In this document: positions 1 through 64,000 of the stretch, piece by piece | Numbering within the stretch: position 1 is the stretch's first letter | Layout: the number at the start of each line of letters is the position of its first letter | Made by a program: the position numbers and the translations under genes | NCBI GenBank assembly: GCA_045659905.1 | Contig: JAZRCT010000054.1 | Span: forward strand, 40,546-104,545 | Length of the DNA stretch: 64,000 bases | Source: Eubacteriales bacterium | GTDB lineage: Bacteria; Bacillota; Clostridia; Oscillospirales; CAG-272 | Direction of reading: 5' to 3' | Notes under the pieces: model-generated | The model's database searches: none | Told to the model about the DNA's origin: nothing | The model's input: only the letters and a program-made list of their open reading frames with translations

Positions 1-115
1 CCTTAAGAGCAAGACACGCCTGCGTACCCGCATAGTCAAACTCAGCAGCCTGTCCGATAACGATAGGTCCTGAGCCTATGATAAGGATTTTCTTGAGATC
101 TGTTCTTTTTGCCAT
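1..115 (-). CDS. carB: carbamoyl-phosphate synthase large subunit, N-terminal fragment (runs off window)
   Basis: Reverse-strand ATG at 115. The translation [38 protein letters not shown] matches the conserved CarB N-terminus. It starts 25 nt after the pyrC stop. Confidence 0.85.
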
Positions 116-140
116 ATTTAAAATCGTCCTCCGATAAAAA

Positions 141-1349
141 TTATTTTCTGTAAACCGTCTTTCCGTCCTTAACGGTGATATAGTTGACGCCGAGCATTTT
201 CATTCCGCAAAACGGCGTCGCTCTGCCAAGCGAGAGAAATTCGTCGGGATTTACCGTAAACTCCTCGTCGAGCGCCCAAATCGAGAAATCACCCTCGGGA
301 ATGGGAAGCGAGAATCGCCTTCTCGGATTTATACAAAGCAGCTCCTCGAGCCTTTCGAGCGTGATAATTCCCGTCTTTACGAGATAGGTGTAAAGCGCAG
401 GCAGCGCAGTCTCTATTCCCACTACGCCAAATGCCGAGCCCGCAAGCCCCTTGGATTTATCCTCGGCAGAATGAGGTGCGTGGTCGGTGGCAATCATATC
501 TATCGTGCCGTCCTTTACGCCCTCTATAAGAGCCGCTCTGTCCTCTGCCGAGCGAAGCGGCGGATTCATCTTGAAGCGGCCGTCCTCCTGCAAATCCGTA
601 TCCGTTAGAATAAGATAGTGCGGAGCCGTCTCGCAGGTAATATCCAGTCCCTCTCGCTTCGCCTGTCTGATAAGCTCTACGCTCTCCTTTGTCGAAACGT
701 GGCAGACGTGATATTTGCAGCCCGTCTTCCTTATAAGCTCTATATCTCTTTTGATAGGTCCCCATTCGCTCTCCGAAAGAATACCGAGATGTCCGTGCTC
801 ACGTGCGTACTCACCTGCGTGAATATAGCCGCCGTAAAGAAGCGAATTATCCTCACAATGCGCAACTATAATCTTATCAAGCTCCACTGCCCGCTTCATT
901 GCCGCAAGCATAAGCTCCTCACGCTGAACTCCCCGTCCGTCGTCCGAAAAGGCTATCGCTCCCGCCTCAGCAAGCTCCTCCATATCGGAAAGCTCCGTAC
1001 CGAGCTGTCCTTTGGTAATTGAGCCGAGCGGATATACGTCTATAACCGAATCACGCTCGATAATATCAAGCTGAATCCTGAGATTTTCAGCGCTGTCGGG
1101 CACAGGCTTAAGATTAGGCATCGTCATTACCGCAGTGTATCCGCCTCTGGCAGCCGCTCTCGAGCCTGCATAAACCGTCCCTTTATAAGAAAAGCCCGGC
1201 TCACGGAAATGCACGTGCACATCGCAAAAGCCAAGCAAAGCAGTATATTTTTTACCGTCACCGAGAAAATCGGAAAAAGAAGACATAAGCGCTTCGGTAG
1301 CGGGCTTAATGTTTTCGGTGCAAAAGATGTTATGCTTAATCTCTTTCAT
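141..1349 (-). CDS. pyrC: dihydroorotase
   Basis: 402-aa ORF with [10 protein letters not shown] and ATDHAPH metal-ligand motifs of amidohydrolase-type dihydroorotase. A GGAGG RBS lies upstream. Confidence 0.9.
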
Positions 1350-1396
1350 TAGTAAGCTCCTCCCACTTTTTCCGCGCGGTTAAACGCATTTTTTAT

Positions 1397-1425
1397 ATTA
1401 TACCACTACCATTATTATTTGTCAA
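1397..1425 (-). promoter_or_regulatory. sigma-70-type promoter for pyrC-carB
   Basis: On the minus strand the sequence reads TTGACA (1420-1425), a 17-nt spacer, then TATAAT (1397-1402). This is about 45 nt upstream of the pyrC start. Confidence 0.5.
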
Positions 1426-1582
1426 TAATAATTAAGGACAAACTTAACGGTAATATCCTATTTTTTTATGATAATTTTGAACAAATGCCAAAATACACAG
1501 ATTTTCCGTCTTGACTTTAGCAAAAAATTATACTATAATAAAACCGTAAAAACAAACAAAACGAAAAAACGAGGAGAAAGAA

Positions 1583-1873
1583 ATGAACGTCATCGAAAAG
1601 CTTTACGACGAAAACAATGAAGAAAACATTATCCTTTACGACGAAAATGACAAAGCTACCGAATTTGAGCAGCTTGCCCTTATTCCCTACGGCGATTTCG
1701 ATTACGCCGTGCTTCTTCCCGTGACTAAAATCGAAGGCATTGAGGAAGACGAGGTTATGATTTTCAGAATCGACGGCGAGGGTGCTGACGCTGAATTGAA
1801 TCTCGAAGACGACCCCTCTGCGGCAAGCGCTGTTTTCGATTTATTCGTCGAGCTTATGAAGGACGAAGACTGA
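1583..1873 (+). CDS. DUF1292-family small acidic protein
   Basis: 96 aa, with the pattern ILYDENDKATEFEQLALIPYGDFDYAVLLP and an acidic tail typical of DUF1292 (YrzB-like). GAGGAG RBS. TTGACT-17-TATAAT promoter at 1511-1539. Confidence 0.7.
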   Translation: MNVIEKLYDENNEENIILYDENDKATEFEQLALIPYGDFDYAVLLPVTKIEGIEEDEVMIFRIDGEGADAELNLEDDPSAASAVFDLFVELMKDED

Positions 1874-1998
1874 TTTTTTCCGAAATGTCAAATAGAAGCG
1901 GCGGTGTCCTTTTGGCTCAGCCGAAACATAGAAAGAGTGAGGTTGATTTTTTCTTCCTCACTCTTGTTTTTTCGTTATTATTGCTTTCGTCGGACGTA

Positions 1999-2859
1999 TC
2001 ACACCGAGAAGCGTCTTGCGTAGCTGCATTTTTTACACAAGGCTTCTTCGGCACGTTTTTTTGCGAAGCCTTTTTTTATTTTCTCCGCACGCTCGCCGCA
2101 AAGAATCTCTGTGAGCGGCGAATTAAAAATATTTCCAATCGTCATTTCCCCTTCGCTGTCAAGGCAGCAGGGCACGACGCTACCGTCGGCAAGAATTGCT
2201 ACCTGGTCTGAAAGTGCGTGGCAGTATAGGCTCTCACGCTCCTCAGCTTTGCTCTCGGTAGGCCATACGAAGGTATCTCCGTGCTCAAGAAATATGTACC
2301 TTGAGAGCCTGATTCCCTGCCTATGCCGAGCAAAAGGTGCATCAAAATGAGAATAGAGAAATTCCTCTATTGCGGGATTAAAAAGATTTCTTCCCTGAGC
2401 ATCGGCGCTATCCTCGTTCCACAGACGAAAAACCGTGAATATCCCCGAAGCCGCCGCACGCCTTGCAAAATCCACCGAGGACGAAAGATACCCCTCAAGG
2501 TCGTTCATTGAATTTCCCTCGGGTGCGTGAAGCGAAATCGAAACCTTATGTATGATATCCGCATAGGAAATCAGGATATCGCCTCGTGAAGAAAGCAGCG
2601 TGCCGTTAGTGGTAATGCAAATCGGCATACCCTCCTCCCTTGCTATATAAAGCAGCCTATCAAGCTCGGGATGCAAAAGCGGCTCTCCCATCACGTGAAG
2701 ATACACGTACCTTACGTGCCCCTTGCATTTTTGCAAAATTTCCTTAAATTCACTCGGCGTCATTTGGCGCAATTTTCGGCTGGTTTTTGGGCAAAATGAA
2801 CACGAAAGATTACAAATATTGCCTATTTCTACATAAAGTCGCTCTATCAACAGTATCAC
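1999..2859 (-). CDS. radical SAM / SPASM-domain protein, unknown substrate
   Basis: CNLSCSFCP (CxxxCxxC) near the N-terminus. The C-terminus is Cys-rich (VPCCLDSEGE...CKKCSYA) and typical of a SPASM auxiliary cluster domain. GTG start. Confidence 0.8.
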   Translation of the reverse strand: MILLIERLYVEIGNICNLSCSFCPKTSRKLRQMTPSEFKEILQKCKGHVRYVYLHVMGEPLLHPELDRLLYIAREEGMPICITTNGTLLSSRGDILISYADIIHKVSISLHAPEGNSMNDLEGYLSSSVDFARRAAASGIFTVFRLWNEDSADAQGRNLFNPAIEEFLYSHFDAPFARHRQGIRLSRYIFLEHGDTFVWPTESKAEERESLYCHALSDQVAILADGSVVPCCLDSEGEMTIGNIFNSPLTEILCGERAEKIKKGFAKKRAEEALCKKCSYARRFSV

Positions 2860-3034
2860 TCCGCCTTTCTTTTTAATAGCTTAAGTGTGGGGCGCATTAC
2901 AGCTTTATACACCGCTCTTTCGAATCTTATTATAATACAAATAAAAGTGAAAAGCAATAGGCTTTATGCAGTATTTACTTTAAGACTTGCGCTCCTAAAG
3001 CTATTGCAGGCAAGGCTCAAGCTACTCAAAAAAG

Positions 3035-4630
3035 CTACATAAGGGGAGCGAACAGCCTTACCGTATAGCGCACGCACTTTTCAAAAAATCCGAGTGAGGC
3101 CGTGCTTTTCGTAATCTCGACGGAATCTCCGAGCGTCCTCATAAAGCCCTCTCTTACCTCTGAAATTTCCTTTGAGCCGCACGCCCAAATCGCACATTCA
3201 AAATGATGCACGAGGCTTCTGTAATCAAGATTTATAGTACCGATTATAGCAAGCTCTCCGTCGGCTACCAGCATTTTCTCGTGTATAAAGCCACGCTTGT
3301 ATTCAAATATTCTGACGCCCGCATCGATAAGCATTTCATACGAGCCCTTAGTCATAATCTTGACTATTTTCTTGTCAGCGATTCCGGGGGTTATTATTCT
3401 GACGTCGACGCCTCTTGACACCGCACGCCTCAGCGCCTCGGTTAAGTCGTAATCTATAATAAGGTAAGGAGTAGTTATATAGACGAAGCTTTGCGCTCCG
3501 TTTAGCGCATTTATTATCGAAAGCTTTCCCACCTGCTTTGAATATAAGGGCTTAGGACCCGTGCCAAAGGGCATAAGATAACCGTCCTTGCAACGCTCAC
3601 CTTCAGCCTTCTGGAGCTTGCCCTTAGCTTCTTCGGATTTCAAATCGCCTGAATCCCGTGAGCCGCCAAGCAGTGTTTCGTAATCACTTCGCACTCGGGC
3701 GGTAAAATCATACAGCGAGAGAAAAAGAGCTGTAAAGCCCCTTGCTGCCTCGCCAAGCACCATAGCGCCGCCGTCCTTCCAATGTCCGTAAAAGTCCTTG
3801 AGATTTATATACTCGTCGGCAATATTCACTCCGCCCGTAAATGCAAGCTCGCCGTCGACGACAAGCAGCTTTCGGTGGTCACGGTTGTTATGCACAGAGG
3901 TCACCTTTGGTGTCACCCTCGAAAAGCGTAAGCAGGAAATCCCCTCTCGGCGAAGCCTCTTATCAAAACTCCGGGGAAGCCTGCTCATACAGCCTATATC
4001 GTCGTAAAGAATACGTACGTCAACTCCCGCCCCCGCCTTCTTAATGAGCCTTTCGTAAATCCCCTGCCACATAACTCCATCTTCAATAATGAAGTATTCA
4101 AGAAATATAAATTTCTTTGCACTCTCAATTGCGATAAGCATCTCGGAATAAAGCTCCTCCTGAGATGAAAAATACCGAAACGAGCTACCCTTATATATAG
4201 AGCTTAAGGGGTCTGCGCCAAGCAGTGAATAGGCTTGTCCTGAGAGAGCTTTGCTTTCCTTAGCAAGCGAGGAAAGCGCTTTATCCATATCGGCGCTTTT
4301 CATATAAAGCGATATTTCCTCGGTAATTTTCTTCATTCTCAAGGAATCCTGCTTAGACATTCGCCTGCTATAAAATAGGATATATAAAAGCGCTCCGAAA
4401 AGCGGCATAACCAAAACAGCCACAAGCCAGCTTACCTTGAATTCGGGGTTGGCGTCACGGTTTATAAGGCTAAGCACGACAGCAATATCGCAGATTACCG
4501 CAATGCCAAAAATCCAGAAATAAAGATATACAGAGCGCATAATGATATAGGTCATAAGCGCTATGTCCAGCGCTATAACGATAGCGCATATAGTATATCT
4601 TGAAAAAAGAATTCTGCATAGTCTCCTCAT
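3035..4630 (-). CDS. cls: cardiolipin synthase
   Basis: 531 aa with N-terminal TM helices and two PLD HKD motifs (HRKLLVVDG and HEKMLVADG). Confidence 0.9.
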   Translation of the reverse strand: MRRLCRILFSRYTICAIVIALDIALMTYIIMRSVYLYFWIFGIAVICDIAVVLSLINRDANPEFKVSWLVAVLVMPLFGALLYILFYSRRMSKQDSLRMKKITEEISLYMKSADMDKALSSLAKESKALSGQAYSLLGADPLSSIYKGSSFRYFSSQEELYSEMLIAIESAKKFIFLEYFIIEDGVMWQGIYERLIKKAGAGVDVRILYDDIGCMSRLPRSFDKRLRREGISCLRFSRVTPKVTSVHNNRDHRKLLVVDGELAFTGGVNIADEYINLKDFYGHWKDGGAMVLGEAARGFTALFLSLYDFTARVRSDYETLLGGSRDSGDLKSEEAKGKLQKAEGERCKDGYLMPFGTGPKPLYSKQVGKLSIINALNGAQSFVYITTPYLIIDYDLTEALRRAVSRGVDVRIITPGIADKKIVKIMTKGSYEMLIDAGVRIFEYKRGFIHEKMLVADGELAIIGTINLDYRSLVHHFECAIWACGSKEISEVREGFMRTLGDSVEITKSTASLGFFEKCVRYTVRLFAPLM

Positions 4631-4728
4631 TTCAATACCCCCAGTTTAGTAAACAATCATTTGCAAAGTCAAGCTTTAACGTCTGATTAAACAAGAAATA
4701 TCAAAAAGAAAACTATGCAGAAAAAATG

Positions 4729-6150
4729 TTATTTTACTATCTCAACCTTAAGAAGATTGGTAGTACCCGAAAGATTAAGCGGAACTCCCGCTGTGATTAC
4801 CGCACGGTCACCCTCCGCTGCAAGACCTATATTCTTTGCGCAGTCTATTGCGTGTCGGAAGAGGGTATCGGTATCGTTCTGACAAAGTGAAAGCACCGGC
4901 AAAACTCCCCAGGAAAGCGAAAGCTGATGGAAGGTCTTATTCTCGGGGGTTGCCGCAATAATCGGCTGCTCGGGTCTGAATTTTGAAACCCGTCTTGCGG
5001 TATGTCCCGATTTCGTAACCGCAATAATAAGGTCGGCGTCCAAATCCCTTGCGGTGGTAACCGCAGCGTCGCAAAGAGCGTTAGTGATATCACGGAATTC
5101 GTTTTCGTAGCTTATTCCCTTATACACACCAAGCTCGGTAGCGTCACGCTCCGCCTGCTCTACAATCTTAGCCATAGTGCGAATAGCAAGGTCGGGGTGG
5201 TCGCCTGCGGCGGTTTCTCCCGAAAGCATAACTGCACTCGTTCCGTCAAATACGGCGTTTGCAACGTCGGTAATCTCGGCTCTGGTAGGCGTTTCGGAAT
5301 GAACCATTGATTCGAGCATCTGCGTTGCGGTAATTACCATCTTACCCGAGGAATAGCACTTTCTTATAAAGCGCTTCTGTATACCCGGGAGCTTTTCAAA
5401 TTCTATCTCAACTCCCATATCGCCTCTTGCGACCATTATACCGTCGGAATAGCGAAGAATCTCCTCGAAATTTCTTACGCCCTCGTGATTTTCTATCTTA
5501 GCTATAATCTTCACCGAATGTCCGCCGTGATAATCAAGGAAGCGGCGAAGCTCTATTACGTTTTCCTTGCTCGTAACGAAGGACGCCGCAATAAAATCAA
5601 CGTTTTCATTAATTCCAAAGAGCAAATCCTCCTCATCCGCCTTGCTGATATAGGGCATATCGACGTTGACGTTAGGAATATTTATGCTCTTTTTATCGGA
5701 TACCGTGCCTCCTACCTCCACACGGCATACGATATCGGTATCGGTATTCTCCTTCACCGTAAGGCTCACTCTGCCGTCGTCGATAAGGATTCTCGTCCCC
5801 TCCTTAAGCTGACCTACCAGGGGTGCGTAGGAAATCGTCGCCTCGCTTGAATTTCCCATAACCTCTCTTGAGGTAAGGACGAATTTCGAGCCTCTGGCAA
5901 GCTTTGCCTTGCCGCCCTCAAAGCTTCTCAGCCTGATTTCGGGGCCCTTCGTGTCAAGCAGCACCGCTGCGGGAATTTTAAGCTTATCCCTTATTTTTCT
6001 GAAGCGGTCCATCATCTCCTTGTGATAGTCGTGGCTTCCGTGCGAAAAATTAAATCTCGCCACGTTCATACCCGCCTTCAGCATTTTTTCAATCATTTCC
6101 TCGCTCTCGGTAGCAGGACCGAGGGTACATACAATTTTCGTCTTGCGCAT
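4729..6150 (-). CDS. pyk: pyruvate kinase
   Basis: 473 aa. It contains MRKTKIVCTLGPA, MVARGDMGVEI and other canonical pyruvate kinase motifs. Confidence 0.95.
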   Translation of the reverse strand: MRKTKIVCTLGPATESEEMIEKMLKAGMNVARFNFSHGSHDYHKEMMDRFRKIRDKLKIPAAVLLDTKGPEIRLRSFEGGKAKLARGSKFVLTSREVMGNSSEATISYAPLVGQLKEGTRILIDDGRVSLTVKENTDTDIVCRVEVGGTVSDKKSINIPNVNVDMPYISKADEEDLLFGINENVDFIAASFVTSKENVIELRRFLDYHGGHSVKIIAKIENHEGVRNFEEILRYSDGIMVARGDMGVEIEFEKLPGIQKRFIRKCYSSGKMVITATQMLESMVHSETPTRAEITDVANAVFDGTSAVMLSGETAAGDHPDLAIRTMAKIVEQAERDATELGVYKGISYENEFRDITNALCDAAVTTARDLDADLIIAVTKSGHTARRVSKFRPEQPIIAATPENKTFHQLSLSWGVLPVLSLCQNDTDTLFRHAIDCAKNIGLAAEGDRAVITAGVPLNLSGTTNLLKVEIVK

Positions 6151-6193
6151 TTTTTATTTTCTCCGTTGCTTTATATATCCATCAAATTTGGAA

Positions 6194-6913
6194 TTATTCC
6201 TCGCTATGCTCCTCAAAGCGTCCTATGCCGACAAGGTCGTCGACGGGAAGCGAAAATATTACCGCTCCGCCCTCGGTCTTAAGACCGGCCTTATCACGGA
6301 CTGCCTCCATTATAGCGTTCCTGTATTCGTAGGAGGTAAGGAAGAAGACCGTATCGGTTTCCTGCGAGAAGCTCGTGCCTATTTTCTGCTCGGCAGGAGC
6401 GTTATTTACACTCTTAGTATGGAATACGGTAGCTCCCGTAGCTCCTGCGGACCTTGCCGCCTCAATTGCTTCATCGGTATATTTCTGATTTACTACTGCA
6501 ACAACAAGCTCGTGCATAGTGCTTTTCTCCTTTTTAGATACTCGTCTTTTCTTCTCGCCCTCTTTCTCGGGTGACTGCAGAATTGCGCCTGATATAACGT
6601 CGGATACCGAGGTAAGCGGCAGCGTAAAGGCTATTCCCCGTCCTAAAAGATAGAGCCTCAGCGCATGCGCCACCGATAGAAGCACGTTATGCTCGGCAAA
6701 GTCGGGAATAAGCGAAAACACGGTCTTTTTATCAATTTCATTGATACCGAAATATTTAAGATAGTGCGACGACGCAGTGCCGTGCGCCATACCCGAGAAA
6801 TTAAGCGAGGTGCAAACCTCTCCTACCGCCTCGGCAAAGCGCTGCTCGTCTTCCTTGTTGATTATGCCGACGAGAAGCTTAACCCTTTTCGACTTCTGCT
6901 TCCTTGTTGCCAT
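6194..6913 (-). CDS. tandem P-II-like signal-transduction protein (two P-II-like halves)
   Basis: 239 aa. Two halves of about 100 aa are joined by a K/E-rich linker. The second half (HELVVAVVN...GATGATVFH...GGAVIFSLPVDDLVGIG) resembles P-II family proteins. It overlaps the upstream DUF1538 gene by 35 nt. The assignment comes partly from the known DUF1538/P-II gene pairing. Confidence 0.5.
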   Translation of the reverse strand: MATRKQKSKRVKLLVGIINKEDEQRFAEAVGEVCTSLNFSGMAHGTASSHYLKYFGINEIDKKTVFSLIPDFAEHNVLLSVAHALRLYLLGRGIAFTLPLTSVSDVISGAILQSPEKEGEKKRRVSKKEKSTMHELVVAVVNQKYTDEAIEAARSAGATGATVFHTKSVNNAPAEQKIGTSFSQETDTVFFLTSYEYRNAIMEAVRDKAGLKTEGGAVIFSLPVDDLVGIGRFEEHSEE

Positions 6914-8438
6914 AAGCTGCGTATCTCCTCTCTCTGTCGTACTCGTATTCTACGAAATTCTCGCTTACCGAAATAAAGCGCTTTGCATTTTTCTTTGAAT
7001 TTATCCTATAAGCAAGACCGCAAATTTCAATAGCTATTACGGGCGCCATCGCCACAAATGCAACGCAGCCGAAGGCATCGGTCATAACGTCGCCGCCAAG
7101 CACCGAGCAGGCTCCCGTTGCCAAGGGAAGCACGAATGCGCTCATCATAATACCGCTTGCAACTCCGCCCGAATCAAAGGCTATACCCACGAAAAGCTTA
7201 GGTATAAAGAAGGTAAGTCCCAGAGCTATAATATAGCCGGGTATAAGTATATACATAATGGATACGCCCGTAAGTATTCTCATTGCCGAAAGCCCGAGCG
7301 CCGCCGCAACTCCGATTGAAAGTCCAAGTCCCGTGGTCTTTCCCGAAACTGCGCCTGCCGTCATCTGCTCAACCTGCTTATTAAGGACGTAAACCGCAGG
7401 CTCTGCCTTGACTATAAAGAAGCCGAGCAGCATAGCGACGGGAGCAAGCAGCATTCCCGAAAAATTAGATGCAAGCATTTTACCGATTTCTGAGCCCATA
7501 GGCAAAAATCCGACGTTAGCGCCGGTGAGGAACACCGAAAGACCAATCACCACATAGACGAATCCGACGGCAATTCTGATAATCTGCTTTTTGGAGAAGC
7601 TTCTCGTCGAAAGCTGGAACAAAAGGAAGAATACAACCATAGGGCTTATCGCAATAAGCACCTCGGGCGTGTGATCGGCAAGACCGTGAAGATATGCGGT
7701 AATGCAGTCACGGGTAGTATCCACCGCAGGAATCTCAACCGGCACGTATTCTCCGCCCGATGCCTTTACTATAATTCCAAGCACCAGCACCGCTATAATA
7801 GGTCCTACGCTCGCAAGCGCCGTAAGACCGAAGGAATCTCCGCTCGAGCCTCGCTTTGAACGCATAGTAGATACGCCTGCGCCGATTGACATAATAAAGG
7901 GAACGGTCATAGGTCCTGTCGTAACTCCGCCCGAATCAAACGCCAGCGGTCTGAAGCTTTCAGGCAGGAAAAACGAGAGTGTAAATGCCGTTATGTAAAA
8001 TATTATTAGCAAAATATTGAGGTCAATACCAAAAACGATACGCAATACTCCAATAAGAAGGAATATACCTACGCCTACCGAAACCGTGAGAATAAGAAGC
8101 ATATCGTCGAGCCCCGGCACCTGGCTTGCAAGTATCTTGAGGTCAGGCTCGGACACCGTAACTATAATGCCTATAATGAAGCTTACAAGAGCCATAAGCC
8201 ATACCTTGCCCGAGGACGCCATCGAAGCGCCGACCTTATTACCGAGAGGCAGCATAGACATCTCCGCTCCGAGCGTAAACACGCTCATTCCAAGCACGAG
8301 AAGCGCAACACCTATTATGAAAAGCAATAAATACTCCGAATTTATCGGAAGTATCGTAAACGCCAGCGCAATAACTATAAGCGCAATCGGCATTATAGAC
8401 TGCACGGCCTCTAAAAGCTTTGAGCGCATCTGATTCAT
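6879..8438 (-). CDS. DUF1538-family polytopic membrane protein (internally duplicated)
   Basis: 519 aa and highly hydrophobic. The two halves each carry AFDSGGV(T/A)(T/S)G(P/I)M, the signature I associate with DUF1538. Confidence 0.6.
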   Translation of the reverse strand: MNQMRSKLLEAVQSIMPIALIVIALAFTILPINSEYLLLFIIGVALLVLGMSVFTLGAEMSMLPLGNKVGASMASSGKVWLMALVSFIIGIIVTVSEPDLKILASQVPGLDDMLLILTVSVGVGIFLLIGVLRIVFGIDLNILLIIFYITAFTLSFFLPESFRPLAFDSGGVTTGPMTVPFIMSIGAGVSTMRSKRGSSGDSFGLTALASVGPIIAVLVLGIIVKASGGEYVPVEIPAVDTTRDCITAYLHGLADHTPEVLIAISPMVVFFLLFQLSTRSFSKKQIIRIAVGFVYVVIGLSVFLTGANVGFLPMGSEIGKMLASNFSGMLLAPVAMLLGFFIVKAEPAVYVLNKQVEQMTAGAVSGKTTGLGLSIGVAAALGLSAMRILTGVSIMYILIPGYIIALGLTFFIPKLFVGIAFDSGGVASGIMMSAFVLPLATGACSVLGGDVMTDAFGCVAFVAMAPVIAIEICGLAYRINSKKNAKRFISVSENFVEYEYDRERRYAAYGNKEAEVEKG

Positions 8439-8600
8439 TCTACTACCCCCTGTTTTCTATTTTATCGCTTTTTACAGTGCGGAGCTTATGGGCTTTCTTA
8501 ATTTTATTCCCATACCTCCCCAATTATAATTCTAACATATTATATTAGCTTTTTCAAGTTAATTTTCGGTAAACTTTTCTCTTTTTAGAAAAAAGAATAA

Positions 8601-8655
8601 CCGCAGGGTAAGATGCCAGCTAAAGCACGTATCCCTGCGGTCTTTTCTCGGTTTT
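8601..8655 (-). terminator. intrinsic terminator after icd
   Basis: The minus strand reads CCGCAGGG, a 24-nt loop, CCCTGCGG, then TTATTCTTTTTT. Confidence 0.6.
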
Positions 8656-8667
8656 TTCTCTTTATTA

Positions 8668-9843
8668 TTAAAGCGACTTTAAGGTCTGCATTACGTAGTC
8701 GCCGAAATCACGGCAGGTAGCGCCGGTATCTCTGCCCGTAATCACGAGCTTCTTTTCCTCGAACATACAGATATCGAGCGCACGCTCAAGCTTTGCCGCT
8801 CTGTCACCGTAGCTGATATGATTAAGAAGCATTACGCAGGCTCTGAGCATCGAGCAGGGATCCGCATACTGCGCTCTGCCTTCGTTTACCATACGGGGAG
8901 CTGAGCCGTGTATAGCCTCGAACATTGCGTACTTCTTGCCTATATTAGCGCAGCCCGCAGTGCCTACGCCGCCCTGGAATTCCGCAGCCTCGTCCGAAAT
9001 GATATCGCCGTAAAGGTTAGGAAGAAGAAGCACCTGGAAATCCTTTCTTCTTTTCTTGTCAACGAGCTTTGCAGTCATAATGTCTGCATACCACTCGTCG
9101 GTGGTGATTTCGGGGTAAAGGTCGCCTACCTTGTGGCAATCCTCAAGGAAATTTCCGTCGGTGGTCTTGATTACGTTAGCCTTAGTAACGAGCGAAACTC
9201 TCGTCATATTGTTCTTCTTGGCGTAATCGTAAGCAAGCCTTGCAATTCTGTCAGAGCCCTGCTTCGTGGTGATAGTAAAGTCAACCGCTAGGTCCTCAGT
9301 AACGTTGAAGCCCGACGAGCCTACCGCATAGCCGCCCTCGGTATTCTCACGGAAGATAACCCAGTTAATACCCTCCTCAGGCACCTTTACGGGACGGATA
9401 TTCGCAAAAAGGTCAAGCGCCTTTCTCATAGCAACGTTAGCCGATTCGATATTAGGCATACCGCTTCCCTTCTGGGGCGTTGTGGTCGGGCCCTTAAGAA
9501 TTACGTCGCACGAAAGAAGCTCTGCCATTACGTCGTCGGGGATAGCCTTGTTCTTGGCAATTCTATTCTCTATGGTAAGTCCGTCAATGGTCTTAAACGC
9601 AACCTTTCCGCAGGCTTCAAGGTCGGAAAGCACGAAGCGAAGCACTCTTTCGGCCTCTGCGCTGATAGTCGGACCGATGCCGTCGCCGCCGCAGATACCG
9701 ATTTTTATCGTATCAAGCTTTTCGTAGTCGGTAAAATCGCCCTGAGCCTTCATATCCTCAACTCTTACAAGCTGCTTTTCGAGAATCGCACGGAATTTAG
9801 CGCACGCCTCATCAAGATTTTTTCCATAATTCGTCATATCCAT
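8668..9843 (-). CDS. icd: isocitrate dehydrogenase (isocitrate/isopropylmalate dehydrogenase family)
   Basis: 391 aa with GGDGIGPTI, IFRENTEGGY and LLPNLYGDIISD family motifs. The isocitrate specificity is inferred from the operon with aconitase and citrate synthase. Confidence 0.75.
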   Translation of the reverse strand: MDMTNYGKNLDEACAKFRAILEKQLVRVEDMKAQGDFTDYEKLDTIKIGICGGDGIGPTISAEAERVLRFVLSDLEACGKVAFKTIDGLTIENRIAKNKAIPDDVMAELLSCDVILKGPTTTPQKGSGMPNIESANVAMRKALDLFANIRPVKVPEEGINWVIFRENTEGGYAVGSSGFNVTEDLAVDFTITTKQGSDRIARLAYDYAKKNNMTRVSLVTKANVIKTTDGNFLEDCHKVGDLYPEITTDEWYADIMTAKLVDKKRRKDFQVLLLPNLYGDIISDEAAEFQGGVGTAGCANIGKKYAMFEAIHGSAPRMVNEGRAQYADPCSMLRACVMLLNHISYGDRAAKLERALDICMFEEKKLVITGRDTGATCRDFGDYVMQTLKSL

Positions 9844-9872
9844 TTTTATTTACCTCTTTTCTTTTTTAACCG

Positions 9873-11804
9873 TCAGGAATTTTCCTTAGTATAATTAAGC
9901 ATACCGCCCGCTGCAAGAATTGCTCTCTGACGCTCGGTAAGGCTGAGCAAAAGCTCTACCTCAGCGCCGTTATTCTTGTCACGGAGAGTTACACTGTCGG
10001 CATTCTGCACCGCATCGGCAAAGCCTATAATTTCAAGCTCGTCGCCCTGATTTATTCTGTCGTAATCCTCAGGATTCTTAAGCGTCATAGGCACTATACC
10101 GAAATTGATAAGGTTAGCTACGTGAATTCTCGCAAAGCTCTTTGCAATTACAGCCTTTACGCCAAGATAAAGAGGTACTAGCGCCGCGTGCTCTCGTGAC
10201 GAGCCCTGACCGTAGTTTGAGCCGCCGAGAATTATTCCGCCGCCCTTAGCCTTTGCACGCTCGGGAAATTCCTTGTCGCATACGGTGAAGCAATACTCCG
10301 AAAGCTTCGGCACGTTTGAGCGGTAAGGAAGTATTTTAGAGCCTGCCGGCATAATATGGTCGGTGGTAATGTTGTCGCCCACCTTAAGGATAAGCTCGCA
10401 GGCGAGGTCTGCCCTCGGCGCTTCGCCCTTGGGAATAGGCTTTATGTTAGGACCTCTTTCCACAATCAGCTCCTTTGCGTCCTCGACGCTTGCGGGAAGC
10501 TCAATAAGATTATCGTTGATAAGGAATTTTTCGGGAAGCGTTACCTTCGGCGCTTCGCCAAGTGTAGTCGGGTCGGTAAACACGCCTGCAAGAGCCGATG
10601 CCGCCGCAACCTCGGGCGATACCAGATAAACCTGAGCGTCGGCAGTGCCGCTTCTTGCGAGGAAATTACGGTTGAAGGTTCGGAGGCTGATACCCGCCGA
10701 CTTAGGCGAGAAGCCCATACCTATGCAAGGACCGCAGGCACATTCAAGAATTCTTGCACCCGCCGCTATAAGGTCGGCAAGAGCGCCGCACTCCGCAAGC
10801 ATAGTATATACCTGCTTTGAGCCGGGAGAAATTGAAAGCGATACGTCAGGGTGAACGGTCTTGCCCTTAAGCATAGCCGCTACCGTAAGCAAATCCGAAA
10901 GGCTCGAATTAGTGCAAGAGCCTATGCATACCTGGTCTATCTTCATTCCCGAAAGCTCGTCGGCAGTCTTAATGTTATCGGGCGAGTGAGGGCAAGCCGC
11001 AAGCGGCTTAAGCTCCGAGAGATTTACGGTGTATTCCGCATCGTAAACAGCGTCCGCATCCGAGAAAAGCGGCGAATAAGCATCCGCTCTGCCCTGCGCC
11101 GTAAGGAACTGCATCGTCACCTCGTCCGAGGGGAAGATTGAGGTAGTAGCGCCAAGCTCAGCGCCCATATTCGTAATGGTAGCTCTCTGCGGTACGCTGA
11201 GACTCTTTACACCCTCGCCCGCATACTCAACTATTGCGCCGACGCCGCCCTTCACCGAGAGAAGCCTTAAGACCTCGAGAATAACGTCCTTTGCGCTTAC
11301 GTAGTCACGAAGCTTACCGACGAGATTTACTCTTATCATTTTAGGCATAGTGATATAGTAAGTGCCGCCGCCCATTGCTACCGCAACGTCAAGACCGCCC
11401 GCACCCATAGCAAGCATACCGATACCCCCTGCGGTGGGAGTGTGGCTGTCAGAGCCGATAAGAGTCTTGCCGGGGATAGCAAATCTTTCAAGATGCACCT
11501 GATGGCAAATACCGTTGCCGGGGCGGGAAAATCTTAAGCCGTGCTTTCTTGCCACCGTCTGTATGTATCTGTGGTCGTCGGCGTTTTCAAAGCCTGCCTG
11601 AAGCGTATTGTGGTCAATATAAGCCACCGAAAGCTCGGTCTTTACTCTCTCGCAGCCGATAGCCTCAAACTGAAGATACGCCATCGTGCCTGTTGCGTCC
11701 TGAGTCAGCGTCTGGTCTATACGAAGACCTATTTCCTCGCCAACCTTCATTTCACCGCACACGAGGTGATTCTTTATAATTTTTTGCGCTATTGTATAAC
11801 CCAT
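9873..11804 (-). CDS. acn: aconitate hydratase
   Basis: 643 aa with GSDSHT, the Fe-S ligand motifs CIGSCTNSS and CGPCIGMG, and a C-terminal swivel domain with GSSREHAA. Confidence 0.9.
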   Translation of the reverse strand: MGYTIAQKIIKNHLVCGEMKVGEEIGLRIDQTLTQDATGTMAYLQFEAIGCERVKTELSVAYIDHNTLQAGFENADDHRYIQTVARKHGLRFSRPGNGICHQVHLERFAIPGKTLIGSDSHTPTAGGIGMLAMGAGGLDVAVAMGGGTYYITMPKMIRVNLVGKLRDYVSAKDVILEVLRLLSVKGGVGAIVEYAGEGVKSLSVPQRATITNMGAELGATTSIFPSDEVTMQFLTAQGRADAYSPLFSDADAVYDAEYTVNLSELKPLAACPHSPDNIKTADELSGMKIDQVCIGSCTNSSLSDLLTVAAMLKGKTVHPDVSLSISPGSKQVYTMLAECGALADLIAAGARILECACGPCIGMGFSPKSAGISLRTFNRNFLARSGTADAQVYLVSPEVAAASALAGVFTDPTTLGEAPKVTLPEKFLINDNLIELPASVEDAKELIVERGPNIKPIPKGEAPRADLACELILKVGDNITTDHIMPAGSKILPYRSNVPKLSEYCFTVCDKEFPERAKAKGGGIILGGSNYGQGSSREHAALVPLYLGVKAVIAKSFARIHVANLINFGIVPMTLKNPEDYDRINQGDELEIIGFADAVQNADSVTLRDKNNGAEVELLLSLTERQRAILAAGGMLNYTKENS

Positions 11805-11865
11805 TTTTTAAAATTCCTTTCAATAAAAGAGGGATAATTCAAATAATTATTTACATATTAAGCCG

Positions 11866-12513
11866 TTAATTATGATTTCCGAGATTCTGCATAGCTCGCT
11901 CAATATGGAGCGAGGTCAGTCTGTCCGCCTCCTCGGCGTTGCCCGAAAGAATAGCGGTAAGTATTTCTCTATGCTCCGCTACAGACTTTTCTACTCTGCC
12001 GGGGTCTGAGAGTGAGCGTTTTCTGTACGCCTTGATGTTTCGGTGAAGCTCGGAGAGGATTTTACAAAGAAGGCGGTTGCCCGAGGCTCTGTATATGATG
12101 CGGTGAAAGGTCGTATCAAGCTCCTTCAGATGCTCTGCGTCGTTCTTCTTGATATAGAACTCCGACAGCTCAACCGAGGTAATAAGCTCTCGCTTGTCCT
12201 CCTCGCAGATACGCATCGTACAAAGTCTCGATGCAAGTCCCTCAAGCCTCATTCTGATTCGGTAGGTATCCTCAAGGTCCTCCTCACTGACGCCCACCAC
12301 GACGGCGCTTCTGTTAGCTACTATCTCGACAAGCCCCTCGTCGGCAAGCCTTTGAAGCGCACCTCGTATCGGGGTACGGCTTACGCCGAGCCTTTCTGAA
12401 AGCTCCTGCTCCTTAAGCCTCGTGCCTGCTGTAAGCTTGCCCGAGAGTATATCCTCCTCAAGCTCGGAAAACACTCTTTCCTCAAGCGAAAACGAGCCTT
12501 TATCTACTATCAT
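11866..12513 (-). CDS. GntR-family (FCD-domain) transcriptional regulator
   Basis: Winged HTH (LSERLGVSRTPIRGALQRLADEGLVE) plus a helical FCD-like C-terminus. I moved the start to the ATG at 12513 (MIVDKGSF...). That start has a GGTGAGG RBS and removes the 65-nt overlap with the upstream gene implied by the track start at 12588. Confidence 0.85.
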   Translation of the reverse strand: MIVDKGSFSLEERVFSELEEDILSGKLTAGTRLKEQELSERLGVSRTPIRGALQRLADEGLVEIVANRSAVVVGVSEEDLEDTYRIRMRLEGLASRLCTMRICEEDKRELITSVELSEFYIKKNDAEHLKELDTTFHRIIYRASGNRLLCKILSELHRNIKAYRKRSLSDPGRVEKSVAEHREILTAILSGNAEEADRLTSLHIERAMQNLGNHN

Positions 12514-12523
12514 AGCCGAAACC

Positions 12524-13906
12524 TCACCTATCGTGGATTTTGTACTTTCCGCCGGAAAGTCTGTTGGCAATTTCCTCAAGCTCGCCATCGCTCATAACGG
12601 TGGTTCTTCCGTCTGCGTAGGCTCTGTCTATTTCGTGCTTCATATAGAGAATAAGCGCATCCTGCTTCGCCAGCATATCGTCGCCCTTAAGCTCGTAGTT
12701 TTTGTTCATCCAGTAGGCGATACCCGCAAGTCCCGAGGTATTGGATATCGAAACCTCGGCAGGACGGTTGAGAATCTTCTCGGTATCGAAAATGTTGTAA
12801 ATTTCGGCATCCTTCATAAGACCGTCGGCGTGTATGCCTGCTCTCGTCATATTGAAATGTGCGCCTACAAAAGGCGTCATAGGCGGAATTTCATATTCCA
12901 TCTCGCTTTCAAAATATCTTGCAAGCTCGGTAATTACCGTCGGGTCCATACCGTCAAACGTGCCTCTTAACGACGCATATTCAATCACCATAGCCTCAAG
13001 CGGAACGTTGCCCGTGCGCTCACCTATGCCGAGCAGCGAGCAGTTGACGCCCGAAGCGCCGTAAAGCCAAGCTGCCGTGGCGTTGGCAACTCCCTTATAG
13101 AAGTCGTTGTGTCCGTGCCATTCGAGCATCTCGCTCGTAACGTCGGAATAGTGGTGAAGACCGTATACTATTCCGGGAACGCTTCTGGGAAGCGCAACGC
13201 CCGAATAAGGCACGCCGTAGCCCATAGTATCGCACATTCTGATTTTAACAGGGATTCCCGAGTCCTTGGAAAGCTCGGTAAGCGCATTTACGAAAGGAAC
13301 GACGAAGCCGTAGAAATCGGCTCTCGTAATATCCTCAAGGTGGCATCTCGGACGGATACCCGCATCAAACGCCTGCTTGACTACGCCAAGATAATGCTCA
13401 AGCGCCTGCGAGCGTGTCATATTAAGCTTTTTAAATATGTGATAGTCCGAGCAGGAAACGAGTATTCCGGTCTCCTTAATGCCGAGGTCACGCACGAGCG
13501 TGAAATCCTCCTTCTTTGCTCTTATCCAGGTGGTAATTTCGGGGAATTTAAGGTCGAGAGCCATACACTTCTCAAGCGCCTCTCTGTCCTTCTTCGTATA
13601 GACGAAAAACTCGCTCTGTCTGATTATTCCCTTTTCACCGCCAAGGCGTGAAAGCATCTTATATATATCTACTATTTGCTCGGGACGGTAGGGCGCACGT
13701 GACTGCTGACCGTCACGGAAGGTCGTGTCGGTAATCCATATTTCCTCGGGCATATTAAGCGGCACACGGCGGTGGTTGAAGGCTATCTTGGGAATTTCCT
13801 CGTAGGGGTAAATATCCCTGTAAAGATTAGGCTCGTCAACGTCCTGAAGCGAGTATTTGTACTGCGACTGCTCGAGCAGGTTGCTGTACGGGCTTTTTGA
13901 AATCAT
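12524..13906 (-). CDS. Re-type citrate synthase (homocitrate/isopropylmalate synthase family)
   Basis: 460 aa with the DRE-TIM/HMGL motifs ITDTTFRDGQQS and WHGHNDFYKGVANA. The N-terminal YEEIPKI...VPLNMPEEIWITDTT lead-in resembles clostridial Re-citrate synthases. It is co-operonic with aconitase and IDH. Confidence 0.65.
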   Translation of the reverse strand: MISKSPYSNLLEQSQYKYSLQDVDEPNLYRDIYPYEEIPKIAFNHRRVPLNMPEEIWITDTTFRDGQQSRAPYRPEQIVDIYKMLSRLGGEKGIIRQSEFFVYTKKDREALEKCMALDLKFPEITTWIRAKKEDFTLVRDLGIKETGILVSCSDYHIFKKLNMTRSQALEHYLGVVKQAFDAGIRPRCHLEDITRADFYGFVVPFVNALTELSKDSGIPVKIRMCDTMGYGVPYSGVALPRSVPGIVYGLHHYSDVTSEMLEWHGHNDFYKGVANATAAWLYGASGVNCSLLGIGERTGNVPLEAMVIEYASLRGTFDGMDPTVITELARYFESEMEYEIPPMTPFVGAHFNMTRAGIHADGLMKDAEIYNIFDTEKILNRPAEVSISNTSGLAGIAYWMNKNYELKGDDMLAKQDALILYMKHEIDRAYADGRTTVMSDGELEEIANRLSGGKYKIHDR

Positions 13907-13990
13907 TTCTTAGTCCTCTCAGTCATTGATTTTATCTGCATTTTAATTCGCTTTTACTTCTAAAAGCCGTTATTTATCGGCTTTTTCGAA

Positions 13991-14054
13991 ATTGTATACG
14001 AGAATACAATTCAAAAATATATCCTATTATACAATATGATTTTAAGCTTGTCAA
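13991..14054 (-). promoter_or_regulatory. consensus promoter plus candidate GntR operator of the citrate synthase operon
   Basis: Minus strand: TTGACA (14049-14054), a 17-nt spacer, then TATAAT (14026-14031). A perfect inverted repeat ATTGTAT-N6-ATACAAT (13991-14010) lies just downstream of the predicted TSS. An extra TTGTATAAT half-site overlaps the -10. Confidence 0.5.
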
Positions 14055-14206
14055 GGGAAATCCTTATTTTTACTATCTTTTTTATATATAAATAATAAAG
14101 CCTTGACTTTTAAATATAAATAACCGTAAGCTTACCTTCCCTCACCCAAAAAAGAAAAAGCCTTGCATAGTAAGAGCCAACTTCCGCTCTCCTCTTTGCA
14201 AAGCTT

Positions 14207-14431
14207 CTATTTATTTTCATCGAACTCCTCGCCGTTTACGAGAAAATCTATTGACACCCCGAAATACCTTGACAAAGTTCTCAGCATCTCAACGTCGGGC
14301 GACCGCTTGCCGTTTTCATAATGCGAGAGCGCTTCTCGACTGATATTCAAATCCATCGCTACCTTTTGCTGATTTAAGCCTCTTTGCCGACGGATTATCT
14401 TCAGTCCGATAAGACCTTTTGATTTATCCAT
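14207..14431 (-). CDS. XRE-family helix-turn-helix transcriptional regulator
   Basis: 74 aa with the Cro/C1-type HTH LNQQKVAMDLNISREALSHYENGKRSP. It is divergent from the 14575 gene. Confidence 0.85.
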   Translation of the reverse strand: MDKSKGLIGLKIIRRQRGLNQQKVAMDLNISREALSHYENGKRSPDVEMLRTLSRYFGVSIDFLVNGEEFDENK

Positions 14432-14480
14432 TTCTCTCTCCCCTATTTTTTAATGTCTGCGAATATTTTTTAAAATACCC

Positions 14481-14530
14481 TTGACTTTATTGTAACAAAA
14501 TGTTACTATATAAATGTTACAATTTGTTAC
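14481..14530 (+). promoter_or_regulatory. promoter with GTAACA/TGTTAC operator repeats
   Basis: TTGACT (14481-14486), a 17-nt spacer, then TACTAT (14504-14509). The inverted repeat GTAACAAAATGTTAC (14492-14506) overlaps the spacer and -10. Direct TGTTAC repeats sit at 14515 and 14525, 10 bp apart. Confidence 0.5.
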
Positions 14531-14574
14531 TTTATGCATTTGTAATGTATGAAAATATGAGAGGAGCACGAAAA

Positions 14575-15579
14575 ATGTGTAACGAAAAGACACAAACAAA
14601 CGCAAGTATCCAGCGTTCTGCACAAGACCTAACCCTTCCAACTTCATTCAGTAAAATCAAAAAACCTGCTCATTATGATGTAAACGAGAAAGAATGGCCT
14701 TTTTATGACGAAGAGCTGGATTTCAATGGAGAAAGAACAGAACCCGCAATAAGAGCGTTTATTGAGAAAAAGCAATCTCAACTAGAGGAACTTGAAGAAA
14801 GAACGCTTTATGAATTAGCAAACAATAAATCCAACACCTCTACAATGAGCAAAGAAATCTTAACCAAGATGTCTCCCGAGGAACAAGAAATTTTTAGAAA
14901 AAGGAAAGCAGCATATAAAAAATCCAAAGCAGTTAATTTTTTAGGGTTTATTGTTTTTCTGTTTATTTCCTTTGTAACAATACTTATTCTAAACTCTAAA
15001 TCCCTTCTTGACGCGTGGTGGAGATATCCTTTAATCATTATCTCGTGCGGTATTGTTTCAATCTTCTTTTCGAAGATTATGAAAAAGCATTTTATGAAAA
15101 AAATGGCCGAATTCAAAAAAAATCCAACCATAGCAAAGCACGATAATGAAGTAATGGAAGAAATGAAAAAAGGCCAAGCTATAATAAATTATTATAAGGA
15201 ACTTCGTACGTATTATTCTTCAAGTATAGATGCATTAAAGGACGAATTACTTAATAAAACTTACGCTAATTATATCATATTTTATGGAACGAATTCTTCT
15301 TATCGATACGCTATACATATTGATGGAAATCTCATCGCAGAAGCAGACGGCTGTAAGCTTGTAACATTGAAAATGGGAACAGGGATTCATTCTATAAGAA
15401 TTGAATTTGATCACGAAAAAATCACAGGAGATCATGAAACTGGTTTTTTTCCAACAGTTCAATTCGAGGCTTCCAACGAAAAAGAGCAAGCCTTTATTTT
15501 AATTTGCACTGCGAATAAAATACGCGTATCAAATAGGAAAGAGTTCGAAAAAACGACAAAAATCAATCTGCTTTTATAA
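14575..15579 (+). CDS. hypothetical two-TM membrane protein with a C-terminal beta-rich domain
   Basis: I trimmed the ORF to the ATG at 14575 (MCNEKTQ...), which has a GAGGAG RBS 8 nt upstream. It has two hydrophobic helices (FLGFIVFLFISFVTILIL, LIIISCGIVSIFF). I recognised no family. The region is visibly A+T-rich. Confidence 0.7.
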   Translation: MCNEKTQTNASIQRSAQDLTLPTSFSKIKKPAHYDVNEKEWPFYDEELDFNGERTEPAIRAFIEKKQSQLEELEERTLYELANNKSNTSTMSKEILTKMSPEEQEIFRKRKAAYKKSKAVNFLGFIVFLFISFVTILILNSKSLLDAWWRYPLIIISCGIVSIFFSKIMKKHFMKKMAEFKKNPTIAKHDNEVMEEMKKGQAIINYYKELRTYYSSSIDALKDELLNKTYANYIIFYGTNSSYRYAIHIDGNLIAEADGCKLVTLKMGTGIHSIRIEFDHEKITGDHETGFFPTVQFEASNEKEQAFILICTANKIRVSNRKEFEKTTKINLLL

Positions 15580-15614
15580 AAAAAGTGCCGAGGTGAAAAT
15601 CCTCGGCACTTTTA
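15578..15614. terminator. bidirectional intrinsic terminator
   Basis: AAAAGTGCCGAGG, a 7-nt loop, then CCTCGGCACTTTT, flanked by A-run and T-run. Confidence 0.7.
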
Positions 15615-15620
15615 TCAATA

Positions 15621-15683
15621 ACTACCCCAAAAAATGCTTTTTCGGGTGTTTGAGGGGACTTTTTGGCTGCAAAAAGTCCCCTC
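15621..15683 (-). repeat. third copy (degenerate) of the two-hairpin terminator module seen at 28751 and 30088
   Basis: The minus strand reads GAGGGGACTTTTTG-CAGC-CAAAAAGTCCCCTC aa ACACCCGAAAAAGCATTTTTTGGGGTAGTTATTGA. This is colinear with the modules after lysS and at 30088. It lies directly downstream of the GH2 stop. Confidence 0.6.
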
Positions 15684-15709
15684 AATTATTTTTTCTTTTA
15701 CAACTTAAA

Positions 15710-17490
15710 TTACTTTCTTTCCTTAACCGATTTTGCGGAAAGGATGGGGTATATCTTTTCTGCGGGGAACTTAAAGCGTCTGTCGTAAGTAAGAAGTCCG
15801 TTTTGCTCCTGCTCTACGTCATAAAGCTGAGTATAGCAAAACGCACAGCATTCGGGATTCTCACGAAGCACTGCGGTAAGTCCCTCAAGGCGAGCGAAGA
15901 ACTCCTCCTCTGAAGCAACCGACTTGCCGTAGCCCCAGCCGTTGCCGTCCATAGCCCAAGCAATTCCGCCGTACTCGCTGACGAACATAGTCTTTTTGGT
16001 ATCGTATTTCATACGGTCCTTGCCGTAGCGGTAATAGAGCTGGTCTGTGATTACGCCGTTATCAATATCGGCAAACACCTTAGCAAAGGCTACGGGGTCT
16101 TGAGTATAATCGTGAATATCGTTGCAGCAGCCGACCTGAATTCCCGAAATATCGTGGATAGGAAGGCTACCCGAGTTAACCACGCAGGGACGGGTGGGGT
16201 CTATTGAGCGTGTTACGTTATAAACGAGCGTCTGGAGCTTCTCGCTCTGGCGTCTGCCGCTGTCCCTTTTGTCCCAGGTTTCATTGAAGGGACACCAGCC
16301 GATAACCGAGGGGTGCGCCATATCACGCTCCATCTCCTCAAGCCATTCGGGAAGGAAAGTATAGATATTATTTTCATTGGTCCAATCCCAGCCCCAGTTA
16401 CCGGTTTCGTCAAAGAGCATATAACCGAGCTTGTCGGCATGGTAAAGGAATCTCTGCTCAAATACCTTCTGGTGAAGTCTTGCGCCGTTGAAGCCGAGCG
16501 CCATAGAATATTCAATATCCGCCTTAAGCGCCTCGTCGCTTGACGCCGTATAAATTCCGTCGGGGTAGAAGCCCTGGTCAAGCACGAATCTTCCGAATAC
16601 GTACTCGCCGTTTAAGAAGAAGCCCTCCTTATTCATAGTCACGGTGCGAAGTCCAAAGTAAGCGCTTACGGTATCGAGCACAGCGCCGCTCTCCTCGCTT
16701 ATTTCAAACGTGACGTCATAAAGTCTTCCATTGCCAATCTCCCAAAGGTGCTTTTCGGAGAGCTTGCAGTAAAGGGTAGCAACCTCGGAGCTTATCTTGC
16801 ACTCTGCGCCTCCTACTACCTTGCCCTCGTAGGAAACGGTAGCCGAAATCACCTTGCCAAACGCCTTTTCGCTAACCTTTACGTCGAGAGTAGCAGCGGG
16901 AGATTCTATATCACTATGTACATTATAGCTTACAATATGAGCGGGATTTACCGCTTCAAGCCACACCGACTGCCAAATTCCCGTAGTGCGTGTATAGAAG
17001 CAACCGTACGAGCCGAATTTCGTAGACTGCTTGCCTGCCATCTGTCTTCCAGAGCGGATATCGTCAACCGCCTCGATAGCAATAGTAGCCTTGCCGTCGA
17101 CTACGTAATCGGTAATATCGCAGGCAATGGGAGTGTATCCGCCGATATGCTTTTGACAGGCTTACCGCCGACGTACACGGTAGTCTCCCAATCGCAAGCC
17201 TCTATATGAAGAATAACTCTCTTGCCAAGGAAGCTTTCGGGAATTTCGACCTCTCTTTTGTACCATACGCAATTCATAAAATCGGTATGACCTATACCGG
17301 AAAGCTTACTCTCGGGACAGAAAGGAAGCGTAATTTTCGAGCCAAGCTTATAGGTAAGCTGATAATCCTTATGATAGCCGACTTGTGCGTTATCAATCTC
17401 AAAATCCCACTCGCCGTTTAAGCAAAGCCAATCCTCTCTTACGAGGTTAGGGCGCGGATATTCAGCTCTTGGGATATTACAGTTAGTCAT
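15710..17490 (-). pseudogene. glycoside hydrolase family 2 gene split by a 1-nt frameshift
   Basis: The 129-aa N-terminal ORF (17101-17490) is a GH2 sugar-binding domain. The 443-aa ORF (15710-17041) carries the TIM-barrel region (CPFNETW, EYGG). Shifting frame near 17155 restores ...VYVGGKPVQKHIGGYTPIACDITDYVVDGKATIAIEAVDD..., the conserved GH2 GGYTPF region. Confidence 0.8.
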
Positions 17491-17512
17491 AATTCAGGTC
17501 TCCTTAATCGGT

Positions 17513-18646
17513 TTATATTTTCTTGTTTTTATTATTCTTAAAGAATTGGTAGAGATAGCAAGGAATCATACCGTTATAAAGCTTTCTTACCTTGTCGGCA
17601 CGCTTTCCGTAAAATCTCTCAAAGCTCGGGTGAGAGGTAATAATATAGCTCTGCCACGGCTCAAGCGAGCGAAAATGCTCGCCCATTTTACGGTAAAGCG
17701 CCTCTGCGCCCTTTAAATCCATAAGCCGCTCTCCGTAGGGAGGATTGGTGACTATCGTCGCCCGTCTGCCCGGAGCGGAAATCTTAAGCGCATCCTCGGC
17801 GAAAGCCTTAACGGTCCGTGAAACACCCGCTATTTTAGCATTTGCCTCTGTAAGCGAAACGCAATCCTTATCTATATCCGAGGCAAAGACGCAAAAGTCG
17901 CTTTTAACCTCGCCCTCTCTCGCTTCCTCTCTGGCGTTTTGCCAAAGCTTCCCAGAAAGCCAAGGGAACTCCTCTGCCGCAAAGCTTCTTTTAATGCCGG
18001 GGGCAATATTATTCATCATCATTGCCGCCTCGATTGCAATAGTACCGCTTCCACACATAGGGTCCCAGAGCAGTACCTCCTCTCTGGGGCGGGAAAGCTT
18101 CACTATTGCAGCAGCAAGCGTCTCTCTTATCGGAGCTGCGTTTGACTGCCGTCTGTATCCTCGCTTGTGAAGCGCTACGCCCGAGGTATCAATCATAAGC
18201 GTAGCGATATTGTTGAGAATAAAAAATTCTATCTGATATTTCACCGAGTCCTCGGGAAATACGGTAAGACCGTACCGCTCACCGAGCTTTTTGACTATCG
18301 CCTTTTTTACGATAGACTGGCAATCGGGAATCGAATAAAGCGCCGATTTTATTGAATGTCCCTTGACGGGAAAGGCGTCGCTTGCGCCTATAAAATCCGC
18401 CCAGGGCAGGGCGTAAACGCCGTCAAAAAGCTCGCTAAAGCTTTCGCAGGGAAAAGAGCCAAGCTTAATATATACACGCTCGGCGTATCTTAAAAATATG
18501 TTGGATAGCGCTACCGCCTCCTCGTCACCAAGAAAGGTTACCCTACCGTCAATGGTGGAAATGCGCTCGTAGCCAAGCGCCTCAATTTCCTCGCCGAGCA
18601 GATGCTCAAGTCCGAAAAGACAGGTAGCAACAAGCTGAAGCTTCAT
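17513..18646 (-). CDS. THUMP-domain class I SAM-dependent RNA methyltransferase
   Basis: 377 aa with an N-terminal THUMP-like region, SAM motif DPMCGSGT and catalytic TNPPYG. Confidence 0.85.
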   Translation of the reverse strand: MKLQLVATCLFGLEHLLGEEIEALGYERISTIDGRVTFLGDEEAVALSNIFLRYAERVYIKLGSFPCESFSELFDGVYALPWADFIGASDAFPVKGHSIKSALYSIPDCQSIVKKAIVKKLGERYGLTVFPEDSVKYQIEFFILNNIATLMIDTSGVALHKRGYRRQSNAAPIRETLAAAIVKLSRPREEVLLWDPMCGSGTIAIEAAMMMNNIAPGIKRSFAAEEFPWLSGKLWQNAREEAREGEVKSDFCVFASDIDKDCVSLTEANAKIAGVSRTVKAFAEDALKISAPGRRATIVTNPPYGERLMDLKGAEALYRKMGEHFRSLEPWQSYIITSHPSFERFYGKRADKVRKLYNGMIPCYLYQFFKNNKNKKI

Positions 18647-18659
18647 AAATTACCTCTGC

Positions 18660-19496
18660 CTATGCAAGATATTGCTCAAATATTACACATTCAAAGCCGT
18701 CCCTCTCGGCTTTTATCTCCTCGTCACGGCTAGTAATCGTAAACGCAACCAGCGCCGTACCAAAGAGCCTTGATAGAAATTTAACCGGGAAAAGTCCGAT
18801 ATGATTTTTCTCGCAGGCTATAAAATGAGGGCGTGCAAGAAAATCAAGCAAATGACGCTGAATTATGCGGTATTTCATACTCCTGAGCTTCTTATCCTCG
18901 GTATGCTTGCTGACGAGGAAGCCTCTGCCGATTTTCGGGGCAAGCTTCCTTACCTCATACACGAGCAACGGATTGAAGGATTCAAAGACGTACTCGCCCT
19001 CATACGAGGAAAGCTCCTCTATCGCAACGCCTGCCACCGAGGTATCGGTGCTTTCGCCCTTAAGCTCAATTATAAGCGGCGCTCTGCCAGAAACGGTATC
19101 AAGAAATTCACGGAAGGTGGGAATCCTCTCGTCGGAATCCTTAAGCTTATATTCCTTAAGCTCGGAGAGAGTAAGGTCACAAACCCTCTTATCGACACCG
19201 CACATACGACTGAGCGTATCGTCGTGGAAAACAACCGCCACACCGTCTCGGGTAAGCCTTACGTCAAGCTCCATACCGTACCCACGCTCAATCGCTCTTT
19301 CAAAAGCCAAAAGCGAGTTCTCGGGCGCTGCGGTATCGTAATCGAGAAGTCCGTGAAGACCTCTGTGCGCATATTTATATTTTAAAAGATGCCCGATTGA
19401 TTTTTTGCTCACCGAGCCGACTAAGAAAAGCCAAAGGCAGAATCCAAGAGAAAACGCCGAGCCGAGCACAATCAGCAAAATGAAATACCATTCCAT
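18660..19496 (-). CDS. membrane-anchored glycerophosphodiester phosphodiesterase
   Basis: GDPD motifs HRGL...PENS and MELDVRLTRDGVAVVFHD. I chose the start at the ATG at 19496 (MEWYFILLIVLG), which has an AAGGAG RBS. The track start at 19547 would overlap the MFS gene. Confidence 0.85.
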   Translation of the reverse strand: MEWYFILLIVLGSAFSLGFCLWLFLVGSVSKKSIGHLLKYKYAHRGLHGLLDYDTAAPENSLLAFERAIERGYGMELDVRLTRDGVAVVFHDDTLSRMCGVDKRVCDLTLSELKEYKLKDSDERIPTFREFLDTVSGRAPLIIELKGESTDTSVAGVAIEELSSYEGEYVFESFNPLLVYEVRKLAPKIGRGFLVSKHTEDKKLRSMKYRIIQRHLLDFLARPHFIACEKNHIGLFPVKFLSRLFGTALVAFTITSRDEEIKAERDGFECVIFEQYLA

Positions 19497-19512
19497 AAAA
19501 ATCTCCTTAGCG

Positions 19513-21012
19513 TCAGTCGTCAGCGCCGCCAAGAGATTCGAGCGCACCCTGCTTTTGAGGTCTTGAATCTCCGTGCTTGACGAAGAACATCGTAACGAAC
19601 GAAAGCGCCACGAAAAGAGTACCGAACGAGAAGAACATAGCTCTCATTCCGAACAAATCGTAAAGGAAGCCCGAAAGGATAGGCGCTACTATCTGCGCCG
19701 CCATAGAAGCGGTATAGTAATAGCCCGTATATTTTCCTACCTCGCCGCCCTTAGCAAGCTCAACCACCATCGGGAAGGAGTTGACGTTAATAGTAGCCCA
19801 GCCGATTCCCGCAAGAATAAAGACGGGATACATAACTAATTCAGGCGAATCGAAGCTGATAAAATTACCGATAAAGAACGCGGTGGCAAGCATCGCAACG
19901 CCTGCAAGAATCGTCTTTCTTCTGCCTATCTTAGAGGCTACCATACCTACGGGAATGTAGGCGACAACGGCCGCCGCCTGAGCAATTATAAGCGTAAGAT
20001 TGAAATCGAAGAAAAGAACGTTCGTCGCATATACAGAATACTTGCTGGTGATTGAATTGTAGCCTATATACCAAAGCGCAACCGATGCAAGTATCAACGC
20101 AAGCGATTTAAGCTCTGCCCCGGAAAGAGTGCGCTTCTCGCCGTCGGCACTCTCGGTGGGCTTCTCCTCAAGTCCAAGCTCCTCGGTGGTACGCTCCATC
20201 TCCTCTGCCCACTTGCGCTCCTTGACGGTAAGAAGGAATACCGTAAGTCCTGCCAGCATAATGCCGCAAACCGCTACTACGTAGCCCGTATACTGCATAT
20301 ACTTATTTTCCGAGGTCTTGAATATCATACCGAGGACGAGGACAAGAATACCGCCGCCCGTGCCCATAAGATTGATTATAGCATTTCCCTTTGAGCGCAG
20401 AGGCTTCACGGTGACGTCAGGCATAAGCGCAACCGCAGGAGAGCGGAAGGTCGCCATCGAAATAAGCGTAAGCAGAAGCACGCCGATAAAGCCTACGATA
20501 GGCCAAAGGTTGCCAAGAGTGATATTCAAGGTCTCCTCTCTTACAAGCTCAAGGCTATCGTTGATAGATTCAATAGTGGCTCTTGCCGCCTCGACCGCAG
20601 CCTGATTTCCAAGCTTACCCGCTTCCTTAAGCGCAAGATTTGCCTCCTTAAGCTCAAGAGCCAACGCCTGATATCTTTCGCTGATGCCTGCATCTATTAC
20701 AGACTTAAGCTGTATTCCGTCTATAAGCGTAAGTGAGATAAAGGCGATAACCGCCGCAACCGTGCCTATCACGATAAACGGAGTTCTCTTTCCGAATCTC
20801 GTCATAATCTTATCGGAAATCGCTCCGAAAATCGGGAGCATAAACACCGCAAGAATATTATCAGCCGACATTACTATGCCCGAGAGCGTCTGGGGTAAGC
20901 CGAAATGATTGGTCAAAGCGAGAGGGATTATTGCGTCGTACGCCTGCCAGAAGGCGCTTATAAGAAAAAATGCGAATCCAACGAGTATTGTGCGCTTGTA
21001 ATTTAGCTTCAT
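19513..21012 (-). CDS. MFS transporter (GPH/SLC45-like) with a long helical loop insertion
   Basis: 499 aa with about 12 hydrophobic segments. An A/E/L-rich insertion of about 70 aa (ERYQALALELKEANLALKEAGKLGNQAAVEAARATIES...) follows the third or fourth helix. Confidence 0.8.
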   Translation of the reverse strand: MKLNYKRTILVGFAFFLISAFWQAYDAIIPLALTNHFGLPQTLSGIVMSADNILAVFMLPIFGAISDKIMTRFGKRTPFIVIGTVAAVIAFISLTLIDGIQLKSVIDAGISERYQALALELKEANLALKEAGKLGNQAAVEAARATIESINDSLELVREETLNITLGNLWPIVGFIGVLLLTLISMATFRSPAVALMPDVTVKPLRSKGNAIINLMGTGGGILVLVLGMIFKTSENKYMQYTGYVVAVCGIMLAGLTVFLLTVKERKWAEEMERTTEELGLEEKPTESADGEKRTLSGAELKSLALILASVALWYIGYNSITSKYSVYATNVLFFDFNLTLIIAQAAAVVAYIPVGMVASKIGRRKTILAGVAMLATAFFIGNFISFDSPELVMYPVFILAGIGWATINVNSFPMVVELAKGGEVGKYTGYYYTASMAAQIVAPILSGFLYDLFGMRAMFFSFGTLFVALSFVTMFFVKHGDSRPQKQGALESLGGADD

Positions 21013-21224
21013 ATTCGTCCTCTTTACTTAATTTTTCAAGTTTTTGACACTCGAGATAGAAATTTCCAAAAAATTTATCTATAATATAATAATACACGCC
21101 TGCGCAATTTGTCAACCCAATTTTTAAATATATACGTTTACCGTGGCAATGCGCATAGCCGTACTTGACATTCTGCCGCCTAAATGGTAAAATAGTACGT
21201 TAATATACGAAAAGGAGGAGCGTT

Positions 21225-22163
21225 ATGCTTGCGCTGAGGTATGAAAGAAATATAAAAAATATACCGCCCTGCGTGATTGCGCTCGGCTTTTTCGACGGAG
21301 TGCATATTGCGCACCGTACCCTGCTCGCCTCGGCAAGGGCGCTTGCCGACGAACTATCTCTGCCGCTTGCGGTGTTCACCTTTTTCTCGGAATCAAGAGA
21401 GCTGAAAAGCTCCTCGCTGCGGCTTTATTCCACCGAGGAAAAGCTGGAGCTTCTCTCGGAGTGTAAGGTCGACCTTGTACTGCTTGCCGACTTTTCCGAG
21501 CTTAAGAATATTTCGGGGGAGGATTTCGTAAAGCAAATTCTTGTAAACGAGCTTCAGGCAAAGGCAGTAGCAGCAGGCTACAATTTTACCTACGGCAAGG
21601 GCGGCAACGGAAATATCGGCACTCTTGAAAAATTGCTGCTCGAGGCAGGCGCTATCTGCCTTAAGGTAGACGAGGAAAGGCTTGACGGCAAGACGCTTTC
21701 GACCACCTATATAAGGTCGCTTCTTGACGAAAGACGCTTAAGGGAGGCAACCGCCGCCCTCGGCAAGCCCTACTTTCTTTCGGGCGAGGTCATACGGGGT
21801 AAGGGACTTGGACACAAGCTTGGTATGCCCACCGTGAATATATCGCTCGACCAAGGAAGATATAATCTTAAAAGCGGAGTATACGCTACCGCCGCAGAGC
21901 TTAAGGGCGAGCTTTATCTTTCAATTACGAATATCGGCACCTGCCCGACCTTTGGAGAAAGAGAGCTTCACGCCGAGACCGAAATTTTCGGCTTTGACGG
22001 CGACCTTTACGGCGAGAGGATACGGATATATTTCCTTGATTATTTAAGAGAAGAAAAAGCATTTAAAGACGAAAAAGAGCTATTAATGCAAATAAAACTT
22101 GACAAAGAAGCTGTAATTCGCTTCGAAAATGAGGTATCATGGCAGGAGCTTGGACTAAAATAA
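21225..22163 (+). CDS. ribF: bifunctional riboflavin kinase / FMN adenylyltransferase
   Basis: 312 aa with an N-terminal GFFDGVHIAH nucleotidyltransferase motif and a C-terminal riboflavin kinase domain (GMPTVN, E...FGFDGDLYG). Confidence 0.9.
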   Translation: MLALRYERNIKNIPPCVIALGFFDGVHIAHRTLLASARALADELSLPLAVFTFFSESRELKSSSLRLYSTEEKLELLSECKVDLVLLADFSELKNISGEDFVKQILVNELQAKAVAAGYNFTYGKGGNGNIGTLEKLLLEAGAICLKVDEERLDGKTLSTTYIRSLLDERRLREATAALGKPYFLSGEVIRGKGLGHKLGMPTVNISLDQGRYNLKSGVYATAAELKGELYLSITNIGTCPTFGERELHAETEIFGFDGDLYGERIRIYFLDYLREEKAFKDEKELLMQIKLDKEAVIRFENEVSWQELGLK

Positions 22164-23053
22164 GTGTAAGAGTTGACGTGAAAGATATCGATAAGACGGC
22201 AGATATCATAAGTATGCTTGACAACGGCGTTATGATAGAGGATTTCAGCGATTTTTCGCTGAACGGAATGTACGGCGAGCTTGTAGACGAAAGCATACTG
22301 AGCGCAGACAAAACCAAGGCTACGGCTTCAATCTTCGTTCCTGCGGAAAAGGAGCTTTCCGAATACACCGAGTATATAAGCAGGCGTCTGCCCGAGGAGA
22401 ATATTCCTTATGAAATGTCTCTTTTTCAAATAGAGGAGGACTCTTGGGCTGACTCTTGGAAAAAATACTTTGAGCCTATAAAGGAGGGCAGGCTTACCGT
22501 TGCGCCGAGCTGGGAGGAATACCCCGAGGAGGGCGGCGAGCTTGTAATAAGAATAGACCCGGGAATGGCGTTTGGCACGGGCGCACACGAGACGACGAGG
22601 CTCGTTATGCGGCTTATGCAGGAGGCGATTTCCGAAGGCGACGCCGTCCTTGATATCGGCTGCGGCTCGGGAATACTCTCAATCTGCGCAAGCAAGCTTG
22701 GCGCAGGCGAGGTATTCGGCTACGATATAGACCCCGTAGCGGTAAAGGTATCGCGTGAGAATGCGCAAATAAACGATGCCAACAATATCACCTTTGGCAC
22801 ATCAGACCTGCTTTCGGGCGTCAAAAGGCAAAAGGCGGGCTACGACGTCTGCGTGGCTAATATAGTCGCAGAAATCATAATCCGTATGCTCCCCGATATA
22901 GCCTCCTACCTCAAGCCGCACGCACCGATTGTTCTTTCGGGAATCGTCAAGGATAAAAGGGACGAGGTTCTTCTTGCGGCAAGCAAGTACGGCTTTTCGC
23001 TTAAGGCAGAGGCAGAGGAAAACGATTGGGTTGCGCTGAAAATTGCGAAATGA
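22139..23053 (+). CDS. prmA: ribosomal protein L11 methyltransferase
   Basis: 304 aa with IDPGMAFGTGAHETT and the DIGCGSGILS SAM motif. Confidence 0.9.
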   Translation: MAGAWTKISVRVDVKDIDKTADIISMLDNGVMIEDFSDFSLNGMYGELVDESILSADKTKATASIFVPAEKELSEYTEYISRRLPEENIPYEMSLFQIEEDSWADSWKKYFEPIKEGRLTVAPSWEEYPEEGGELVIRIDPGMAFGTGAHETTRLVMRLMQEAISEGDAVLDIGCGSGILSICASKLGAGEVFGYDIDPVAVKVSRENAQINDANNITFGTSDLLSGVKRQKAGYDVCVANIVAEIIIRMLPDIASYLKPHAPIVLSGIVKDKRDEVLLAASKYGFSLKAEAEENDWVALKIAK

Positions 23054-23091
23054 GCGAGCCTCGGTATTTATATTTAACTAAGGAGACTTTT

Positions 23092-23826
23092 ATGCCACAC
23101 TTTTTCGTAGACAAATCGAGCATCGCAAGCGACACGCTTTTCATAGACGGCGACGACGCAAGACACATTTCCCGTTCCTTAAGAATGGCGGTCGGTGATG
23201 GGCTTTCGGTATCCGACGGCGAGGGACGGGTATATTCCTGCGAGCTTACTAAAATCCGTGACGAGAGGTGCGAAGCAAGGATTCTTGGCAGCACGCTCTC
23301 CGAGGCGGAAAGCCCCGTTTCCATAACGCTTTATATGGCGTATCCGAAATCGGACAAGCTAGAAGCAATAATACAGAAATCCTGCGAGCTTGGCGCTATG
23401 AAAATAGTACCCTTTGAATCCTCCCGCTGCATAAAGCGCCCGAGCGAGGACAAGGCGGAAAAGCGCCTTTTGAGATTCAACCGCATTGCAAAGGAGGCGT
23501 GCGGACAGTGCGGACGAGGAAGTCTTGCGACGGTCGGCGGCACGCTGTCGTTTTGTGAGGTTATCAGCGAATGCAAGGAATACGACCTTGCGCTCTTTTG
23601 CTACGAGGGTGACGGTACAATTCCTCTGCCTCAGCTCTTATCTGCGGCAAGAAGTGCAAAAAGCATCGCCGTAGTAGTCGGAAGCGAGGGCGGTTTTTCG
23701 CCTGAAGAGGCTGCGGAGGCGAAAAGCGCAGGACTTTCTATGACGGGGCTTGGCAAAAGAATATTAAGATGCGAGACCGCTCCCAGCTTCGTACTCAGCG
23801 CAATAAGCTATGCTTTTGAGCTGTAA
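23092..23826 (+). CDS. rsmE: 16S rRNA (uracil1498-N3)-methyltransferase
   Basis: Start set at the ATG at 23092 (MPHFFVD...), which has an AAGGAG RBS. The C-terminus has a SPOUT knot (VVGSEGGFSPEE, LGKRILRCETA). Confidence 0.9.
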   Translation: MPHFFVDKSSIASDTLFIDGDDARHISRSLRMAVGDGLSVSDGEGRVYSCELTKIRDERCEARILGSTLSEAESPVSITLYMAYPKSDKLEAIIQKSCELGAMKIVPFESSRCIKRPSEDKAEKRLLRFNRIAKEACGQCGRGSLATVGGTLSFCEVISECKEYDLALFCYEGDGTIPLPQLLSAARSAKSIAVVVGSEGGFSPEEAAEAKSAGLSMTGLGKRILRCETAPSFVLSAISYAFEL

Positions 23827-24075
23827 TTTTGCGAAAATATGGCAAAAAAGTCGGCAAAATCACATAAAATCCGACGAAAATCGAAGTTTTTTTCATTTTG
23901 CTTAATCTTTGAAAAATCGGCATAAATGTCAATTCCAACAAATCAATTGCAATTTTTTTTGTGCAAAAATTAAACTTTTTTTGAAAAACTATTGAAAAAC
24001 GACAAAAAATAAGCTACAATATAGTACAGTATAAACAAAACTACACAGTTTACAGAGTATCGAAAGGGTTATTTT

Positions 24076-25161
24076 ATGTCTAATAGATTATTCCAGACCG
24101 TCATTCACCAGATGAAGGACATACTCGGGAGGACCATCGGTGTTATTGACGACAACGGTATAATAATCGCATCAAGCGAGCTTCGTAAAATCGGAGAGTC
24201 TCGTCAACGCATCAAGGAGGAGCTTGCCTATGCTCAGGGCGTCATTTCCTACGAAGGCTTTACCTACCGTTTTATATCAGGCTCGGGCAGAAACGATTTT
24301 ATAGTTTTCTCAGAAGGTCAGGACGCTACGGCTGAAAAGAACACCGAAATTCTTGCCGTAACGCTCGGCAATATCAAAAGCCTCTATGACGAGAAGTACG
24401 ACAAGGGCTCTTTCATTAAAAATATAATCCTTGACAATATTCTTCCTAGCGATATATATATTAAGTCAAACGAGCTTCATTTCGGCTCCGACGAGTGCCG
24501 TGCGGTATTGGTAATCAAGTTTCAAGGACCTACCGACACCCCGCCCTACGAAATCATTCAGGGCATAGTCGGCGACGACGCAAAAAATTACGTTATCAAT
24601 ATAAGCGAGCAGGATATAGTTGTGGTAAAGGAGGTTGACCGCAACGAGATGTCGGCGGGTCTTGAGTCCTATGCCAAGAGCATTATGAAGGCTATCCAAG
24701 ACAGCCGAGGAGCAAAGGTTTATATAGGAATTTCCTCCGTGGTTGAGAATCTCAAGGATCTCGCAAGAGCCTACAAGGAAGCAAGAGTAGCGCTTGAGGT
24801 CGGCAAGGTATTCGATATTGAAAAGCCAATTATGTCTTATGAAAATCTCGGTATTGGAAGACTCGTTTATCAGCTTCCCACTACCCTTTGCGAGATTTTC
24901 CTCCAGGAGGTATTCAAGAAGGGCTCTCTTGAATCGCTCGACCGTGAGACTCTTATGACGGTGCAGAGCTTCTTTGAAAACAACTTAAACGTTTCAGAGA
25001 CCAGCCGTAAGCTTTTCGTACATAGAAATACTCTCGTTTACCGTCTTGAGAAGATACGCAAAATCACCGGACTTGACCTTCGTGAATTCGACCACGCAGT
25101 GACCTTCAAGGTTGCGCTTATGGTAAAGAAATATCTCACCAGCAAGCCTACCAAGTTCTGA
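24076..25161 (+). CDS. CdaR/PucR-family transcriptional regulator
   Basis: N-terminal diacid-recognition-like lead (ILGRTIGVIDDNGIIIASSE). C-terminal PucR HTH (ETSRKLFVHRNTLVYRLEKIRKITGLD). Confidence 0.8.
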   Translation: MSNRLFQTVIHQMKDILGRTIGVIDDNGIIIASSELRKIGESRQRIKEELAYAQGVISYEGFTYRFISGSGRNDFIVFSEGQDATAEKNTEILAVTLGNIKSLYDEKYDKGSFIKNIILDNILPSDIYIKSNELHFGSDECRAVLVIKFQGPTDTPPYEIIQGIVGDDAKNYVINISEQDIVVVKEVDRNEMSAGLESYAKSIMKAIQDSRGAKVYIGISSVVENLKDLARAYKEARVALEVGKVFDIEKPIMSYENLGIGRLVYQLPTTLCEIFLQEVFKKGSLESLDRETLMTVQSFFENNLNVSETSRKLFVHRNTLVYRLEKIRKITGLDLREFDHAVTFKVALMVKKYLTSKPTKF

Positions 25162-25276
25162 TAAGCTAATCAGACGTCATAAATTCAAGACCAATTTAAT
25201 AATCATTACCCGAGGGGCTGTTGCATTTATTGCGGCAGCCGCTCGTTAAGTTTACATCCGATAGGGGGGTAAGATT

Positions 25277-26623
25277 ATGACTGAAATTCACACAGGCTCT
25301 AAGCGGCAAAGAAGGGTTGCGGTAATAATTATCGTCCTTTCAATTCTGGCAATTGCGGCAATAATTGCGGGCGCATTTATTCTTGGCTCTGGAAGCTATG
25401 AAAAGAACCGCCTTAAAAGAGCCGTAATCTACACTACGCCCACCGAGGCGAGGACGGTTGCCGACTGTCTCGTTTTCTGGGAATTTCCTGCCTTCAACGA
25501 AGACCTGATTGAGGCAATCGAAGTAAGATACGATTATTACTACTATAAGGAAATCGGCGAAGACTTAGAGGTCGCAAGGACGGCGGCAAATCATTTTATC
25601 GACAATTTCTACGACACGCTCGACCGCACCGATAAGGATACGGTGACAGAGGCTGTTGCCGCATCGTATATTGCGGCGGTTGGCGACACCTACGGCTACT
25701 ACCGCACGGCAGAGCAGGCAAATGAATTCAACAGCGATATGTCGGGAAAGACGGTCGGAATAGGCGTCACGGTCACCAAGGACGTTGAGTGCGGAATTCC
25801 TATTATAGACGTAATTGAAAATTCCCCTGCTGAAAAAGCGGGACTTTTTATCGGCGACCTGATTACAGAAATCGACGGTGAAAGCATCGTTGGCAAGGAT
25901 TACAACGAATCGGTAAACAAAATCCGAGGCGAAAAGGGCTCGTCTGTCACGCTCAAAATTAAAAGAGGTGATAAGGAGCTTACCGTCGACGTAATAAGAG
26001 ACGAGGTTATACAAAAAACCGTCTCCGGCAGTATGCTCGACGGCAATATCGCATATATTAAGATATCGAGCTTCAAGAAGAATACCGACGAGCTTTTTGC
26101 CGAGGAGCTTGATAAGCTTCTCAGCGCAGGAGCTGTAGGCGTCATTTTTGACGTGAGCGTAAACCCGGGCGGATATCTTGATTCGGTCACGAATATGCTC
26201 TCTTATCTTACGCCGACGGGCACGAAGCTCGCAGGCTTCTCAAGCGACAGAGAGTCTATATATTCCACCGAAGGCACGGCGCTTGAGCCTACCGATAAGA
26301 CGCTTTCGCTTCCCGTCGTGGTTATATGCTCGGAGCACACGGCGTCGGCGGGCGAGCTTTTCACAGGAGCAGTCAAGGACTTTCGTGAAATGGGACTTAT
26401 GAATTCGACTGTGATAGGAAAGACTACCTATAAAAAAGGCGTAATGCAGACCACCTTCCAGCTCGGAGGAGGCGATACGATAACGATTACTACCGCTTAC
26501 TATTTCTCTCCGCTCGGAGCAAACAACGATATAGACGGAGTATCACCCGACGTATTCGTTGAGGATAAAAACGATTATCTAACCACAGCGATTTCGGAAA
26601 TGAACAAGCTATTAAATCAATAG
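25277..26623 (+). CDS. ctp: S41-family C-terminal processing peptidase, membrane-anchored
   Basis: N-terminal TM helix, a PDZ segment (SPAEKAGLFIGDLITEIDGESI) and the S41 catalytic region (SEHTASAGELF). Confidence 0.85.
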   Translation: MTEIHTGSKRQRRVAVIIIVLSILAIAAIIAGAFILGSGSYEKNRLKRAVIYTTPTEARTVADCLVFWEFPAFNEDLIEAIEVRYDYYYYKEIGEDLEVARTAANHFIDNFYDTLDRTDKDTVTEAVAASYIAAVGDTYGYYRTAEQANEFNSDMSGKTVGIGVTVTKDVECGIPIIDVIENSPAEKAGLFIGDLITEIDGESIVGKDYNESVNKIRGEKGSSVTLKIKRGDKELTVDVIRDEVIQKTVSGSMLDGNIAYIKISSFKKNTDELFAEELDKLLSAGAVGVIFDVSVNPGGYLDSVTNMLSYLTPTGTKLAGFSSDRESIYSTEGTALEPTDKTLSLPVVVICSEHTASAGELFTGAVKDFREMGLMNSTVIGKTTYKKGVMQTTFQLGGGDTITITTAYYFSPLGANNDIDGVSPDVFVEDKNDYLTTAISEMNKLLNQ

Positions 26624-26684
26624 TTTGACTAAATAAGTTTACAAAATTAACATAAATACAATAAATTCAGGAGAACTAATCACA

Positions 26685-27170
26685 ATGGCAGAAACGAAAA
26701 TCTACACACCTCAAGGTTTCAAGGCGCTTCAGGACGAGCTTGACTACCTCGTCAACGTAAAGGTAGAGGAAAATAAAAAGGAGATATCCACCGCACGCTC
26801 CTTCGGCGACCTTTCCGAGAATTCCGAGTACGATGCAGCTAAGGAGGAGCAGGGCAAGATTCACGCAAGAATTGCCGAGCTTCGTGAGATGATAGCTCAC
26901 GCAAAGGTGCTTGACGAATCCCAGATAGACGAATCTAAGGTAAGCGTAGGCTCTATTGTAGTTCTTGACAATATTACGAGAAACAAGGAATTTACCTATC
27001 ACATAGTAGGCTCTTACGAACCCGACCCTATGAACGGCAAGATTTCTGACGACTCGCCCATTGGCAGAGCGCTTCTCGGTGCGCAGGCAGGCGACGAGGT
27101 CGTAGTAGGCGGATGCGCAAAGGAGCAGGTGCTCAGAATCAAGAGCGTCAGCCGTGCAAACAACGACTGA
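26685..27170 (+). CDS. greA: transcription elongation factor GreA
   Basis: 161 aa with the GDLSENSEYDAAKEEQ coiled-coil tip motif and a C-terminal FKBP-like domain. Confidence 0.95.
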   Translation: MAETKIYTPQGFKALQDELDYLVNVKVEENKKEISTARSFGDLSENSEYDAAKEEQGKIHARIAELREMIAHAKVLDESQIDESKVSVGSIVVLDNITRNKEFTYHIVGSYEPDPMNGKISDDSPIGRALLGAQAGDEVVVGGCAKEQVLRIKSVSRANND

Positions 27171-27201
27171 TAATCCATAAAGAATTTAGAGGGAAATTAA
27201 A

Positions 27202-28728
27202 ATGGCAGAAAATCAAAACACCGTTCTTAACGACACAAGCGAGCTTAAGGTTCGCAGAGATAAGCTTGTAGCTCTGGTAGAAGCAGGCAAGAATCCCTTT
27301 GAGATAACCAAATACGACGTTACCGCAACCTCAACCTCCGCCAAGGCAGAATACGAGGCTAAGGAGCCTCAGCTTATCGGCGAGGACGGAGAAATAAAGG
27401 ACACAATCACCGTGCGTGTAGCGGGCAGAATGGTATCAAGACGAGTAATGGGCAAGGCTTCCTTTGCTCACCTTCTTGACGGCGAGGGCAAAATTCAGCT
27501 CTACGTTTGCCGTGACGACCTCGGCGAGGAGGCTTACGCAGGCTTCAAGAAATGGGACGTTGGCGACGTAATTGGCGTAGAGGGCGTGCTTTTCCGTACC
27601 AGAACGGGCGAGGTTTCAATTCACGCAAAGAGCGCAACGCTTCTTGCAAAGTCGCTTCTTCCGCTTCCCGAAAAGTTCCACGGTCTTACCAATCTTGAGC
27701 AGAGATACAGACAAAGATACGTAGACCTTATCGTGAATCCCGAGGTTAAGGACACCTTCGTGAAGCGTTCTAAGATACTTTCGATAATCCGCTCCTACCT
27801 TGATTCAAAGGGCTACCTTGAGGTGGACACCCCGATACTTCTTCCTATCGAAATCGGCGCTTCCGCACGCTCTTTTAAAACCCATCACAACACTCTTGAT
27901 ATACCTATGTATCTCCGTATAGAGACCGAGCTTTACCTCAAGCGCCTTATCGTCGGCGGTATGAACAAGGTATACGAGGTTGGAAGAATATTCCGCAACG
28001 AGGGAATGGACCCCAAGCACAATCCCGAATTTACCACCATAGAGCTTTACGAGGCGTTCACCGATTACTACGGTATGATGGACCTCGTTGAGGAGCTTTA
28101 CAAGCTTCTTGCCAAGGAAATCTGCGGCGACACGAAGATTACCTATCAGGGAACCGAAATAGACCTCGGCAAGTGGGAAAGACTTACTATGGTAGAGGCT
28201 GTCAAGAAATACGCAGGCGTAGATTACGCCGACTGGAAGTCCGACGAGGACGCAAGAGCAGACGCTAAGCGTCTTCACGTAGAAGTACCTGCCGATGCAA
28301 CCCGTGGCACGGTGCTCGTCGAGCTTTTCGATGCGTACGTCGAGGACAAGCTCATTCAGCCTACCTTTATCTACGACTACCCCGTAGAAAATTCGCCTCT
28401 CGCTAAGAGAAAGCCCGAAAATCCCCTCTTTACCGAGAGATTTGAATACTTTATCAACTGCACCGAGTACGGCAACGCATTCTCTGAGCTTAACGACCCA
28501 ATTGACCAGCGTGAGAGATTTGAAAGTCAGGTAGCAAAGAAGAAGGCTGAAGACCCGACCTCTCCCGCCGAGGTAGATTACGACTACGTCACCGCCCTCG
28601 AATACGGTATGCCTCCCACAGGCGGACTTGGCTTCGGCGTCGACAGACTCGTAATGCTCCTTACCGACTCCGCATCAATCCGTGACGTGCTTCTTTTCCC
28701 CACTATGAAGCCGGAGGCAAATAATTAA
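27202..28728 (+). CDS. lysS: lysine--tRNA ligase (class II)
   Basis: 508 aa with an OB-fold N-domain, FRNEG motif 2 and GGLGFGVDRLVMLL motif 3. Confidence 0.95.
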   Translation: MAENQNTVLNDTSELKVRRDKLVALVEAGKNPFEITKYDVTATSTSAKAEYEAKEPQLIGEDGEIKDTITVRVAGRMVSRRVMGKASFAHLLDGEGKIQLYVCRDDLGEEAYAGFKKWDVGDVIGVEGVLFRTRTGEVSIHAKSATLLAKSLLPLPEKFHGLTNLEQRYRQRYVDLIVNPEVKDTFVKRSKILSIIRSYLDSKGYLEVDTPILLPIEIGASARSFKTHHNTLDIPMYLRIETELYLKRLIVGGMNKVYEVGRIFRNEGMDPKHNPEFTTIELYEAFTDYYGMMDLVEELYKLLAKEICGDTKITYQGTEIDLGKWERLTMVEAVKKYAGVDYADWKSDEDARADAKRLHVEVPADATRGTVLVELFDAYVEDKLIQPTFIYDYPVENSPLAKRKPENPLFTERFEYFINCTEYGNAFSELNDPIDQRERFESQVAKKKAEDPTSPAEVDYDYVTALEYGMPPTGGLGFGVDRLVMLLTDSASIRDVLLFPTMKPEANN

Positions 28729-28750
28729 TTAGATAAGCAGGATAGAAACA

Positions 28751-28812
28751 GGGGTGCTTTGCAGCCAAAGCACCCCTCGACACCCCGAAAGCATTTTTGG
28801 AGGTGTTTTTTT
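28751..28812 (+). terminator. two-hairpin terminator module, copy A
   Basis: GGGGTGCTTTG-CAGC-CAAAGCACCCC (28751-28776), then ACACCCC-GAAAGCATTTTT-GGAGGTGT plus T7 (28780-28812). It lies 23 nt after the lysS stop. Confidence 0.75.
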
Positions 28813-28951
28813 ATTGCCTTACGGCAATATCACTCTTCACGCAAGTGAAGAATATAACTCCTCACGTAAGTGAGGAATATCACTGTCGCCTGAGCGACAA
28901 TATCACTCCTTGCGAAGCACTCCCCAAGGTGAATATATAAGCCTTATATTC
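28813..28951 (+). repeat. mini-hairpin micro-array A (conserved word AATATCACT)
   Basis: Hairpins are ATTGCC-TTAC-GGCAAT, CTTCAC-GCAA-GTGAAG, CCTCAC-GTAA-GTGAGG, GTCGC-CTGA-GCGAC, CCTTG...CAAGG and GAATATA-N7-TATATTC. The first five alternate with AATATCACT at 28826, 28876 and 28899 and the variant AATATAACT at 28851. Confidence 0.75.
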
Positions 28952-29050
28952 CCGTATACAAATAATTTACACAGGCTCGCTTGACTTGCCATATTGATAT
29001 ATGATAAAATAGGTGAAAAGCGAAATGAAGCCTTGCGAAAGGAGCGTCAA

Positions 29051-29800
29051 ATGGCAGAAAACGAACACGGCGGCGACAGCAACACGGTAAAGGAGAAAAA
29101 GTCCTTTAAGGAGTGGCTCGAAAATTATTTTTATCATTATAAATGGCATACTATCGTCGCTTTGGTGATAGTCTTTGCGATAGTTATTTGCTCGGTGCAG
29201 ATGTGTGATAAGACCTCGTACGACCTGCACGTTATGTATGCGGGCGGCACGGATATCCGTATGACTAGCGTCAAGGAGGGGGATATTTCCGAATACCAGA
29301 AGCTTCTTTCGGGTATCAGGCCCTACACCGGCGACTCCGACGGCGACGGCAACGTAAATATAAATCTTCTTAATCTTTATATGCCCTCGGCAGAGGAAAT
29401 CAAGGAAATTGAAAAGGACGAAAATAATGAAGCCAATCTTGCCCTGATAGCACAAAACAACGAGCTTTTCAAGCAGAATATTCAATACGGCGATTACTAC
29501 GTATGCTTTATTTCGGAGCATCTGTTTTTAAAGCATACCGAGGATGAAAGCATCGTACGCTTTGCGCCAATCGCCCCCTATGCCGAGGAAAACAGCTCGG
29601 CAAAATACGTGAATGAATACGGAATATATCTTTCCTCGCTTCCTATTTACGAGAAGCCGGGCTTCAATCTGCTCGGTGAAGACACCGTGCTTTGCATAAG
29701 ACGGGTAGACTATATTTCGGGAAGCTTCGACAAGGACGACAGCTTATCAGTATTTAAGCACAGCGAGGCGTTTCTTCGCAGTCTTATCCTGGCAAAATAG
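29051..29800 (+). CDS. hypothetical single-pass membrane protein
   Basis: Start set at the ATG at 29051 (MAENEHGG...), which has an AAGGAG RBS. One TM helix (IVALVIVFAIVICSV) is followed by a domain of about 200 aa. I recognised no family. Confidence 0.65.
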   Translation: MAENEHGGDSNTVKEKKSFKEWLENYFYHYKWHTIVALVIVFAIVICSVQMCDKTSYDLHVMYAGGTDIRMTSVKEGDISEYQKLLSGIRPYTGDSDGDGNVNINLLNLYMPSAEEIKEIEKDENNEANLALIAQNNELFKQNIQYGDYYVCFISEHLFLKHTEDESIVRFAPIAPYAEENSSAKYVNEYGIYLSSLPIYEKPGFNLLGEDTVLCIRRVDYISGSFDKDDSLSVFKHSEAFLRSLILAK

Positions 29801-30087
29801 TAGCAAACCCCAAGGGATTTCATAAAATGCTATCAGCGAGTATTTCGCTAAGGCTTTTTTCGGAGTATTTTATGAAAATTATTATCTTACGTGCGCCCCG
29901 TGCGTTGCGTCCTATACTTAAAAAGCTGTTTTCCATAAGCTGACAGCGAGGCGTAATAATTAAAATCAAGAAAGAGAGAGTAAATCGGTACAGAAATATG
30001 CCGAAATGCTCCCTCTTTTTCCTTATCATTTGCCTAGCCTTATAAGGAACACTTTGATTTTAAAGCGTTCGAACGTATTTTTAAAAA

Positions 30088-30146
30088 GGGACGCTTTGAA
30101 GCCAAAGCGTCCCTTACACCCCGAAAGCATTTTGGGGTGTTTTTTA
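30088..30146 (+). terminator. two-hairpin terminator module, copy B
   Basis: GGGACGCTTTG-AAGC-CAAAGCGTCCC (30088-30113), then ACACCCC-GAAAGCATTTT-GGGGTGT plus T-run (30116-30146). It is nearly identical to copy A apart from compensatory changes in stem 1. Confidence 0.75.
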
Positions 30147-30268
30147 TTGCCTTGGGGCAATATCACTCTTTGCGAAAGCAAAGAATATCACTGCGAAGCA
30201 ATATCACCCTCGCCGCAGCGAGGATATTTCACTCTTCACTCTTCACTTTTCACTCTTCACTCTTACCT
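30146..30268 (+). repeat. mini-hairpin micro-array B plus YTTCACT heptamer tandem repeat
   Basis: Hairpins are ATTGCC-TTGG-GGCAAT, CTTTGC-GAAA-GCAAAG, GC-GAA-GC and CCTCGC-CGCA-GCGAGG. They are separated by AATATCACT/AATATCACC at 30159, 30184 and 30200. Tandem TTTCACT CTTCACT CTTCACT TTTCACT CTTCACT follows at 30227-30261. Confidence 0.75.
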
Positions 30269-30282
30269 CCAGAGCATCTGTG

Positions 30283-30414
30283 TCAGATGCTCTGGTTCAA
30301 GTCCCACACGCCATCGGTATTTTCTACGGCGGTGGTTTCAGTTCCGGAGGTAGTAATGATATCCGAATTTACAAGATTTATTACCTCAAAATCGGGGTTA
30401 ATGTAAAGTTTCAT
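30283..30414 (-). CDS. 43-aa peptide, paralog of the 40744-40890 peptide (not in ORF track)
   Basis: ATG at 30414, preceded by AAAGGAGG, 18 nt after the stop of the 818-aa gene. Translation: MKLYINPDFEVINLVNSDIITTSGTETTAVENTDGVWDLNQSI. It shares M-K-x-Y-I-x-P-x-x-E...L...D-I-I-T-x-S with the other peptide. Its stop codon lies inside a 12-bp hairpin (30269-30296). Confidence 0.6.
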   Translation of the reverse strand: MKLYINPDFEVINLVNSDIITTSGTETTAVENTDGVWDLNQSI

Positions 30415-30432
30415 TGCTATTTCCTCCTTTAA

Positions 30433-32889
30433 TTACTGGTTGTTAAGTGAGAATATATAATCTCTGTAAGCCTTAGCTGATGCGCAGTAGTTGTAGAATT
30501 TAGCTACGATATCGGAAAGCTCGGTATCGCTCTTTTCTACTGCATCTGCGTAGTAAGCGATAAGGTTATATTCACCACTGATTTCGGTATCTGCTATTTC
30601 GTAGCTGAATACCTCGGTCATTTCATATGCAAAGAGGGTAAATTCGATATAGTCGCCGTCTGCATCGTTGCCCATCTTAGCCTCACTTGCACGAAGCGCT
30701 CTCGTACCAACCTTGAAGCTGAATTTATCAGCCGAGTAGGTATCAAGATAGAAGCGTACTGCGGGATTTGCCTCAAGCACAAAGGTAGCTCCCGAAAGTC
30801 CGTTGGTGGTACACTTAGCGTCGCCCGTATTGATAGCAGCGGTCGATGCATAGCCGTTAAGCACAGCATCAATCTCTGCCGATACTGCCGTCTTATCGTC
30901 TGCGTTAAAGTAATTGTATGCGCTTCTGATATACGAAAGCATATCCTTAGCAAGCGTCTTTTCGGTAGTGCTAACCTCGGTATCGCTCATTGCGAGAAGC
31001 TTCTCTGCGTACTTCACAGTAGAGAAGGTGAAGCTGCCGTTTACGGAAGTGCCGTCAATATCAAGAGTCACAACAAGTGTCAGAGTCTTAGTCGCCTCGT
31101 TTGCCGCAAGCTCTACCGATACGAGATAGTAGCCGTCCTTAGCCTCGCCAAGCATATTCGTATAATCGTCTGAACCAAGCTTTACAGCTGTAAGTCTATC
31201 GTCAGCGGGAATATATACGTTAAATATGAGATTGGAGTCAAGCGTTACCGAAGCCTTGGGAGTGAAGTCGATGCCTATCGTCACGGAAGGAGTAAACATA
31301 TAGGTAGCGATACTTGCATCCTCGCCCTGCTTTACAAGCTTAAAGCCGAAATATTCGTCAGCAGGCACAGTAGCGCCGGTAGGAACTGCAAGCTCAAGGT
31401 AGCTGCCGTTATCACCCTTCTCGAATACGAGTACGCTCGTCGTAGCGTCTGCCTTCGTGAAGATATTAAAGGTCTTGGTATCGGCTACAATTCTACCGCC
31501 CTTGATAACGTACTTGATATTAGTAAGTCCGTTTCCAAGATTAAAGAGGGTTGCGCCCTGAGCCGCACTCTTAATATCAAAGATGCAGTTATTAAAGCTA
31601 ATCTCGGGATAAGCCTTAGAATCGGGAGTTTCTGCGTTTATAGAGGTCGTTGCTATGATATTCGTAGCCGAGCCTGTAACCTTAAAGGTGACGTTATCAA
31701 ATCTGTAATCAAACGCCTTGCCCGAAACGTCGATATTGGACGACGTGCCCCATGGCTCGTAGCTAATCATAGGTGAGTTTACAATCTCAATATTTCCGTC
31801 TACGAAGCTGAATACGGTCGGGAATATTGAGCTGTCGCCCGTAACAACCCAAGGCTTAATCGAGGACGAGAACATTACTCTATTGTCAGCTGCCGAAAGC
31901 GTGAAGCCCATAAGGTCTACCGTAATTACGCCCTGAACCTGAGCTAAGTTATTGTAAGCCTCGTTGTCGGCAAACTTGTAATCACGTCTCAGAATTATAA
32001 ACGCTGCCTTGGGACTTTGACCGTAGGAGCTTCCGTCCCAGGTATTTGCCGACATATAGTTCTTTGCCGCATTGACTGCGCCGTTATTGTTATAGGGGTT
32101 AGTGGTGTCGAGAAGCGAATCAAATGCGCCGAGGAAGTTGCCGTTTTCGTCAAATACTACGAAGGGATATTTTTCCGTCGAGTAATACTGATAAGGAATA
32201 TCTCCGTATTTCGTGGGAATAGGCTCACCGAGCGCATAATCCGAGTAAAGACCGTTATTCTTATCAAGAATGAAGCTGAGCACCTTGCCCGATTTATTCT
32301 TGAAGATTACGTTAGGAGCAGCCACGTGAGAAAGCTGAGTAAGCGTGAGATATTTTCCGTCCACAGCTTCAAAATAGTACGTATCATTGCTATTCATATC
32401 GCAAAGGGTGCGACCTGCAAAGTCGTCGGCTATTATTTTTCCGCCCTTGAATATAGCGGAGCTCGAATTATACTCGTTACTGAACGAGAAGTATAGGGCA
32501 TTCGAAGCCGCAGCGGTAAAATCAAAGGTGCAGTTTTCAAAGAAGTAATCAACCGCAAGTCCGTTACCAACGTGACCGCCTCCGGTCCATTCTCTGATAA
32601 AGCCGTTTCCGCCGCTTGCAACCTTAAAGGTAACGTCGGTAAAGGTGAAGCCAAACTGCTTAGACTCGTAGCTTGCATTAGTGCCTGCGTGACCAAGCGC
32701 AATCATAGGTGCATTCGGCTTATTGTTAAGAAGCGTACCGCCTCTGAATTCAATCTCCGATTTGTATCCGAAGACTCCCGCATTAGCCGTATCGTTGCAA
32801 TTAAGGTGTATATCTACAAGGTACTTATCTACGTTAGAAAGAGTAAAGCCGTTAAGGTCTATTATGATTTTTGCCTTTGCGGTTAACAA
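30433..32889 (-). pseudogene. 5'-truncated paralog of the giant beta-helix surface protein (818 aa open)
   Basis: The frame opens only 9 codons upstream of a TTG. There is no RBS and no signal peptide. The protein begins exactly at a module start (AKIIIDLNGFTL; compare TTINLNGHTV and TVNFDLAGNTL in the 36016 gene). It has two repeated modules (DLxGFTL...NVTFKV...NC(T/I)FD...KGG(K/R)I(I/V)AD). Its C-terminal domain is homologous to the C-terminus of the 36016-40730 product. Confidence 0.6.
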
Positions 32890-33073
32890 GCACGTTAAAC
32901 GCCTCTATCGTGACGAGAAGCTTCGCTCCCTTTGAGAGCGCGTCTTCCATTCTCGAAAACTCTCTGTCGTAATATTCCTTACCGAGCTTAAGGCAGTATT
33001 CTCTGTCATATTCCTTCGGATTTCTCACGTCGTAATCAAAGGGCTGTTTTGACTGAAGTATTGCGATTTTCAT
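32880..33073 (-). pseudogene. N-terminal fragment of an unrelated gene (possibly carbon-nitrogen hydrolase-like) abutting the truncated beta-helix gene
   Basis: ATG at 33073 with a GAGGAA RBS. The translation is MKIAILQSKQPFDYDVRNPKEYDREYCLKLGKEYYDREFSRMEDALSKGAKLLVTIEAFNV, which then runs into a stop after 12 unrelated codons at the junction. The family assignment is tentative. Confidence 0.4.
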
Positions 33074-33234
33074 TTTGGATTCCTCATTTGCGGTAACGTT
33101 TTTTATCATTTTAGCACAAAAGCAATGCATTTTTCAAGTCCTAAAACAACTTAATGCCGAATTTACAAATTCGGTCTTTTATTTTTCTTCTATTCGTGCT
33201 AGAATATATCCAATAAAGAAAGAGGTATTGTGCA

Positions 33235-34395
33235 ATGGAAATAGCAAGCAATATTTTTTACGTAGGAGTCAACGACCACCTAACCGACCTTTTCGAGGGG
33301 CAGTATAAGGTTCCTCTCGGAATGTCCTATAATTCATATCTTATAATGGACGAAAAAATTGCCGTAATGGATAGCGTGGATATCCGCTTCTTCGACGAGT
33401 GGATTTCCAATATAGAGGGACTTCTTTGCGGACGCGAGCCTGACTATATAGTAGTTCAGCATATGGAGCCCGACCATTCGTCGAGCCTTTTCAGATTTAC
33501 CGAGAAATATAAAAACGCCACCGTAGTCGCATCAAAGTCGGCATTCAATATGATGAGGGGCTTTTTCGGCTCTGATTTTTCCGACCGCAGACTTATAGTA
33601 GGCGAGGGCGATACGCTTTCGCTCGGCGAGCGCTCGCTCTCATTTGTTACCGCTCCTATGGTGCATTGGCCTGAGGTTATAGTAAGCTACGAAGCAAAGG
33701 ACGGCATACTCTTCTCTGCGGACGGCTTCGGCAAATTCGGAGCGCTCGACTACGAGGACGAATGGGCGTGCGAGGCAAGACGCTACTATTTCGGAATAGT
33801 AGGAAAGTACGGCGCTCAGGTGCAGGCTCTGCTCAAAAAGGCGGCGGCGCTTAAGATAAATAAAATCTGTCCGCTTCACGGTCCTGTCCTTACCGAGAAT
33901 ATCGGATACTATATCAATCTTTACGACACCTGGTCGTCCTACCGCCCCGAGGACGAGGGCGTCACGATTGCCTACACCTCTGTATACGGCAATACCAAGG
34001 CGGCAGTCGAGCTTCTTTCAGAAAAGCTGAAGGAATACGGCGTAGAGAAAATCTCGGTAAACGACCTTGCAAGATGCGATATGGCAGAGGCGGTAGAGGA
34101 CGCCTTCAGATACGACCGCTTAGTTCTCGCTACCACCACCTACAACGGTGACGTATTCCCCTTTATGAAGGAATTTATAAATCACCTTACCGAGCGTGGA
34201 TATAAGAACCGCAAAATAGCCCTTATCGAAAACGGCAGCTGGGCGCCCACGGCAGCTAAGATAATGGAAAAAATGCTTGAGGGCTGCCAGAATATCGATA
34301 TACTTTCCTCAAGACCTAAAATTCTCTCCTCGCTCTCGGAAGCGTCCGAGGCAGAAATAGATGCGCTTGCCAAGGAGCTTGCTAGCGCTCGCTAA
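33235..34395 (+). CDS. fprA: FprA-family A-type flavoprotein (flavodiiron protein)
   Basis: 386 aa with an N-terminal metallo-beta-lactamase-like domain (MSYNSYLIMDEKIAVMDSVD, HMEPDHS) and a C-terminal flavodoxin-like domain (IAYTSVYGNT). Confidence 0.85.
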   Translation: MEIASNIFYVGVNDHLTDLFEGQYKVPLGMSYNSYLIMDEKIAVMDSVDIRFFDEWISNIEGLLCGREPDYIVVQHMEPDHSSSLFRFTEKYKNATVVASKSAFNMMRGFFGSDFSDRRLIVGEGDTLSLGERSLSFVTAPMVHWPEVIVSYEAKDGILFSADGFGKFGALDYEDEWACEARRYYFGIVGKYGAQVQALLKKAAALKINKICPLHGPVLTENIGYYINLYDTWSSYRPEDEGVTIAYTSVYGNTKAAVELLSEKLKEYGVEKISVNDLARCDMAEAVEDAFRYDRLVLATTTYNGDVFPFMKEFINHLTERGYKNRKIALIENGSWAPTAAKIMEKMLEGCQNIDILSSRPKILSSLSEASEAEIDALAKELASAR

Positions 34396-34412
34396 ACAGC
34401 TATAAATAAAAT

Positions 34413-34460
34413 GCAAAAGCAAGATTACTAAATACTCGGTAATCTTGCTTTTGTTTTGCG
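34413..34460. terminator. bidirectional terminator between fprA and dpaB
   Basis: A 15-bp stem GCAAAAGCAAGATTAC / GTAATCTTGCTTTTG, with T-rich flanks on both strands. Confidence 0.75.
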
Positions 34461-34492
34461 TGTTGACTATTATTATTTACAAAAAATGCGAT

Positions 34493-35053
34493 TTATATAA
34501 AAATCGGGCGAAGCTGTATTCCATCTTTCATAGCCGAATATGCAGGAATCAGCTTACTGAAATCAGCTACGAGCGAATGCGGCTTGCCTACGGTATCGTC
34601 CTGCGAAAGCGGAACGAAATACACGCTCTTTCGCATAAGCATCGCACCTATATTCGGAAGATTCTGCGACATAGCGTCATTCGATGCAAGCGCTATAAGC
34701 AAGGGTCTGTCACGGCGCAGGTGCGCCTTTGCTGCCATCGTCACTGAGGTATCGGTTATTCCGTTTGCCATTTTCGCAAGTGTGTTGCCGGTGCAGGGGG
34801 CTATTATGAGCGCATCGAGAGGCAGCTTAGGTCCCAGAGGCTCAGCGTCCCTTACGGTGTGTATTATCTGGTTGCCCGTTATTTCCATCACCTCCCTGCG
34901 AAGCTCCTCGCAGGAATAAAATCTCGTGTCGGTCGAATACACCCTCTCGCTCATAATAGGCAGTACGGCCTCGCCTGAGCGAACCAGCTCACGAAGCTCC
35001 GCAAGCGACGCCTTAAGGGTGCAAAACGAGCCGCAAAACGCATATCCTATCAT
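34493..35053 (-). CDS. dpaB: dipicolinate synthase subunit B
   Basis: 186 aa flavoprotein fold with GYAFCGSFCT and IIAPCTGNTLAKMANGITD, typical of SpoVFB. A 4-nt overlap with dpaA. Confidence 0.85.
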   Translation of the reverse strand: MIGYAFCGSFCTLKASLAELRELVRSGEAVLPIMSERVYSTDTRFYSCEELRREVMEITGNQIIHTVRDAEPLGPKLPLDALIIAPCTGNTLAKMANGITDTSVTMAAKAHLRRDRPLLIALASNDAMSQNLPNIGAMLMRKSVYFVPLSQDDTVGKPHSLVADFSKLIPAYSAMKDGIQLRPIFI

Positions 35054-35808
35054 AAATTTGCTCCATCGTCGATATTAGAGATAAGCGCACGGACTACCGC
35101 CCTGCCTACCGCACGCCCCGCACTTTCGGGAAAAGCCCTCACGGGCAGCTGCATAAGCCTCGTTACGGAAGCGCCTGCAGGTATATTCTCCCCCGACGCC
35201 AGCTCTATAAGCTCAGCTCTGTAAGGAGGGATAAGCGCACTGTCGGGAATAAGCCTTGCAGGGGCAGTATTTATGAGGATATCAAGCTTCATATCCTTGA
35301 CGTAGCAAAGCTCGGAGTAGAGCTTTGCATTTAAGCCGACAGCCTTGCTTGGCGCTGAGGTATAGAGAGTAATTCCTGCCCCAAGGCGGGATAGCAGCTC
35401 ACAAAGCGACTTGCCTATTCTGCCGTAGCCTATTACGCCTACCGCAAGCTCGCTCGGCGCTACGGAATATTCCGAGAGAATATATCCAATACAGCCTATG
35501 GCTGTAAGATACGCTCCCTCTCTCTGGTATTCCTCGTCAAGCGCTAAATCCACCGCCGAAGCCCCCCGCACTAAGCAGGCGAGGGTGAATTCCTCAGGCA
35601 AGCCGTATCCTACCGCAATATCCCCCCGCTTTAGCTCCGATGCCACCGAAAGCAGGGCAATCTCGCTTCCCGTGACGTGCGTCTTGTCCCTTGTTGTCGG
35701 TATTGGCAAAAGCATCATATTCCCCGCCGCCAAGTCACGAAGCTCCATATCAAGGTATTCTTTGGCGCTAAGGCTTCTTTTATCATCCGAAAAAGCTGTA
35801 ATACGCAT
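35050..35808 (-). CDS. dpaA: dipicolinate synthase subunit A
   Basis: 252 aa with a Rossmann motif (VGVIGYGRIGKS). It is adjacent to and overlaps dpaB. It seems somewhat shorter than the typical SpoVFA as I recall it. Confidence 0.7.
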   Translation of the reverse strand: MRITAFSDDKRSLSAKEYLDMELRDLAAGNMMLLPIPTTRDKTHVTGSEIALLSVASELKRGDIAVGYGLPEEFTLACLVRGASAVDLALDEEYQREGAYLTAIGCIGYILSEYSVAPSELAVGVIGYGRIGKSLCELLSRLGAGITLYTSAPSKAVGLNAKLYSELCYVKDMKLDILINTAPARLIPDSALIPPYRAELIELASGENIPAGASVTRLMQLPVRAFPESAGRAVGRAVVRALISNIDDGANL

Positions 35809-36015
35809 ATAAAGCCCCCTCGCTTATCTCTTTTATATATTACGTGATCGCAAAAAAATCGGTTACAGCTTTTACAAAAGCACTGCCTTATTAAAGCAAA
35901 TTTTGTGTAATACCACTAATGAAGCCCGAAAATATTTATTTAGTATGTCAATTGAACTTGAGTTTAAAAATACTGTATAACTATTATACAAGATTTTTAT
36001 TTAAGGAGATATAGT

Positions 36016-39000
36016 ATGAGAAAACATCTTAAGACACTACTTCCGATAGTACTCGTAGTAGCGCTTGCTATGGCGCTCTCTATCGCAGTATTTGCCAGCG
36101 ACTCGACGAACGAAGCGAAAATAGGCGATACCGAGTACGCAACGCTTGAAGAAGCAGTAGCGGCTTCAAACGCATCGGCAAACGGCGAAACAATCGTCCT
36201 TTTAAAGGATATCAGCAGAACCGTTGCCACGATGGGCTTCTCCAAAAGCACCACCATAAATCTTAACGGTCACACGGTGTCCGCTACCGATCCCGCCAGC
36301 ACGGGAACCCCCATAATGGTAGTTAGTGCTCCGAACGTTACCTTAACGCTTTCGGGCAATGGCACCTTCAACGTAGCCCAGAAATTTCTTCAGATAAGCT
36401 CGAAGAATGACGGCGCTAAGATAATCGTAGACGGCACCGACTCCGGAATCGTAATCAACCAGTCTGCACCTCAGGCGGTATTAATGATAAACTCCGGCAC
36501 AGGCACAGAATTCACCAACGCCCACGTCTATGCGACTGCCAACGCCGAGTTCTTCCCCATTGCAAGCGGCACGGTAACCTTCAACGACTCCACGCTGGTC
36601 GCATCGAACTTAAGCGCTCGCCTCTTCAGCTACAAGACGGCAGGCGTAAAGTTCGTCTTTAATAACACCTACGCTTACGCCGGAAAGCAAATATTTGTCG
36701 GCAACGTTTTCAGCGCAACCGACGACAATTTCAAGGTAGATAACCCCGCCGACTTCGTAATGCTTGATGCAAAAAATTCCTTCTTCCACGCCACCGCCGT
36801 TGCCAGCGCCTCGAACATAACTAGCTTCGGCGGCGCAGGCAAGGTAAGAGTGTCGGGCACGATGAATTTCGACAACTGCGAGCTTATGGCATACAGAATA
36901 TTCGAAAACGGCGCCAGCTCGGGCGTTACCGGTCTTCAAGGCGGAGAGCTTGAGGACGGCTACACTCTTAATATCAACTGCACGAATTCCACCCTTCAGG
37001 CGCTTACTCACACCAACTCAGGACAGATAGTCCGCGGTCACGTAAATTACAGATTTGAGGACTGTAATCTCGGACTTCTCTCAAACGGCGGTCTCGGAGG
37101 TTATACCAGCGGCGAGTATATCACGGTAATCAACTGTCATTTCAGCAAAAACGTTATGGACGACACCACCGTAAAAGGCTGGCTTGAGGTAAATTCCATA
37201 AAGGAGGGTGACGGTAACGTATTCTGCTATGACGTAACCAATCCCGAATACCCCTTCTATCTCTGCAACGAAGAAAAGAAGCCCGTACAGCCCGATAATG
37301 TTCTTTTTAACAATTTTAACTTTAACCTGAACGCCAATGGTGCGCCCACATTCCCGCTTAAGGGCACAAGCACTACCGACGCCGGATTTAATAATACAAC
37401 CTACGGCGGTAACTTTACGATAAAGCACGGTATGCTTGAAGCAATTTCCGGAATCAACGGCTCATACCTTAAGTACACACCGTTACCGCACTTGACGGTT
37501 CTATACCCAGCACCCCCACCACGATAAACTCCACCGAGGACCCCTTCCTCATTCTCGGTGACGACAGCAAGCCAAATATCATCGCCTACAAGGACAACGA
37601 GATAATCGTAATCGATTTCGATATTATGCTTGAAAATTTCGGCGGCTCGAAGTTCTCAATAGCGCCGCAGTCGAGGGATGAGGATGGCAACGGAGTAAAC
37701 AGCGACCACTTTAACGTAACTGCGGGCGTAATCGACGGCAAGCCCTGTGCGGATTCACAGTGGCACCACATCCAGATGGTAATTTCCGTAAATCAAACGC
37801 AAAACGGCGACTGCAATATATACAACGGCTCGACCTACCAGCTTTACGTTGACGGCACTGCAGTCGGCAACGCTAACAGATTGGCGGTTAAAAACGACCT
37901 AACCCTGACCAAGGAGCTTTACCTCCAGGGTGTAAGAATCAACATTCTTAAAAATGTAGATCACACGACAGGCGCCTCTATCTCCTATGATAATATCCTT
38001 ATTCACTCCTACAAGGATGCCGATAGCTTCACTCCCGGCGCTCGTCCTCAGAACGGAACCCTTATGTCGGCGGGCAACAGACTTCATGGCATTGCGGCTG
38101 AAGGTCAGAGTCTCAATATCGTTACCGACCGCACGGTCACCACTAGCGATTTAGTCACCTCTCTTAAGAGCGGTATTTTCGATGAAAATGCAATTTACAC
38201 CGACTTTAAGGGCTTTATAACCGATAAATCGGCTCTCCCCGCAGGCAATAAGATTGGCGAGCAGATTTTCGTGCACGGCATAGACGGCACCACCGCTTCC
38301 TTCTACGCTACCTACTCGGATAAAACCTCGGGCGTCGTAGCTTACGGTACCGACGGTAAGCCTTATATGGGCGCAGACAACACGGCTGAGTTCAAAACTC
38401 TTTTCGAAACTTTAGGAAACGGCGAAACCGCTAAGCTTCTCGCCGAGGAATTTATCCTTGACGACAACAATCAGGTTTACCTTCACTCCGCCACCGCAAA
38501 GACCGTCAACTTCGACCTTGCGGGCAATACCTTGAACAAAATCAGAAAGGGCCTGATTTTCTCTAACTTCCAAAATATTACCTTCAACGTATACTCCTCG
38601 CTCCCCGGCGGCAAAATCAACTCACGAGGAATATTTGACAACAGCATCAACCCCAGCGATGCATACTACAGCTTTAATACCAACTTCGGTGGTGCAATGT
38701 TCTTCGTAAGCCAGCCTAACGCTACTATAAATCTCGGTAAATACGGAGGCTATTCCGGTGAAAACCTTACCGTCACCGGTGCGTTCATGGTTGACATTTC
38801 AGCTAACGTACAAAACACAAGCCTTAATATCGACGGCGGTACTTATATAAGAACCGTACACGACTCAATAGGCTTTATCGGTGTAAGAGCAGGCACTAAC
38901 TCTGCTATTTCCATCAAGAATGCAAACCTCCTTTCAGGAGAAGCAAGCCCTGCGACTATCTTCAGCATTCTCGAAGGCTCTACGGCAACCCTTACGGTAG

Positions 39001-40730
39001 AGAAATCCACCGTATTTATGCCGATGCCTACGGGCGATAACGCAACCGCCAGTGCGCTCTTTGATTCTCTTAGCACAACCGCCACCGTAACCTTCAACAG
39101 CACCAGCTTCTCCAACGTATCCTTCACTCCCAACAAGGCAGGCTATTCCAAGGTAAAGCTCGGTACGGGCTGTACCTACAGCGAAAGCTGTAATACCGCT
39201 AACGTTGATTTCGGTGAAAATGCGGCGGTAACTCTGGCGGCGGGCTGGAAGCAGACTCTCGCAAACGGCTCTGAGCAGCTTATATTCAACAGCGTAGAGG
39301 GACAGGGCTCAATGACCTACCACTACTATAAGAACTCCACCGCTAACAACGGAAAATACTTATTCGTATGGACCGGCGAGACCGGTACTGACGGAAGCGG
39401 CAACACCGTTCCTTCGGGAAGCTTCACTGCGATATACGGCGATATCTCTACCGTATGTGACGGCGACGCTACCAATGGCTACACCTTAAAAAGCGACTGC
39501 TACTACGGCTCGAAAAACGGTATCGTAAGTGAAAATGTAAACGAAACCTACCTTGTATCCACCGGCGTTACAGCTCCCGATGACAAGCTCACTTACGTAA
39601 TGCCCAATCAGACGTATATCGTGCTTGCCGAGGGACAGCGCATCGTCACTTGGGAAATCGGCGAAAGCTCCGCCACCGAGGTGCGTGATGCCGACGACGA
39701 TACTGCGCCTTCGGGCTTTGAGCTTCCCGTATCCAAGGCAGAAGTTTACGAATACACCTGGAACGTAGAAAGCGTAACCGAGGGTGGCGTACAGTACGAA
39801 ACCCGTACCGTAAAATTTGAAGTACTCTTTAAGCTCAAATCCAACATATCGCTTAACAACGATTTCAAGTACAATATCTATATCCCCAAGGCTCTCGTTG
39901 AGGGCGGTGACGTTAACGAAACTATACTCCTTAACGGTAACGAGGTTACCCTTACCGACCTCTATATTCACGAAAGCGTTGAATATTATATCGTTTCGGT
40001 AAACAACATCGCAGCTCCAAACGGCGGAGATTCATTCGAGGTAATCACTACCTTAAATCTTGCCGACGATGCTATGGAGGCTACCGACACTATCGATACT
40101 ACCTTCACGCTCTCGATTCCCGAGTATGCAAAGCTTGTGCTTGAAGATACGTCTCTCAACGCAGAGTGCAAGCAGATGATGGCAGACGTGCTCAACTACA
40201 TAAGACTTGCGGCAGTCTTCGGCGGTGACGCTTATACCGCTAAGGCAGGATACACCGCAGTCAACGATGCAATTGCTCTTTACGACGCTGCAGGAATCAC
40301 TGCTACCGATACCACTGCGACCGACTTTGCAGCTCTTGCTAAGACTCCCGTAGGAGTAAAGGCGGCAGTAGATGCGGCAACCTTTGAAATCGGCTCAAGC
40401 GTAAAGATGCGCCTTTACCTCTCCGAGGGCTATAACGGAACGCTTACCCTCACCTACAAGGACAAGGCAAACGCCGACGTAGTCACCGATTACGAGATTA
40501 CCGACGGTAAGTGTAACGGCAAGAGCTACGTAGAGCTTAATCTTAAGGCATACTATATTGCAAATGACGTCACCATCACCTTTGACGGTCAGGCAGACGC
40601 TACGAATGCGGTATATAACCTCGCTTCTTATATTGAGTATTACAAGAGCAACGCAAAGGTATCTGACCTCGCAAAGGCGCTCTACGCTTACTCGCTCTCT
40701 GCACTCGCATATCAGAATACCTTAGGATAA
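36016..40730 (+). pseudogene. giant secreted beta-helix / LamG-domain surface protein, split by a frameshift (503-aa plus 1034-aa ORFs)
   Basis: AAGGAG RBS and a signal peptide MRKHLKTLLPIVLVVALAMALSIAVFA. The ORF stops at 37527. The second frame is open from 37473 and continues the same domain (...VTALDGSIPSTPTTINSTEDPFLILGDD...). A LamG-like signature is present (SQWHHIQMVISV...YQLYVDGTAVG). Beta-helix-type repeats and the C-terminal domain are shared with the 30433 gene. Confidence 0.7.
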
Positions 40731-40743
40731 GGAGATTTCCGAA

Positions 40744-40890
40744 ATGAAGCAATATATTGCTCCAAAAATTGAGCTTTTAGCTCTGATAAGCAGAGATATT
40801 ATTACGGACTCTCAGCCCTCCGGCGGCGAGACCGATACGCCTATTCTCAGCATAGGCCCTAATCAAAATCAAAGTAACGGAAATTTCTGA
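40744..40890 (+). CDS. 48-aa peptide, paralog of the 30283-30414 peptide (not in ORF track)
   Basis: ATG 13 nt after the stop of the giant gene, with a TAAGGAG RBS overlapping that stop. Translation: MKQYIAPKIELLALISRDIITDSQPSGGETDTPILSIGPNQNQSNGNF. Confidence 0.6.
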   Translation: MKQYIAPKIELLALISRDIITDSQPSGGETDTPILSIGPNQNQSNGNF

Positions 40891-40894
40891 TATA

Positions 40895-40953
40895 AAAGCA
40901 CTTATGATGAACGATAAAATCGTCTGTCATAAGTGCTTTTGCGTTTCTTTTGC
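40895..40953 (+). terminator. intrinsic terminator after the peptide gene
   Basis: A 13-bp stem AAAGCACTTATGA / TCATAAGTGCTTT followed by TGCGTTTCTTTT. Confidence 0.75.
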
Positions 40954-40975
40954 CTTGCTTCCCGATGGTAATCAG

Positions 40976-41139
40976 GTGAAGTTTTCGCTTATGCGAAAGT
41001 GAAGTTGCTACGCAGTGAAGTTTGTGCTACGCACAAGTGAAGTTATGTTTGCCCTCTTTGCCGAAGGCAAAACTTCACTATCCGCAGGATAACTTCACTT
41101 ACGTAGTAAACTTCACTTGCCCGCAAGGGCAAACTTAGT
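40976..41139 (+). repeat. mini-hairpin micro-array C (GTGAAGTT x4, then AACTTCAC(T) x4)
   Basis: GTGAAGTT occurs at 40976, 40999, 41015 and 41037. AACTTCACT occurs at 41071, 41091 and 41109, with a degenerate AACTTAGT at 41132. The words are separated by mini-hairpins: TTTCGC-TTAT-GCGAAA, TGC-TAC-GCA, TGTGC-TAC-GCACA, TTTGCC-GAA-GGCAAA, ATCC-GCA-GGAT, TACGTA and TGCCC-GCAA-GGGCA. Confidence 0.75.
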
Positions 41140-41143
41140 TAAT

Positions 41144-41187
41144 GGGCGCACTCGAAAACTGCGTTTTCGGGCACGCCCGTTTTTCTT
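41144..41187 (+). terminator. terminator-like nested hairpin closing array C
   Basis: GGGCG...CGCCC encloses CGAAAAC-TGC-GTTTTCG and is followed by GTTTTTCTT. Confidence 0.55.
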
Positions 41188-41211
41188 CCTCACTCTTTTT
41201 TTAGACTAAAA

Positions 41212-41436
41212 TCAGTAATCGGTAGGGTAGGAATCCTCGTCGCAATCACAGCACGGAGAGCAGATTTCTTCCTTTTTCTTCATATTCTTCATTTTATTTA
41301 TCATACAGGACATTTTATCGGTTATGCCTCGCTTCAGCGAGGATACTATACTGTAAGCTCCGTATACGGCAAGACCTCCTGCCATAGCAATTATAAGCGG
41401 ATGCTTCTTCTTTTTTGCATTTTTCATAAAAAGCAT
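41212..41436 (-). CDS. small membrane protein with a Cys-rich acidic tail
   Basis: 74 aa with a K-rich N-terminus, one TM helix (LIIAMAGGLAVYGAYSIV) and the C-terminus EEICSPCCDCDEDSYPTDY. RBS AGGGA. I recognised no family. Confidence 0.5.
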   Translation of the reverse strand: MLFMKNAKKKKHPLIIAMAGGLAVYGAYSIVSSLKRGITDKMSCMINKMKNMKKKEEICSPCCDCDEDSYPTDY

Positions 41437-41563
41437 TTTAATTCCCTTCTTTGCAAGTTATTGCAGTATTATTTTCCCCCTCTGTTTGCCTTTTATTTAT
41501 TGTTGACAAAAGCAAAATAATGGTATAAAATATAGCTATAAAAATGCGAAAGGGGGCATAGCT

Positions 41564-43363
41564 ATGATAAAATGCAAGGCTTGCTCGCACGAGGTCGAGT
41601 ACAACGGCGGTATATGCCCCGTTTGCTCGTCGGCGCTTACTCCCGACGAATCCGAAATAGCCGATGCAAAAATTAAGCTTAGCGAGGCTATATCGTCAAG
41701 GAATAATGCAAAAATCCTCGCCTGCCGAGAGCTGCTTGCGGCTGTCGGCGACACCGAGAGCGAGCGTGAATACGCAAAATATCTTGAGCGCACCGACTCA
41801 GGTAAAAGGAATCTTGCGCTTGCGGCGGAATATTATTTCTCGGCGGCAAGCAAGAACGACGCCTACTCGGCATACAGATATTCAAGGCTTCAGGCACGCA
41901 GAAGCCAAAAGGCGGCGCTCTTTTTCCTCAAATTTTCAGGACTGCTCGGCTGTATCAACGCCTATGCGGAGCTTGCCGAATACTTTTCCTCGGTAGGCAA
42001 GGAGGATATTGCAAGCTATTATTACTATCTTGGCGCAGAGGGCAGCGACACGCCGTCAATTGTGGCGCTGGCAAAGCGCTACGCAGAGGGTATCGGCGTA
42101 GAGAAGAACGAGCCTTACGCAAAATGGTATCTTGACAAATTTACTATTCCGCCCATCAGCGCACTAAAGCTTGCCTACAAGCTTCGCTCCGTCACGCCAA
42201 AGAATCCTCCCGGAATCGATTTTGACGGCTACCGTGAATATCTTAAGGAGCTTTCGGGGGAGGCTTATTCTCTGGGCTTTTATACGGCTTATTACCGTAT
42301 AGTATCCGAGCTTGCGGACGGCAGCGACAACGATTATCAATTTCTTCTCGGAAAGCTTACCGCAGAGGGTGTCGGCACAGACAAAAACGGCGAGCTTGCG
42401 CTCGGTATACTAATGACCGCCGTTATGAACGGCAGCAGTGACGCTATGATGTATATAGCCGACGGATATGCTGCGAAGGGCAGCTTTCTTCCCTACGACG
42501 TAGAGCTTGCCTTTGAATATTACGAGCGTGCGGCAAAGGCGGGACGTGCCGACGCTTACGCTAAAATAGGCGAAATTTATTATCAGGGACGCCACTCGGA
42601 AAGCGGCACTCCCGACCCAAAGACAGCTCTTGCCTGCTACAAGCTTGGCGCAAGGCTCGGTTCGCAGGAGGCAAAGGAAAAATACGATGCACTAATAAAC
42701 AGGCGAAACGAATATTACCGTCAGGGCTGCGCCGTGCTTTCTAAGTGCGGCAGCGTCACAAGAAGCGAGGCCGATGAGGCATTCCGCTCACTTGCGATTG
42801 CGGCAGCGTACGGTCACAAGAGCGCTCCTCGGGCGCTTGGCAAATGCTACGCCTACGGCTTCGGCTGTGACAAGATTCCAAGGGAGGCATTCAAATGGTT
42901 TCTTGAGGCGGCAAGGCTCGGCGACAAGGACGCATACCTCTCGCTTGGACTTTGCTATGCCAAGGGCTTCGGCACTCGCTTCTCCTATAAAAGCGCTGTG
43001 CATTACCTCAAGCTTGCGATAGACTATGGCTACGCTGATGCCGGTCGTGAGCTTTCTCTCCTCGTATCAAGAAAGCAAAAGCGAACGGTAAAGCAGATAT
43101 ACGCTCTCTGTATGGAGCTTATATATATGAAGAAATTTGATACGGCGTTTAAAATCCTTACCTCGACAGAGGCACTCGGGTATCCAAAGCTTCTATACAC
43201 TATCGGCTGTATGTACGAATTCGGACTTGGTTGCGATACCTCAAAGAAGCGTGCGAACGAGTATTACTCCCGTGCGGCGGCAGGCTCGGCTGCGTACGGC
43301 TCGTTTATTGACGAGGGCGCAAGGTACAAATCAAGGATTTTAAAAATCATTAAAAGAGTATAG
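41564..43363 (+). CDS. zinc-ribbon plus Sel1-like (TPR-family) repeat protein
   Basis: The N-terminus CKACSHEVEYNGGICPVCS is a CxxC...CxxC ribbon. Many Sel1-type repeats follow (AxxGxxxAxxxLGxxYxxGxGVxKN-like, for example LAKRYAEGIGVEKNEPYAKWYL and LGLCYAKGFGTRFSYKSAVHYLKLA). Confidence 0.8.
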   Translation: MIKCKACSHEVEYNGGICPVCSSALTPDESEIADAKIKLSEAISSRNNAKILACRELLAAVGDTESEREYAKYLERTDSGKRNLALAAEYYFSAASKNDAYSAYRYSRLQARRSQKAALFFLKFSGLLGCINAYAELAEYFSSVGKEDIASYYYYLGAEGSDTPSIVALAKRYAEGIGVEKNEPYAKWYLDKFTIPPISALKLAYKLRSVTPKNPPGIDFDGYREYLKELSGEAYSLGFYTAYYRIVSELADGSDNDYQFLLGKLTAEGVGTDKNGELALGILMTAVMNGSSDAMMYIADGYAAKGSFLPYDVELAFEYYERAAKAGRADAYAKIGEIYYQGRHSESGTPDPKTALACYKLGARLGSQEAKEKYDALINRRNEYYRQGCAVLSKCGSVTRSEADEAFRSLAIAAAYGHKSAPRALGKCYAYGFGCDKIPREAFKWFLEAARLGDKDAYLSLGLCYAKGFGTRFSYKSAVHYLKLAIDYGYADAGRELSLLVSRKQKRTVKQIYALCMELIYMKKFDTAFKILTSTEALGYPKLLYTIGCMYEFGLGCDTSKKRANEYYSRAAAGSAAYGSFIDEGARYKSRILKIIKRV

Positions 43364-43380
43364 CATTTTCATATATCAAG

Positions 43381-43412
43381 AAAAAGTCATCGGAAATTTC
43401 CGATGACTTTTT
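43381..43412. terminator. bidirectional intrinsic terminator
   Basis: Perfect palindrome AAAAAGTCATCGGAAA / TTTCCGATGACTTTTT. Confidence 0.8.
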
Positions 43413-43426
43413 CTTTGCGTTTTTCG

Positions 43427-45028
43427 TTATTTTTGTATAGCTTTGTTTACAATATTAGCGAAATCAAGCATTTTATCGACCGCATAATTATAGTACACGC
43501 TTTCGATATAAAATTCCTCGCCGTAATATTCAAGCACCTGCTTCTCGTATTTTTCCAGCGCCTCTAAATATTTTTCCTCGGTGTCAAAATCCTTGCGTGT
43601 CTTTCCGTAATACTCGAAGTCAAACTCAAGCTCCTTTTGGTATATTTTCTCAAACTGCTCGTCGGTCGGGACTAAATTTTCCTTTTTCAGAATGCTGTAA
43701 AAAATCAGCTTTTCCCATACCTCGTTTTTGACCTGCTCATTAAGCACGGCTCGCCAATCTCCGCCATCGCCTACGTCGTAATACTCTTTAAGATATTTAT
43801 CTATGCTTTCATAATAGGTTGCGTAATTCTCGGCAAATTCCAGCTGGTGATTGTAATAATAATCGTCAAATATTCTGCGAAGCTCGCTTTCGGGATATTT
43901 CTTCACAGATATTTTTTCCTTAAGCTTCTCCCACATTTTATCTGCCGCTTCGTATCTCTTTTCGTCTTCTCTTTCCGCTTCAAGCTCTGCTCTTACGTAG
44001 GAGCGATACTTTTCTACAAGTCCCTCGCCCTTGTATTCGCTAAGAAATTCCGAGCTTAGCTTCAGCTTATCGGTAATAAAGGCTTCATCAAGCTCCGCCG
44101 TTTCGTAGCAGAGCGCCTTTTCGATATACACGTCGAAATAAACCGTCTTATTCCTGAATTCCTCGCTCTGATAGTCGTATGGAAATACCGTCTTTACTAC
44201 CTTGGGATTTTCTTCGCATCTGGTAGCATAATTGACCTCAGCCGAGGTGTAGGTGATTTTCTCATTAGACTTAGCCTTTATCAGGGTGATAGCGTCAATA
44301 TTGATGCTGCCAATCGTCTCTTCTCTGAGAAAATCCTCAATTCCGATGCCCCACTTTTCCTCAAGCCTTGGGTCTTTTAAATCTATACGGACCTTTTCAT
44401 TCTGATGTATATCGCTGCCCGTCTCCTCAATATAGCTGAGCGTGCAGTAAAGCACGTCACCGTCCTTGACCGCACCGTCGGTTGCCTTCTCGAACTTACT
44501 GTAATCCTCAGGCACTACACCTATAAGTCCAAGCTCAAATCCTGCTATAAACTGACCGCCGCCAAGAGTAAGCTCGGTCGGAGTGCTATCCGAGAAATTG
44601 CAGGTACCATCAAGGTCTATCTGGTTGCCGTCGGCGTCAAGCTCGTATCCTCGGTAATATATATACACCTTGTCCCCTGCCTTGGCAGGACGGTTAAGCA
44701 CGTAGTGTCCCTCGTAAAGAAGCGAGCCCTTGTTCTTGGCAAGCGCCTTCAAAATCTCGTTTTCAACCTCGACATCGCTGACGCTCGGTATATCTATTTC
44801 TATATCGTAATCCTTGTAAGCGCTCTCATCAAATTCTATATATCCCGATAAATCGTCGTTAATATAGTCGAGCCTGTCATAGCTCTTGCTTCCTTCCTTG
44901 ATTATAGCCATCGCTATTGCAAAGCCGAGAAGAAGCACCGAGGCTACCGCAAATACTGTAATCGTTATTAAAAGCGGTCTTGATATCTGCTCGCTCTTTT
45001 TCCCGCCGTGTTTTTTCGTATCTGCCAT
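43427..45028 (-). CDS. membrane-anchored trigger-factor-like protein (FKBP-type PPIase domain)
   Basis: 533 aa with an N-terminal TM helix (LLITITVFAVASVLLLGFAIAMAII). Its PPIase-like segment GDKVYIYYRGYELDADG...LTLGGGQFIAGFELGLIGV resembles the trigger factor FKBP domain. The C-terminal region is helical. Confidence 0.65.
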   Translation of the reverse strand: MADTKKHGGKKSEQISRPLLITITVFAVASVLLLGFAIAMAIIKEGSKSYDRLDYINDDLSGYIEFDESAYKDYDIEIDIPSVSDVEVENEILKALAKNKGSLLYEGHYVLNRPAKAGDKVYIYYRGYELDADGNQIDLDGTCNFSDSTPTELTLGGGQFIAGFELGLIGVVPEDYSKFEKATDGAVKDGDVLYCTLSYIEETGSDIHQNEKVRIDLKDPRLEEKWGIGIEDFLREETIGSINIDAITLIKAKSNEKITYTSAEVNYATRCEENPKVVKTVFPYDYQSEEFRNKTVYFDVYIEKALCYETAELDEAFITDKLKLSSEFLSEYKGEGLVEKYRSYVRAELEAEREDEKRYEAADKMWEKLKEKISVKKYPESELRRIFDDYYYNHQLEFAENYATYYESIDKYLKEYYDVGDGGDWRAVLNEQVKNEVWEKLIFYSILKKENLVPTDEQFEKIYQKELEFDFEYYGKTRKDFDTEEKYLEALEKYEKQVLEYYGEEFYIESVYYNYAVDKMLDFANIVNKAIQK

Positions 45029-45039
45029 AAAATCTCCGT

Positions 45040-45465
45040 TTAATCCTCAAAGGAATCGGCATACTCGCAGGCGAGCTTATCGCATCTTTCGTTGTACTCG
45101 TGTCCGTTATGCCCCTTTACCCAAATAAATTCTATCCTATGTATTCTGCTTAAGGAAAGCAGCTCCTCCCACAAATCGGGGTTCTTCACCTTATTAAAGC
45201 CCTTATCCTCCCAGCCGTATATCCAGCCCTGCGAAAAACCGTCCACAAGATATTTGGAATCCGAATAAAGCTTCACCGAGCAAGGCTCCTTTAATGCCTT
45301 AAGCCCTTCTATTGCGGCGGTAAGCTCCATACGGTTATTAGTAGTCTCACGCTCGCCGCCCGACATAGCCTTTTCATAGCGTCCGTATACCAGCACTGCG
45401 CCCCAGCCGCCCCGTCCGGGATTGCCTCGGCAGGCTCCGTCGGTGTATAATTGAACTTCCTTCAT
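45040..45465 (-). CDS. rnhA: ribonuclease HI
   Basis: 141 aa with [26 protein letters not shown] and [14 protein letters not shown] motifs. Confidence 0.9.
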
Positions 45466-45578
45466 TTCAAAACTTACCTTTATATATAATAAAGCGAGGT
45501 TGTCGCATTTGTCGGCAGCCCCGCTTTTTGCTGTGTCAAATACCTTATTAAATTAGGTCTTTAAAACAGTCGTTCAAA

Positions 45579-47558
45579 TTAAGCTTTTTTAGTAGTGTAC
45601 TTAATGTTCTTATAAACGTCAACGCCGGTATCCTTATCGGCCTCCTCCTCGGTCTCAAGGAAGAAGTTGAGAAGCTTGTCAAACTGCTTTGCAGTCTGTA
45701 CGTTTTCCTCGCCGTAGTATTCTACGAGGTAATCGTTGCCGGGTCTGTTGATGTCCTTGATTTCGTCCTTGGTAAGGGTAAGCTCGTAAGCCTCAGCTGC
45801 CGCAAATACGGTAACCGAGATAAGAACGTGCTCCTTAGCCTGCTTCATAACCTCAGCCTTAGCATCCTCGAAAGTAGAGGTCTTAGTCTCTGCTCTGAGA
45901 TACTCCTCAAATACGCCCTGATAGTGAGAGTAATTCGAGGGGTCGTTCGTGGTGCTGCTGTTGCCGTCGTCGTACGTTCCGTTATAGAAGAGATACTGAT
46001 ATCTCGAGTAAATTCTCTCGTATGCATTCTCTACTGCCTTTGCAGGAAGCTTATCAATGCTCTTATCCTTGGTGTTGTCCTGGATAAGCTGCCAAAGCTC
46101 GGTAGCGAGATTCTTCTTGATTTCAGCGTTGTACTCTGCAAGGAGAGTTTCGTGGATATCAACCTCGTACTCTTCCTTAATCTTGTCTTCGCCTATCTTG
46201 GTAATAAGAGTGTCAATTGCATTATCGTAAGCTGTCTCTGCATTCTTCTTTGCAGTCTCAGCCTCGGTAAATTCAGCCTTAGCACCCTTTATATAGCCCT
46301 CCTGGTCAGGCTTAAGTCCGTTACCGTTAAGAGCCTCCTCTGCCTGCTTCTTTGCTGCAAGCTGAGTCTCGGTAGGCTCGCCGCCGTCCTTCTTTGCGTC
46401 CTCAATCTGCTTTTCAACAGTCTTAAGCGCCTCTTCGGCCTTTTCCTTAGCAGTCTTTGCAGCCTCGTACGCTGCAGCTGCGCCCTGGATGTAGCCCTCC
46501 TCGTCAGCCTCAAGACCGTTGCCGTTGAGAGCCTCCTCCTTAGCGATTACGTCCTTAACCTCGTTAAGGAAATTCTCGAAGGAAGGAAGTGCGTAAATGC
46601 TCTCCTCCTCGTGGTCGTGACCGTCATCCTCGTCGTGGATAAGCTCGGTGATAAGAGTCTTAAGAATAGTCTCAGCGTTGTAATCCTCAACCTCAAGGTA
46701 GTAAACAGGGAATACGTGATAGGTAAGAGTCTTGTCCTTAAGGTCGTACTCCTTACCGTCGTTAGCACTCTCAAGCTTCTTTTCCTCGGTGTAGGTAACC
46801 TCGGTAAAGGTCTTCTCTACGAACTTGCTTGCTACCCAGTTGATTTTAATGTTGGAATAAGTAACCTTTGCATCGCCCTCGCCCTTAGTGATATTGGAAA
46901 GGGTGGTTGCGATAGACTTATCTGCAATCTGAGATGCTACCTCGTGCTTGCTGTCGCCGATAGTAACCATTTCATTGTCAATGGTATCCTCTACGGTAAG
47001 CTTAGCGCCCTTGTCGTCAACCTTAATGTACGACTTAGTGTAGCTGATAAATGCGATATCGTCCTTCTTAGCAGTACCGCTGGTGAGCGTCTTGTAAACG
47101 TTGTCCGCAGTAAGCTCAACGTCCTTGAACTGAGTCTCAAGAAGCGCCTTGTAGCCGTCAGTGCTCGTGTTGCCGAACTGAAGGCTGAGTGCCGAGGACT
47201 CCTTCATATTAGCAGTAAGGAATGCGTGAGTCACACCGTCAATCTCGGCAGTAACGTAGTAGCAGTAGTAGAACTTGTCACGCTCGCCTATTTTGCCGGT
47301 AGTCTTCTTGTCGGTCGAATCAACCTTCTCAAGAAGTATCTCGTAAACATAGTCGACAATCTTCTCTTTTCTCGTTGCCTTGTCGGTGGTATATTCTCCG
47401 TCCTCAATCTCAAGTGCGAGAATAGCCTTGGCAAATTCGGTCTTGTCGAAATTTACGTACTGTGACATATCGTCCTTCGCAAAGCTGTATCCGCAGCTTA
47501 CGAGGGTGAGAGCAAGCATCACAACGACAAGAACAAGTGCTGTAATTCTTCTTTTCAT
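45579..47558 (-). CDS. lipoprotein, E/K/T-rich, with an internal tandem repeat (possible extracytoplasmic chaperone-like)
   Basis: Lipobox LALTLVSC after a K/R N-terminus. 659 aa. The repeat EEALNGNGL(E/K)(A/P)D(E/Q)EGYI(Q/K)GA occurs twice. The overall layout is loosely similar to the 43427 protein. Function is not established. Confidence 0.7.
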   Translation of the reverse strand: MKRRITALVLVVVMLALTLVSCGYSFAKDDMSQYVNFDKTEFAKAILALEIEDGEYTTDKATRKEKIVDYVYEILLEKVDSTDKKTTGKIGERDKFYYCYYVTAEIDGVTHAFLTANMKESSALSLQFGNTSTDGYKALLETQFKDVELTADNVYKTLTSGTAKKDDIAFISYTKSYIKVDDKGAKLTVEDTIDNEMVTIGDSKHEVASQIADKSIATTLSNITKGEGDAKVTYSNIKINWVASKFVEKTFTEVTYTEEKKLESANDGKEYDLKDKTLTYHVFPVYYLEVEDYNAETILKTLITELIHDEDDGHDHEEESIYALPSFENFLNEVKDVIAKEEALNGNGLEADEEGYIQGAAAAYEAAKTAKEKAEEALKTVEKQIEDAKKDGGEPTETQLAAKKQAEEALNGNGLKPDQEGYIKGAKAEFTEAETAKKNAETAYDNAIDTLITKIGEDKIKEEYEVDIHETLLAEYNAEIKKNLATELWQLIQDNTKDKSIDKLPAKAVENAYERIYSRYQYLFYNGTYDDGNSSTTNDPSNYSHYQGVFEEYLRAETKTSTFEDAKAEVMKQAKEHVLISVTVFAAAEAYELTLTKDEIKDINRPGNDYLVEYYGEENVQTAKQFDKLLNFFLETEEEADKDTGVDVYKNIKYTTKKA

Positions 47559-47750
47559 GGTAAAATCTCTTTCTACTTTTTCGTTATATCGTTCTATCGG
47601 CGCAATACGCCATTTTTATAGCACACATTATTGTATCACACTTTTTTGGAAAATGCAAACATTTTTTCAAAAAAACATAATATTTTTATTAAATTGCAGA
47701 AAATCGGGGAAACCCCGTCGAATCCGCATAAAAAAGTGCGGATTCGTGCA

Positions 47751-50700
47751 TTATTTTTTATTTTCCGGGTAGGAAGTATTGTTATCAATATTCTCGCCGT
47801 TAAGAATCGATGCGTATCCGTTTACTATTTTCTTAAAGGCAAAGGTGGAAATATAGAAATCCGACACCTCGGAATATACGTCGCCGGTATCTCTGTTTTC
47901 CCGATAAAGCTTCACCATTATCCGCCTGTCGGAAATTCTGTAAAACTCGTAGACGTAATCGTATATCGAGCTTGCGTAATACACGCCCTCTCCGTATTCC
48001 TTGGCATTACCCGTAGCGTCGGGGCTGTAAGCCTTTCCGAGCGTTACGCTCATTTTCATAAGAAGCGGAGCGTTGAGAAGCCCCTCCTTTTGCTCCTCCT
48101 CGCTTAAGACGTCCTGATAGCGAGTATAGAAAATAATTTCCATAAGCTCCTTGAAGTTTGACGTGCCAAGCAAATCAAGCTCCACCGTCTTATTTCCGTA
48201 AAATGCGCCAAGCGAGCTTCCGTATCCTATGCCGTTTACCGTCCAGGACTCGTTCTTTTTGAAAAATTCGCCGAACTTGGTATCGTATGCATCGTCACTC
48301 TGGTTGGTGAATACTCTTATCGAATCGTTTGCCGTGGCAAGGCTCATTACATCCTCGCCGTAGGTCTCGATAAGCTTCTCCTTGCTCCAAAGTCTGCCTG
48401 CGTAGGCGTAGGTTGTCTGGTGCGTAAGCTCGTTTGAATAGCTGCCGTATATTTCATCCATATAGAAATCAAGCGTGACGTTCTTTATATTTGAAATATT
48501 GGTAAGCACTATATTCCTTCTTGCGTAAAGCTCAACGAAGCTTCTTTCCAGGAATATGAAGCTCTCGCCGTCGACCTTGGTGACTATATCGTAAAGGTCG
48601 GAGGCTATATATCTCGTACCGTCCGGCTGCTCCTCGCTGATATAGAGAGTAAATCCAAGCTTGCTGTAATACTCGTAATCGTCAAGCGAGTTGAGGTATT
48701 CCGTTACCTCCTGATTTTCGGAATCATACTCGGCGGCGGCAATGCCTCGAGGTATCTCAAAGTATACCGTATATGCGTAAAGTCCGTACTTATCAAGTAT
48801 TTCGGGGGTAAGACCTACCGCAACGGTTTCCTTTCCGACAAGTCCGGCAGAGCCCGTTGAGGAGCCGACAACTCCGCCAAGCGCCTTGAGTATGGTCTCG
48901 CATACCGAGGAATTGAGTGCGTAGATACGGTTCTCGTTCTCAAGCGTGTTTTTATACACCGACTCTCCGTAATACGGATCTCTGTCCGACGCCTGTTGGA
49001 ATTCAAACGACGCAACAATCTCGGACCTTACAAAATAATTTATTCCCTTTATTTCATAAGAAATAAAATCGGCTATCGCCTCGTCGTATTCGTCGTAGGA
49101 AAGAATCACGATTTCGTCGTCGTTCTTTACCGTCTTGCCCATAAGAGCCTCGGCAACCTGCTTTGAATCGCCCGTAAGCGAATCGGTAATTTCAATAGCG
49201 TCGGAATACTCCTCGTCGAATTTCTCGCCATCTATAACGAGGTAGTAGTGGTAAATAACCGACGTTCCCTTCTTAACCTTAAGAAGATTTCCGTCATCAT
49301 CTGTGTTGTTGCCCTTTTCGTCGACAATCTCAACGATATCCGAAACCACCATCTTGATATTTCTCTTAACCGCCTTGTCCTCTGCGTAGGTTATCTCAAA
49401 TCTCGCAGGCTCGCTAAGCTCTCCTACCGTGGTAAGCTTTGCCTTAACCTCTGCCGGAATAAGCTCGCTTGACATATCTATAACGCCGTGCACATCGTGC
49501 ACGCTGACAAGCTCGCCGTTCTTCCTTGCGATATAGGTAACCCTGATAAGATCGTCAGCTCCGATTGCAGTACCCACTGCGGTAATATCGCCGTTTTCGC
49601 TGAGTATAGCCTCTACCGCATAAATGTCGTAGGTATATTTATCTCCAAGCTTTACCTGCCTTGAGAAGGTAGGCAGAGTAACGGTGATGGGGCTCGCAAA
49701 AGCACCGACGCCCTTTCCGACGAGCGCCTTTACCAGACGCTGATAGGAGCTATCGCCCCTATAGTTTGACAGCTCAAATAGCGTAGCCTTGAAGCTTTCG
49801 TTTATATATCCGTCGGATTTTTCGCCCGACACAGCCGTCTGGCTTTCAAACGGAGTGACTGCCGATGCGTCAAGTATTACTCTGTCGGCCTCTCCGACTA
49901 CTCCGACACAGCCGTTTTCACAGCCCTTGACCTTGCATATATCCGAGCCTCTGTGCACGAAATTGACGTAATGCTTGAAATCGGTTGCAAGATAAGGCTC
50001 AAAGGCTTTATCCATAGCAAGTCCCTCTGCCGTAAGCACGGGCCTTATATACGAGGTAAATTCAGCCAGCGCATAGCTGAAGTAGTCTACGTTGGTTGAG
50101 TAGATATAATTGCGGTTATCTACCGTAAAATAGTATCCCGAGCCGGTGATAAGCTTATCGCCGATTCTCACGGTATGACGGGCGGGCTCATCCTTCTCGT
50201 CATCAATATAGGTAAAGCTTACCTCGACAGCGTCATTGCCGAAAAGTCCGTATTTCTTATACTCTTCGTGCCTTTCGTCGACGGTCATTTCGGTAAGGTC
50301 TATCCTCTGGTCAAAATAGGTCGTGCCTATTGCGGTGACGAGATAAATTATCTTGTATATAGAGCCTATCGAATCGTTGTCCTCAACGGCGTACATATCC
50401 TCGTATGAGAACGAGGGGTCAACGTCGGCTATTGCGGGGTAATACACCTGCATATCGCCGTTTGCGTCCTTGTAGTAAAGTATAAAGCTTTCGGTGTTGA
50501 CACGCTCAAAAACGGGCTTTCCGTCCTTATCCTGTATAGGATTGCCGTGCTTGTCCTTGGCTACGTCCTTGGTAGCGACCGTGCCGTCCTCCGGGCGCAT
50601 AAGAGCGTATTCGCCGTTTTCGCCCTTGATTCTTATAGTCAGAAACTTTGTTTCTCCTACGTAAGGATATGCAACGGCAGAGCCCGAAAGCTCCCACTCA

Positions 50701-50861
50701 CCGATATCCTCTATAATCTCGACCGGCGGATTTTTCGCATCCTCCTCGGCCTTCTTATTAAGTACGTTTATAACTATCGCCGCAGCAACAAGAAGCACCA
50801 GCACTCCCGCCAAAATTGCGAGAATAAGGGGTTTATTTTTCTTTTTAGCTATTACTTTCAT
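47751..50861 (-). CDS. very large N-terminally anchored protein, DUF4340-like by position
   Basis: 1036 aa with a single N-terminal TM helix (LILAILAGVLVLLVAAAIVINVL). It starts 10 nt after the GldG-like gene stop. The DUF4340 assignment is inferred from the canonical ABC/GldG/DUF4340 gene order, not from recognised motifs. Confidence 0.55.
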   Translation of the reverse strand: MKVIAKKKNKPLILAILAGVLVLLVAAAIVINVLNKKAEEDAKNPPVEIIEDIGEWELSGSAVAYPYVGETKFLTIRIKGENGEYALMRPEDGTVATKDVAKDKHGNPIQDKDGKPVFERVNTESFILYYKDANGDMQVYYPAIADVDPSFSYEDMYAVEDNDSIGSIYKIIYLVTAIGTTYFDQRIDLTEMTVDERHEEYKKYGLFGNDAVEVSFTYIDDEKDEPARHTVRIGDKLITGSGYYFTVDNRNYIYSTNVDYFSYALAEFTSYIRPVLTAEGLAMDKAFEPYLATDFKHYVNFVHRGSDICKVKGCENGCVGVVGEADRVILDASAVTPFESQTAVSGEKSDGYINESFKATLFELSNYRGDSSYQRLVKALVGKGVGAFASPITVTLPTFSRQVKLGDKYTYDIYAVEAILSENGDITAVGTAIGADDLIRVTYIARKNGELVSVHDVHGVIDMSSELIPAEVKAKLTTVGELSEPARFEITYAEDKAVKRNIKMVVSDIVEIVDEKGNNTDDDGNLLKVKKGTSVIYHYYLVIDGEKFDEEYSDAIEITDSLTGDSKQVAEALMGKTVKNDDEIVILSYDEYDEAIADFISYEIKGINYFVRSEIVASFEFQQASDRDPYYGESVYKNTLENENRIYALNSSVCETILKALGGVVGSSTGSAGLVGKETVAVGLTPEILDKYGLYAYTVYFEIPRGIAAAEYDSENQEVTEYLNSLDDYEYYSKLGFTLYISEEQPDGTRYIASDLYDIVTKVDGESFIFLERSFVELYARRNIVLTNISNIKNVTLDFYMDEIYGSYSNELTHQTTYAYAGRLWSKEKLIETYGEDVMSLATANDSIRVFTNQSDDAYDTKFGEFFKKNESWTVNGIGYGSSLGAFYGNKTVELDLLGTSNFKELMEIIFYTRYQDVLSEEEQKEGLLNAPLLMKMSVTLGKAYSPDATGNAKEYGEGVYYASSIYDYVYEFYRISDRRIMVKLYRENRDTGDVYSEVSDFYISTFAFKKIVNGYASILNGENIDNNTSYPENKK

Positions 50862-50871
50862 TTAATCCCCC

Positions 50872-52596
50872 TTACAAGTACTTCCTCTTGATTTTTATCA
50901 CTACGCCAACTACCGCAATCGCAAGCGGAATTGCCGCCGCTATGCAGGCGTAGGCTATCTTTGCGCCGTCAGAAAGGGCCTTGTTTACTCTCGTAACGTA
51001 AATCTTGCCTGTCGCATCGTAGGCGTATACGGTAGAATCCTCAGCTCCCATTGAGCTGTCAAGCAGCACCTTGCCGCCAAAGCCCGTATAATTATTGCCC
51101 GAAATACCGCCAAGCTCCATAGAAGCGTAGGTATCAAGCCTTGCAATATTCTGAACGAGCGCAGACACGATATCGTAATTAGCGTATGCAGCATTGCCAA
51201 GAAGCTCGCTTGAAAGGAAGCTACCGCTTGCCGCACAGAAAAGATAGGAATATTCAAGCTCAGAGGTAACGTTATTTATTGACTGCCGTCCGCAAAGTGC
51301 GGCAACGGTCTTTTGTCCCTTTTCACCCGCAAGGTCGGTATAGCCGTCGGTAAGGTCGCTGTACGCATAATCCTTTGCCGACTCCGAGGTGAATACGAAG
51401 GGGGCGTATATCTTTGATATACTGAGCGAGCCTGCCTCAGCCTCAGCCCTTGAATCTCCAAAGGCACATCTGATATGTCCCGAATCCGACACTATCACTC
51501 TCGGTGCCGAATCGAGATTTGCATATTCGCCATAGACGTTATAGGCGTAGCTGTTCTCGTCGGAATTGTATTCGGTGACGATAGTAGTATGAGACTCACC
51601 GCCGTCAGTGACTATATACTGACTGTCGTCCTTGATAAGCGTATCGGATACGTCAATTCCCCACTCGTACAAAAAGTCCTCAAGCACGGGGAGCTTAACC
51701 TTGTAATCCTTCGAAACCATTACCGAGCCTCGGTTGGCGGTAAGAAATCTATCGATAAGCTCGCACTCGGACACGTAGTCAAAGCTCATAGCCTGACTCT
51801 TATCGTATCTGAAATCGGTCTTTGGATTATTTATCACAAGAAGCGCACAATCGTCGGGAATAGACGGTGTACCGTCTGCGTTTTTAATAGTATCCTCAAG
51901 GCTGATATTCTTTACCTCAAGACCTCTTTCGTTAAGAAGGTCTATAAGGTATCCCACCTCTTTATTTTCGGGGGCGTCGGGATTGTCAAAATTGTAAACG
52001 TCCTCTCCGTGGTCGGAAACAAAATACGCAGAGGGGCGGTTGATAAGCGTGAGCGAAAGCAAAATCGTCGCAAGCTTATATTCGCCGTCAAACGAGTAAT
52101 AATTTTGTCCCGAGGTGCGCCAGAAGCTCTGACAGGATACTACTCTGTATCTCGAGCCGTAGGCAAGTATAACGTCAAAGGGCTCAATCTCGGTAAGCGA
52201 GGTCGTTTTATATTCAGCAACTGCGGTGGGGTTATAGGTTACATTTACGACCTCAACCTTGAAATTCGGAAATTTCTTGGCAAGGTCAAGCGCCATATAA
52301 TACACCGCTCTTGTAGCGTAATTTTCTATGAGAGTATCACGGTCGGCGCAAAAGGTCATAGTAATGGGAGCACGAAGCGTGCCGTCCTCAAGATAGAATA
52401 TTTCACGGCAGGTATCAAGCATAACGTCTCGCACCGTATAAAGCCCCTCGGGAGTAAGGTCGAGGAACACGGTATCAAATATTCCCATAGAATATGCCAG
52501 CAGATTCAAGCTTAGCAAAAGAACTATTACCAGAAGCGTGATAACCGCAAAGGTTTTAGTGCGGGCGCTCTTGCCCGCAAATGGATTTTTAATCAT
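50872..52596 (-). CDS. GldG-family ABC-transporter auxiliary protein (copy 2)
   Basis: 574 aa with N- and C-terminal TM anchors and a large periplasm-like domain. The lead-in VFLDLTPEGLYTVRD is typical of the ABC_transp_aux/GldG family. Confidence 0.7.
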   Translation of the reverse strand: MIKNPFAGKSARTKTFAVITLLVIVLLLSLNLLAYSMGIFDTVFLDLTPEGLYTVRDVMLDTCREIFYLEDGTLRAPITMTFCADRDTLIENYATRAVYYMALDLAKKFPNFKVEVVNVTYNPTAVAEYKTTSLTEIEPFDVILAYGSRYRVVSCQSFWRTSGQNYYSFDGEYKLATILLSLTLINRPSAYFVSDHGEDVYNFDNPDAPENKEVGYLIDLLNERGLEVKNISLEDTIKNADGTPSIPDDCALLVINNPKTDFRYDKSQAMSFDYVSECELIDRFLTANRGSVMVSKDYKVKLPVLEDFLYEWGIDVSDTLIKDDSQYIVTDGGESHTTIVTEYNSDENSYAYNVYGEYANLDSAPRVIVSDSGHIRCAFGDSRAEAEAGSLSISKIYAPFVFTSESAKDYAYSDLTDGYTDLAGEKGQKTVAALCGRQSINNVTSELEYSYLFCAASGSFLSSELLGNAAYANYDIVSALVQNIARLDTYASMELGGISGNNYTGFGGKVLLDSSMGAEDSTVYAYDATGKIYVTRVNKALSDGAKIAYACIAAAIPLAIAVVGVVIKIKRKYL

Positions 52597-52621
52597 CTTC
52601 GTACCTACAAAATCTTTTATT

Positions 52622-54163
52622 TCAACGGTTTTTTCTCTTGATTACAACAACGGCTCCGCCGCAGGCAAGAATTGCCGGAATTGCGAGAATTACGGCAGTG
52701 TAAATCCGTGCTTCCTTTACCGTCAGGTTCTCAAGAGTGTCGTTCGAATAAAATACGATATTACAGCCGTAAGGGATATTTTCGTCACCGTACACGCAGT
52801 CCATCAGCGAATAGAGGAAATCTCGGTTGGCGTATCCTCCCGAAACGAGCACGTCGGTTGCCGTAAGATATATGCTCGGCACTACCGTAATTTTGCCCGC
52901 CTCCTTGCCGCTGTCGTCAAGAGCCGTGCCGACGGCGCTCATACAGTATCCGCCGCTCGTGTCAACCTCGTATTTACCCGCAAATACCGTGGCAGACGGC
53001 GAAGCGTTAAGCAACGGCTGTGCCCGTCCCTCAAGCTCCAAAGCAGCGCAGCTTCCGAGAAGCACGCTCGCATCGGTATATCTGCTTACGGTCTGCTCTA
53101 TGGCCTCTCCGTAATCGCTGTCTGCAAAATCCGCAAACAGACTGAAGAAATCGCCGGGAAGCGCATTCTCGCTGTCCCTTATGATGTTGCGGTAGAATTT
53201 TCCGTCACGCTCGGTTGAGGAAATATTTATTCCGTAATCGGCAATAAAGCTCTCAAGCACGGGAAGCCTTCCCGCATAGGGGTCTATCGCTACGAAAAGA
53301 TTTCCGCCTCGCTCAAGGAAGCTTTCAAGCCTTTCGATTTCGGTTCTTACGCTCGAGCCTGCTGCAGCTCTTTCAAAATCGTTCTTTGGGTTTGAAATAA
53401 CCACTATTCCCGCATCGTCGGGAATTTCTTTTTCACGGAGATTTATGGTGGCAACCTCGTAGCCTGCGCAGACGAGCATCGTACGGAAGCCTATATCCGC
53501 TACCTCGCCGTGGAAGGTGGTAAAATAGGCGCACTTGCGCTCGTCCTCAAGCACCGAGCTTATCATAGACGCCATAACCTCCTCGCCGTTGTAGGCTACC
53601 GCATTGCCCGAGGAATCAAGCGTGAAAAAGTCGCCGTAGCCAGCCGCAGTGTAATTGTCGGTAAGCACCTTGAAATTTTCACCGCACTCGAAAATCACCG
53701 AGCTTCTGTATATAGGCAAGGGATTGCCGCTTTCGTCGTAGGAAATATACTTAGTAAGGTCGATATAGCTGATATTCGAGCTATCGTTCCTGCTTACGAC
53801 CTGCTTCGTAATTATGTTTACAAATTTGATTTCTATAAAGTCGGGATATCTGTCCGAAAGCTGCTCTGCCGTATTAAGCACCCATCTTGGAATGCTGCTT
53901 GAGCTCTTCTGTATATCCTCGTAGGGCTGACAGAAGGTGACCGTAACCTTTTTACCGAGAATTCTCTCCTCGGGAAAGAGCGAATCGGTAGCGCCGGATA
54001 TAGTCAAATCGTCGCCGAAATCGGGACTGTAAAGAACTATGCCAAAGGCATATATAATTACGTTTACCACTATAACCAAGGCAATTACAACCGCCGTAAG
54101 CGCCGCAGAGGTCGTCCTCTCTCCCTTAAAGAAGGCAAGTAGCCTGTCCTTAAATTTATTCAT
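52622..54163 (-). CDS. GldG-family ABC-transporter auxiliary protein (copy 1)
   Basis: 513 aa with the same topology (N- and C-terminal TM anchors). It lies directly after the ABC-2 permease. Confidence 0.7.
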   Translation of the reverse strand: MNKFKDRLLAFFKGERTTSAALTAVVIALVIVVNVIIYAFGIVLYSPDFGDDLTISGATDSLFPEERILGKKVTVTFCQPYEDIQKSSSSIPRWVLNTAEQLSDRYPDFIEIKFVNIITKQVVSRNDSSNISYIDLTKYISYDESGNPLPIYRSSVIFECGENFKVLTDNYTAAGYGDFFTLDSSGNAVAYNGEEVMASMISSVLEDERKCAYFTTFHGEVADIGFRTMLVCAGYEVATINLREKEIPDDAGIVVISNPKNDFERAAAGSSVRTEIERLESFLERGGNLFVAIDPYAGRLPVLESFIADYGINISSTERDGKFYRNIIRDSENALPGDFFSLFADFADSDYGEAIEQTVSRYTDASVLLGSCAALELEGRAQPLLNASPSATVFAGKYEVDTSGGYCMSAVGTALDDSGKEAGKITVVPSIYLTATDVLVSGGYANRDFLYSLMDCVYGDENIPYGCNIVFYSNDTLENLTVKEARIYTAVILAIPAILACGGAVVVIKRKNR

Positions 54164-54178
54164 CTGTACCCCTCCGCT

Positions 54179-54895
54179 TTAGTTGTAACGGCGTCGGTCG
54201 TAAATGCGGATTGTAAGATAAACGAACACCGCACCTACCGATAAGTAGTAAATAATGCTCGACAGGTCGAATATACCCGAAACGAAGCTCTGGAATCTTG
54301 AGAATATCGAGATGCAGTCAAACACGTATCTCAGCCAATAATTGCTCGGCAGAAGCGTATTTATAACGCCGATAACCAGAAGCACAAGAATTATAGCCAT
54401 AGTTCCGACTGCGGCAGTAAGCTGATTCTCCGTAAGCGAGGAAACAAAAATTCCTATCGCTATAAACACCGCACCTACAAGGAGCAGTGCGAAGAAATTG
54501 CCGAAAAGCACGGCAAACTGAAGCTCCGCATAGGGAATAAGCACGAGGAAGTAGAGCGAATTTACGAAAAGCGCACCCGCAAACATAGTGAAGGCGGCAA
54601 GAAATTTGCCGAGCACCATACCCGTGATTGATACGGGAGCGGTAAGCAGAAGCTGCTCGGTCCTCGTCTTTCTCTCATCGGCAAAGGACTTCATAGTAAG
54701 AAGCGGAAGAATCACCGCCGAGAATATAAGCATATAAATGAAATAATTGGAGACGTTTGCGCTCATAGCAAAAAGCGTAGTAAGGCAGAACGCCGCACCT
54801 CCGATTGCAAGGAAAAGCACGAGGAAAACGTATCCTATAACGCCCGTGAAGTAAGAGCGCATTTCTCTTTTGTAAATAGCAAGCATTTTTATCAA
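54179..54895 (-). CDS. ABC-2 type transporter permease (GldF-like)
   Basis: 238 aa with six hydrophobic segments. It follows the ATPase gene with a 21-nt gap. Confidence 0.8.
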   Translation of the reverse strand: MIKMLAIYKREMRSYFTGVIGYVFLVLFLAIGGAAFCLTTLFAMSANVSNYFIYMLIFSAVILPLLTMKSFADERKTRTEQLLLTAPVSITGMVLGKFLAAFTMFAGALFVNSLYFLVLIPYAELQFAVLFGNFFALLLVGAVFIAIGIFVSSLTENQLTAAVGTMAIILVLLVIGVINTLLPSNYWLRYVFDCISIFSRFQSFVSGIFDLSSIIYYLSVGAVFVYLTIRIYDRRRYN

Positions 54896-54916
54896 ACCTC
54901 TCTTATAAAAGCCTTA

Positions 54917-55951
54917 TTAGTGCGCACGCCTTTTTTTACTCGGCTTCGCATCAACGTCGATACCGTTTGAGCGGTCGACAAGTCGGATAAATATCGACTC
55001 AAGGTCGGTGCCTACGGGCATAAGTCCGAGGATAGGCCAATTTCTTTCTCTGCAAAGAGAGAAGATAGATTTTCTTGCGTCCATACCCTTCTTAGTCTCA
55101 ATCACGTAAGCGTAGGAGTCAGCGTCACGCTCACCCGTACTGACTACCGTCTTAACGCCCGAAATTTTTTCGAGCGCCTGCTCGACCTCTCTTGCAGGGC
55201 CGCAAATCTTTACCTGATAGTGGTAGCCCTCCTCTATTACCTTCGTAAGGTCGGCGGTCTTTTCGTCGGCGATTATCTTGCCCTGATTTATAATGATAAC
55301 CCTCTCGCACACCGCCTGAACCTCGGCTAGAATATGCGTAGAAAGAATTACCGTGTGATTCTTCGAGAGCGTTCTTATAAGATTTCTTACCTCAAGAATC
55401 TGCTTCGGGTCAAGTCCGACGGTAGGCTCGTCAAAGACTATAAGCTTCGGGTCGCCGATAAGCGCCTGAGCAATACCCACTCTCTGCTTGTATCCCTTTG
55501 AAAGATTTCTTATAAGGCGGTGCTTTACGTCGGCAAGCCTTACCGTATTTATAATCTCCGAAATGTGCGATTCCTTTTCCTGAATTGCACCCTTAAGCTC
55601 GTAAACGAATTCAAGATACTCGAGCACCGTCATTTCTCCGTATACGGGGGGCTGCTCGGGCAGGAAGCCTATAAGACGCTTTGCCTCTATCGGATTTTCA
55701 AGAATGCTGACGCCTCCGATTTTAGCAACTCCCGAGGTGGAGGAAAGATATCCCGTAAGTATATTCATAGTGGTGCTCTTGCCTGCTCCGTTAGGGCCCA
55801 GAAGTCCCACTATTTCGCCCTCCTCAATCTCAAATGAAACGTCGTTAAGAGCGTAATTCTGACCGTATCTCTTTACAAGATTCCTAACCTCGACCATAAC
55901 CTTGTCGCTTACGGCAGTATCGATTTTTACCTCGTTTACATTGTCCTTCAT
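54917..55951 (-). CDS. ABC transporter ATP-binding protein (GldA-like)
   Basis: Walker A GPNGAGKST, signature LSKGYKQR, Walker B LIVFDEP and a C-terminal extension. Confidence 0.9.
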   Translation of the reverse strand: MKDNVNEVKIDTAVSDKVMVEVRNLVKRYGQNYALNDVSFEIEEGEIVGLLGPNGAGKSTTMNILTGYLSSTSGVAKIGGVSILENPIEAKRLIGFLPEQPPVYGEMTVLEYLEFVYELKGAIQEKESHISEIINTVRLADVKHRLIRNLSKGYKQRVGIAQALIGDPKLIVFDEPTVGLDPKQILEVRNLIRTLSKNHTVILSTHILAEVQAVCERVIIINQGKIIADEKTADLTKVIEEGYHYQVKICGPAREVEQALEKISGVKTVVSTGERDADSYAYVIETKKGMDARKSIFSLCRERNWPILGLMPVGTDLESIFIRLVDRSNGIDVDAKPSKKRRAH

Positions 55952-56154
55952 ATTTATGACCTTTCCTTTCCCTTATGGGCGTTCGTCTTCTTTAGCCGCA
56001 GCCGCTCTGCGTACAACCGTAAGCTCGGCTTACGTCTGGCTCTGCGAAAATTTCACCTTTTCATTGTATCATATAATTGTAAATAAACTTTTAACAAAGT
56101 AACATATTTTAAATATATTTTGAAAACAACCGCCCAAAGCCTCGGTTATTTCAC

Positions 56155-56183
56155 TTGACAAAAGCAAAAAAGGGTTGTATAAT
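56155..56183 (+). promoter_or_regulatory. consensus promoter of trpS
   Basis: TTGACA (56155-56160), a 17-nt spacer, then TATAAT (56178-56183). A leader of about 100 nt precedes the ATG. Confidence 0.6.
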
Positions 56184-56287
56184 CTATGCTATGAATCCCT
56201 GCGGCCGCAAAATGCGGAGCGAGGGTGCGTGGCTTTTAGCAGGACAGGCTATAAGGTCAAAGGACTTTGATTGGAGATTTTACAATG

Positions 56288-57280
56288 ATAGGCGATAAAA
56301 AGGTAGTATTTTCCGGAGTTCAGCCCTCAGGAAATCTTACTATTGGAAATTACCTCGGCGCAATCAAGAATTTTGCTCGCTTTTCCGAGGAATACAAGAC
56401 CTTTTACTGCGTGGTCGACCTTCACGCTATTACCGTAAGACAGGTGCCTGCGGAGCTTCGCAGACGCACCTATGAGACGCTTGCGCTCTACATAGCCTGC
56501 GGACTTGACCCCGCTAAAAATACGCTCTTCGTGCAGTCGCACGTTCCCGAGCACACCGAGCTTGCTTGGATTCTTAATTGCTATACTATGTACGGCGAGC
56601 TTTCAAGAATGACGCAGTTTAAGGATAAAAGTGCAAAGCATGCGCAAAATATAAACGCAGGTTTGTTTACCTATCCCTCTCTTATGGCTGCCGACATACT
56701 CCTTTACGGCACCGACGTCGTGCCGGTAGGAATCGACCAAAAGCAGCATCTTGAGCTCTCACGTGACGTTGCTATGAGATTCAATCAGATTTACAGCGAC
56801 ACCTTTACAGTGCCCGAAGCCTATATTCCCACCGACACGATGAAGATTATGTCGCTTGCCGAGCCGACCTCCAAAATGTCAAAATCGGACGAGAATCCCA
56901 ACGCCGTGGTATATATCCTTGATTCAAAGGACGATATAATCCGCAAATTCAAGCGTGCGGTCACGGATTCAGACAGCGTGATAAGATACGGCGAGGATAA
57001 GCCCGGCGTATCGAATCTTATGACTGTTTACCGTGCGTTTACGGGCAAGAGCTTCGAGGAAATCGAGCGTGAGTTTTCGGGCGTTGGCTACGGAAGCTTC
57101 AAGCTCGCAGTCGGTGAGGCTTGCGCTGACGGACTTCGGTCGGTAAGAGACGAGTTTTCCCGCCTGATAGCCGATAAGGCGTATCTTGAGTCGGTTATGA
57201 AAAGCGGCGCAGAGGAGGCTCATCGCACGGCACTCCGTATGATGTCAAAGGTTAAGAGAAAGATAGGTTTTGTAAACTAA
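56288..57280 (+). CDS. trpS: tryptophan--tRNA ligase
   Basis: Start set at MIGDKKVVFSGVQPSGNLTIGNYLGA. The KMSKS motif is present. Confidence 0.95.
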   Translation: MGDKKVVFSGVQPSGNLTIGNYLGAIKNFARFSEEYKTFYCVVDLHAITVRQVPAELRRRTYETLALYIACGLDPAKNTLFVQSHVPEHTELAWILNCYTMYGELSRMTQFKDKSAKHAQNINAGLFTYPSLMAADILLYGTDVVPVGIDQKQHLELSRDVAMRFNQIYSDTFTVPEAYIPTDTMKIMSLAEPTSKMSKSDENPNAVVYILDSKDDIIRKFKRAVTDSDSVIRYGEDKPGVSNLMTVYRAFTGKSFEEIEREFSGVGYGSFKLAVGEACADGLRSVRDEFSRLIADKAYLESVMKSGAEEAHRTALRMMSKVKRKIGFVN

Positions 57281-57342
57281 GTTTTACTAAATTAGGAGAA
57301 AACCAACCTGGAAAGGAAAATTTCAGGTTGGTTTTTTGTTGT

Positions 57343-58308
57343 ATGACGATAGAAAGCAGAATATTGATTTCGGTTATTCTCGCCGCAGCCGCAGCAAGCC
57401 TTACTTATCTTTTAGCGCCTCTTACCGCAAAGCTTTCCTCGCTTACGGGTGCTATTGACGTCCCCGACGGCAAAAGAAAAATACACACAGAAAAAATGCC
57501 CCGTCTTGGCGGTCTTTCATTCCTTTTTTCGTTTTTCATCTGCATCACATTCTTTTTGATTCACGAGAGAATAAACCCGATAAACCCGGATGCAAGCGCC
57601 CTTTTTGCCCTGCTTGCAGGAGGTTCTATTCTGGCGGCAGGGGGAGTCAGCGACGACGTAGCGGGGCTTAGTGCGCCGCTTAAGCTATTGCTTCAGCTTT
57701 CGGCGGCGATTGTCGCTCTTGCGTTTTTGCCCTTGCCCGACGAATTTTCGATATTCGGCATTATAAGAATACCTCTTTCGGGAGCGCTTGCGTACGCCTT
57801 TATGCTATTTCGTCTTGTCTTTACCGTAAATGCGGTTAATTTTTCGGACGGGCTTGACGGACTTGCCTCGGGCTTATCTATGGTAGCCCTTTTTTCGCTT
57901 TTCATATTCGGACTTGTCAACGGAAAGCCTATTGCTGCCTCGGCTGCGCTGATACTTGGCGCTTCGATAGCGGGATTTATCCCCTACAACCGCTATCACG
58001 CAAGAATTTATATGGGCGACGTAGGCTCGCAGTTCTTGGGATTAGCGATAGCCATTTTGGCGCTTGCCAGCACCAAGGACGGACGCTTCACGTTTGAAAC
58101 CTCATTATTTTTGTTCATTCCTATGCTAGATACCACGCTTTCGGTAAGCAGGAGATTGCTCAGCGGTAAGAGTCCCTTCAAGGCAGACAAGGGGCATCTC
58201 CACCACCTGCTTTTGCGGCGAGGAAAATCCCACCCGAGAGCTGTAAAGCTGCTTGTCGGGATATCGGCGTTAGTTGCGTTAATCACGCTTGCCTTCTCTC
58301 TGCCTTAA
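57343..58308 (+). CDS. glycosyltransferase family 4 (MraY/WecA/TagO-like undecaprenyl-phosphate sugar-phosphate transferase)
   Basis: Polytopic membrane protein with NFSDGLDGLASG and a D-containing cytoplasmic loop (MGDVGSQFLG). Start at MTIESRIL. Confidence 0.85.
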   Translation: MTIESRILISVILAAAAASLTYLLAPLTAKLSSLTGAIDVPDGKRKIHTEKMPRLGGLSFLFSFFICITFFLIHERINPINPDASALFALLAGGSILAAGGVSDDVAGLSAPLKLLLQLSAAIVALAFLPLPDEFSIFGIIRIPLSGALAYAFMLFRLVFTVNAVNFSDGLDGLASGLSMVALFSLFIFGLVNGKPIAASAALILGASIAGFIPYNRYHARIYMGDVGSQFLGLAIAILALASTKDGRFTFETSLFLFIPMLDTTLSVSRRLLSGKSPFKADKGHLHHLLLRRGKSHPRAVKLLVGISALVALITLAFSLP

Positions 58309-58360
58309 CTTGACAAAAATCTACAAATTCAACAATCGAAAAAATATTTTTGCAAATATC

Positions 58361-58389
58361 TTGACAAACTTAAATTCATTTGTTATAAT
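58361..58389 (+). promoter_or_regulatory. consensus promoter of tRNA-Thr
   Basis: TTGACA (58361-58366), a 17-nt spacer, then TATAAT (58384-58389). Confidence 0.6.
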
Positions 58390-58412
58390 ACAATAGTCCG
58401 TAAGGACGAGAT

Positions 58413-58488
58413 GCTGCTATGGCTCAGCTGGTAGAGCACATCCTTGGTAAGGATGAGGTCCCCGGTCCGAATCCGGGTAGCAGCTCCA
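58413..58488 (+). tRNA. tRNA-Thr (anticodon GGU), CCA encoded
   Basis: Cloverleaf by hand. Acceptor GCTGCTA/TAGCAGC. D arm GCTC-AGCTGGTA-GAGC. Anticodon arm CATCC-TTGGTAA-GGATG. T arm CCCGG-TCCGAAT-CCGGG. Discriminator T, then CCA. Confidence 0.93.
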
Positions 58489-58493
58489 AACAT

Positions 58494-58535
58494 CCCCGAT
58501 ACTCCTCGTGAGCATCGGGGCTTTGGCTTTTTTTT
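58494..58535 (+). terminator. intrinsic terminator after tRNA-Thr
   Basis: CCCCGAT, a 13-nt loop, ATCGGGG, then CTTTGGCTTTTTTTT. Confidence 0.75.
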
Positions 58536-58655
58536 AAGGCTTTCTCAGGTCACAAAGCTTTCGTGACTTAACCTACACTTTATCTAAAAAACCGTTTATC
58601 ACCTACCGTCAAGCCCGCCTTACCCCCTCAATCTTAAAGAAAGGAACGCACCGCA

Positions 58656-59555
58656 ATGCTTTACAACAACCTCAGCGCTTATCTGAAAAGACGCTTTGGC
58701 AAAAAAATGAAGAAAATCTGCATCGACGGCGGCTTTTCCTGCCCCAACCGTGACGGTAGCTGCGGAATCGGCGGCTGCATTTTCTGCGGAGAGCGTGGAG
58801 CGGGAGAGCATATAGACGCTTCGCTTTCTATTGAGGAGCAGGTCGCAAGGGGACTTGAGGGCGCACGTGACGACACAGGCTATATCGCATATTTTCAAAA
58901 TTTCACCAACACCTACGCTGACGTAGCCACCCTTAAGGAGCGCTACGATAGAGCGGTATCCGACGAAAGAATCAAGGCGCTGTCAATAGGCACTCGCCCC
59001 GACTGCATAGACGAGGAAAAAGCAAGGCTTATCGCCTCTTATAAGGACAAGCTTGAGGTGTGGGTGGAGCTTGGTCTTCAAAGCGCCTCCGACCTCACGG
59101 CAAAAATTATCAACAGAGGCTACGAAAGCCAGGTCTTTACGAATGCAGTTGAAATATTAAATCGCTACGGTATACCCGTAGTAGTCCATATAATGCTCGG
59201 ACTTCCCGGGGAGGGTGACGAGGAGCTTTTTATGACGGTGAATTTTATAAATTTGCACAAGCTTTCGGGAATAAAAATCCACTCGGTGTACGTTATGAAC
59301 GGCACGAAGCTTTGCGATATGTACCTTGACGGAAGCTACACCCCCATCTCTAGGGATGATTACGTAAGACGTGCGATATACGTTCTTACTCATATAAGTA
59401 AGGAAACCGTCATTCACCGCCTGGTAGCCGACTGCCCAAGGGATAGGCTTATCGCCCCCGAATGGAACAAGGACAAAAACGCCACCCTGAAAATGATTAC
59501 CGACAAGATGGCGTCGGAGGGACTTTATCAAGGTATTTACTACGAAGAAAAATAA
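58656..59555 (+). CDS. TIGR01212-family radical SAM protein
   Basis: The lead-in YLKRRFGKKMKKICIDGGFSCPNRDGSCGIGGCIFCG is the characteristic N-terminus of this family. Confidence 0.85.
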   Translation: MLYNNLSAYLKRRFGKKMKKICIDGGFSCPNRDGSCGIGGCIFCGERGAGEHIDASLSIEEQVARGLEGARDDTGYIAYFQNFTNTYADVATLKERYDRAVSDERIKALSIGTRPDCIDEEKARLIASYKDKLEVWVELGLQSASDLTAKIINRGYESQVFTNAVEILNRYGIPVVVHIMLGLPGEGDEELFMTVNFINLHKLSGIKIHSVYVMNGTKLCDMYLDGSYTPISRDDYVRRAIYVLTHISKETVIHRLVADCPRDRLIAPEWNKDKNATLKMITDKMASEGLYQGIYYEEK

Positions 59556-59864
59556 ATGGGCTGTCACATTTGGTGAGACCGAAAAAGTCCGAATAATTTA
59601 TAAAAATCATAAAAAATCTTAAGTTTTGCGTAAATTTGTTAAACGGGACTGTTTATGGATGAAATCCTGCGGATTTCTTCAATTTTAATGGACTTTTTCT
59701 ACCGCCGTTTTCGCCACTCACCGTACCCTTGTACGGCTTAACGTGCCGAAGAACGACGCTTCTCTCCTAAATCTGACTATCTCCTTATGACAAGAGGCTG
59801 TCTCCAATGCATTTGGGACAACCTCTTTACGGTATATGTAAAACATTGTTTGTATTTTAGTGCT

Positions 59865-61409
59865 TTATCTATTCCAATACTTGCGGTCGAGCGAGCGATA
59901 ATTTATAGCCTCGGCTATGCAATCCGCATCTATTGTCTCTATGCCGTCAAGGTCAGCAATAGTCCTTGCTACCCTTAAAATTCTGTCGTGTCCTCTCGCA
60001 CTGAGACCGAGCGTTTCAAACGCCGAGCGCAGAAGCTCGCTTCCCTCCTCCGTCGGGGTGCAGAATTTTCTGAATACCTCACCCGAAAGCCTTGCATTAA
60101 GAATGTCGGCGTCAATTCCCGCATTCCTAAGTCTCTCCCTCGAAAAGGCTCTCGCCTTGTTGACACGCTCTCTTATATCGCAAGACGACTCGCCCTTTTG
60201 CGTCTTGCCCGAGATTTCGTCGTAGGATACGGCAGGCAGCTCTATCTCAATATCTATTCTGTCAAGAAGCGGACCGCTTATTCTGTCAAGATATTGCTTT
60301 CTTTGCACGGGAGTGCAGGTACATTCCTTGACGGTAGAGCCGAAATATCCGCACTTGCAGGGATTCATTGCGCACACCAGCATAAACTGCGCAGGATAGG
60401 TAACCTTTGCCATTGCTCTCGTCACAGTCACGACGCCGTCCTCAAGCGGCTGGCGCATAGCCTCCGTTACAGTCTTCGGAAACTCAGGAAATTCGTCGAG
60501 GAAAAGCACGCCGTTATGCGCTATCGAGATTTCTCCCGGGCGAGGGTTAGCGCCTCCGCCAACGAAGCCCACCGCACTCACCGTATGATGAGGTGAGCGA
60601 AACGGACGCTCGGTGACAAGATTTTTATTGAGATTTCCTGTGACGGAATGAATTTTCGTAGTCTGTATTGCCTCGTCAAGCGTCATATCCGGAAGAATAG
60701 ACGGAAGCCTTTTCGCAAGCATTGACTTTCCTGCGCCGGGCGGGCCTATCATAAGAATATTGTGTCCGCCTGCCGCCGCTATTTCCATAGCACGCTTTGC
60801 CTTAAGCTGACCTCTCACCTCCGAAAAATCAAGCTCGGCTATTCGGTTGGCAAGGTCGTAGGAGCAGGCTCCGCCCGATATCGGAATAATATTGTCAGTA
60901 CCTTTAATATGATTTACAAGTGAATGAAGGCTGTCAACGGGATACACCTTAATTCCCGAAACAACAGCAGCCTCGTCTGCGTTTTCTCTCGGCACGAAAA
61001 TCTCGCTTCTGCCCGACGCCTTTGCCGAGCAAACCATAGGTAGCACGCCTCTTATGCCACGCACCTCGCCCGAAAGCGAAAGCTCGCCGAGGAAGCACTT
61101 ATCAGAAAAATCATAGGCTGCGGGAAGGATTCCGCCGCTTTGCAAAACGGCAAGAATAATAGCAAGATCAAAAACCGTTCCCTCCTTCTTTCTGTCGGCA
61201 GGAGCGAGATTCACCATTATATCAAGCGAGGGGAATCTGATTCCGCTATTCTCGCAAGCGCTCATTACTCTGTTCTTAGCTTCCTTCACCGCCGCATCGG
61301 GAAGCCCTACCAGCTCAAAGCGAGGAAGTCTATTCCAGGCGCTGCATTCGACGGTCACCTCAAAGCCGTCAATTCCAAGCACCCCCGAGCTATAAATTCT
61401 TGATAACAT
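59865..61409 (-). CDS. comM: YifB/ComM-family Mg-chelatase-like AAA+ ATPase
   Basis: 514 aa with an N-terminal Lon-protease-like domain, Walker A GPPGAGKS, VLFLDEFPEF and a C-terminal ChlI-like domain. Confidence 0.9.
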   Translation of the reverse strand: MLSRIYSSGVLGIDGFEVTVECSAWNRLPRFELVGLPDAAVKEAKNRVMSACENSGIRFPSLDIMVNLAPADRKKEGTVFDLAIILAVLQSGGILPAAYDFSDKCFLGELSLSGEVRGIRGVLPMVCSAKASGRSEIFVPRENADEAAVVSGIKVYPVDSLHSLVNHIKGTDNIIPISGGACSYDLANRIAELDFSEVRGQLKAKRAMEIAAAGGHNILMIGPPGAGKSMLAKRLPSILPDMTLDEAIQTTKIHSVTGNLNKNLVTERPFRSPHHTVSAVGFVGGGANPRPGEISIAHNGVLFLDEFPEFPKTVTEAMRQPLEDGVVTVTRAMAKVTYPAQFMLVCAMNPCKCGYFGSTVKECTCTPVQRKQYLDRISGPLLDRIDIEIELPAVSYDEISGKTQKGESSCDIRERVNKARAFSRERLRNAGIDADILNARLSGEVFRKFCTPTEEGSELLRSAFETLGLSARGHDRILRVARTIADLDGIETIDADCIAEAINYRSLDRKYWNR

Positions 61410-61551
61410 AGTCTAACCCTTCCTGCGTATAGCGCAAAATCCATTTTTATAAAAATATTTTATCACAAGCGCCGTAATAAATCAAGGGCTTTGTTGACAA
61501 CCGAGACGAAAGGTGGTAAAATAAAATGAAAGTTTTTGCATAGGAGATAAA

Positions 61552-62616
61552 TTGGTGAAGCTTCTTAAGAACGCAAAATTAAACGGCACTCTCACCGATA
61601 TCGCGGTAGAGGGCGGAAAAATAATAAAAATAGGCAAGCAGGCAGGCGATGGCTACGACTGCCGAGGCAATAGAATTTACCCGGGACTTATAGATATTCA
61701 CAGTCACGGCTGTCTTGGCTTTGACACTATGGACTCCGAGAACAGACTTGAGGAAATGTCGGTTTTTCAGCTAAATCACGGTACTACCTCCTGGTATCCT
61801 ACCACTATGACTATGTCAAAGGAGGATATAAAGCGGGCGACCGGCCGAAATATATCGGGGCTTTCGGGCGCTACCGCCCCGGGCTTCCATATGGAGGGGC
61901 CATTCATTCACCCAAAATTCAAGGGAGCGCAAAACCCCGATTACATTACGAAACCAAGCTTAGAGTTTTTTTCTCAGCTTAAGAATATAGCAATAGTCAC
62001 CCTCGCACCCGAGCTTCCCGGAAGCAAGGCGTTTATCGAGGGCTGTCCCGCCGTCGTAGCTATCGGGCATACCGACGCAGATTACGACACTGCAATGGGG
62101 GCAATAAGAGCAGGTGCGAAATGTCTTACTCACACCTTTAACGCAATGAACGGCATTCACCACAGAGCACCGGGACCGATAGGCGCAGCCTCCGACAGCG
62201 AGGGCGTATACTGTCAGCTTATCGCAGACGGTAAGCATATTCACGAGGCATCGATAAGAATGCTTGTGAAGATAATGGGTGCTGACAGAATAATCCTTAT
62301 CAGCGACTCTATAAGAGCCACGGGACTCGGCGACGGAGAATACAGCTTCGGCGGTCAGAAAATCACGGTCACCGACGGTATTGCCAGAGTTGAGGAGGGC
62401 AATCTCGCAGGCTCTACCTCGACGCTTTTCGATTGCGTTAAGAATATGATATCGTTTGGCTTCTCTCCCGAGGACGCAGTAAAAATGGCGAGTGAAAATC
62501 CCGCTCGGCTTATGAAGCTTAATAAGGGAAAAATCGAAGTCGGATACGATGCGGATTTCATTATAGTTGACGATAATTTCGATTTAGTTACTGCTATTGC
62601 AAGAGGCGAATTTTAA
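61552..62616 (+). CDS. nagA: N-acetylglucosamine-6-phosphate deacetylase
   Basis: DIHSHG, HMEGPF, GHTDADY, THTFNAM and other amidohydrolase NagA motifs. TTG or GTG start after a GGAG RBS. Confidence 0.9.
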   Translation: MVKLLKNAKLNGTLTDIAVEGGKIIKIGKQAGDGYDCRGNRIYPGLIDIHSHGCLGFDTMDSENRLEEMSVFQLNHGTTSWYPTTMTMSKEDIKRATGRNISGLSGATAPGFHMEGPFIHPKFKGAQNPDYITKPSLEFFSQLKNIAIVTLAPELPGSKAFIEGCPAVVAIGHTDADYDTAMGAIRAGAKCLTHTFNAMNGIHHRAPGPIGAASDSEGVYCQLIADGKHIHEASIRMLVKIMGADRIILISDSIRATGLGDGEYSFGGQKITVTDGIARVEEGNLAGSTSTLFDCVKNMISFGFSPEDAVKMASENPARLMKLNKGKIEVGYDADFIIVDDNFDLVTAIARGEF

Positions 62617-62654
62617 GCTTATTTTCAAATAATTGTTTACCAGAAGGATTGTTT

Positions 62655-63374
62655 ATGGCGATAAAAGAACAGGATATACGCACTGCATCACTAATAGGTG
62701 AAGATGCATTATCCAAAATTAAAAATTCAAGGGTTGCGCTCTTTGGAGTAGGCGGTGTCGGCGGCTTTTGCGCCGAGGCGCTTGCCAGAGCGGGCGTTGG
62801 CAAAATAGACCTTTTCGATTGTGACGAGGTATCGGAATCAAATATAAACCGCCAGATAATAGCGCTCCATTCCACCAAGGGAAGAAAAAAAGTGCTGGTA
62901 ATGAAGGAGCGTATCCTTGATATAAATCCCGATTGCGCGGTTTGCGTATTCGATGAATTTCTCACCGAGGAATCGGTAGAAGCAATGCCGCTTTTGGATT
63001 ACGACTTTATAGTAGACGCAATAGACACGGTAAGCGTCAAGCTCAAGCTTGCACAGAGGTGCTTCTTTGAGAAAATCCCGATAATATCCTCTATGGGCAC
63101 GGGCAATAAGCTTGACCCGACGGCGTTTCGGGTAGCCGATATTTATTCTACGAGGGTATGTCCCTTGGCAAGAGCTATGCGCTCTGAATTAAAAAAGCGA
63201 GGCGTCGGCGCTCTGCTTACGGTATATTCCGAGGAAATCCCTAGGACGCCGTTGAACAACAGCGACGAGAAGGCGGACGGCAAGCGCGCACCTGCCAGCA
63301 TTTCCTTCGTGCCGAGTGCGGCAGGGCTAATTCTTGCAGGCGAGGTCATACGCTCGCTTGCAGATATTAAATAA
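62655..63374 (+). CDS. tcdA: tRNA threonylcarbamoyladenosine dehydratase (ThiF/E1-like)
   Basis: Rossmann motif FGVGGVGGF, D...D and a C-terminal TcdA-type region. ATG at 62655 with a GAAGGA RBS. Confidence 0.85.
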   Translation: MAIKEQDIRTASLIGEDALSKIKNSRVALFGVGGVGGFCAEALARAGVGKIDLFDCDEVSESNINRQIIALHSTKGRKKVLVMKERILDINPDCAVCVFDEFLTEESVEAMPLLDYDFIVDAIDTVSVKLKLAQRCFFEKIPIISSMGTGNKLDPTAFRVADIYSTRVCPLARAMRSELKKRGVGALLTVYSEEIPRTPLNNSDEKADGKRAPASISFVPSAAGLILAGEVIRSLADIK

Positions 63375-63389
63375 ATTCGGAGAAAAAAT

Positions 63390-64000
63390 ATGAACCTTCC
63401 AGAACTGATTTTAAAAGGACTTTTGTTCGGTCTTGCGCTGGCTATGGACGCCTTTTCGGTTTCACTCGCCAACGGACTTCACGACGCCAAAATGTGCAAC
63501 AGCAAGATGCTTCTGATTGCAGGCACGTTCTCCTTCTTCCAGGGCGCTATGCCGCTTCTCGGCTGGCTTTGCATACATACCGTGCTTGAATATTTCAACG
63601 CATTCAGCTTGGCTATTCCCTACATAGCTCTTATATTGCTCGTCTTTATCGGCGGAAAAATGATTTACGATGCAATAGGCGAGCTTAAGGAGGAAAGGAA
63701 AGCAGTCCTCGCCGACGGCGGAAGCGAAGACGCCAATGACACTCCCTGCAAGTGCTGTAATCCCCCGACGGTTCTCGGCTTTGGCGCACTTCTGCTCCAG
63801 GGCGTTGCGACCTCTATCGATGCGCTTTCAGTAGGCTTTGATATTGCGGAGCTTAGCTTCCCGGAGGCTCTCACCGAGGCGCTCGTAATAGCAGCCTCCA
63901 CCTTCGTTATCTGCATAGCAGGCGTAATTATCGGCAAGAAGTTCGGCACTAAGCTTGCAGGCAAGGCGACGATTCTCGGAGGAGCAATACTTATTGCAAT
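63390..64000 (+). CDS. mntP: manganese efflux pump MntP (runs off window end)
   Basis: The ATG at 63390 translates to MNLPELILKGLLFGLALAMDAFSVSLANGL..., the conserved MntP N-terminus. It is open to the window end and is not in the ORF track. Confidence 0.8.
   Translation, partial: MNLPELILKGLLFGLALAMDAFSVSLANGLHDAKMCNSKMLLIAGTFSFFQGAMPLLGWLCIHTVLEYFNAFSLAIPYIALILLVFIGGKMIYDAIGELKEERKAVLADGGSEDANDTPCKCCNPPTVLGFGALLLQGVATSIDALSVGFDIAELSFPEALTEALVIAASTFVICIAGVIIGKKFGTKLAGKATILGGAILIA

Follow-up and report, generated by a model that had tools for sequence, protein, structure and literature searches.

A hairpin array downstream of lysS is a partial copy, variable between strains, of a dispersed gut-Clostridia repeat, one arm of which is Rfam Gut-1

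Introduction

Rows of short hairpins separated by a conserved word are known from the Rfam family Gut-1 (RF01706), which is typed there as Gene; sRNA. The motif was described from 43 copies in human-gut metagenomes, with no sequenced organism or function reported, and was rated a likely RNA from covariation (Weinberg 2010, Genome Biol 11:R31, PMC2864571). The original Stockholm file of that study already contains GUGAUAUU members with a reverse array behind them. The Gut-1 model comprises three hairpins split by GUGAAAU, and the AU...GU of adjoining words lengthens each stem. In a full-text search we found no literature naming Gut-1 besides Weinberg 2010, and no function, organism or gene association for it.

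Other known repeats share some of these properties. REP/BIME elements of enterobacteria are short extragenic palindromes that occur in many copies, clustered behind genes in alternating orientation; each hairpin has a conserved word at its foot, and within one genome the stems of REPs keep their sequence. In Streptococcus pneumoniae, BOX elements are intergenic repeats built from modules, the internal ones varying in number, and their predicted folding is stable; the modules are 45-59 nt units of conserved sequence, without an alternation of linker and variable hairpin, and we know of no enzyme that mobilises them. CRISPR arrays are defined by repeats of 23-50 nt, unique non-palindromic spacers and cas genes.

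Here we analyse a hairpin array (array A, 28813-28951) lying behind lysS in a stretch of 64,000 nt from a Eubacteriales bacterium (the window). A first-pass annotation, made from the sequence alone, had likened it to modular BOX-type repeats and to an inverted CRISPR array, in which the linker is conserved and each unit is a different self-complementary sequence. We find array A to be a solo copy, partial and variable between strains, of a dispersed gut-Clostridia repeat that has Rfam Gut-1 as one of its arms. Array A is not a new kind of element, the family having already been named by Rfam.

Results

Structure of array A

Six hairpins can be read straight from the sequence at 28813-28951, with the loops that had been listed for them (TTAC, GCAA, GTAA, CTGA, 12 nt and 7 nt). 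Between them lie AATATCACT three times (28826, 28876 and 28899) and AATATAACT once (28851), at spacings of 25, 25 and 23 nt, in agreement with the period of 23-25 nt given before. As had been described, the array follows the probable lysS terminator: it starts directly 3' of a hairpin and T-run at 28780-28812. It ends ~30 nt before a promoter-like site at 28981-29010, which is the right-hand limit of the gap. The features are as follows (where no strand is given, none was assigned).

28750-28777: hairpin T1 (GGGGTGCTTTG-CAGC-CAAAGCACCCC), terminator-like on the minus strand in the terminator scan
28780-28812, plus strand: hairpin T2 and T-run, probable lysS intrinsic terminator (terminator scan, consensus prediction)
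28813-28828: hairpin 1, ATTGCC-TTAC-GGCAAT (sequence); the sole linker-unit hairpin of array A shared with 94%-identical relatives
28826-28834, plus strand: linker AATATCACT, reading AGTGATATT on the minus strand (word count)
28835-28850: hairpin 2, CTTCAC-GCAA-GTGAAG (sequence)
28860-28875: hairpin 3, CCTCAC-GTAA-GTGAGG (sequence)
28885-28898: hairpin 4, GTCGC-CTGA-GCGAC (sequence)
28908-28929: hairpin 5, CCTTG-(12-nt loop)-CAAGG, with a degenerate counterpart in relatives
28931-28951: hairpin 6, GAATATA-(7-nt loop)-TATATTC, AT-rich, outside the linker array and kept in relatives
28835-28907: strain-variable 73-nt block with hairpins 2-4 and the linkers at 28851, 28876 and 28899 (comparison with loci L245-L248)
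28825-28835 and 28898-28908: 11-nt direct repeat CAATATCACTC bounding the 73-nt block (sequence)
28981-29010, plus strand: promoter-like site TTGACT-18-TAAAAT with TG in front, of the downstream gene for a 249-aa protein (consensus prediction)

The first-pass annotation had proposed that the 9-mer be enriched and that shuffled sequences lack comparable structure, and both expectations were borne out. AATATCACT occurs 7 times within the window versus 0.51 expected, and 0 of 100 shuffles reached 7. Five of the 7 copies lie within arrays A and B (see below), and those at 20526 and 46895 are isolated and in coding sequence. The two-linker pattern GTGAWRTT-N6-26-GTGAWRTT has 8 occurrences in the window where 0.01 are expected, and each of them falls into one of the three arrays A, B and C. 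Relative to dinucleotide shuffles, the predicted fold of 28735-28960 has a z-score of -9.7 (plus strand) and -8.4 (minus strand). Array A is real and not a chance structure. Its hairpins do not have the form of intrinsic terminators, as they run into AATATCACT; on the plus strand only T2 fits, and on the minus strand one unit was weakly flagged, the linker being T-rich there.

Read on the minus strand, array A is AGTGATATT-hairpin repeated four times, and it aligns with the three-hairpin layout of Gut-1, including adjoining words able to lengthen each stem, over model positions 1-77 (28822..28908, minus strand, 42.6 bits, E 1.2e-6). Array B matches on the same strand with 43.6 bits (E about 1e-6). 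Both matches are below the Rfam gathering score of 50 bits, and the right half of array C, also on the minus strand, is above it. In the window, the gathering score of any Rfam family was reached only by this half (41067-41141) and by a tRNA at 58413-58485.

Arrays B and C

The two related arrays that had been pointed out at 30146-30268 and 40976-41139 are both real and of the same family. The first region (array B) contains AATATCACT twice and AATATCACC, followed by a run of TTCACTC heptamers; the second (array C) contains AGTGAAGTT four times and then flips to AACTTCACT, present three times.

30086-30148, plus strand: second copy of the T1/T2 double hairpin, 5' of array B (comparison with T1/T2 at array A)
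30146-30227: array B, hairpins ATTGCC-TTGG-GGCAAT, CTTTGC-GAAA-GCAAAG, GC-GAA-GC and CCTCGC-CGCA-GCGAGG, with AATATCAC linkers
30228-30264, plus strand: TTCACTC heptamer run, 5.3 copies, the linker core without hairpins (sequence)
40975-41141: array C, complete composite element with two arms, GTGAAGTT family (end-to-end alignment with other species)
40976-41044, plus strand: long arm of array C (alignment)
41045-41070: centre of array C (alignment)
41067-41141, minus strand: short arm of array C, Gut-1 (53.5 bits)

Array C aligned end to end, with 75-86% identity, to elements of other species; the alignment is confined to 40975-41141, and the flanks are unalignable except, in part, those of locus L126. 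Array C has all the features of the two-armed composite, whereas arrays A and B have one arm each, fused to the shared T1/T2 double hairpin, and are therefore partial copies. The arrays do not stand alone; they are arms of a larger two-armed element, and the family is Gut-1, modelled on the opposite strand. As for the double hairpin, T1 is repeated 5' of array B with two compensatory pair changes, and the T2 region is 89% identical to 30116-30148. We considered T1/T2 as a general module and dropped this idea, as the sole match outside the window was one of 18 nt in L149.

The TTCACTC run is kept in the L245 ortholog (about 7500-7545). Comparison of window positions 30019-30291 with L246 (5966-7292) showed that relatives carry a gene for an AraC-family regulator between the 249-aa gene and the array-B site, which the window lacks; the breakpoint is just 3' of a AGAAAGAGAG-type hairpin.

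Occurrence and anatomy of the composite element

A scan of a genome collection for three AGTGAWRTT words yielded at least 120 loci. Among the matches listed, the carriers are nearly all metagenome-assembled genomes (MAGs) of gut Clostridia (Acutalibacteraceae, Oscillospiraceae, Ruminococcus, Christensenellaceae and 'Eubacteriales'), and a hairpin-aware detector found at least 174 true arrays, in 110 of the 120 loci listed. One contig (L129, 2314-3301), labelled as an Akkermansia sp. MAG, has three GTGAAAT-type arrays in one 1.5-kb intergenic region; either the family reaches beyond Clostridia or this contig is mis-binned. A phage origin was considered and dropped, as the three-linker pattern in viral contigs gave one true array (L030) among 120 hits, the rest being chance matches or tandem repeats.

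Alignments revealed one layout across both main linker families. A complete element is ~170-190 nt long and has two converging arms with the same linker word. Each arm is an alternation of a 7-9 nt word (such as GTGATATT, GTGAAGTT or GTGAAAT) with short hairpins whose stems pair perfectly, and the linkers within one element are all of one type. The long arm consists of four words and three hairpins, and the centre reads ATATTCGCC...AACT or AAGTTTGCC...; the short arm has the opposite polarity, ends in AATATAACT or AACTTAGTT, and is the part that Rfam scores as Gut-1. Of 51 adjacent array pairs in the loci listed, 48 point toward each other and none point apart; these 48 are all the pairs with arrays on opposite strands, and in most pairs the centre between the converging arms measures 27-32 nt. 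A partner arm with degenerate linkers was found for many arrays that had first seemed unpaired. In 33 of 35 elements the short arm has, at its outer end, the complement of a 12-mer of the centre (controls give 7-8 of 12 matches), and the differences between families are compensated.

The same hairpins stand at the same positions in other species, with 52-55 distinct sequences and 34-37 different stems per hairpin position. The earlier description of array A, a conserved linker alternating with different self-complementary units, is correct; its hairpins, which had been called unique, recur in other species. The elements are mostly intergenic (113 of 123), with the adjoining gene end being a 3' end in 123 cases and a 5' end in 81, and extra terminator-like hairpins often abut both ends. 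An internal sigma-70 promoter (TTGAAA-17-TATTAT) suspected in the centre of the TA family was dropped: its -10 box is degenerate in many copies and missing in the GAAGTT family.

Two further conserved structures were observed near the elements. One is a terminator-like hairpin, AGAAAGAGAGnnC-AAATCGG..CCGAAAT-GnnCTCTCTTTTTCT, at window positions 29970-30022, with a conserved loop and a variable stem. Hairpins of the AGAAAGAGAGnnC type are also found in L125, L157, L167, L169, L188, L191, L192, L198, L209, L229 and L241, and often abut the long arm; they may belong to the element itself or represent another dispersed family of terminators. The other is a non-coding stretch of ~130 nt (GGGTGATGTCCTTAGCGGAGAATTT...GCATTTGACTAGTCAAACGC...) 3' of valS and a small XRE-type gene, conserved in six species:

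L241, 2780-2905: conserved ~130-nt stretch, orthologous in L125, L167, L169, L191 and L229

A known RNA next to it was considered, and Rfam gave none; the stretch itself has no match in Rfam either. The element behind it belongs to the GATATT family in some species and to the GAAGTT family in others.

Gain, loss and spread of copies

Searches for identical copies of the proteins LysS, GreA and P0001 found nothing, and the relatives compared here were identified via homologs and members of protein clusters. In four contigs that are 93-94% identical to the window in nucleotide sequence, the only array units after lysS are the first hairpin and one linker. Relative to L245-L248, the window contains 73 extra nt, which are exactly three hairpin-linker units bounded by the direct repeat CAATATCACTC, which indicates that slippage or recombination between linkers has added or removed units. 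This is the change in copy number between relatives that the first-pass annotation had proposed to look for (one unit in the relatives, three more in the window), and the number of units varying between close relatives is one respect in which its analogy with BOX, as a dispersed, modular and intergenic repeat, is apt in kind. More distant relatives, with a 73%-identical ortholog of the 249-aa protein, have no array at the site downstream of lysS, and the site after the next gene has a GTGAAGTT-type array with stems matching those of array C of the window.

The array-B site is variable as well. L245 has one extra unit and a half-compensated stem (CCTCAC/GCGAGG) there, in line with the stem covariation that had also been suggested, and L246 and L247 have an element with a different word (TATGATATA). 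In L245 a GTGAATT-type element lies within the T2 hairpin. In L226 (2538-2952) one arm has grown to 19 linkers (CATATCACG), a block of three hairpins (~65 nt) being repeated about six times in tandem. L186 and L170 carry two copies each, separated by 2.6 kb in L186; within the element the two copies are nearly identical, and their flanks are unrelated. No target-site duplication was seen at the L186 and L170 copies, and no transposase or recombinase family was found to recur in the flanks of 120 loci. We also considered an autonomous transposon between the two L183 arrays; the intervening genes are housekeeping ones (PNP, amidohydrolase, pseudouridine synthase). The sharp ends of the copies, their unrelated flanks, and the related genomes that carry, lack or swap elements at one site show that the family propagates and turns over as DNA.

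L245 also differs from the window in other ways. Between lysS and the 249-aa gene (2680-5000) it has genes for a Xis and an integrase of the Tn916 type, and ~480 nt of other sequence there split hairpin T1 between AGGGG and CCCCT.

A PF05635 gene follows complete elements

We clustered 736 flanking ORFs, from about 800 kb of flanks, all against all. The sole recurrent neighbour is a protein of ~118 aa that matches PF05635 (23S_rRNA_IVP, E 1.8e-28) and TIGR02436 (four helix bundle protein), with 2RLD as a relative in the PDB. PF05635 is the family of the Avd proteins of DGRs and of ORFs in rRNA intervening sequences (PMC10053308; bioRxiv 10.1101/2024.02.27.582315). The gene is directly downstream of the element in seven genome loci (L133, L134, L145, L173, L186, L199 and L202), where it starts 40-60 nt from the end of the long arm and is directed away from the element. 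L145 and L199 have the element and the gene in common (95% amino-acid identity) and differ in their flanks.

A search that started from the gene gave 80 metagenome loci (L249-L328), 40 of which, after dereplication, had at least 260 nt upstream; it was seeded with element-adjacent proteins and covers that subfamily only (56-83% identity). A 7-mer recurs at least four times within the 260 nt upstream in 34 of the 40 PF05635 loci, compared with 5 of 37 in the downstream control. The linker word follows the clade of the protein (GTGATAT, GTGAAGT, GTGAAAT, ATGATAT, ATGAAAT, GCTAAAT, GTTAAGA). The module runs, by consensus predictions, from a terminator hairpin through the element and a sigma-70-like promoter to the PF05635 gene, and the -35 box of the predicted promoter abuts the last linker. 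It often lies just 3' of a tRNA gene, and the genes downstream of the PF05635 genes are unrelated housekeeping ones. No reverse transcriptase or transposase was found downstream of 12 representative PF05635 genes, and with no reverse transcriptase there we rejected a link to DGRs or retroelements via Avd. The window itself contains no PF05635 gene. A link between Gut-1 and PF05635 is unmentioned in Weinberg 2010, in the first 200 of its 438 supplementary files and in the literature returned by full-text search. That complete elements directly precede PF05635 genes is a new finding here, within the subfamily of 56-83% identity.

Stems, loops and orientation

As in the Gut-1 family, the stems are variable yet paired: 293 unique hairpins contain 1200 Watson-Crick pairs and 25 G·T or A·C pairs (~98% Watson-Crick), which also agrees with the stem covariation expected for the arrays. 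We attempted to assign the strand from the wobble pairs. The cleanest count, in the Rfam sense, gave 7 G·T versus 17 A·C among 1261 Watson-Crick pairs; a second count on the 293 hairpins gave 12:13, and a third, with a looser hairpin finder and with flanking hairpins included, gave 28:8. The three counts disagree, and we take the strand argument from them as nil. There is no excess of G·U; the signature of an RNA, many G·U and few A·C, is absent.

The loops are biased throughout the family. Seen on the AATATCACT strand, they are triloops of the form GNA and tetraloops of the form GNRA/GNNA, corresponding to T..C loops in the Gut-1 sense (TTC, TAC, TGC, TTGC, TTAC). As the arms are inverted, only one arm per physical strand has G..A loops. 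So strong a loop bias shows single-strand selection of some kind. GNRA loops stabilise RNA, and C-GNA-G triloops such as d(GCGAAGC) are the classic ultra-stable DNA mini-hairpin; GCGAAGC is present verbatim in array B. The two GNRA loops of array A had been taken to hint at a function at the RNA level. They are indeed part of the family-wide GNA/GNRA bias; this bias does not establish an RNA function, because G·U pairs are near zero, the elements are placed between predicted terminators and promoters, and C-GNA-G hairpins are stable as DNA. Array A itself lies between a terminator-like and a promoter-like site, both consensus predictions. The gene beside the Gut-1 arm is directed toward the element in 47 cases and away in 19, and the gene beside the long arm is unbiased (30:35).

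Discussion

Array A shares with Gut-1 the arrangement of at least three short variable hairpins split by GUGAAAU/GUGAUAUU words in gut bacteria. The Rfam model covers one arm on one strand, whereas the real unit is two-armed and array A is a solo arm that had been read on the opposite strand. In contrast to REP/BIME, here the stems differ between units and copies and the linker is conserved, and no gene for a RAYT (Y1 transposase), which would mark REP/BIME membership, was seen in about 800 kb of flanks. We know of no sequence relationship between BOX and the Gut-1 family. Imperfect terminal inverted repeats (AGTGATATTC / AGTTATATTC), one word repeated in inverted orientation in both ends, and sharp boundaries recall MITEs and transposon ends (Tn7, Mu, IS21-type); here, however, the spacers between sites are obligate palindromes, no target-site duplication is visible at L186/L170, and no autonomous transposase partner was seen, the only recurrent neighbour being PF05635. 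The 23S rRNA intervening sequences with a PF05635 ORF have the same protein family riding with a strongly self-complementary, insertion-like element. They are located within helices of rRNA, with the ORF enclosed by their inverted repeats, whereas in the Gut-1 modules both arms are upstream of the gene, outside rRNA, with a predicted promoter between.

The reading that we favour, and that we hold to be probable, is that of a dispersed repeat kept and moved at the DNA level, with the linker as recognition word, the hairpins as structural spacers, and a local function that is nil or gap padding. What counts in the hairpins would then be their structure as nucleic acid, whichever the strand, in the simplest case as hairpins or cruciforms of DNA, and the linker word would be a sequence-specific recognition site for a family-specific protein. 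The best candidate for this protein would be the PF05635 four-helix-bundle (Avd-like) protein, its gene being the one behind complete elements. Recombination between linkers, or slippage, changes the number of units. A locus-specific role of the array behind lysS is improbable; it may lengthen or insulate the gap between terminator and promoter. A more specific proposal, which we offer tentatively as a possibility that we would not bet on, would make the arrays the cognate nucleic-acid partners of PF05635 proteins: element and gene would form a two-part selfish module, in which the protein reads the clade-specific linker word between DNA or RNA hairpins, and solo arrays, which are far commoner and include A, B and C, would be non-autonomous copies or decoys.

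The main rival is the structured non-coding RNA that Rfam annotates. The arrays would then be transcripts in which the hairpins display the linkers single-stranded, and this RNA would either offer many sites to an RNA-binding protein, as a sponge or scaffold in the manner of CsrB/RsmZ, or protect as a 3' UTR. Matches to the Gut-1 covariance model, the covariation rating (Weinberg 2010, PMC2864571), the highly diverse yet paired stems, the GNRA and GNA loops and the strongly negative folding z-scores are all consistent with this, and the 47:19 orientation of the gene beside the Gut-1 arm would suit a co-transcribed RNA. However, G·U makes up ~0.5% of stem pairs and is no commoner than A·C, and since the arms are opposite in polarity a single transcript cannot hold both in one sense. 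Moreover, the arrays are much denser than is usual for a trans-acting sRNA, with three loci falling within 13 kb of the window and other 8-kb loci containing up to several; the elements lie between predicted terminators and promoters, and they are gained, lost and replaced fast among 94%-identical genomes. We regard an sRNA as unlikely.

Considerably less probable still is a locus-specific cluster of cis-regulatory sites, where the 9-mers would serve as operator- or iteron-like sites for a regulator that binds double-stranded DNA and controls lysS termination or the downstream promoter. The promoter-like site ~30 nt downstream of array A and the last linker abutting the -35 box in the PF05635 modules would fit such a cluster. 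Yet the spacing of the words ranges from 16 to 25 nt, so that there is no helical phasing; the sequence between them is always a palindrome, and a differing one, which a binder of double-stranded DNA does not need; 94%-identical relatives with the same flanking genes and promoter have one unit only; and unrelated genes adjoin the same elements. An array processed like CRISPR or type III toxin-antitoxin RNA, i.e. a tandem-repeat RNA cut to units by a dedicated nuclease, was already disfavoured, and we give it hardly any credence. A conserved word in tandem with a variable unit, and complete arrays 5' of a small gene, would fit it. Against it, no cas or endoribonuclease gene is present in the flanks examined, the best CRISPR-repeat model (CRISPR-DR) reaches 21 bits where the gathering threshold is 50, the repeat measures 9 nt, the 'spacers' are palindromes of 7-16 nt that recur between species, and array and gene are separated by a predicted promoter, not by a terminator.

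Taken alone, array A is an ordinary solo copy of a family named by Rfam. What is added here is the host clade (gut Oscillospirales-type Clostridia), a two-armed architecture that extends beyond the Rfam model, turnover between near-identical genomes, and the clade-matched link to PF05635. For annotators, Gut-1 matches may be dispersed DNA repeats rather than sRNA genes. The PF05635 link joins two entries without a function in one hypothesis of protein-nucleic-acid recognition; if true, the partnership of the arrays with PF05635 proteins would provide the first function both for the Gut-1 motif, open since 2010, and for the IVS protein family, open since the 1990s.

Follow-up and report, generated by a model that had tools for sequence, protein, structure and literature searches.

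What is the block of short hairpins and tandem heptamers at positions 30146-30268 of the window (the whole 64-kb stretch of DNA analysed here), and does it belong to the large-ORF/peptide cassette that it follows on the minus strand? Comparison with Rfam, with a covariance model of our own and with the sequence itself indicates that it is very probably a one-armed, slightly degenerate copy of Gut-1 (Rfam RF01706). The "micro-array" of an earlier sequence-only reading is real, but the repeat is intergenic and had been catalogued before, as the Gut-1 RNA motif of gut Clostridia. The locus, in which we call this block array B, is arranged as follows.

30083-30146, both strands: back-to-back terminator module, in which GGGACGCUUUG...CAAAGCGUCCC + U5 ends the minus strand and ACACCCCGAAAGCAUUUUGGGGUGU + U6 ends the plus strand
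30146-30233, minus strand: probable one-armed Gut-1 array B (by Rfam RF01706, our own model R1 and sequence), in the order box-like AAATAT, hairpin H0 (30208-30223), word GUGAUAUU, hairpin H1 GCUUCGC (30193-30199), word, hairpin H2 (30168-30183), word, terminal hairpin
30146-30161, minus strand: terminal hairpin of array B, UUGCC-CCAA-GGCAA
30227-30268, minus strand: five AGUGAAR heptamers and a degenerate sixth, AGGUAAG, lying 5' of the array on this strand (Tandem Repeats Finder)
30269-30295, minus strand: 12-bp hairpin CCAGAGCAUCUG-ACA-CAGAUGCUCUGG enclosing the peptide stop codon UGA (30283-30285), with no U-tract after it
30283-30414, minus strand: gene of a 43-aa peptide (MKLYINPDFEVINLVNSDIITTS...), 18 nt after the large ORF
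30433-32889, minus strand: cassette ORF of 818 aa, apparently 5'-truncated (TTG start, no N-terminus)

Read on the plus strand, the four short hairpins and five YTTCACT heptamers described earlier are all present, with the hairpins separated by spacers of the form AATATCAC(T/C) and the heptamers following. The hairpins ATTGCC-TTGG-GGCAAT (30146-30161), CTTTGC-GAAA-GCAAAG (30168-30183) and CCTCGC-CGCA-GCGAGG (30208-30223), together with the mini-hairpin GCGAAGC (30193-30199), alternate with the word AATATCACT at 30159-30167 and again at 30184-30192, and with AATATCACC at 30200-30208. The heptamers run TTTCACT CTTCACT CTTCACT TTTCACT CTTCACT from 30227 to 30261, with a degenerate sixth unit, CTTACCT, at 30262-30268. 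On the cassette strand this reads AGTGAAG AGTGAAA AGTGAAG AGTGAAG AGTGAAA, correcting the order given previously, and the supposedly vestigial GC-GAA-GC is no relic, with GCTTCGC or GCTACGC being the most conserved hairpin of the family at this (H1) position. Tandem Repeats Finder reports 30228-30264 (period 7, 5.3 copies, 93% matches), and on both strands the region folds markedly better than shuffled sequence (z -8.6 and -9.5). In shuffled windows, a span of 110 nt with three or more copies of one 7-mer turns up 0.8 times on average, and the only multi-word 7-mer clusters in the non-coding DNA of the window are B and the two arrays A and C listed below. The repeat structure of array B is not a product of chance.

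Array B matches RF01706 at 30155-30232 of the minus strand with 43.6 bits (E 8.2e-7), with cmscan aligning it to model positions 1-77 and pairing all three stems. The other two arrays match the same model.

28750-28919, minus strand: array A, a paralogue of B downstream of lysS, with no peptide; it comprises a double terminator module (28750-28812) and four hairpins spaced by AATATCACT (28813-28919)
40894-41187, minus strand: module C, a complete two-armed Gut-1 element (Rfam 53.5 bits, R1 86.4 bits); it comprises terminator hairpin T1 (40894-40951), an open arm of four AGTGAAGTT words on the plus strand (40975-41044), a centre, a bracketed arm on the minus strand that is the Rfam hit (41037-41141), and hairpin T2 (41144-41187)

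The Rfam matches lie at 28822-28908 of the minus strand for A (42.6 bits) and at 41067-41141 of the minus strand for C, with the E values of about 1e-6 for A and B referring to a 1.8-kb search. The gathering threshold of RF01706 is 50 bits, which A and B both miss and only C passes; judged by this cut-off of Rfam, B counts as a divergent or partial member. Model R1, built from 25 other genomes with no sequence from this window, ranks C first, followed by B with 34.1 bits (E 1.7e-5; 30137-30230, minus strand) and A with 22.6 bits, and at the gathering threshold the Rfam model matches the bracketed arm in 9 of 15 genome-scan loci tested (12 hits). Pairs in H1 and H2 are altered on both sides in 6-11 of the 25 sequences, and alignment of A with B reveals two compensatory double changes in H2. 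Furthermore, of 312 distinct inter-word segments 66% fold into a hairpin, compared with 11% after shuffling, whilst the words are invariant within any one array. Stems vary from copy to copy with pairing retained, and the hairpins of Gut-1 are selected while their stem sequence drifts.

In its complete form, as defined from 44 oriented copies, Gut-1 alternates a conserved 7-9-nt word, (A)GUGA(A/U)(A/G)U(U), with short hairpins in units of 16-26 nt, and is organised in two arms. The bracketed arm, which is the part that Rfam detects, usually holds three words and is closed by a 7-12-nt inverted repeat, and it is followed by an open arm, usually of four reverse-complement words. The polarity is fixed, with forward words coming first in 56 of 56 two-armed arrays. 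Both the bracketing inverted repeat and the second arm are found in C; B has neither the closing box nor the second arm, and its terminal hairpin leads directly into A6 and the terminator module, with no reverse words.

The arrays had been proposed to be a shared 3' element of two cassettes, and part of this proposal stands. A search of homologous cassettes finds a variable-hairpin array after the stop codon in seven of eight independent peptide loci (those of arrays B and C in this window, and the L001, L003, L247, L248 and L251 types, with only L250 lacking one). In all seven, RTGAWRT-type words read forward on the coding strand, and the L248 array reaches the Rfam threshold (54.7 bits). By our own count, the chance of the two peptide genes holding two of the window's three arrays is ~0.003. 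The array is not private to peptide loci: true hairpin arrays are present at 71 of 117 pattern-matching genome loci, and the peptide is encoded at none of the 120 loci fetched in that genome scan. The peptide family is small (35 clusters). Neither peptide nor either large ORF has a Pfam or NCBIfam match, and the ~300 C-terminal residues of the 818-aa ORF are 25% identical to those of a 1034-aa ORF at 37626-40730.

At the second cassette, what had been read as a simple array from 40976 is a single two-armed element (40975-41141). The element is pseudo-palindromic, with its Rfam-defined arm opposite the peptide strand, and the claim that both arrays share one orientation relative to their cassettes fails here. 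A word common to the cassettes is not found either, with GTGATAT, GTGAAGT, ATGATATA, ATGAAAT and TATGTAAT all occurring. The likeness of B to array A holds for the first two hairpins, to which we would add the shared ~65-nt double-hairpin terminator module, ~85-90% conserved in array A, L002 and L251. It is very unlikely that the array is a dedicated 3' element of the beta-helix/peptide cassette, serving for example in translation regulation or as a recombination mark. Besides the forward-reading arrays, such a role would fit the hairpin overlapping the stop codon in three locus types and the identical peptide that follows different large genes with an identical 18-nt gap. However, the neighbour genes of arrays are mutually unrelated, array A follows lysS, a C-type module occurs without a cassette in L011, and the words vary among cassettes. 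An exclusive relationship between cassette and array is largely refuted. The stop-codon hairpins at L251 and L247 are analogous to that at 30269-30295 but differ in sequence, and the 27-nt hairpin itself is absent from the metagenome contigs searched.

Gut-1 is instead an extragenic repeat dispersed in gut Clostridia MAGs, and the genes that it follows are many and unrelated. The 134 neighbour genes of arrays hit 180 Pfam families, none more than three times, and the ~290-nt module C is 85% identical to the L011 copy, which lies between unrelated genes in another MAG. Three copies occur in the 64-kb window and 10 extra in ~550 kb of fetched loci, with the hosts, among the loci listed with titles, being mostly Oscillospiraceae, Acutalibacteraceae, Christensenella and Ruminococcus MAGs. 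Elements are placed 30-150 nt downstream of a co-oriented gene or tRNA/rRNA operon, usually near strong terminator-like hairpins. Of 31 upstream genes 26 share the orientation of the element, compared with 20 of 34 downstream genes, and five tRNA/rRNA operon ends are followed by a co-oriented Gut-1. The same search pattern applied to viral contigs returned mostly coding tandem repeats and one true element (L154), with hairpins in 14% of segments compared with 8% after shuffling; an origin in phages was rejected. In annotating this window, the three "micro-arrays" are best labelled Gut-1-type repeats and not cassette-specific regulatory sites.

The AGUGAAR heptamers beside B are hairpin-less copies of the linker word. 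Runs of AGTGAAR adjoin 4 of 103 arrays and are common in metagenomes without arrays or peptides, with heptamers and hairpin-spaced words occurring together in B, L003, L012, L042 and the flanks of the Weinberg seed alignment. In plain pairs of heptamer runs, the forward words come first in 17 cases versus 1. A three-frame stop trap was rejected for the hairpin arrays, with 41 of 118 arms covering all frames against 38-40 expected, and with elements following tRNA/rRNA operons. No orthologous locus was found for a comparison of heptamer copy number, the exact LysRS and GreA proteins not being on record, and no literature was found on AGTGAAG runs in bacteria. Every word holds TGA, and a 7-nt period places TGA in all frames.

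On the minus strand, array B comes after the peptide stop codon and before the first intrinsic terminator, with the flanking hairpins at 30088-30113 (called by hand) and 30116-30140 (called by the scanner) qualifying as terminators of this kind. The placement of the terminator module puts B inside the minus-strand transcription unit and outside that of the plus strand. The array's own hairpins were considered as intrinsic terminators and rejected, with AAUAUCAC or GUGAUAUU following them in place of a U-tract; the scanner's two hits within arrays A and B come from T residues of the word itself. We tentatively suggest that B may be transcribed at the 3' end of the large-ORF/peptide operon, as its trailer, with the positions of the terminators being what points to its transcription. 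The hairpins would act as rigid, exonuclease-resistant spacers that bring successive words close together, in which case hairpin-separated words and tandem heptamers would be equivalent displays. The conserved single-stranded words could then form a multivalent site for a putative sequence-specific factor at transcription-unit ends, with a role in, for example, 3'-end stability, processing or insulation. Terminator positions at B are compatible with RNA from the modelled strand, and in B, as in the L001, L002, L251 and L247 types, a canonical terminator is first met only after the array. Counter to the trailer model, the complete elements L013, L015 and L096, judged by eye, follow a canonical terminator; an automated scan, whose position statistics are too noisy to use, places one upstream in only 8 of 32. 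At array A, no minus-strand gene and no predicted promoter lies upstream. Taken as one joint claim, membership of B in Gut-1 together with the trailer mechanism is about evenly balanced.

Fixed polarity and position at transcription-unit ends also bear on a different reading, which we consider unlikely, in which Gut-1 is a backup or bidirectional terminator and insulator. In read-through RNA, pairing of the arms (GUGAWRU with AYWUCAC) would build an imperfect rod of ~70 bp, A/G-rich in its 5' arm and U-rich in its 3' arm. The rod would shield adjacent units, either by halting RNA polymerase or by being cleaved by a double-strand RNase, and one-armed copies like B would be decayed leftovers of little function. 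A rod of this kind is the fold obtained for element C (-75.9 kcal/mol, z -8.6), RNAalifold has forward word three paired with reverse word one, and the polarity (56/56 two-armed arrays; 17 vs 1 pairs of heptamer runs) matches the A-tract/U-tract order of bidirectional terminators. Word types also covary (UA/AU and AU/GC in 13 and 11 sequences), however this covariation comprises only two subfamilies and may therefore reflect descent rather than pairing. Additionally, single hairpins lack U-tracts, local hairpins would have no reason to be under selection if the rod alone were functional, and one-armed arrays recur after seven peptide genes. Canonical terminators usually adjoin the element, which is thus not needed for termination.

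A further difficulty, which cuts against the trailer suggestion itself, is that the loops have the appearance of being tuned for the strand that Rfam does not model. Triloops make up about half of the loops (95/199), and on the word strand 46 of these 95 are UNC, with UNNC in 44 of 78 tetraloops, giving GNA/GNNA loops and exact mini-hairpins on the complementary strand. Exact copies of GCGNAGC or GCGNNAGC in 247 distinct segments number 40 on the complementary strand, whilst the word strand has none, with the plus strand of B holding GCGAAGC at 30193-30199 and GCGAAAGC at 30172-30179. Stem mismatches on the word strand are A.C in 10 cases versus G.U in 5, the opposite of what is expected for RNA from that strand, with the complementary strand favouring G.T by 10 to 5.

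These observations would suit a REP-like element active at the DNA level, a doubtful but possible alternative in which single-stranded DNA or extruded cruciforms form on the strand complementary to the Rfam orientation. There, AWYTCAC words set between ultrastable cGNAg/cGNNAg mini-hairpins would be recognised by a DNA-binding or -processing protein in replication, recombination or mobilisation, and both the "sRNA" label and the strand given by Rfam would be wrong. The motifs are those documented as mini-hairpin DNA (PMC13037366), and the triloops are mostly TNC on the word strand, which is GNA on the complement. The element is also multi-copy, modular and found in unrelated contexts, with direct repeats A and B flanking a 1.25-kb segment in the pattern that a recombination event would leave. 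However, element orientation tracks the upstream unit (26/31; tRNA operons), although gene orientation is confounded with replication direction, and GNRA-type loops are stable in RNA too. Neither Y1_Tnp nor any other transposase, HUH or RAYT protein appears among the 25 most frequent of the 180 Pfam families hit by the 134 flanking proteins, and the stems are unconserved, unlike those of REPs recognised by RAYTs. A fuller version of this alternative, somewhat less probable again, would hold that Gut-1 is not an sRNA gene but a REP-like family active as single-stranded DNA or an extruded structure opposite the Rfam strand. Its GCGNAGC-type chains would present AWYTCAC words to a putative protein at transcription-unit ends, and the inverted pairs of AGTGAAR heptamer runs in other phyla would be its hairpin-less version.

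Rfam has listed Gut-1 since 2010 with a single sentence of description and without a proposed function, and the motif is now visible in MAGs of cultivable lineages (Oscillospiraceae, Acutalibacteraceae, Christensenellaceae and Ruminococcus). If our reading is correct, it would be one of few repetitive extragenic element families described for gut Clostridia, with the unusual logic of conserved single-stranded words and free-drifting hairpin spacers, and with a clear strand paradox that is experimentally decidable.

REP/BIME elements of Enterobacteria are short, multi-copy extragenic hairpins that cluster at the 3' ends of genes and in the gaps separating convergent ones, with orientations that alternate and with proposed roles in mRNA 3'-end stabilisation or as terminators or insulators. 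Whilst REPs have a conserved palindromic stem and an associated RAYT transposase family, Gut-1 stems vary and the single-stranded linker is conserved. Gut-1 was not placed in the REP/BIME class, with the linkers and not the stems conserved and no transposase among the 25 most frequent Pfam families noted above. Type III antitoxin arrays consist of identical ~36-nt repeats upstream of a toxin gene, and the arrays described here are set apart on that basis. A CRISPR array, for which we looked for 25-40-nt repeats with unique non-palindromic spacers, was also rejected, with repeats of 7-9 nt, "spacers" that are 7-18-nt palindromes, and a best CRISPR-DR score of 21 bits against a threshold of 50.

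The omega protein of pSM19035 binds runs of the 7-bp heptad WATCACW, direct or inverted (PMC9499535), and the Gut-1 words resemble these heptads in being 7-nt, non-palindromic, ATCAC/GTGAT sequences that occur in direct and inverted orientation in Firmicutes. It is most improbable that the words are likewise iterons bound as duplex DNA by a repressor or centromere protein, of the ribbon-helix-helix type or another, as for omega/ParB of pSM19035. The word AATATCACT does contain TATCACT, which fits WATCACW, the repeats are present in either orientation, and those of 7 bp in B adjoin one another, however these contiguous heptamers are YTTCACT and not WATCACW. Omega heptads are contiguous and lie at plasmid promoters by partition genes, whereas Gut-1 words are separated by hairpins and are chromosomal, at gene 3' ends. 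An omega parS site, taken as at least two contiguous WATCACW heptads by partition or RHH genes, was not found, with fitting words recurring 16-26 nt apart and separated by a variable 9-18 bp where omega needs adjacent heptads. Furthermore, no partition, RHH or ParA/ParB gene was detected beside arrays, and the hairpin requirement of the spacers would be left unexplained.

Mini-hairpin DNA, d(GCGNAGC)/d(GCGNNAGC), is matched exactly on the plus strand of B and by 40 motifs in 247 family segments, all on the same relative strand, but is a thermodynamic motif and not a genetic element, indicating which strand is optimised for stability, not the function (PMC13037366). The closest comparison remains Gut-1 itself, described from human-gut sequences and classed as a non-coding RNA by Weinberg et al. 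2010 (Genome Biol 11:R31, PMC2864571), beyond which we found no literature on it. Array B shares with RF01706 the three or four short hairpins, GUGAAAU-like linkers, the UUGCC...GGCAA end hairpin, covarying stems and an occurrence in gut metagenomes, and differs from it in its score (43.6 bits, below 50), its GUGAUAUU words, the lack of a second arm and the five hairpin-less heptamers. Although the flanks of the published seed alignment already hold the inverted second arm and heptamer runs, the two-armed design, fixed polarity, position downstream of co-oriented units, multi-copy nature and opposite-strand loop bias go beyond that publication.

The micro-array with heptamers at 30146-30268 (array B) is a real feature of the window and was described accurately in the sequence-only reading, although the order given there for the AGTGAAG and AGTGAAA variants, the omission of a degenerate sixth heptamer, and the description of the 'GC-GAA-GC' unit as vestigial required small corrections. 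Tandem Repeats Finder places the heptamers at 30228-30264 (period 7, 5.3 copies). The word, a short conserved linker between hairpins, clusters as AGTGATATT (at most one mismatch) only at B and 28826-28907 of the window, and as AGTGAAGTT only at 40975-41117. Non-coding multi-word clusters (three or more copies of one 7-mer in 110 nt) occur only at B and the window's other two arrays, A and C, with shuffled windows yielding a mean of 0.8 clusters in the same scan. The B region also folds far better than its shuffles on both strands (z of -8.6 and -9.5). The Gut-1 RNA model of Rfam (RF01706, gathering score 50) matches the window three times, at the arrays.

Arrays of the window
28822-28908, minus strand: array A, RF01706 match of 42.6 bits
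30155-30232, minus strand: array B, RF01706 match of 43.6 bits (E 8e-7)
41067-41141, minus strand: array C, RF01706 match of 53.5 bits
30146-30268, plus strand: array B, in order ATTGCC-TTGG-GGCAAT / ATCACT / CTTTGC-GAAA-GCAAAG / AATATCACT / GCGAAGC / AATATCACC / (C)CTCGC-CGCA-GCGAG(G) / ATAT / heptamers TTTCACT CTTCACT CTTCACT TTTCACT CTTCACT, then degenerate CTTACCT

The Gut-1 consensus consists of three hairpins with GUGAAAU between them, and its sole literature description is that of Weinberg et al. 2010 (PMC2864571), whose seed-alignment flanks contain a second, inverted unit set (AAUAUCAC) and AUUUUCA heptamer runs; both features noticed in the sequence-only reading thus recur in the family. 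An independent covariance model, whose 25 training elements all come from other genomes with the window sequence excluded, recovers the three arrays: C with 86.4 bits (51.8 bits for its other arm), B with 34.1 bits (E 1.7e-5 in a 112-kb search) and A with 22.6 bits. It also recovers, with 30.9 bits, an array 3' of a peptide homologue (L248). The match to B shows it to be a genuine but partial Gut-1 member, with a single arm and an Rfam score below threshold. Since Rfam already contains the family, the novelty of B is modest.

A scan for three GTGAWRTT words spaced by 8-22 nt, run on a single genome of each species, matched at least 120 loci. Among the matches listed, 71 of the 117 loci yielding inter-word segments carry true hairpin arrays, with hairpins of 4 bp or more in 66% of 312 distinct inter-word segments (120 loci listed) compared with 11% of shuffled segments. 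Array-bearing loci, among the 80 listed matches with titles, are mostly animal- or human-gut MAGs labelled Oscillospiraceae, Acutalibacteraceae, Ruminococcus, Christensenella, or unclassified Eubacteriales or Clostridia. Most arrays among the matches listed are two-armed, with forward words preceding reverse-complement words in 56/56 and the reverse-first order never observed. In 44 of these 56, a 7-12-nt inverted repeat brackets one of the arms (for example CTAAGTTTGCC...GGCAAACTTA and TATATTCGCC...GGCGAATATA), the bracketed arm typically containing three words and the open arm four. When 15 of the genome-scan loci were tested with Rfam at gathering threshold, 9 gave matches (12 in total), which fall exactly on the bracketed arm. 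Words are identical within any one array, and stems are variable, with compensatory changes; between the paralogues A and B, two pairs of hairpin H2 (30168-30183 in B) are altered on both sides. C is a complete two-armed bracketed element on the minus strand, and A and B are counterparts of the bracketed arm alone, with A6 and a terminator module 3' of the last hairpin of B (UUGCC-CCAA-GGCAA), where a complete element would have its closing box and second arm.

When elements are oriented by the bracket, 26 of 31 upstream neighbours (within 400 nt) share their orientation, and 20 of 34 downstream neighbours do. A co-oriented Gut-1 match lies within ~100 nt 3' of five tRNA or rRNA-tRNA operon ends; in L066 (2046-2853) an element directly follows a 23S-5S-tRNA operon. 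Pfam matches of the 134 flanking proteins span 180 families, each seen at most three times, with no transposase among the 25 most frequent. Two elements lie within 8 kb at several loci. In L109 (496-3274) two copies are 2.6 kb apart, and in L096 (1020-1593) an element is duplicated with its upstream tRNA and terminator as two near-identical copies 413 nt apart. The window holds three elements in 64 kb; copy number may very roughly be put at tens per genome. The only true element among 120 viral-contig matches (L154 2672-2900) lies on a 4.2-kb contig that may be a misassigned bacterial fragment.

The peptide stop upstream of B is enclosed by a further hairpin.

30269-30295, minus strand: stop-codon hairpin, 12 bp, enclosing the stop at 30283-30285, without U-tract

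On the minus strand this hairpin is followed by the heptamers, array B, a CACCCC hairpin, and GGGACGC...GCGUCCC with UUUUU, whilst on the plus strand the CACCCC hairpin and U6 are predicted to terminate the upstream gene ahead of the array. From these terminator positions, B is predicted to be placed as the 3' trailer of a minus-strand operon, comprising an 818-aa ORF, probably 5'-truncated, and a 43-aa peptide. A ~65-nt double hairpin, predicted to be a back-to-back terminator pair, is common to A, B, and two metagenome loci. Together with this module, A and B form ~170-nt direct repeats (28750-28919 and 30083-30233) separated by a 1.25-kb segment with a promoter-like site (28981-29010) and a 268-aa ORF that could not be annotated (28994-29800), a layout that insertion via recombination between two repeat copies would leave. 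The ~290-nt module around C, both flanking hairpins included, is ~85% identical to that of a Eubacteriales MAG (L011), with homology ending sharply at the module borders and different flanking genes. Co-oriented with the bracketed arm of C is a 74-aa ORF (41212-41436, minus strand) with no family match, the tail of which is rich in lysine and cysteine.

The large gene and peptide gene upstream of B, with a second pair preceding C, are an uncharacterised two-gene cassette. The peptide (42-48 aa, pattern MK.Y..P..E.......DIIT.S...; window copies 30283-30414 and 40744-40890, also L001-L006 and L247-L254) is in every case separated by a short, constant gap (18 nt in seven loci) from a preceding large protein; these large proteins look secreted and otherwise differ from one another. 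The peptide family comprises 35 clusters in 5.8 billion proteins and has no family match. Six metagenome contigs carry an identical peptide, each time 18 nt after a large gene; these large genes differ, and one has a SASA domain (PF03629). The two large proteins of the window have a ~300-aa C-terminal domain in common (25% identity). The 818-aa ORF (30433-32889, minus strand) has a TTG start directly after a stop codon and lacks an N-terminal region, and the ORF just upstream (32852-33130, minus strand) resembles an unrelated N-terminal fragment (MKIAILQSKQPFDYDV...). Arrays of variable hairpins with forward-reading words lie 3' of seven of the eight independent peptide loci that could be read, the two of the window included, the array being absent from the eighth (L250).

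Words at the peptide loci
Window, at B: GTGATAT and heptamers
Window, at C: GTGAAGT
L001 type, L251 type, and L247: ATGATATA
L003 type: TATGTAAT and AGTGAAG heptamers
L248: ATGAAAT (Rfam 54.7 bits)

The proposal that the arrays are a shared 3' element of the cassette finds support at these seven loci. In the converse direction the link fails: the peptide is encoded in none of the 120 genome-scan loci among the matches listed, and A lies 3' of lysS. The same relative orientation of C, offered as an argument for the proposal, is a by-product of the pseudo-palindromic two-arm design. Peptide genes in these organisms seem to attract or retain arrays, but the array itself is a generic element, and the link is recurrent but non-exclusive.

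AGTGAAR runs (3-20 copies) are a common feature of gene ends in metagenomes of many environments (L255-L374, among the matches listed in a metagenome scan for AGTGAAR x3, which come from gut, rumen, soil, and water samples). With their 7-nt period, they bring TGA into each of the three frames; runs in Bacteroidetes-like contigs often precede AATTTGCT(A/T)CCGC. Among the matches listed, 45 of 124 runs start no more than 40 nt from where a long co-oriented ORF ends, and an inverted YTTCACT run lies downstream in 17 cases and upstream in one, a polarity equal to that of Gut-1 arms; the subset of these runs inspected showed no hairpin arrays or peptide. As such runs are common in metagenomes, and only 4 of 103 arrays have one within 150 nt, the heptamer run is a more widespread simple repeat, which in B adjoins an array built on a related word. 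No description of these runs was found in the literature, and no orthologous locus of B was found for strain-to-strain comparison of copy number.

Gut-1 words are conserved whilst the hairpins are conserved as structure only, polarity is fixed, and the elements lie at the 3' ends of co-oriented transcription units, beside terminators. We favour a reading in which the hairpins would act as stable spacers, each joining its two ends such that hairpin-separated words and tandem heptamers would be held at similar spacing, and the single-stranded words may form a multivalent site for a factor acting on transcript 3' ends. On the word strand (that modelled by Rfam), triloops are UNC in 46/95 and tetraloops UNNC in 44/78, corresponding to cGNAg and cGNNAg loops on the complementary strand. 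The latter carries 40 exact copies of GCGNAGC or GCGNNAGC, known as 'mini-hairpin DNA' motifs (PMC13037366), compared with none on the word strand, with GCGAAGC and GCGAAAGC as examples in B, and word-strand stem mismatches are A.C in ten cases versus G.U in five. The loop bias argues against a simple RNA version of the spacer reading, and together with the motif and mismatch bias leaves a DNA-level, REP-like role on the strand opposite to the words as a serious rival. Pairing between the two arms could instead give a read-through rod, a reading consistent with word covariation between arms and the predicted fold of C, and likewise a serious rival to the spacer reading. A three-frame stop function for the arrays was tested and is unsupported.

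The Gut-1 words resemble the heptads of omega proteins (WATCACW; PMC9499535) but differ in contiguity and context, and identity with these heptads fails on both. Features of Gut-1 that go beyond its published description are the two-armed bracketed architecture, the constant order of forward and reverse words, a tendency to lie 3' of co-oriented units, dispersal in multiple copies in named MAG lineages, an association with a small peptide gene that recurs without being exclusive, and the strand paradox of the loops.

Follow-up and report, generated by a model that had tools for sequence, protein, structure and literature searches.

A mirrored array of 7-nt words and mini-hairpins is probably a gene-less copy of a dispersed foldback repeat related to the Gut-1 motif

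INTRODUCTION

The Gut-1 RNA motif was described from 43 examples, found in human-gut metagenomes only, and was considered to be probably a non-coding RNA (Weinberg et al. 2010, PMC2864571). It has been an orphan since 2010, described from no sequenced organism. In Rfam, Gut-1 (RF01706) has the type 'Gene; sRNA' and models one arm with three hairpins, while in the flanks of Weinberg's seed alignment (BAAZ01000095, BAAZ01025322) antisense words can already be seen after the sense words.

Two other described systems share features with the locus analyzed here. In Coxiella, the terminal inverted repeats of the intervening sequence (IVS) form a stem that encloses an S23p ORF; this IVS is seen as a selfish element, and IVS stems are proven substrates of RNase III (PMC4990558). 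Mini-hairpins with d(C-GNA-G) or GNRA loops have an extraordinary stability as DNA but a far lower one as RNA, where the tetraloop r(GCGAAAGC) has a melting temperature of 39 C; the DNA mini-hairpins are poorly bound by SSB and are found at primase and ssi priming sites (Hirao review, PMC13037366).

In this work, we analyzed a 64-kb stretch of DNA from a Eubacteriales bacterium, which we refer to as the window. It contains three arrays of short words (A, B, and C), all of them intergenic and located behind genes. We propose that array C belongs to a foldback repeat dispersed in gut Clostridia, as one full copy that has no gene, while its kin are linked to genes of the protein family PF05635; to this reading we assign a probability of roughly 60%.

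RESULTS

Array C has two mirrored arms between two terminators

An earlier note on this DNA had described array C as four forward and four reverse-complement copies of one word, one of them degenerate, with a mini-hairpin in every interval and a terminator on each side. All of these observations were confirmed, and the features are as follows.

40894-40953, both strands: left bracket, a 22-nt imperfect inverted repeat followed by the T-run TTTTGCGTTTCTTTT
40976-41044, minus strand: arm 2 or 'A-half' of array C, ACTTCAC x4 (GTGAAGTT x4 on the plus strand) with three different mini-hairpins
41045-41070, minus strand: center of array C, the last S-half hairpin TTGCC-TTC-GGCAA and then AGAGGGCAAACAT
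41067-41141, minus strand: arm 1 or 'S-half' of array C, first word ACTAAGTT and then GTGAAGTT x3; Rfam Gut-1 match
41144-41187, plus strand: right bracket, a GC-rich hairpin followed by the T-run GTTTTTCTT, terminator-like

The word GTGAAGTT is found in four exact copies on the plus strand (40976, 40999, 41015, and 41037) and in three exact copies on the minus strand (41071, 41091, and 41109), and these seven copies, all inside 141 nt, are the only ones in the window. Shuffled sequences contained 1.49 +/- 1.28 copies, and seven copies were reached by 0 of 100 shuffles, so the mirrored array is real and not random. The degenerate eighth word AACTTAGT lies at 41132-41139, and the whole array spans 164 nt. 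Every spacer is a perfect mini-hairpin with a stem of 2-6 bp and a loop of 3-4 nt, and each one is different: on the plus strand, spacers 1-4 read TTCGC-TTAT-GCGAA, GC-TAC-GC, TGTGC-TAC-GCACA, and TGCC-GAA-GGCA, and spacers 5-7 read ATCC-GCA-GGAT, TTAC-GTA-GTAA, and TTGCCC-GCAA-GGGCAA. On the minus strand, the hairpins of arm 1 read TTGCCC-TTGC-GGGCAA, TTAC-TAC-GTAA, and TATCC-TGC-GGATA, and those of arm 2 read TTGTGC-GTA-GCACAA, TGC-GTA-GCA, and TTTCGC-ATAA-GCGAAA. The arm 2 unit GTGAAGTTGCTACGCAGTGAAGTT fits the pattern that found at least 120 loci in metagenomes, as described below.

The eighth word, which had been taken for a degenerate copy of the others, is indeed degenerate, but it is not a decayed copy. 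On the minus strand it reads ACTAAGTT (41139-41132), the first word of arm 1, and together with the TGCCC..GGGCAA hairpin it is the conserved first unit of GTGAAGT-type elements, which makes the minus strand the canonical reading strand of array C. Within the center, GGGCAAAC is a second copy of the 3′ arm of hairpin 1, and it is complementary to GTTTGCCC at the head of the element, a match between head and center that is typical of the family.

The arms of the left bracket (40894-40915 and 40919-40940) are 86% complementary. This inverted repeat is the terminator of a 48-aa ORF (40744-40890, plus strand), and it also reads as a hairpin with a U-run on the minus strand. The right bracket lies between array C and the 3′ end of a 74-aa ORF (41212-41436, minus strand). 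Exact-protein look-ups of the 74-aa and 48-aa neighbors and of P0001 matched no record.

One arm of array C matches Gut-1, and arrays A and B are half-elements

The Rfam model RF01706, which has a gathering score of 50 bits, matched arm 1 of array C (41067-41141, minus strand) with 53.5 bits and an E value of 6e-10, and the model alignment contained three consecutive variable hairpins on GUGAAAU-like linkers. The other arm (40976-41044) had no match even at E<=10, although it has the same word-hairpin grammar. The Rfam threshold was also passed by six other loci of the family, and arms of the GTGAAGT and TCGATAT types scored mostly under it. The two other arrays of the window gave weaker matches.

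28822-28908, minus strand: array A, GTGATAT/GTTATAT x4 with hairpins of 5-7 bp; Gut-1 match with 42.6 bits, E 5e-5
30155-30264, minus strand: array B, GTGATAT x3 and GTGAAAT; Gut-1 match at 30155-30232 with 43.6 bits, E 3e-5

Array A has no antisense arm and adjoins a two-hairpin terminator module (28750-28818). Array B contains a d(GCGAAGC) mini-hairpin and is preceded on the minus strand by five hairpin-less heptamers, GTGAAGA/GTGAAAA (30228-30264). Arrays A and B are one-armed half-elements of the same family as array C. The earlier note had set array C apart as a variant distinct from A and B, and this view was reversed: every unit of array C fits the GTGAAGT template, which makes C the canonical full-length form and A and B the half-elements, in line with the mirrored layout of 59 of the 93 unique loci listed. 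When a genome collection was scanned for the terminator module that A and B have in common (ACACCCCGAARG..GGGGTGTTTT), it proved to be a generic terminator present in many phyla, with arrays at 0 of 112 loci. Judging by lysS of L157 (69% nt identity), the source of the window is approximately an Oscillospiraceae-like Clostridia MAG.

The mirrored layout is the norm of a gut repeat family

We scanned a metagenome collection with the single unit GTGAWRTT-GCNNNGC-A-GTGAWRTT, which is blind to the orientation of neighboring words. The scan found at least 120 loci, mostly from the human gut, 93 of which were unique among the matches listed. As raw counts are inflated by orthologous copies, we give counts of families or of distinct proteins where relevant. 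In this sample, which is biased by the use of one unit (T-GC-NNN-GC-A) to pick the loci, sense words were followed by antisense words at 59 of the 93 unique loci listed, most commonly as 4+4; the reverse order only was seen at 3, one arm only at 24, and 7 were interrupted by contig ends. By these layouts, the mirrored arrangement is the norm of the family.

The two arms always had a common word type at the unique loci listed, which was GTGATAT, GTGAAGT, GTGAAAT, or GTGATGT, and the TCGATAT type was found at L122 and L031. Elements open with a degenerate first word, ACTAAGTT or GTTATAT, and the center is a repeat of the 3′ arm of hairpin 1 joined to the complement of the first word. Complementarity of at least 10 nt between head and center was present in 23 of 50 arrays, compared with 11% of controls, and it took the form of several covarying variants. 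Stems are 3-5 bp long in the first arm and 6-7 bp long in the second arm, and the upstream neighbor was co-directional with the array in 48 cases versus 18. Word-triplet scans of viral contigs, both degenerate and exact, returned almost exclusively ordinary tandem repeats, with true arrays only at L020 and L031. A generic hairpin-array detector was too noisy for genome-wide counts.

Arrays follow terminators and vary between strains

Arrays of the family begin a few nucleotides past the T-run of a terminator. At 20 loci a tRNA gene is directed into the array, and other arrays lie behind tmRNA or a 5S-tRNA cluster. The earlier note had held that loss of the mirrored arrangement in close relatives would speak against its prediction, and such loss was seen in part. 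At the array C site, the closest relative, in which the neighboring gene is 84% identical, has no array; a 62% relative has a mirrored array made of a different word, TCGATATG x4 followed by ATATCGA x5 (TCGATAT type); and another distant relative has unrelated hairpins with GAATGCA x5.

Identical first arms were found fused to second arms and right flanks that differed, a whole array recurred unchanged beside a different left flank, and strains differed by the gain or loss of whole word-plus-hairpin units. The arrays mark rearrangement breakpoints, and the idea of a recombination site, raised in the earlier note, fits these strain comparisons. We found no transposase, integrase, or target-site duplication, so mobility is suggested only by the patterns of presence and absence and by the mosaicism. 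Being dispensable and mosaic, the arrays behave like a dispersed repeat and not like a conserved RNA gene. In one phage contig (L031), arrays lie on either side of a rolling-circle Rep gene; arrays were present in 0 of 10 relatives of this Rep (61-86% identity), and for this reason we rejected the arrays as its origin or iterons.

PF05635 genes are recurrent neighbors of the arrays

PF05635 was the only recurrent neighbor family, found at 20 of the 93 unique loci listed and represented by at least six distinct proteins. The neighbor protein has ~120 aa and matches Pfam PF05635 (23S rRNA-intervening sequence protein) with an E value of 3e-29, and its closest solved structure is PDB 2RLD, with five chains (E 3e-29). 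We take PF05635 to be the S23p or 'four helix bundle protein' family and Avd of diversity-generating retroelements to be a homologue, and we know of no function of PF05635 outside those retroelements. The family is large, with more than 8000 proteins at E<=1e-10 in one search. At the 20 loci, the gene lies 13-170 nt past the second arm, and in several loci only an RBS separates the array from the start codon. One locus has the gene between the arms (L320), and another has two elements, one on each side of the gene (L334). A PF05635 gene just downstream of or between the arms has the topology of an rRNA IVS, the element from which the protein family takes its name.

When loci were sampled starting from the protein, inverted short-word arrays were present at 14 of 14 PF05635 loci. 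In assemblies, four of four PF05635 homologues had a mirrored GTGAAGT array whose end lay 10-25 nt upstream of the start codon, and in viral contigs inverted short-word arrays accompanied all 10 of the full PF05635 loci. The upstream arrays of these viral contigs were of the GTGAAAT, GTGAAGC/CCTTCAC, and TTATTCA types, and the others were terminal inverted repeats of tandem heptamers around the gene. Arms of (TAATTCG)n around a PF05635 gene were 33 nt long with 100% complementarity, and arms of the AGTTGAAA type were 39 nt long with 95% complementarity. The top 6-mer in PF05635 flanks occurred 5-16 times in 13 of 14 loci and 4 times in the remaining one (L441), compared with a mean of 4.0 and a maximum of 7 in 106 control windows. 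Protein clade follows word type with a single exception (L325), a correlation that is confounded by host phylogeny.

An HMM search of the 64-kb window found no PF05635 ORF, so for array C only the status of an ORF-less derivative is left. Beside the arrays there was neither a reverse transcriptase nor a pair of template and variable repeats, and PADLOC had no match for PF05635 as a known defense component. In the literature that we searched, we found no description of a link between PF05635 and repeat arrays, and an earlier description elsewhere is possible.

The arms are predicted to fold into a branched stem, and selection acts on the words

The earlier note predicted that the words of array C pair with each other into a long stem studded with hairpins, more stable than shuffled sequence. 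The region 40960-41190 folded with -97.3 kcal/mol on the plus strand (z -7.45) and -107.3 kcal/mol on the minus strand (z -11.26), and 0 of 200 shuffles matched the native energy. With RNA and DNA parameters alike, the minimum-energy structure was the nested stem of paired words that carries side hairpins, and it recurs in other members. As a folding test is almost sure to succeed for any inverted repeat, we used comparative evidence instead. Word pairs in the nested register matched at 6.395 of 7 positions, compared with 6.418 +/- 0.019 when the antisense words were put in permuted order; these 141 nested pairs, 61 of them perfect, thus show no register-specific compensation between the arms. 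GTGATAT was paired with ATATAAC in 14 of 43 layouts, a systematic mismatch, and the numbers of words in the two arms were often unequal. The branched stem therefore stands as a predicted fold, but selection for in-register pairing was not borne out.

As the words are identical within an element while its hairpins all differ, they are clearly under selection, and in-register complementarity is not the selected property. In relatives that lack hairpins, the arms are plain inverted repeats that reach 33 nt with 100% complementarity, which makes arm-to-arm pairing a credible property of the family. The existence of one-armed elements (about a quarter of the loci listed, and arrays A and B) means that foldback pairing cannot be essential for persistence.

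These results bear on a possible, although doubtful, alternative in which the ~170-nt region works as one RNA, either a 3′ trailer or an inter-cistronic leader, whose long stem would be an RNase III site, an exonuclease block, or a back-up for termination. The nested fold and its recurrence, the word type common to both arms, and the perfectly complementary arms of the hairpin-less relatives are all consistent with such an RNA, as is the processing of IVS stems by RNase III (PMC4990558). At several PF05635 loci, the array spans from the upstream stop codon to the downstream RBS and must thus be transcribed there, so at these loci it could be a genuine RNA leader and not a selfish DNA repeat. 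However, the lack of register-specific compensation, the GTGATAT/ATATAAC mismatch, the unequal arms, and the one-armed elements speak against it. In addition, array C lies between terminators, and we found no promoter-like site within 40890-41210, which also speaks against the stand-alone RNA gene of ~200 nt that the earlier note had considered.

The hairpins resemble DNA mini-hairpins

We analyzed 205 unique units, in which 60% of the loops were triloops and 30% were tetraloops, the closing pair was C-G in 86%, and the outer pair was T-A in 88%. On the strand with antisense words, the loops were GAA, GCA, AAA, GTA, GAAA, and GCAA. This pattern is the signature of d(C-GNA-G)/GNRA mini-hairpins, and literal GCGAAGC and GCGTAGC heptamers are present. 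The 1044 stem pairs comprised 989 Watson-Crick, 10 G-T, 14 A-C, and 31 other pairs; G-U did not exceed A-C on either strand (10 versus 14), so no transcribed strand is indicated, a further point against the branched RNA. Single arms of array C formed the expected hairpin series on all four strands with DNA parameters (z -2.4 to -3.0), whereas as RNA the Gut-1-sense strands folded no better than shuffles (z -0.2 and -1.3). The predominance of triloops weighs against the RNA as well, as the short GC-NNN-GC stems are stable as DNA and the tetraloop RNA counterpart melts at only 39 C (PMC13037366).

The same properties fit a host element that acts at the DNA level, with GNA/GNRA hairpins forming on single-stranded or supercoiled DNA behind heavily transcribed genes and serving as a gyrase or topoisomerase site (BIME-2-like), an SSB-free signal for priming, or an obstacle to replication or transcription. 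We consider this reading unlikely for array C. It agrees with the almost purely Watson-Crick stems, their C-G closing pairs and literal heptamers, the hairpin series on all four arm strands, the stability, poor SSB binding, and priming sites of DNA mini-hairpins (PMC13037366), and the location behind tRNA, tmRNA, and 5S genes and at rearrangement breakpoints. Nevertheless, the proposed activities remain putative, the element is dispensable at orthologous sites, and a host function leaves unexplained both the tight PF05635 linkage and the presence of several word types in a single genome (A and B have GTGATAT, and C has GTGAAGT).

A pair of convergent Gut-1 sRNAs, one per strand, each with three to four hairpins on GUGAAGU linkers and maybe acting as a protein sponge, is very improbable: it would suit the match of the Rfam covariance model to the right arm on the minus strand, the word-hairpin grammar that both arms share when read on opposite strands, and the classification of Gut-1 as a probable non-coding RNA (Weinberg et al., PMC2864571), but there are no promoter-like sites, family arrays start right after the upstream terminator, the arms are not equivalent (stems of 3-5 bp versus 6-7 bp), the first word and center have a fixed polarity to the upstream gene, the left arm escapes the model even at E<=10, and the sense-word strands are neither more stable than shuffles as RNA nor marked by a G-U signal.

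DISCUSSION

Our analysis favors array C as a gene-less foldback repeat, a complete copy with the two arms and center of its family. In such an element, arm 1 has three to four GTGAAGT words, each trailed by a unique perfect mini-hairpin, and one arm alone corresponds to Gut-1. A short center repeats the 3′ arm of hairpin 1, and arm 2 has three to four ACTTCAC words with their own hairpins. On single-stranded DNA or in a read-through transcript, every spacer would snap into its mini-hairpin, and the identical words would then be exposed or zipped with the opposite arm into the branched stem, so that the active form may be RNA or DNA. We infer that the words are the selected part and probably binding sites for a word-type-specific factor, and an Avd-like protein would be the best candidate for this factor. 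Array C itself is most likely a passive solo copy, with possible side effects, at most, as a terminator back-up or a recombination hot spot.

A wider and quite tentative proposal is that Gut-1 arrays, the heptamer arrays of PF05635 genes in many phyla, and S23p rRNA IVSs might form one foldback superfamily whose ring-forming Avd-like protein binds the words. Each subunit could hold one word of a single-stranded nucleic acid, RNA or DNA, that wraps around the ring in a TRAP-like way while its mini-hairpins loop out, and each protein clade would have its own word. Protein and arrays would then form a self-propagating or self-regulating module, and gene-less copies such as array C would be its dispersed targets.

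The preferred reading of array C as a foldback repeat changes how the catalogued Gut-1 motif may be seen, as it is one arm of a two-armed foldback element, and an annotation that lists the two arms as convergent 'Gut-1 sRNA genes' will probably mislead. Such elements are constant neighbors of PF05635 genes, with hairpin-less versions of the same design flanking PF05635 genes in distant taxa, and this linkage offers the first handle on the identity of the orphan Gut-1. Taken together, these points tie up loose ends from Gut-1, the S23p proteins, and the rRNA IVSs, and in place of 'function unknown' they put a hypothesis that can be tested directly, namely that the elements are bound by the protein and processed by RNase III. 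Strain-variable arrays at breakpoints probably also break metagenome assemblies.

Several known systems differ from array C in their basic units. CRISPR arrays have direct repeats of 23-50 nt and unique spacers of similar length, together with cas genes or a leader; array C is not a CRISPR array, as its repeats are 7-8 nt long, its spacers are palindromes of 7-19 nt, and its words occur in both orientations. Matches to CRISPR-DR models were at chance level (21 bits versus a gathering score of 50). Intrinsic terminators were also rejected, since the internal hairpins run into a 7-nt word and only the bracketing hairpins have T-runs. Integron attC sites have the core sites RYYYAAC ... GTTRRRY with conserved AAC/GTT and lie beside gene cassettes; by eye, GTGAAGT and GTGATAT lack the invariant GTT/AAC, only the variant GTTATAT/ATATAAC matches at 6 of 7 positions, and no integron integrase was seen in any array flank.

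The REP, BIME, and REPIN elements of Proteobacteria are closer in behavior. They share with the family an extragenic location behind terminators, dispersal in multiple copies (three arrays in the window, and many unrelated loci for the family as a whole), palindromic units in opposed orientation, a variable number of units, mosaicism, strain variability, and a gene flanked by its own repeats, as in a REPtron. REPs have a conserved hairpin sequence with a GTAG tetranucleotide, and their partner is the RAYT transposase (Y1 HUH). In our family, by contrast, each hairpin has a sequence of its own (205 unique units), it is the linkers that are conserved, and the partner protein, a four-helix bundle, is non-enzymatic. 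We rejected an identity with REP/RAYT, as there is no conserved palindrome, PF05635 is the sole recurrent neighbor among the loci listed, and the HUH Rep beside the phage arrays is not generally linked to them.

The DNA mini-hairpins d(GCGNAGC)/d(GCGNNAGC) have the same GCGTAGC and GCGAAGC sequences as our spacers, in which C-GNA-G and C-GNRA-G loops dominate, but the natural examples are single, located at phage and plasmid priming sites and N4 promoters, and no arrays joined by words are described (Hirao; PMC13037366). The neighbor protein is a homologous four-helix bundle of the pentamer type (2RLD) to Avd of diversity-generating retroelements (PMC10053308), although the family arrays have no adjoining reverse transcriptase or pair of template and variable repeats.

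Gut-1 is the closest match in sequence, with the same variable hairpins on GUGAAAU-like linkers and the same origin in human-gut metagenomes. It differs in that Rfam holds it as a stand-alone sRNA of one arm, whereas here it is part of an element with two mirrored arms, whose first word and center are conserved and which is sited behind terminators and linked to PF05635 genes.

The S23p rRNA IVSs of Coxiella and Leptospira resemble the family in having the same protein family and complementary arms that could form a long stem (PMC4990558). The family elements lie outside rRNA, and array C is intergenic between protein-coding genes; their arms are tandem 7-nt words, here interleaved with mini-hairpins, and most clostridial copies have both arms upstream of the gene, while many, including array C, have no ORF. 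Both groups have a sporadic distribution and the character of selfish elements, in some family copies the ORF lies between the arms too (L320, L446-L449), and array C, too, ends in complementary arms that could pair into a long stem, with a family mean of 6.4 matches over the 7 word positions.

Genes and palindrome around array C

Upstream of array C, the 503-aa ORF (36016-37527) and the 1034-aa ORF (37626-40730) correspond to a single ORF of 1569-1580 aa in L121, L122, and L124, the relatives carrying the orthologous site, indicating that the gene is split in the window, whether as a frameshift or pseudogene or because of a misassembly. A Pfam domain was not detected in this giant gene. Immediately after it, we observed a 48-aa ORF (40744-40890) that is conserved in the same three relatives, with the consensus MK.Y.AP..EL......D(I/V)IT(D/G)S.P..GE.DTP(I/M)L...P(N/D)QNQ.N; its product is a small, unannotated peptide with no record as a called gene. 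Downstream of the array, a perfect palindrome of 19+19 nt with zero spacer (43378-43415) lies between two convergent genes, a Sel1-repeat gene and a trigger-factor-like gene, and is probably a bidirectional terminator.

Two-hairpin modules of arrays A and B

Each of the half-elements A and B is adjoined by a paralogous two-hairpin module:

28750-28818, two-hairpin module of array A
30086-30148, two-hairpin module of array B

Stem 1 carries compensatory differences between the two copies (AGGGGTGC/GCACCCCT versus AAGGGACGC/GCGTCCCTT), and stem 2 is a terminator, ACACCCCGAAAG..GGGGTGT, with a T-run. An identical terminator head is present in L122 and L124 at the site orthologous to array C.

Element variants and neighbors in other genomes

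According to the protein match lists, most homologues of PF05635, the 23S-rRNA-IVS protein family, in gut assemblies are found on very short contigs of 0.5-2 kb, suggesting that assemblies break at the arrays flanking these genes and, therefore, that MAGs probably under-represent the elements. A large serine recombinase (L434, 1-1080) and a T5orf172/MUG113 nuclease-like gene (L431, 1568-2242) each adjoin a PF05635-plus-array module in a single case, and neither neighbor was recurrent within the sample. Behind a tRNA in the sampled loci L442 and L444 (about 1250-1500), we detected a GC-rich version of the element whose words read GTGAAGC in the sense arm and CCTTCAC in the antisense arm; the arms thus differ at the last word position, and the GTGAAG/CTTCAC core is the only part common to both. 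Another widespread intergenic repeat (..GTCAGCTTCGCTGACAGCTCCCC.., ..ATTCTAAGCGCAGCGAAGAATCC..) adjoins arrays in phage contigs:

L031, 5000-5150, second intergenic repeat
L031, 6160-6460, second intergenic repeat
L240, upstream region, second intergenic repeat

Bare word runs beside arrays

Five heptamers without hairpins adjoin array B:

30228-30264, hairpin-less heptamers abutting array B, (TTCACTC)n on the plus strand, GTGAAGA/GTGAAAA on the minus strand

Comparable bare word runs adjoin arrays in the phage contig L031 (TCGTATCT-type), in L124 (GAATGCA x5), and in one Gut-1 seed sequence (AUUUUCA x4). These runs resemble the hairpin-less form that occurs around PF05635 genes of other taxa.
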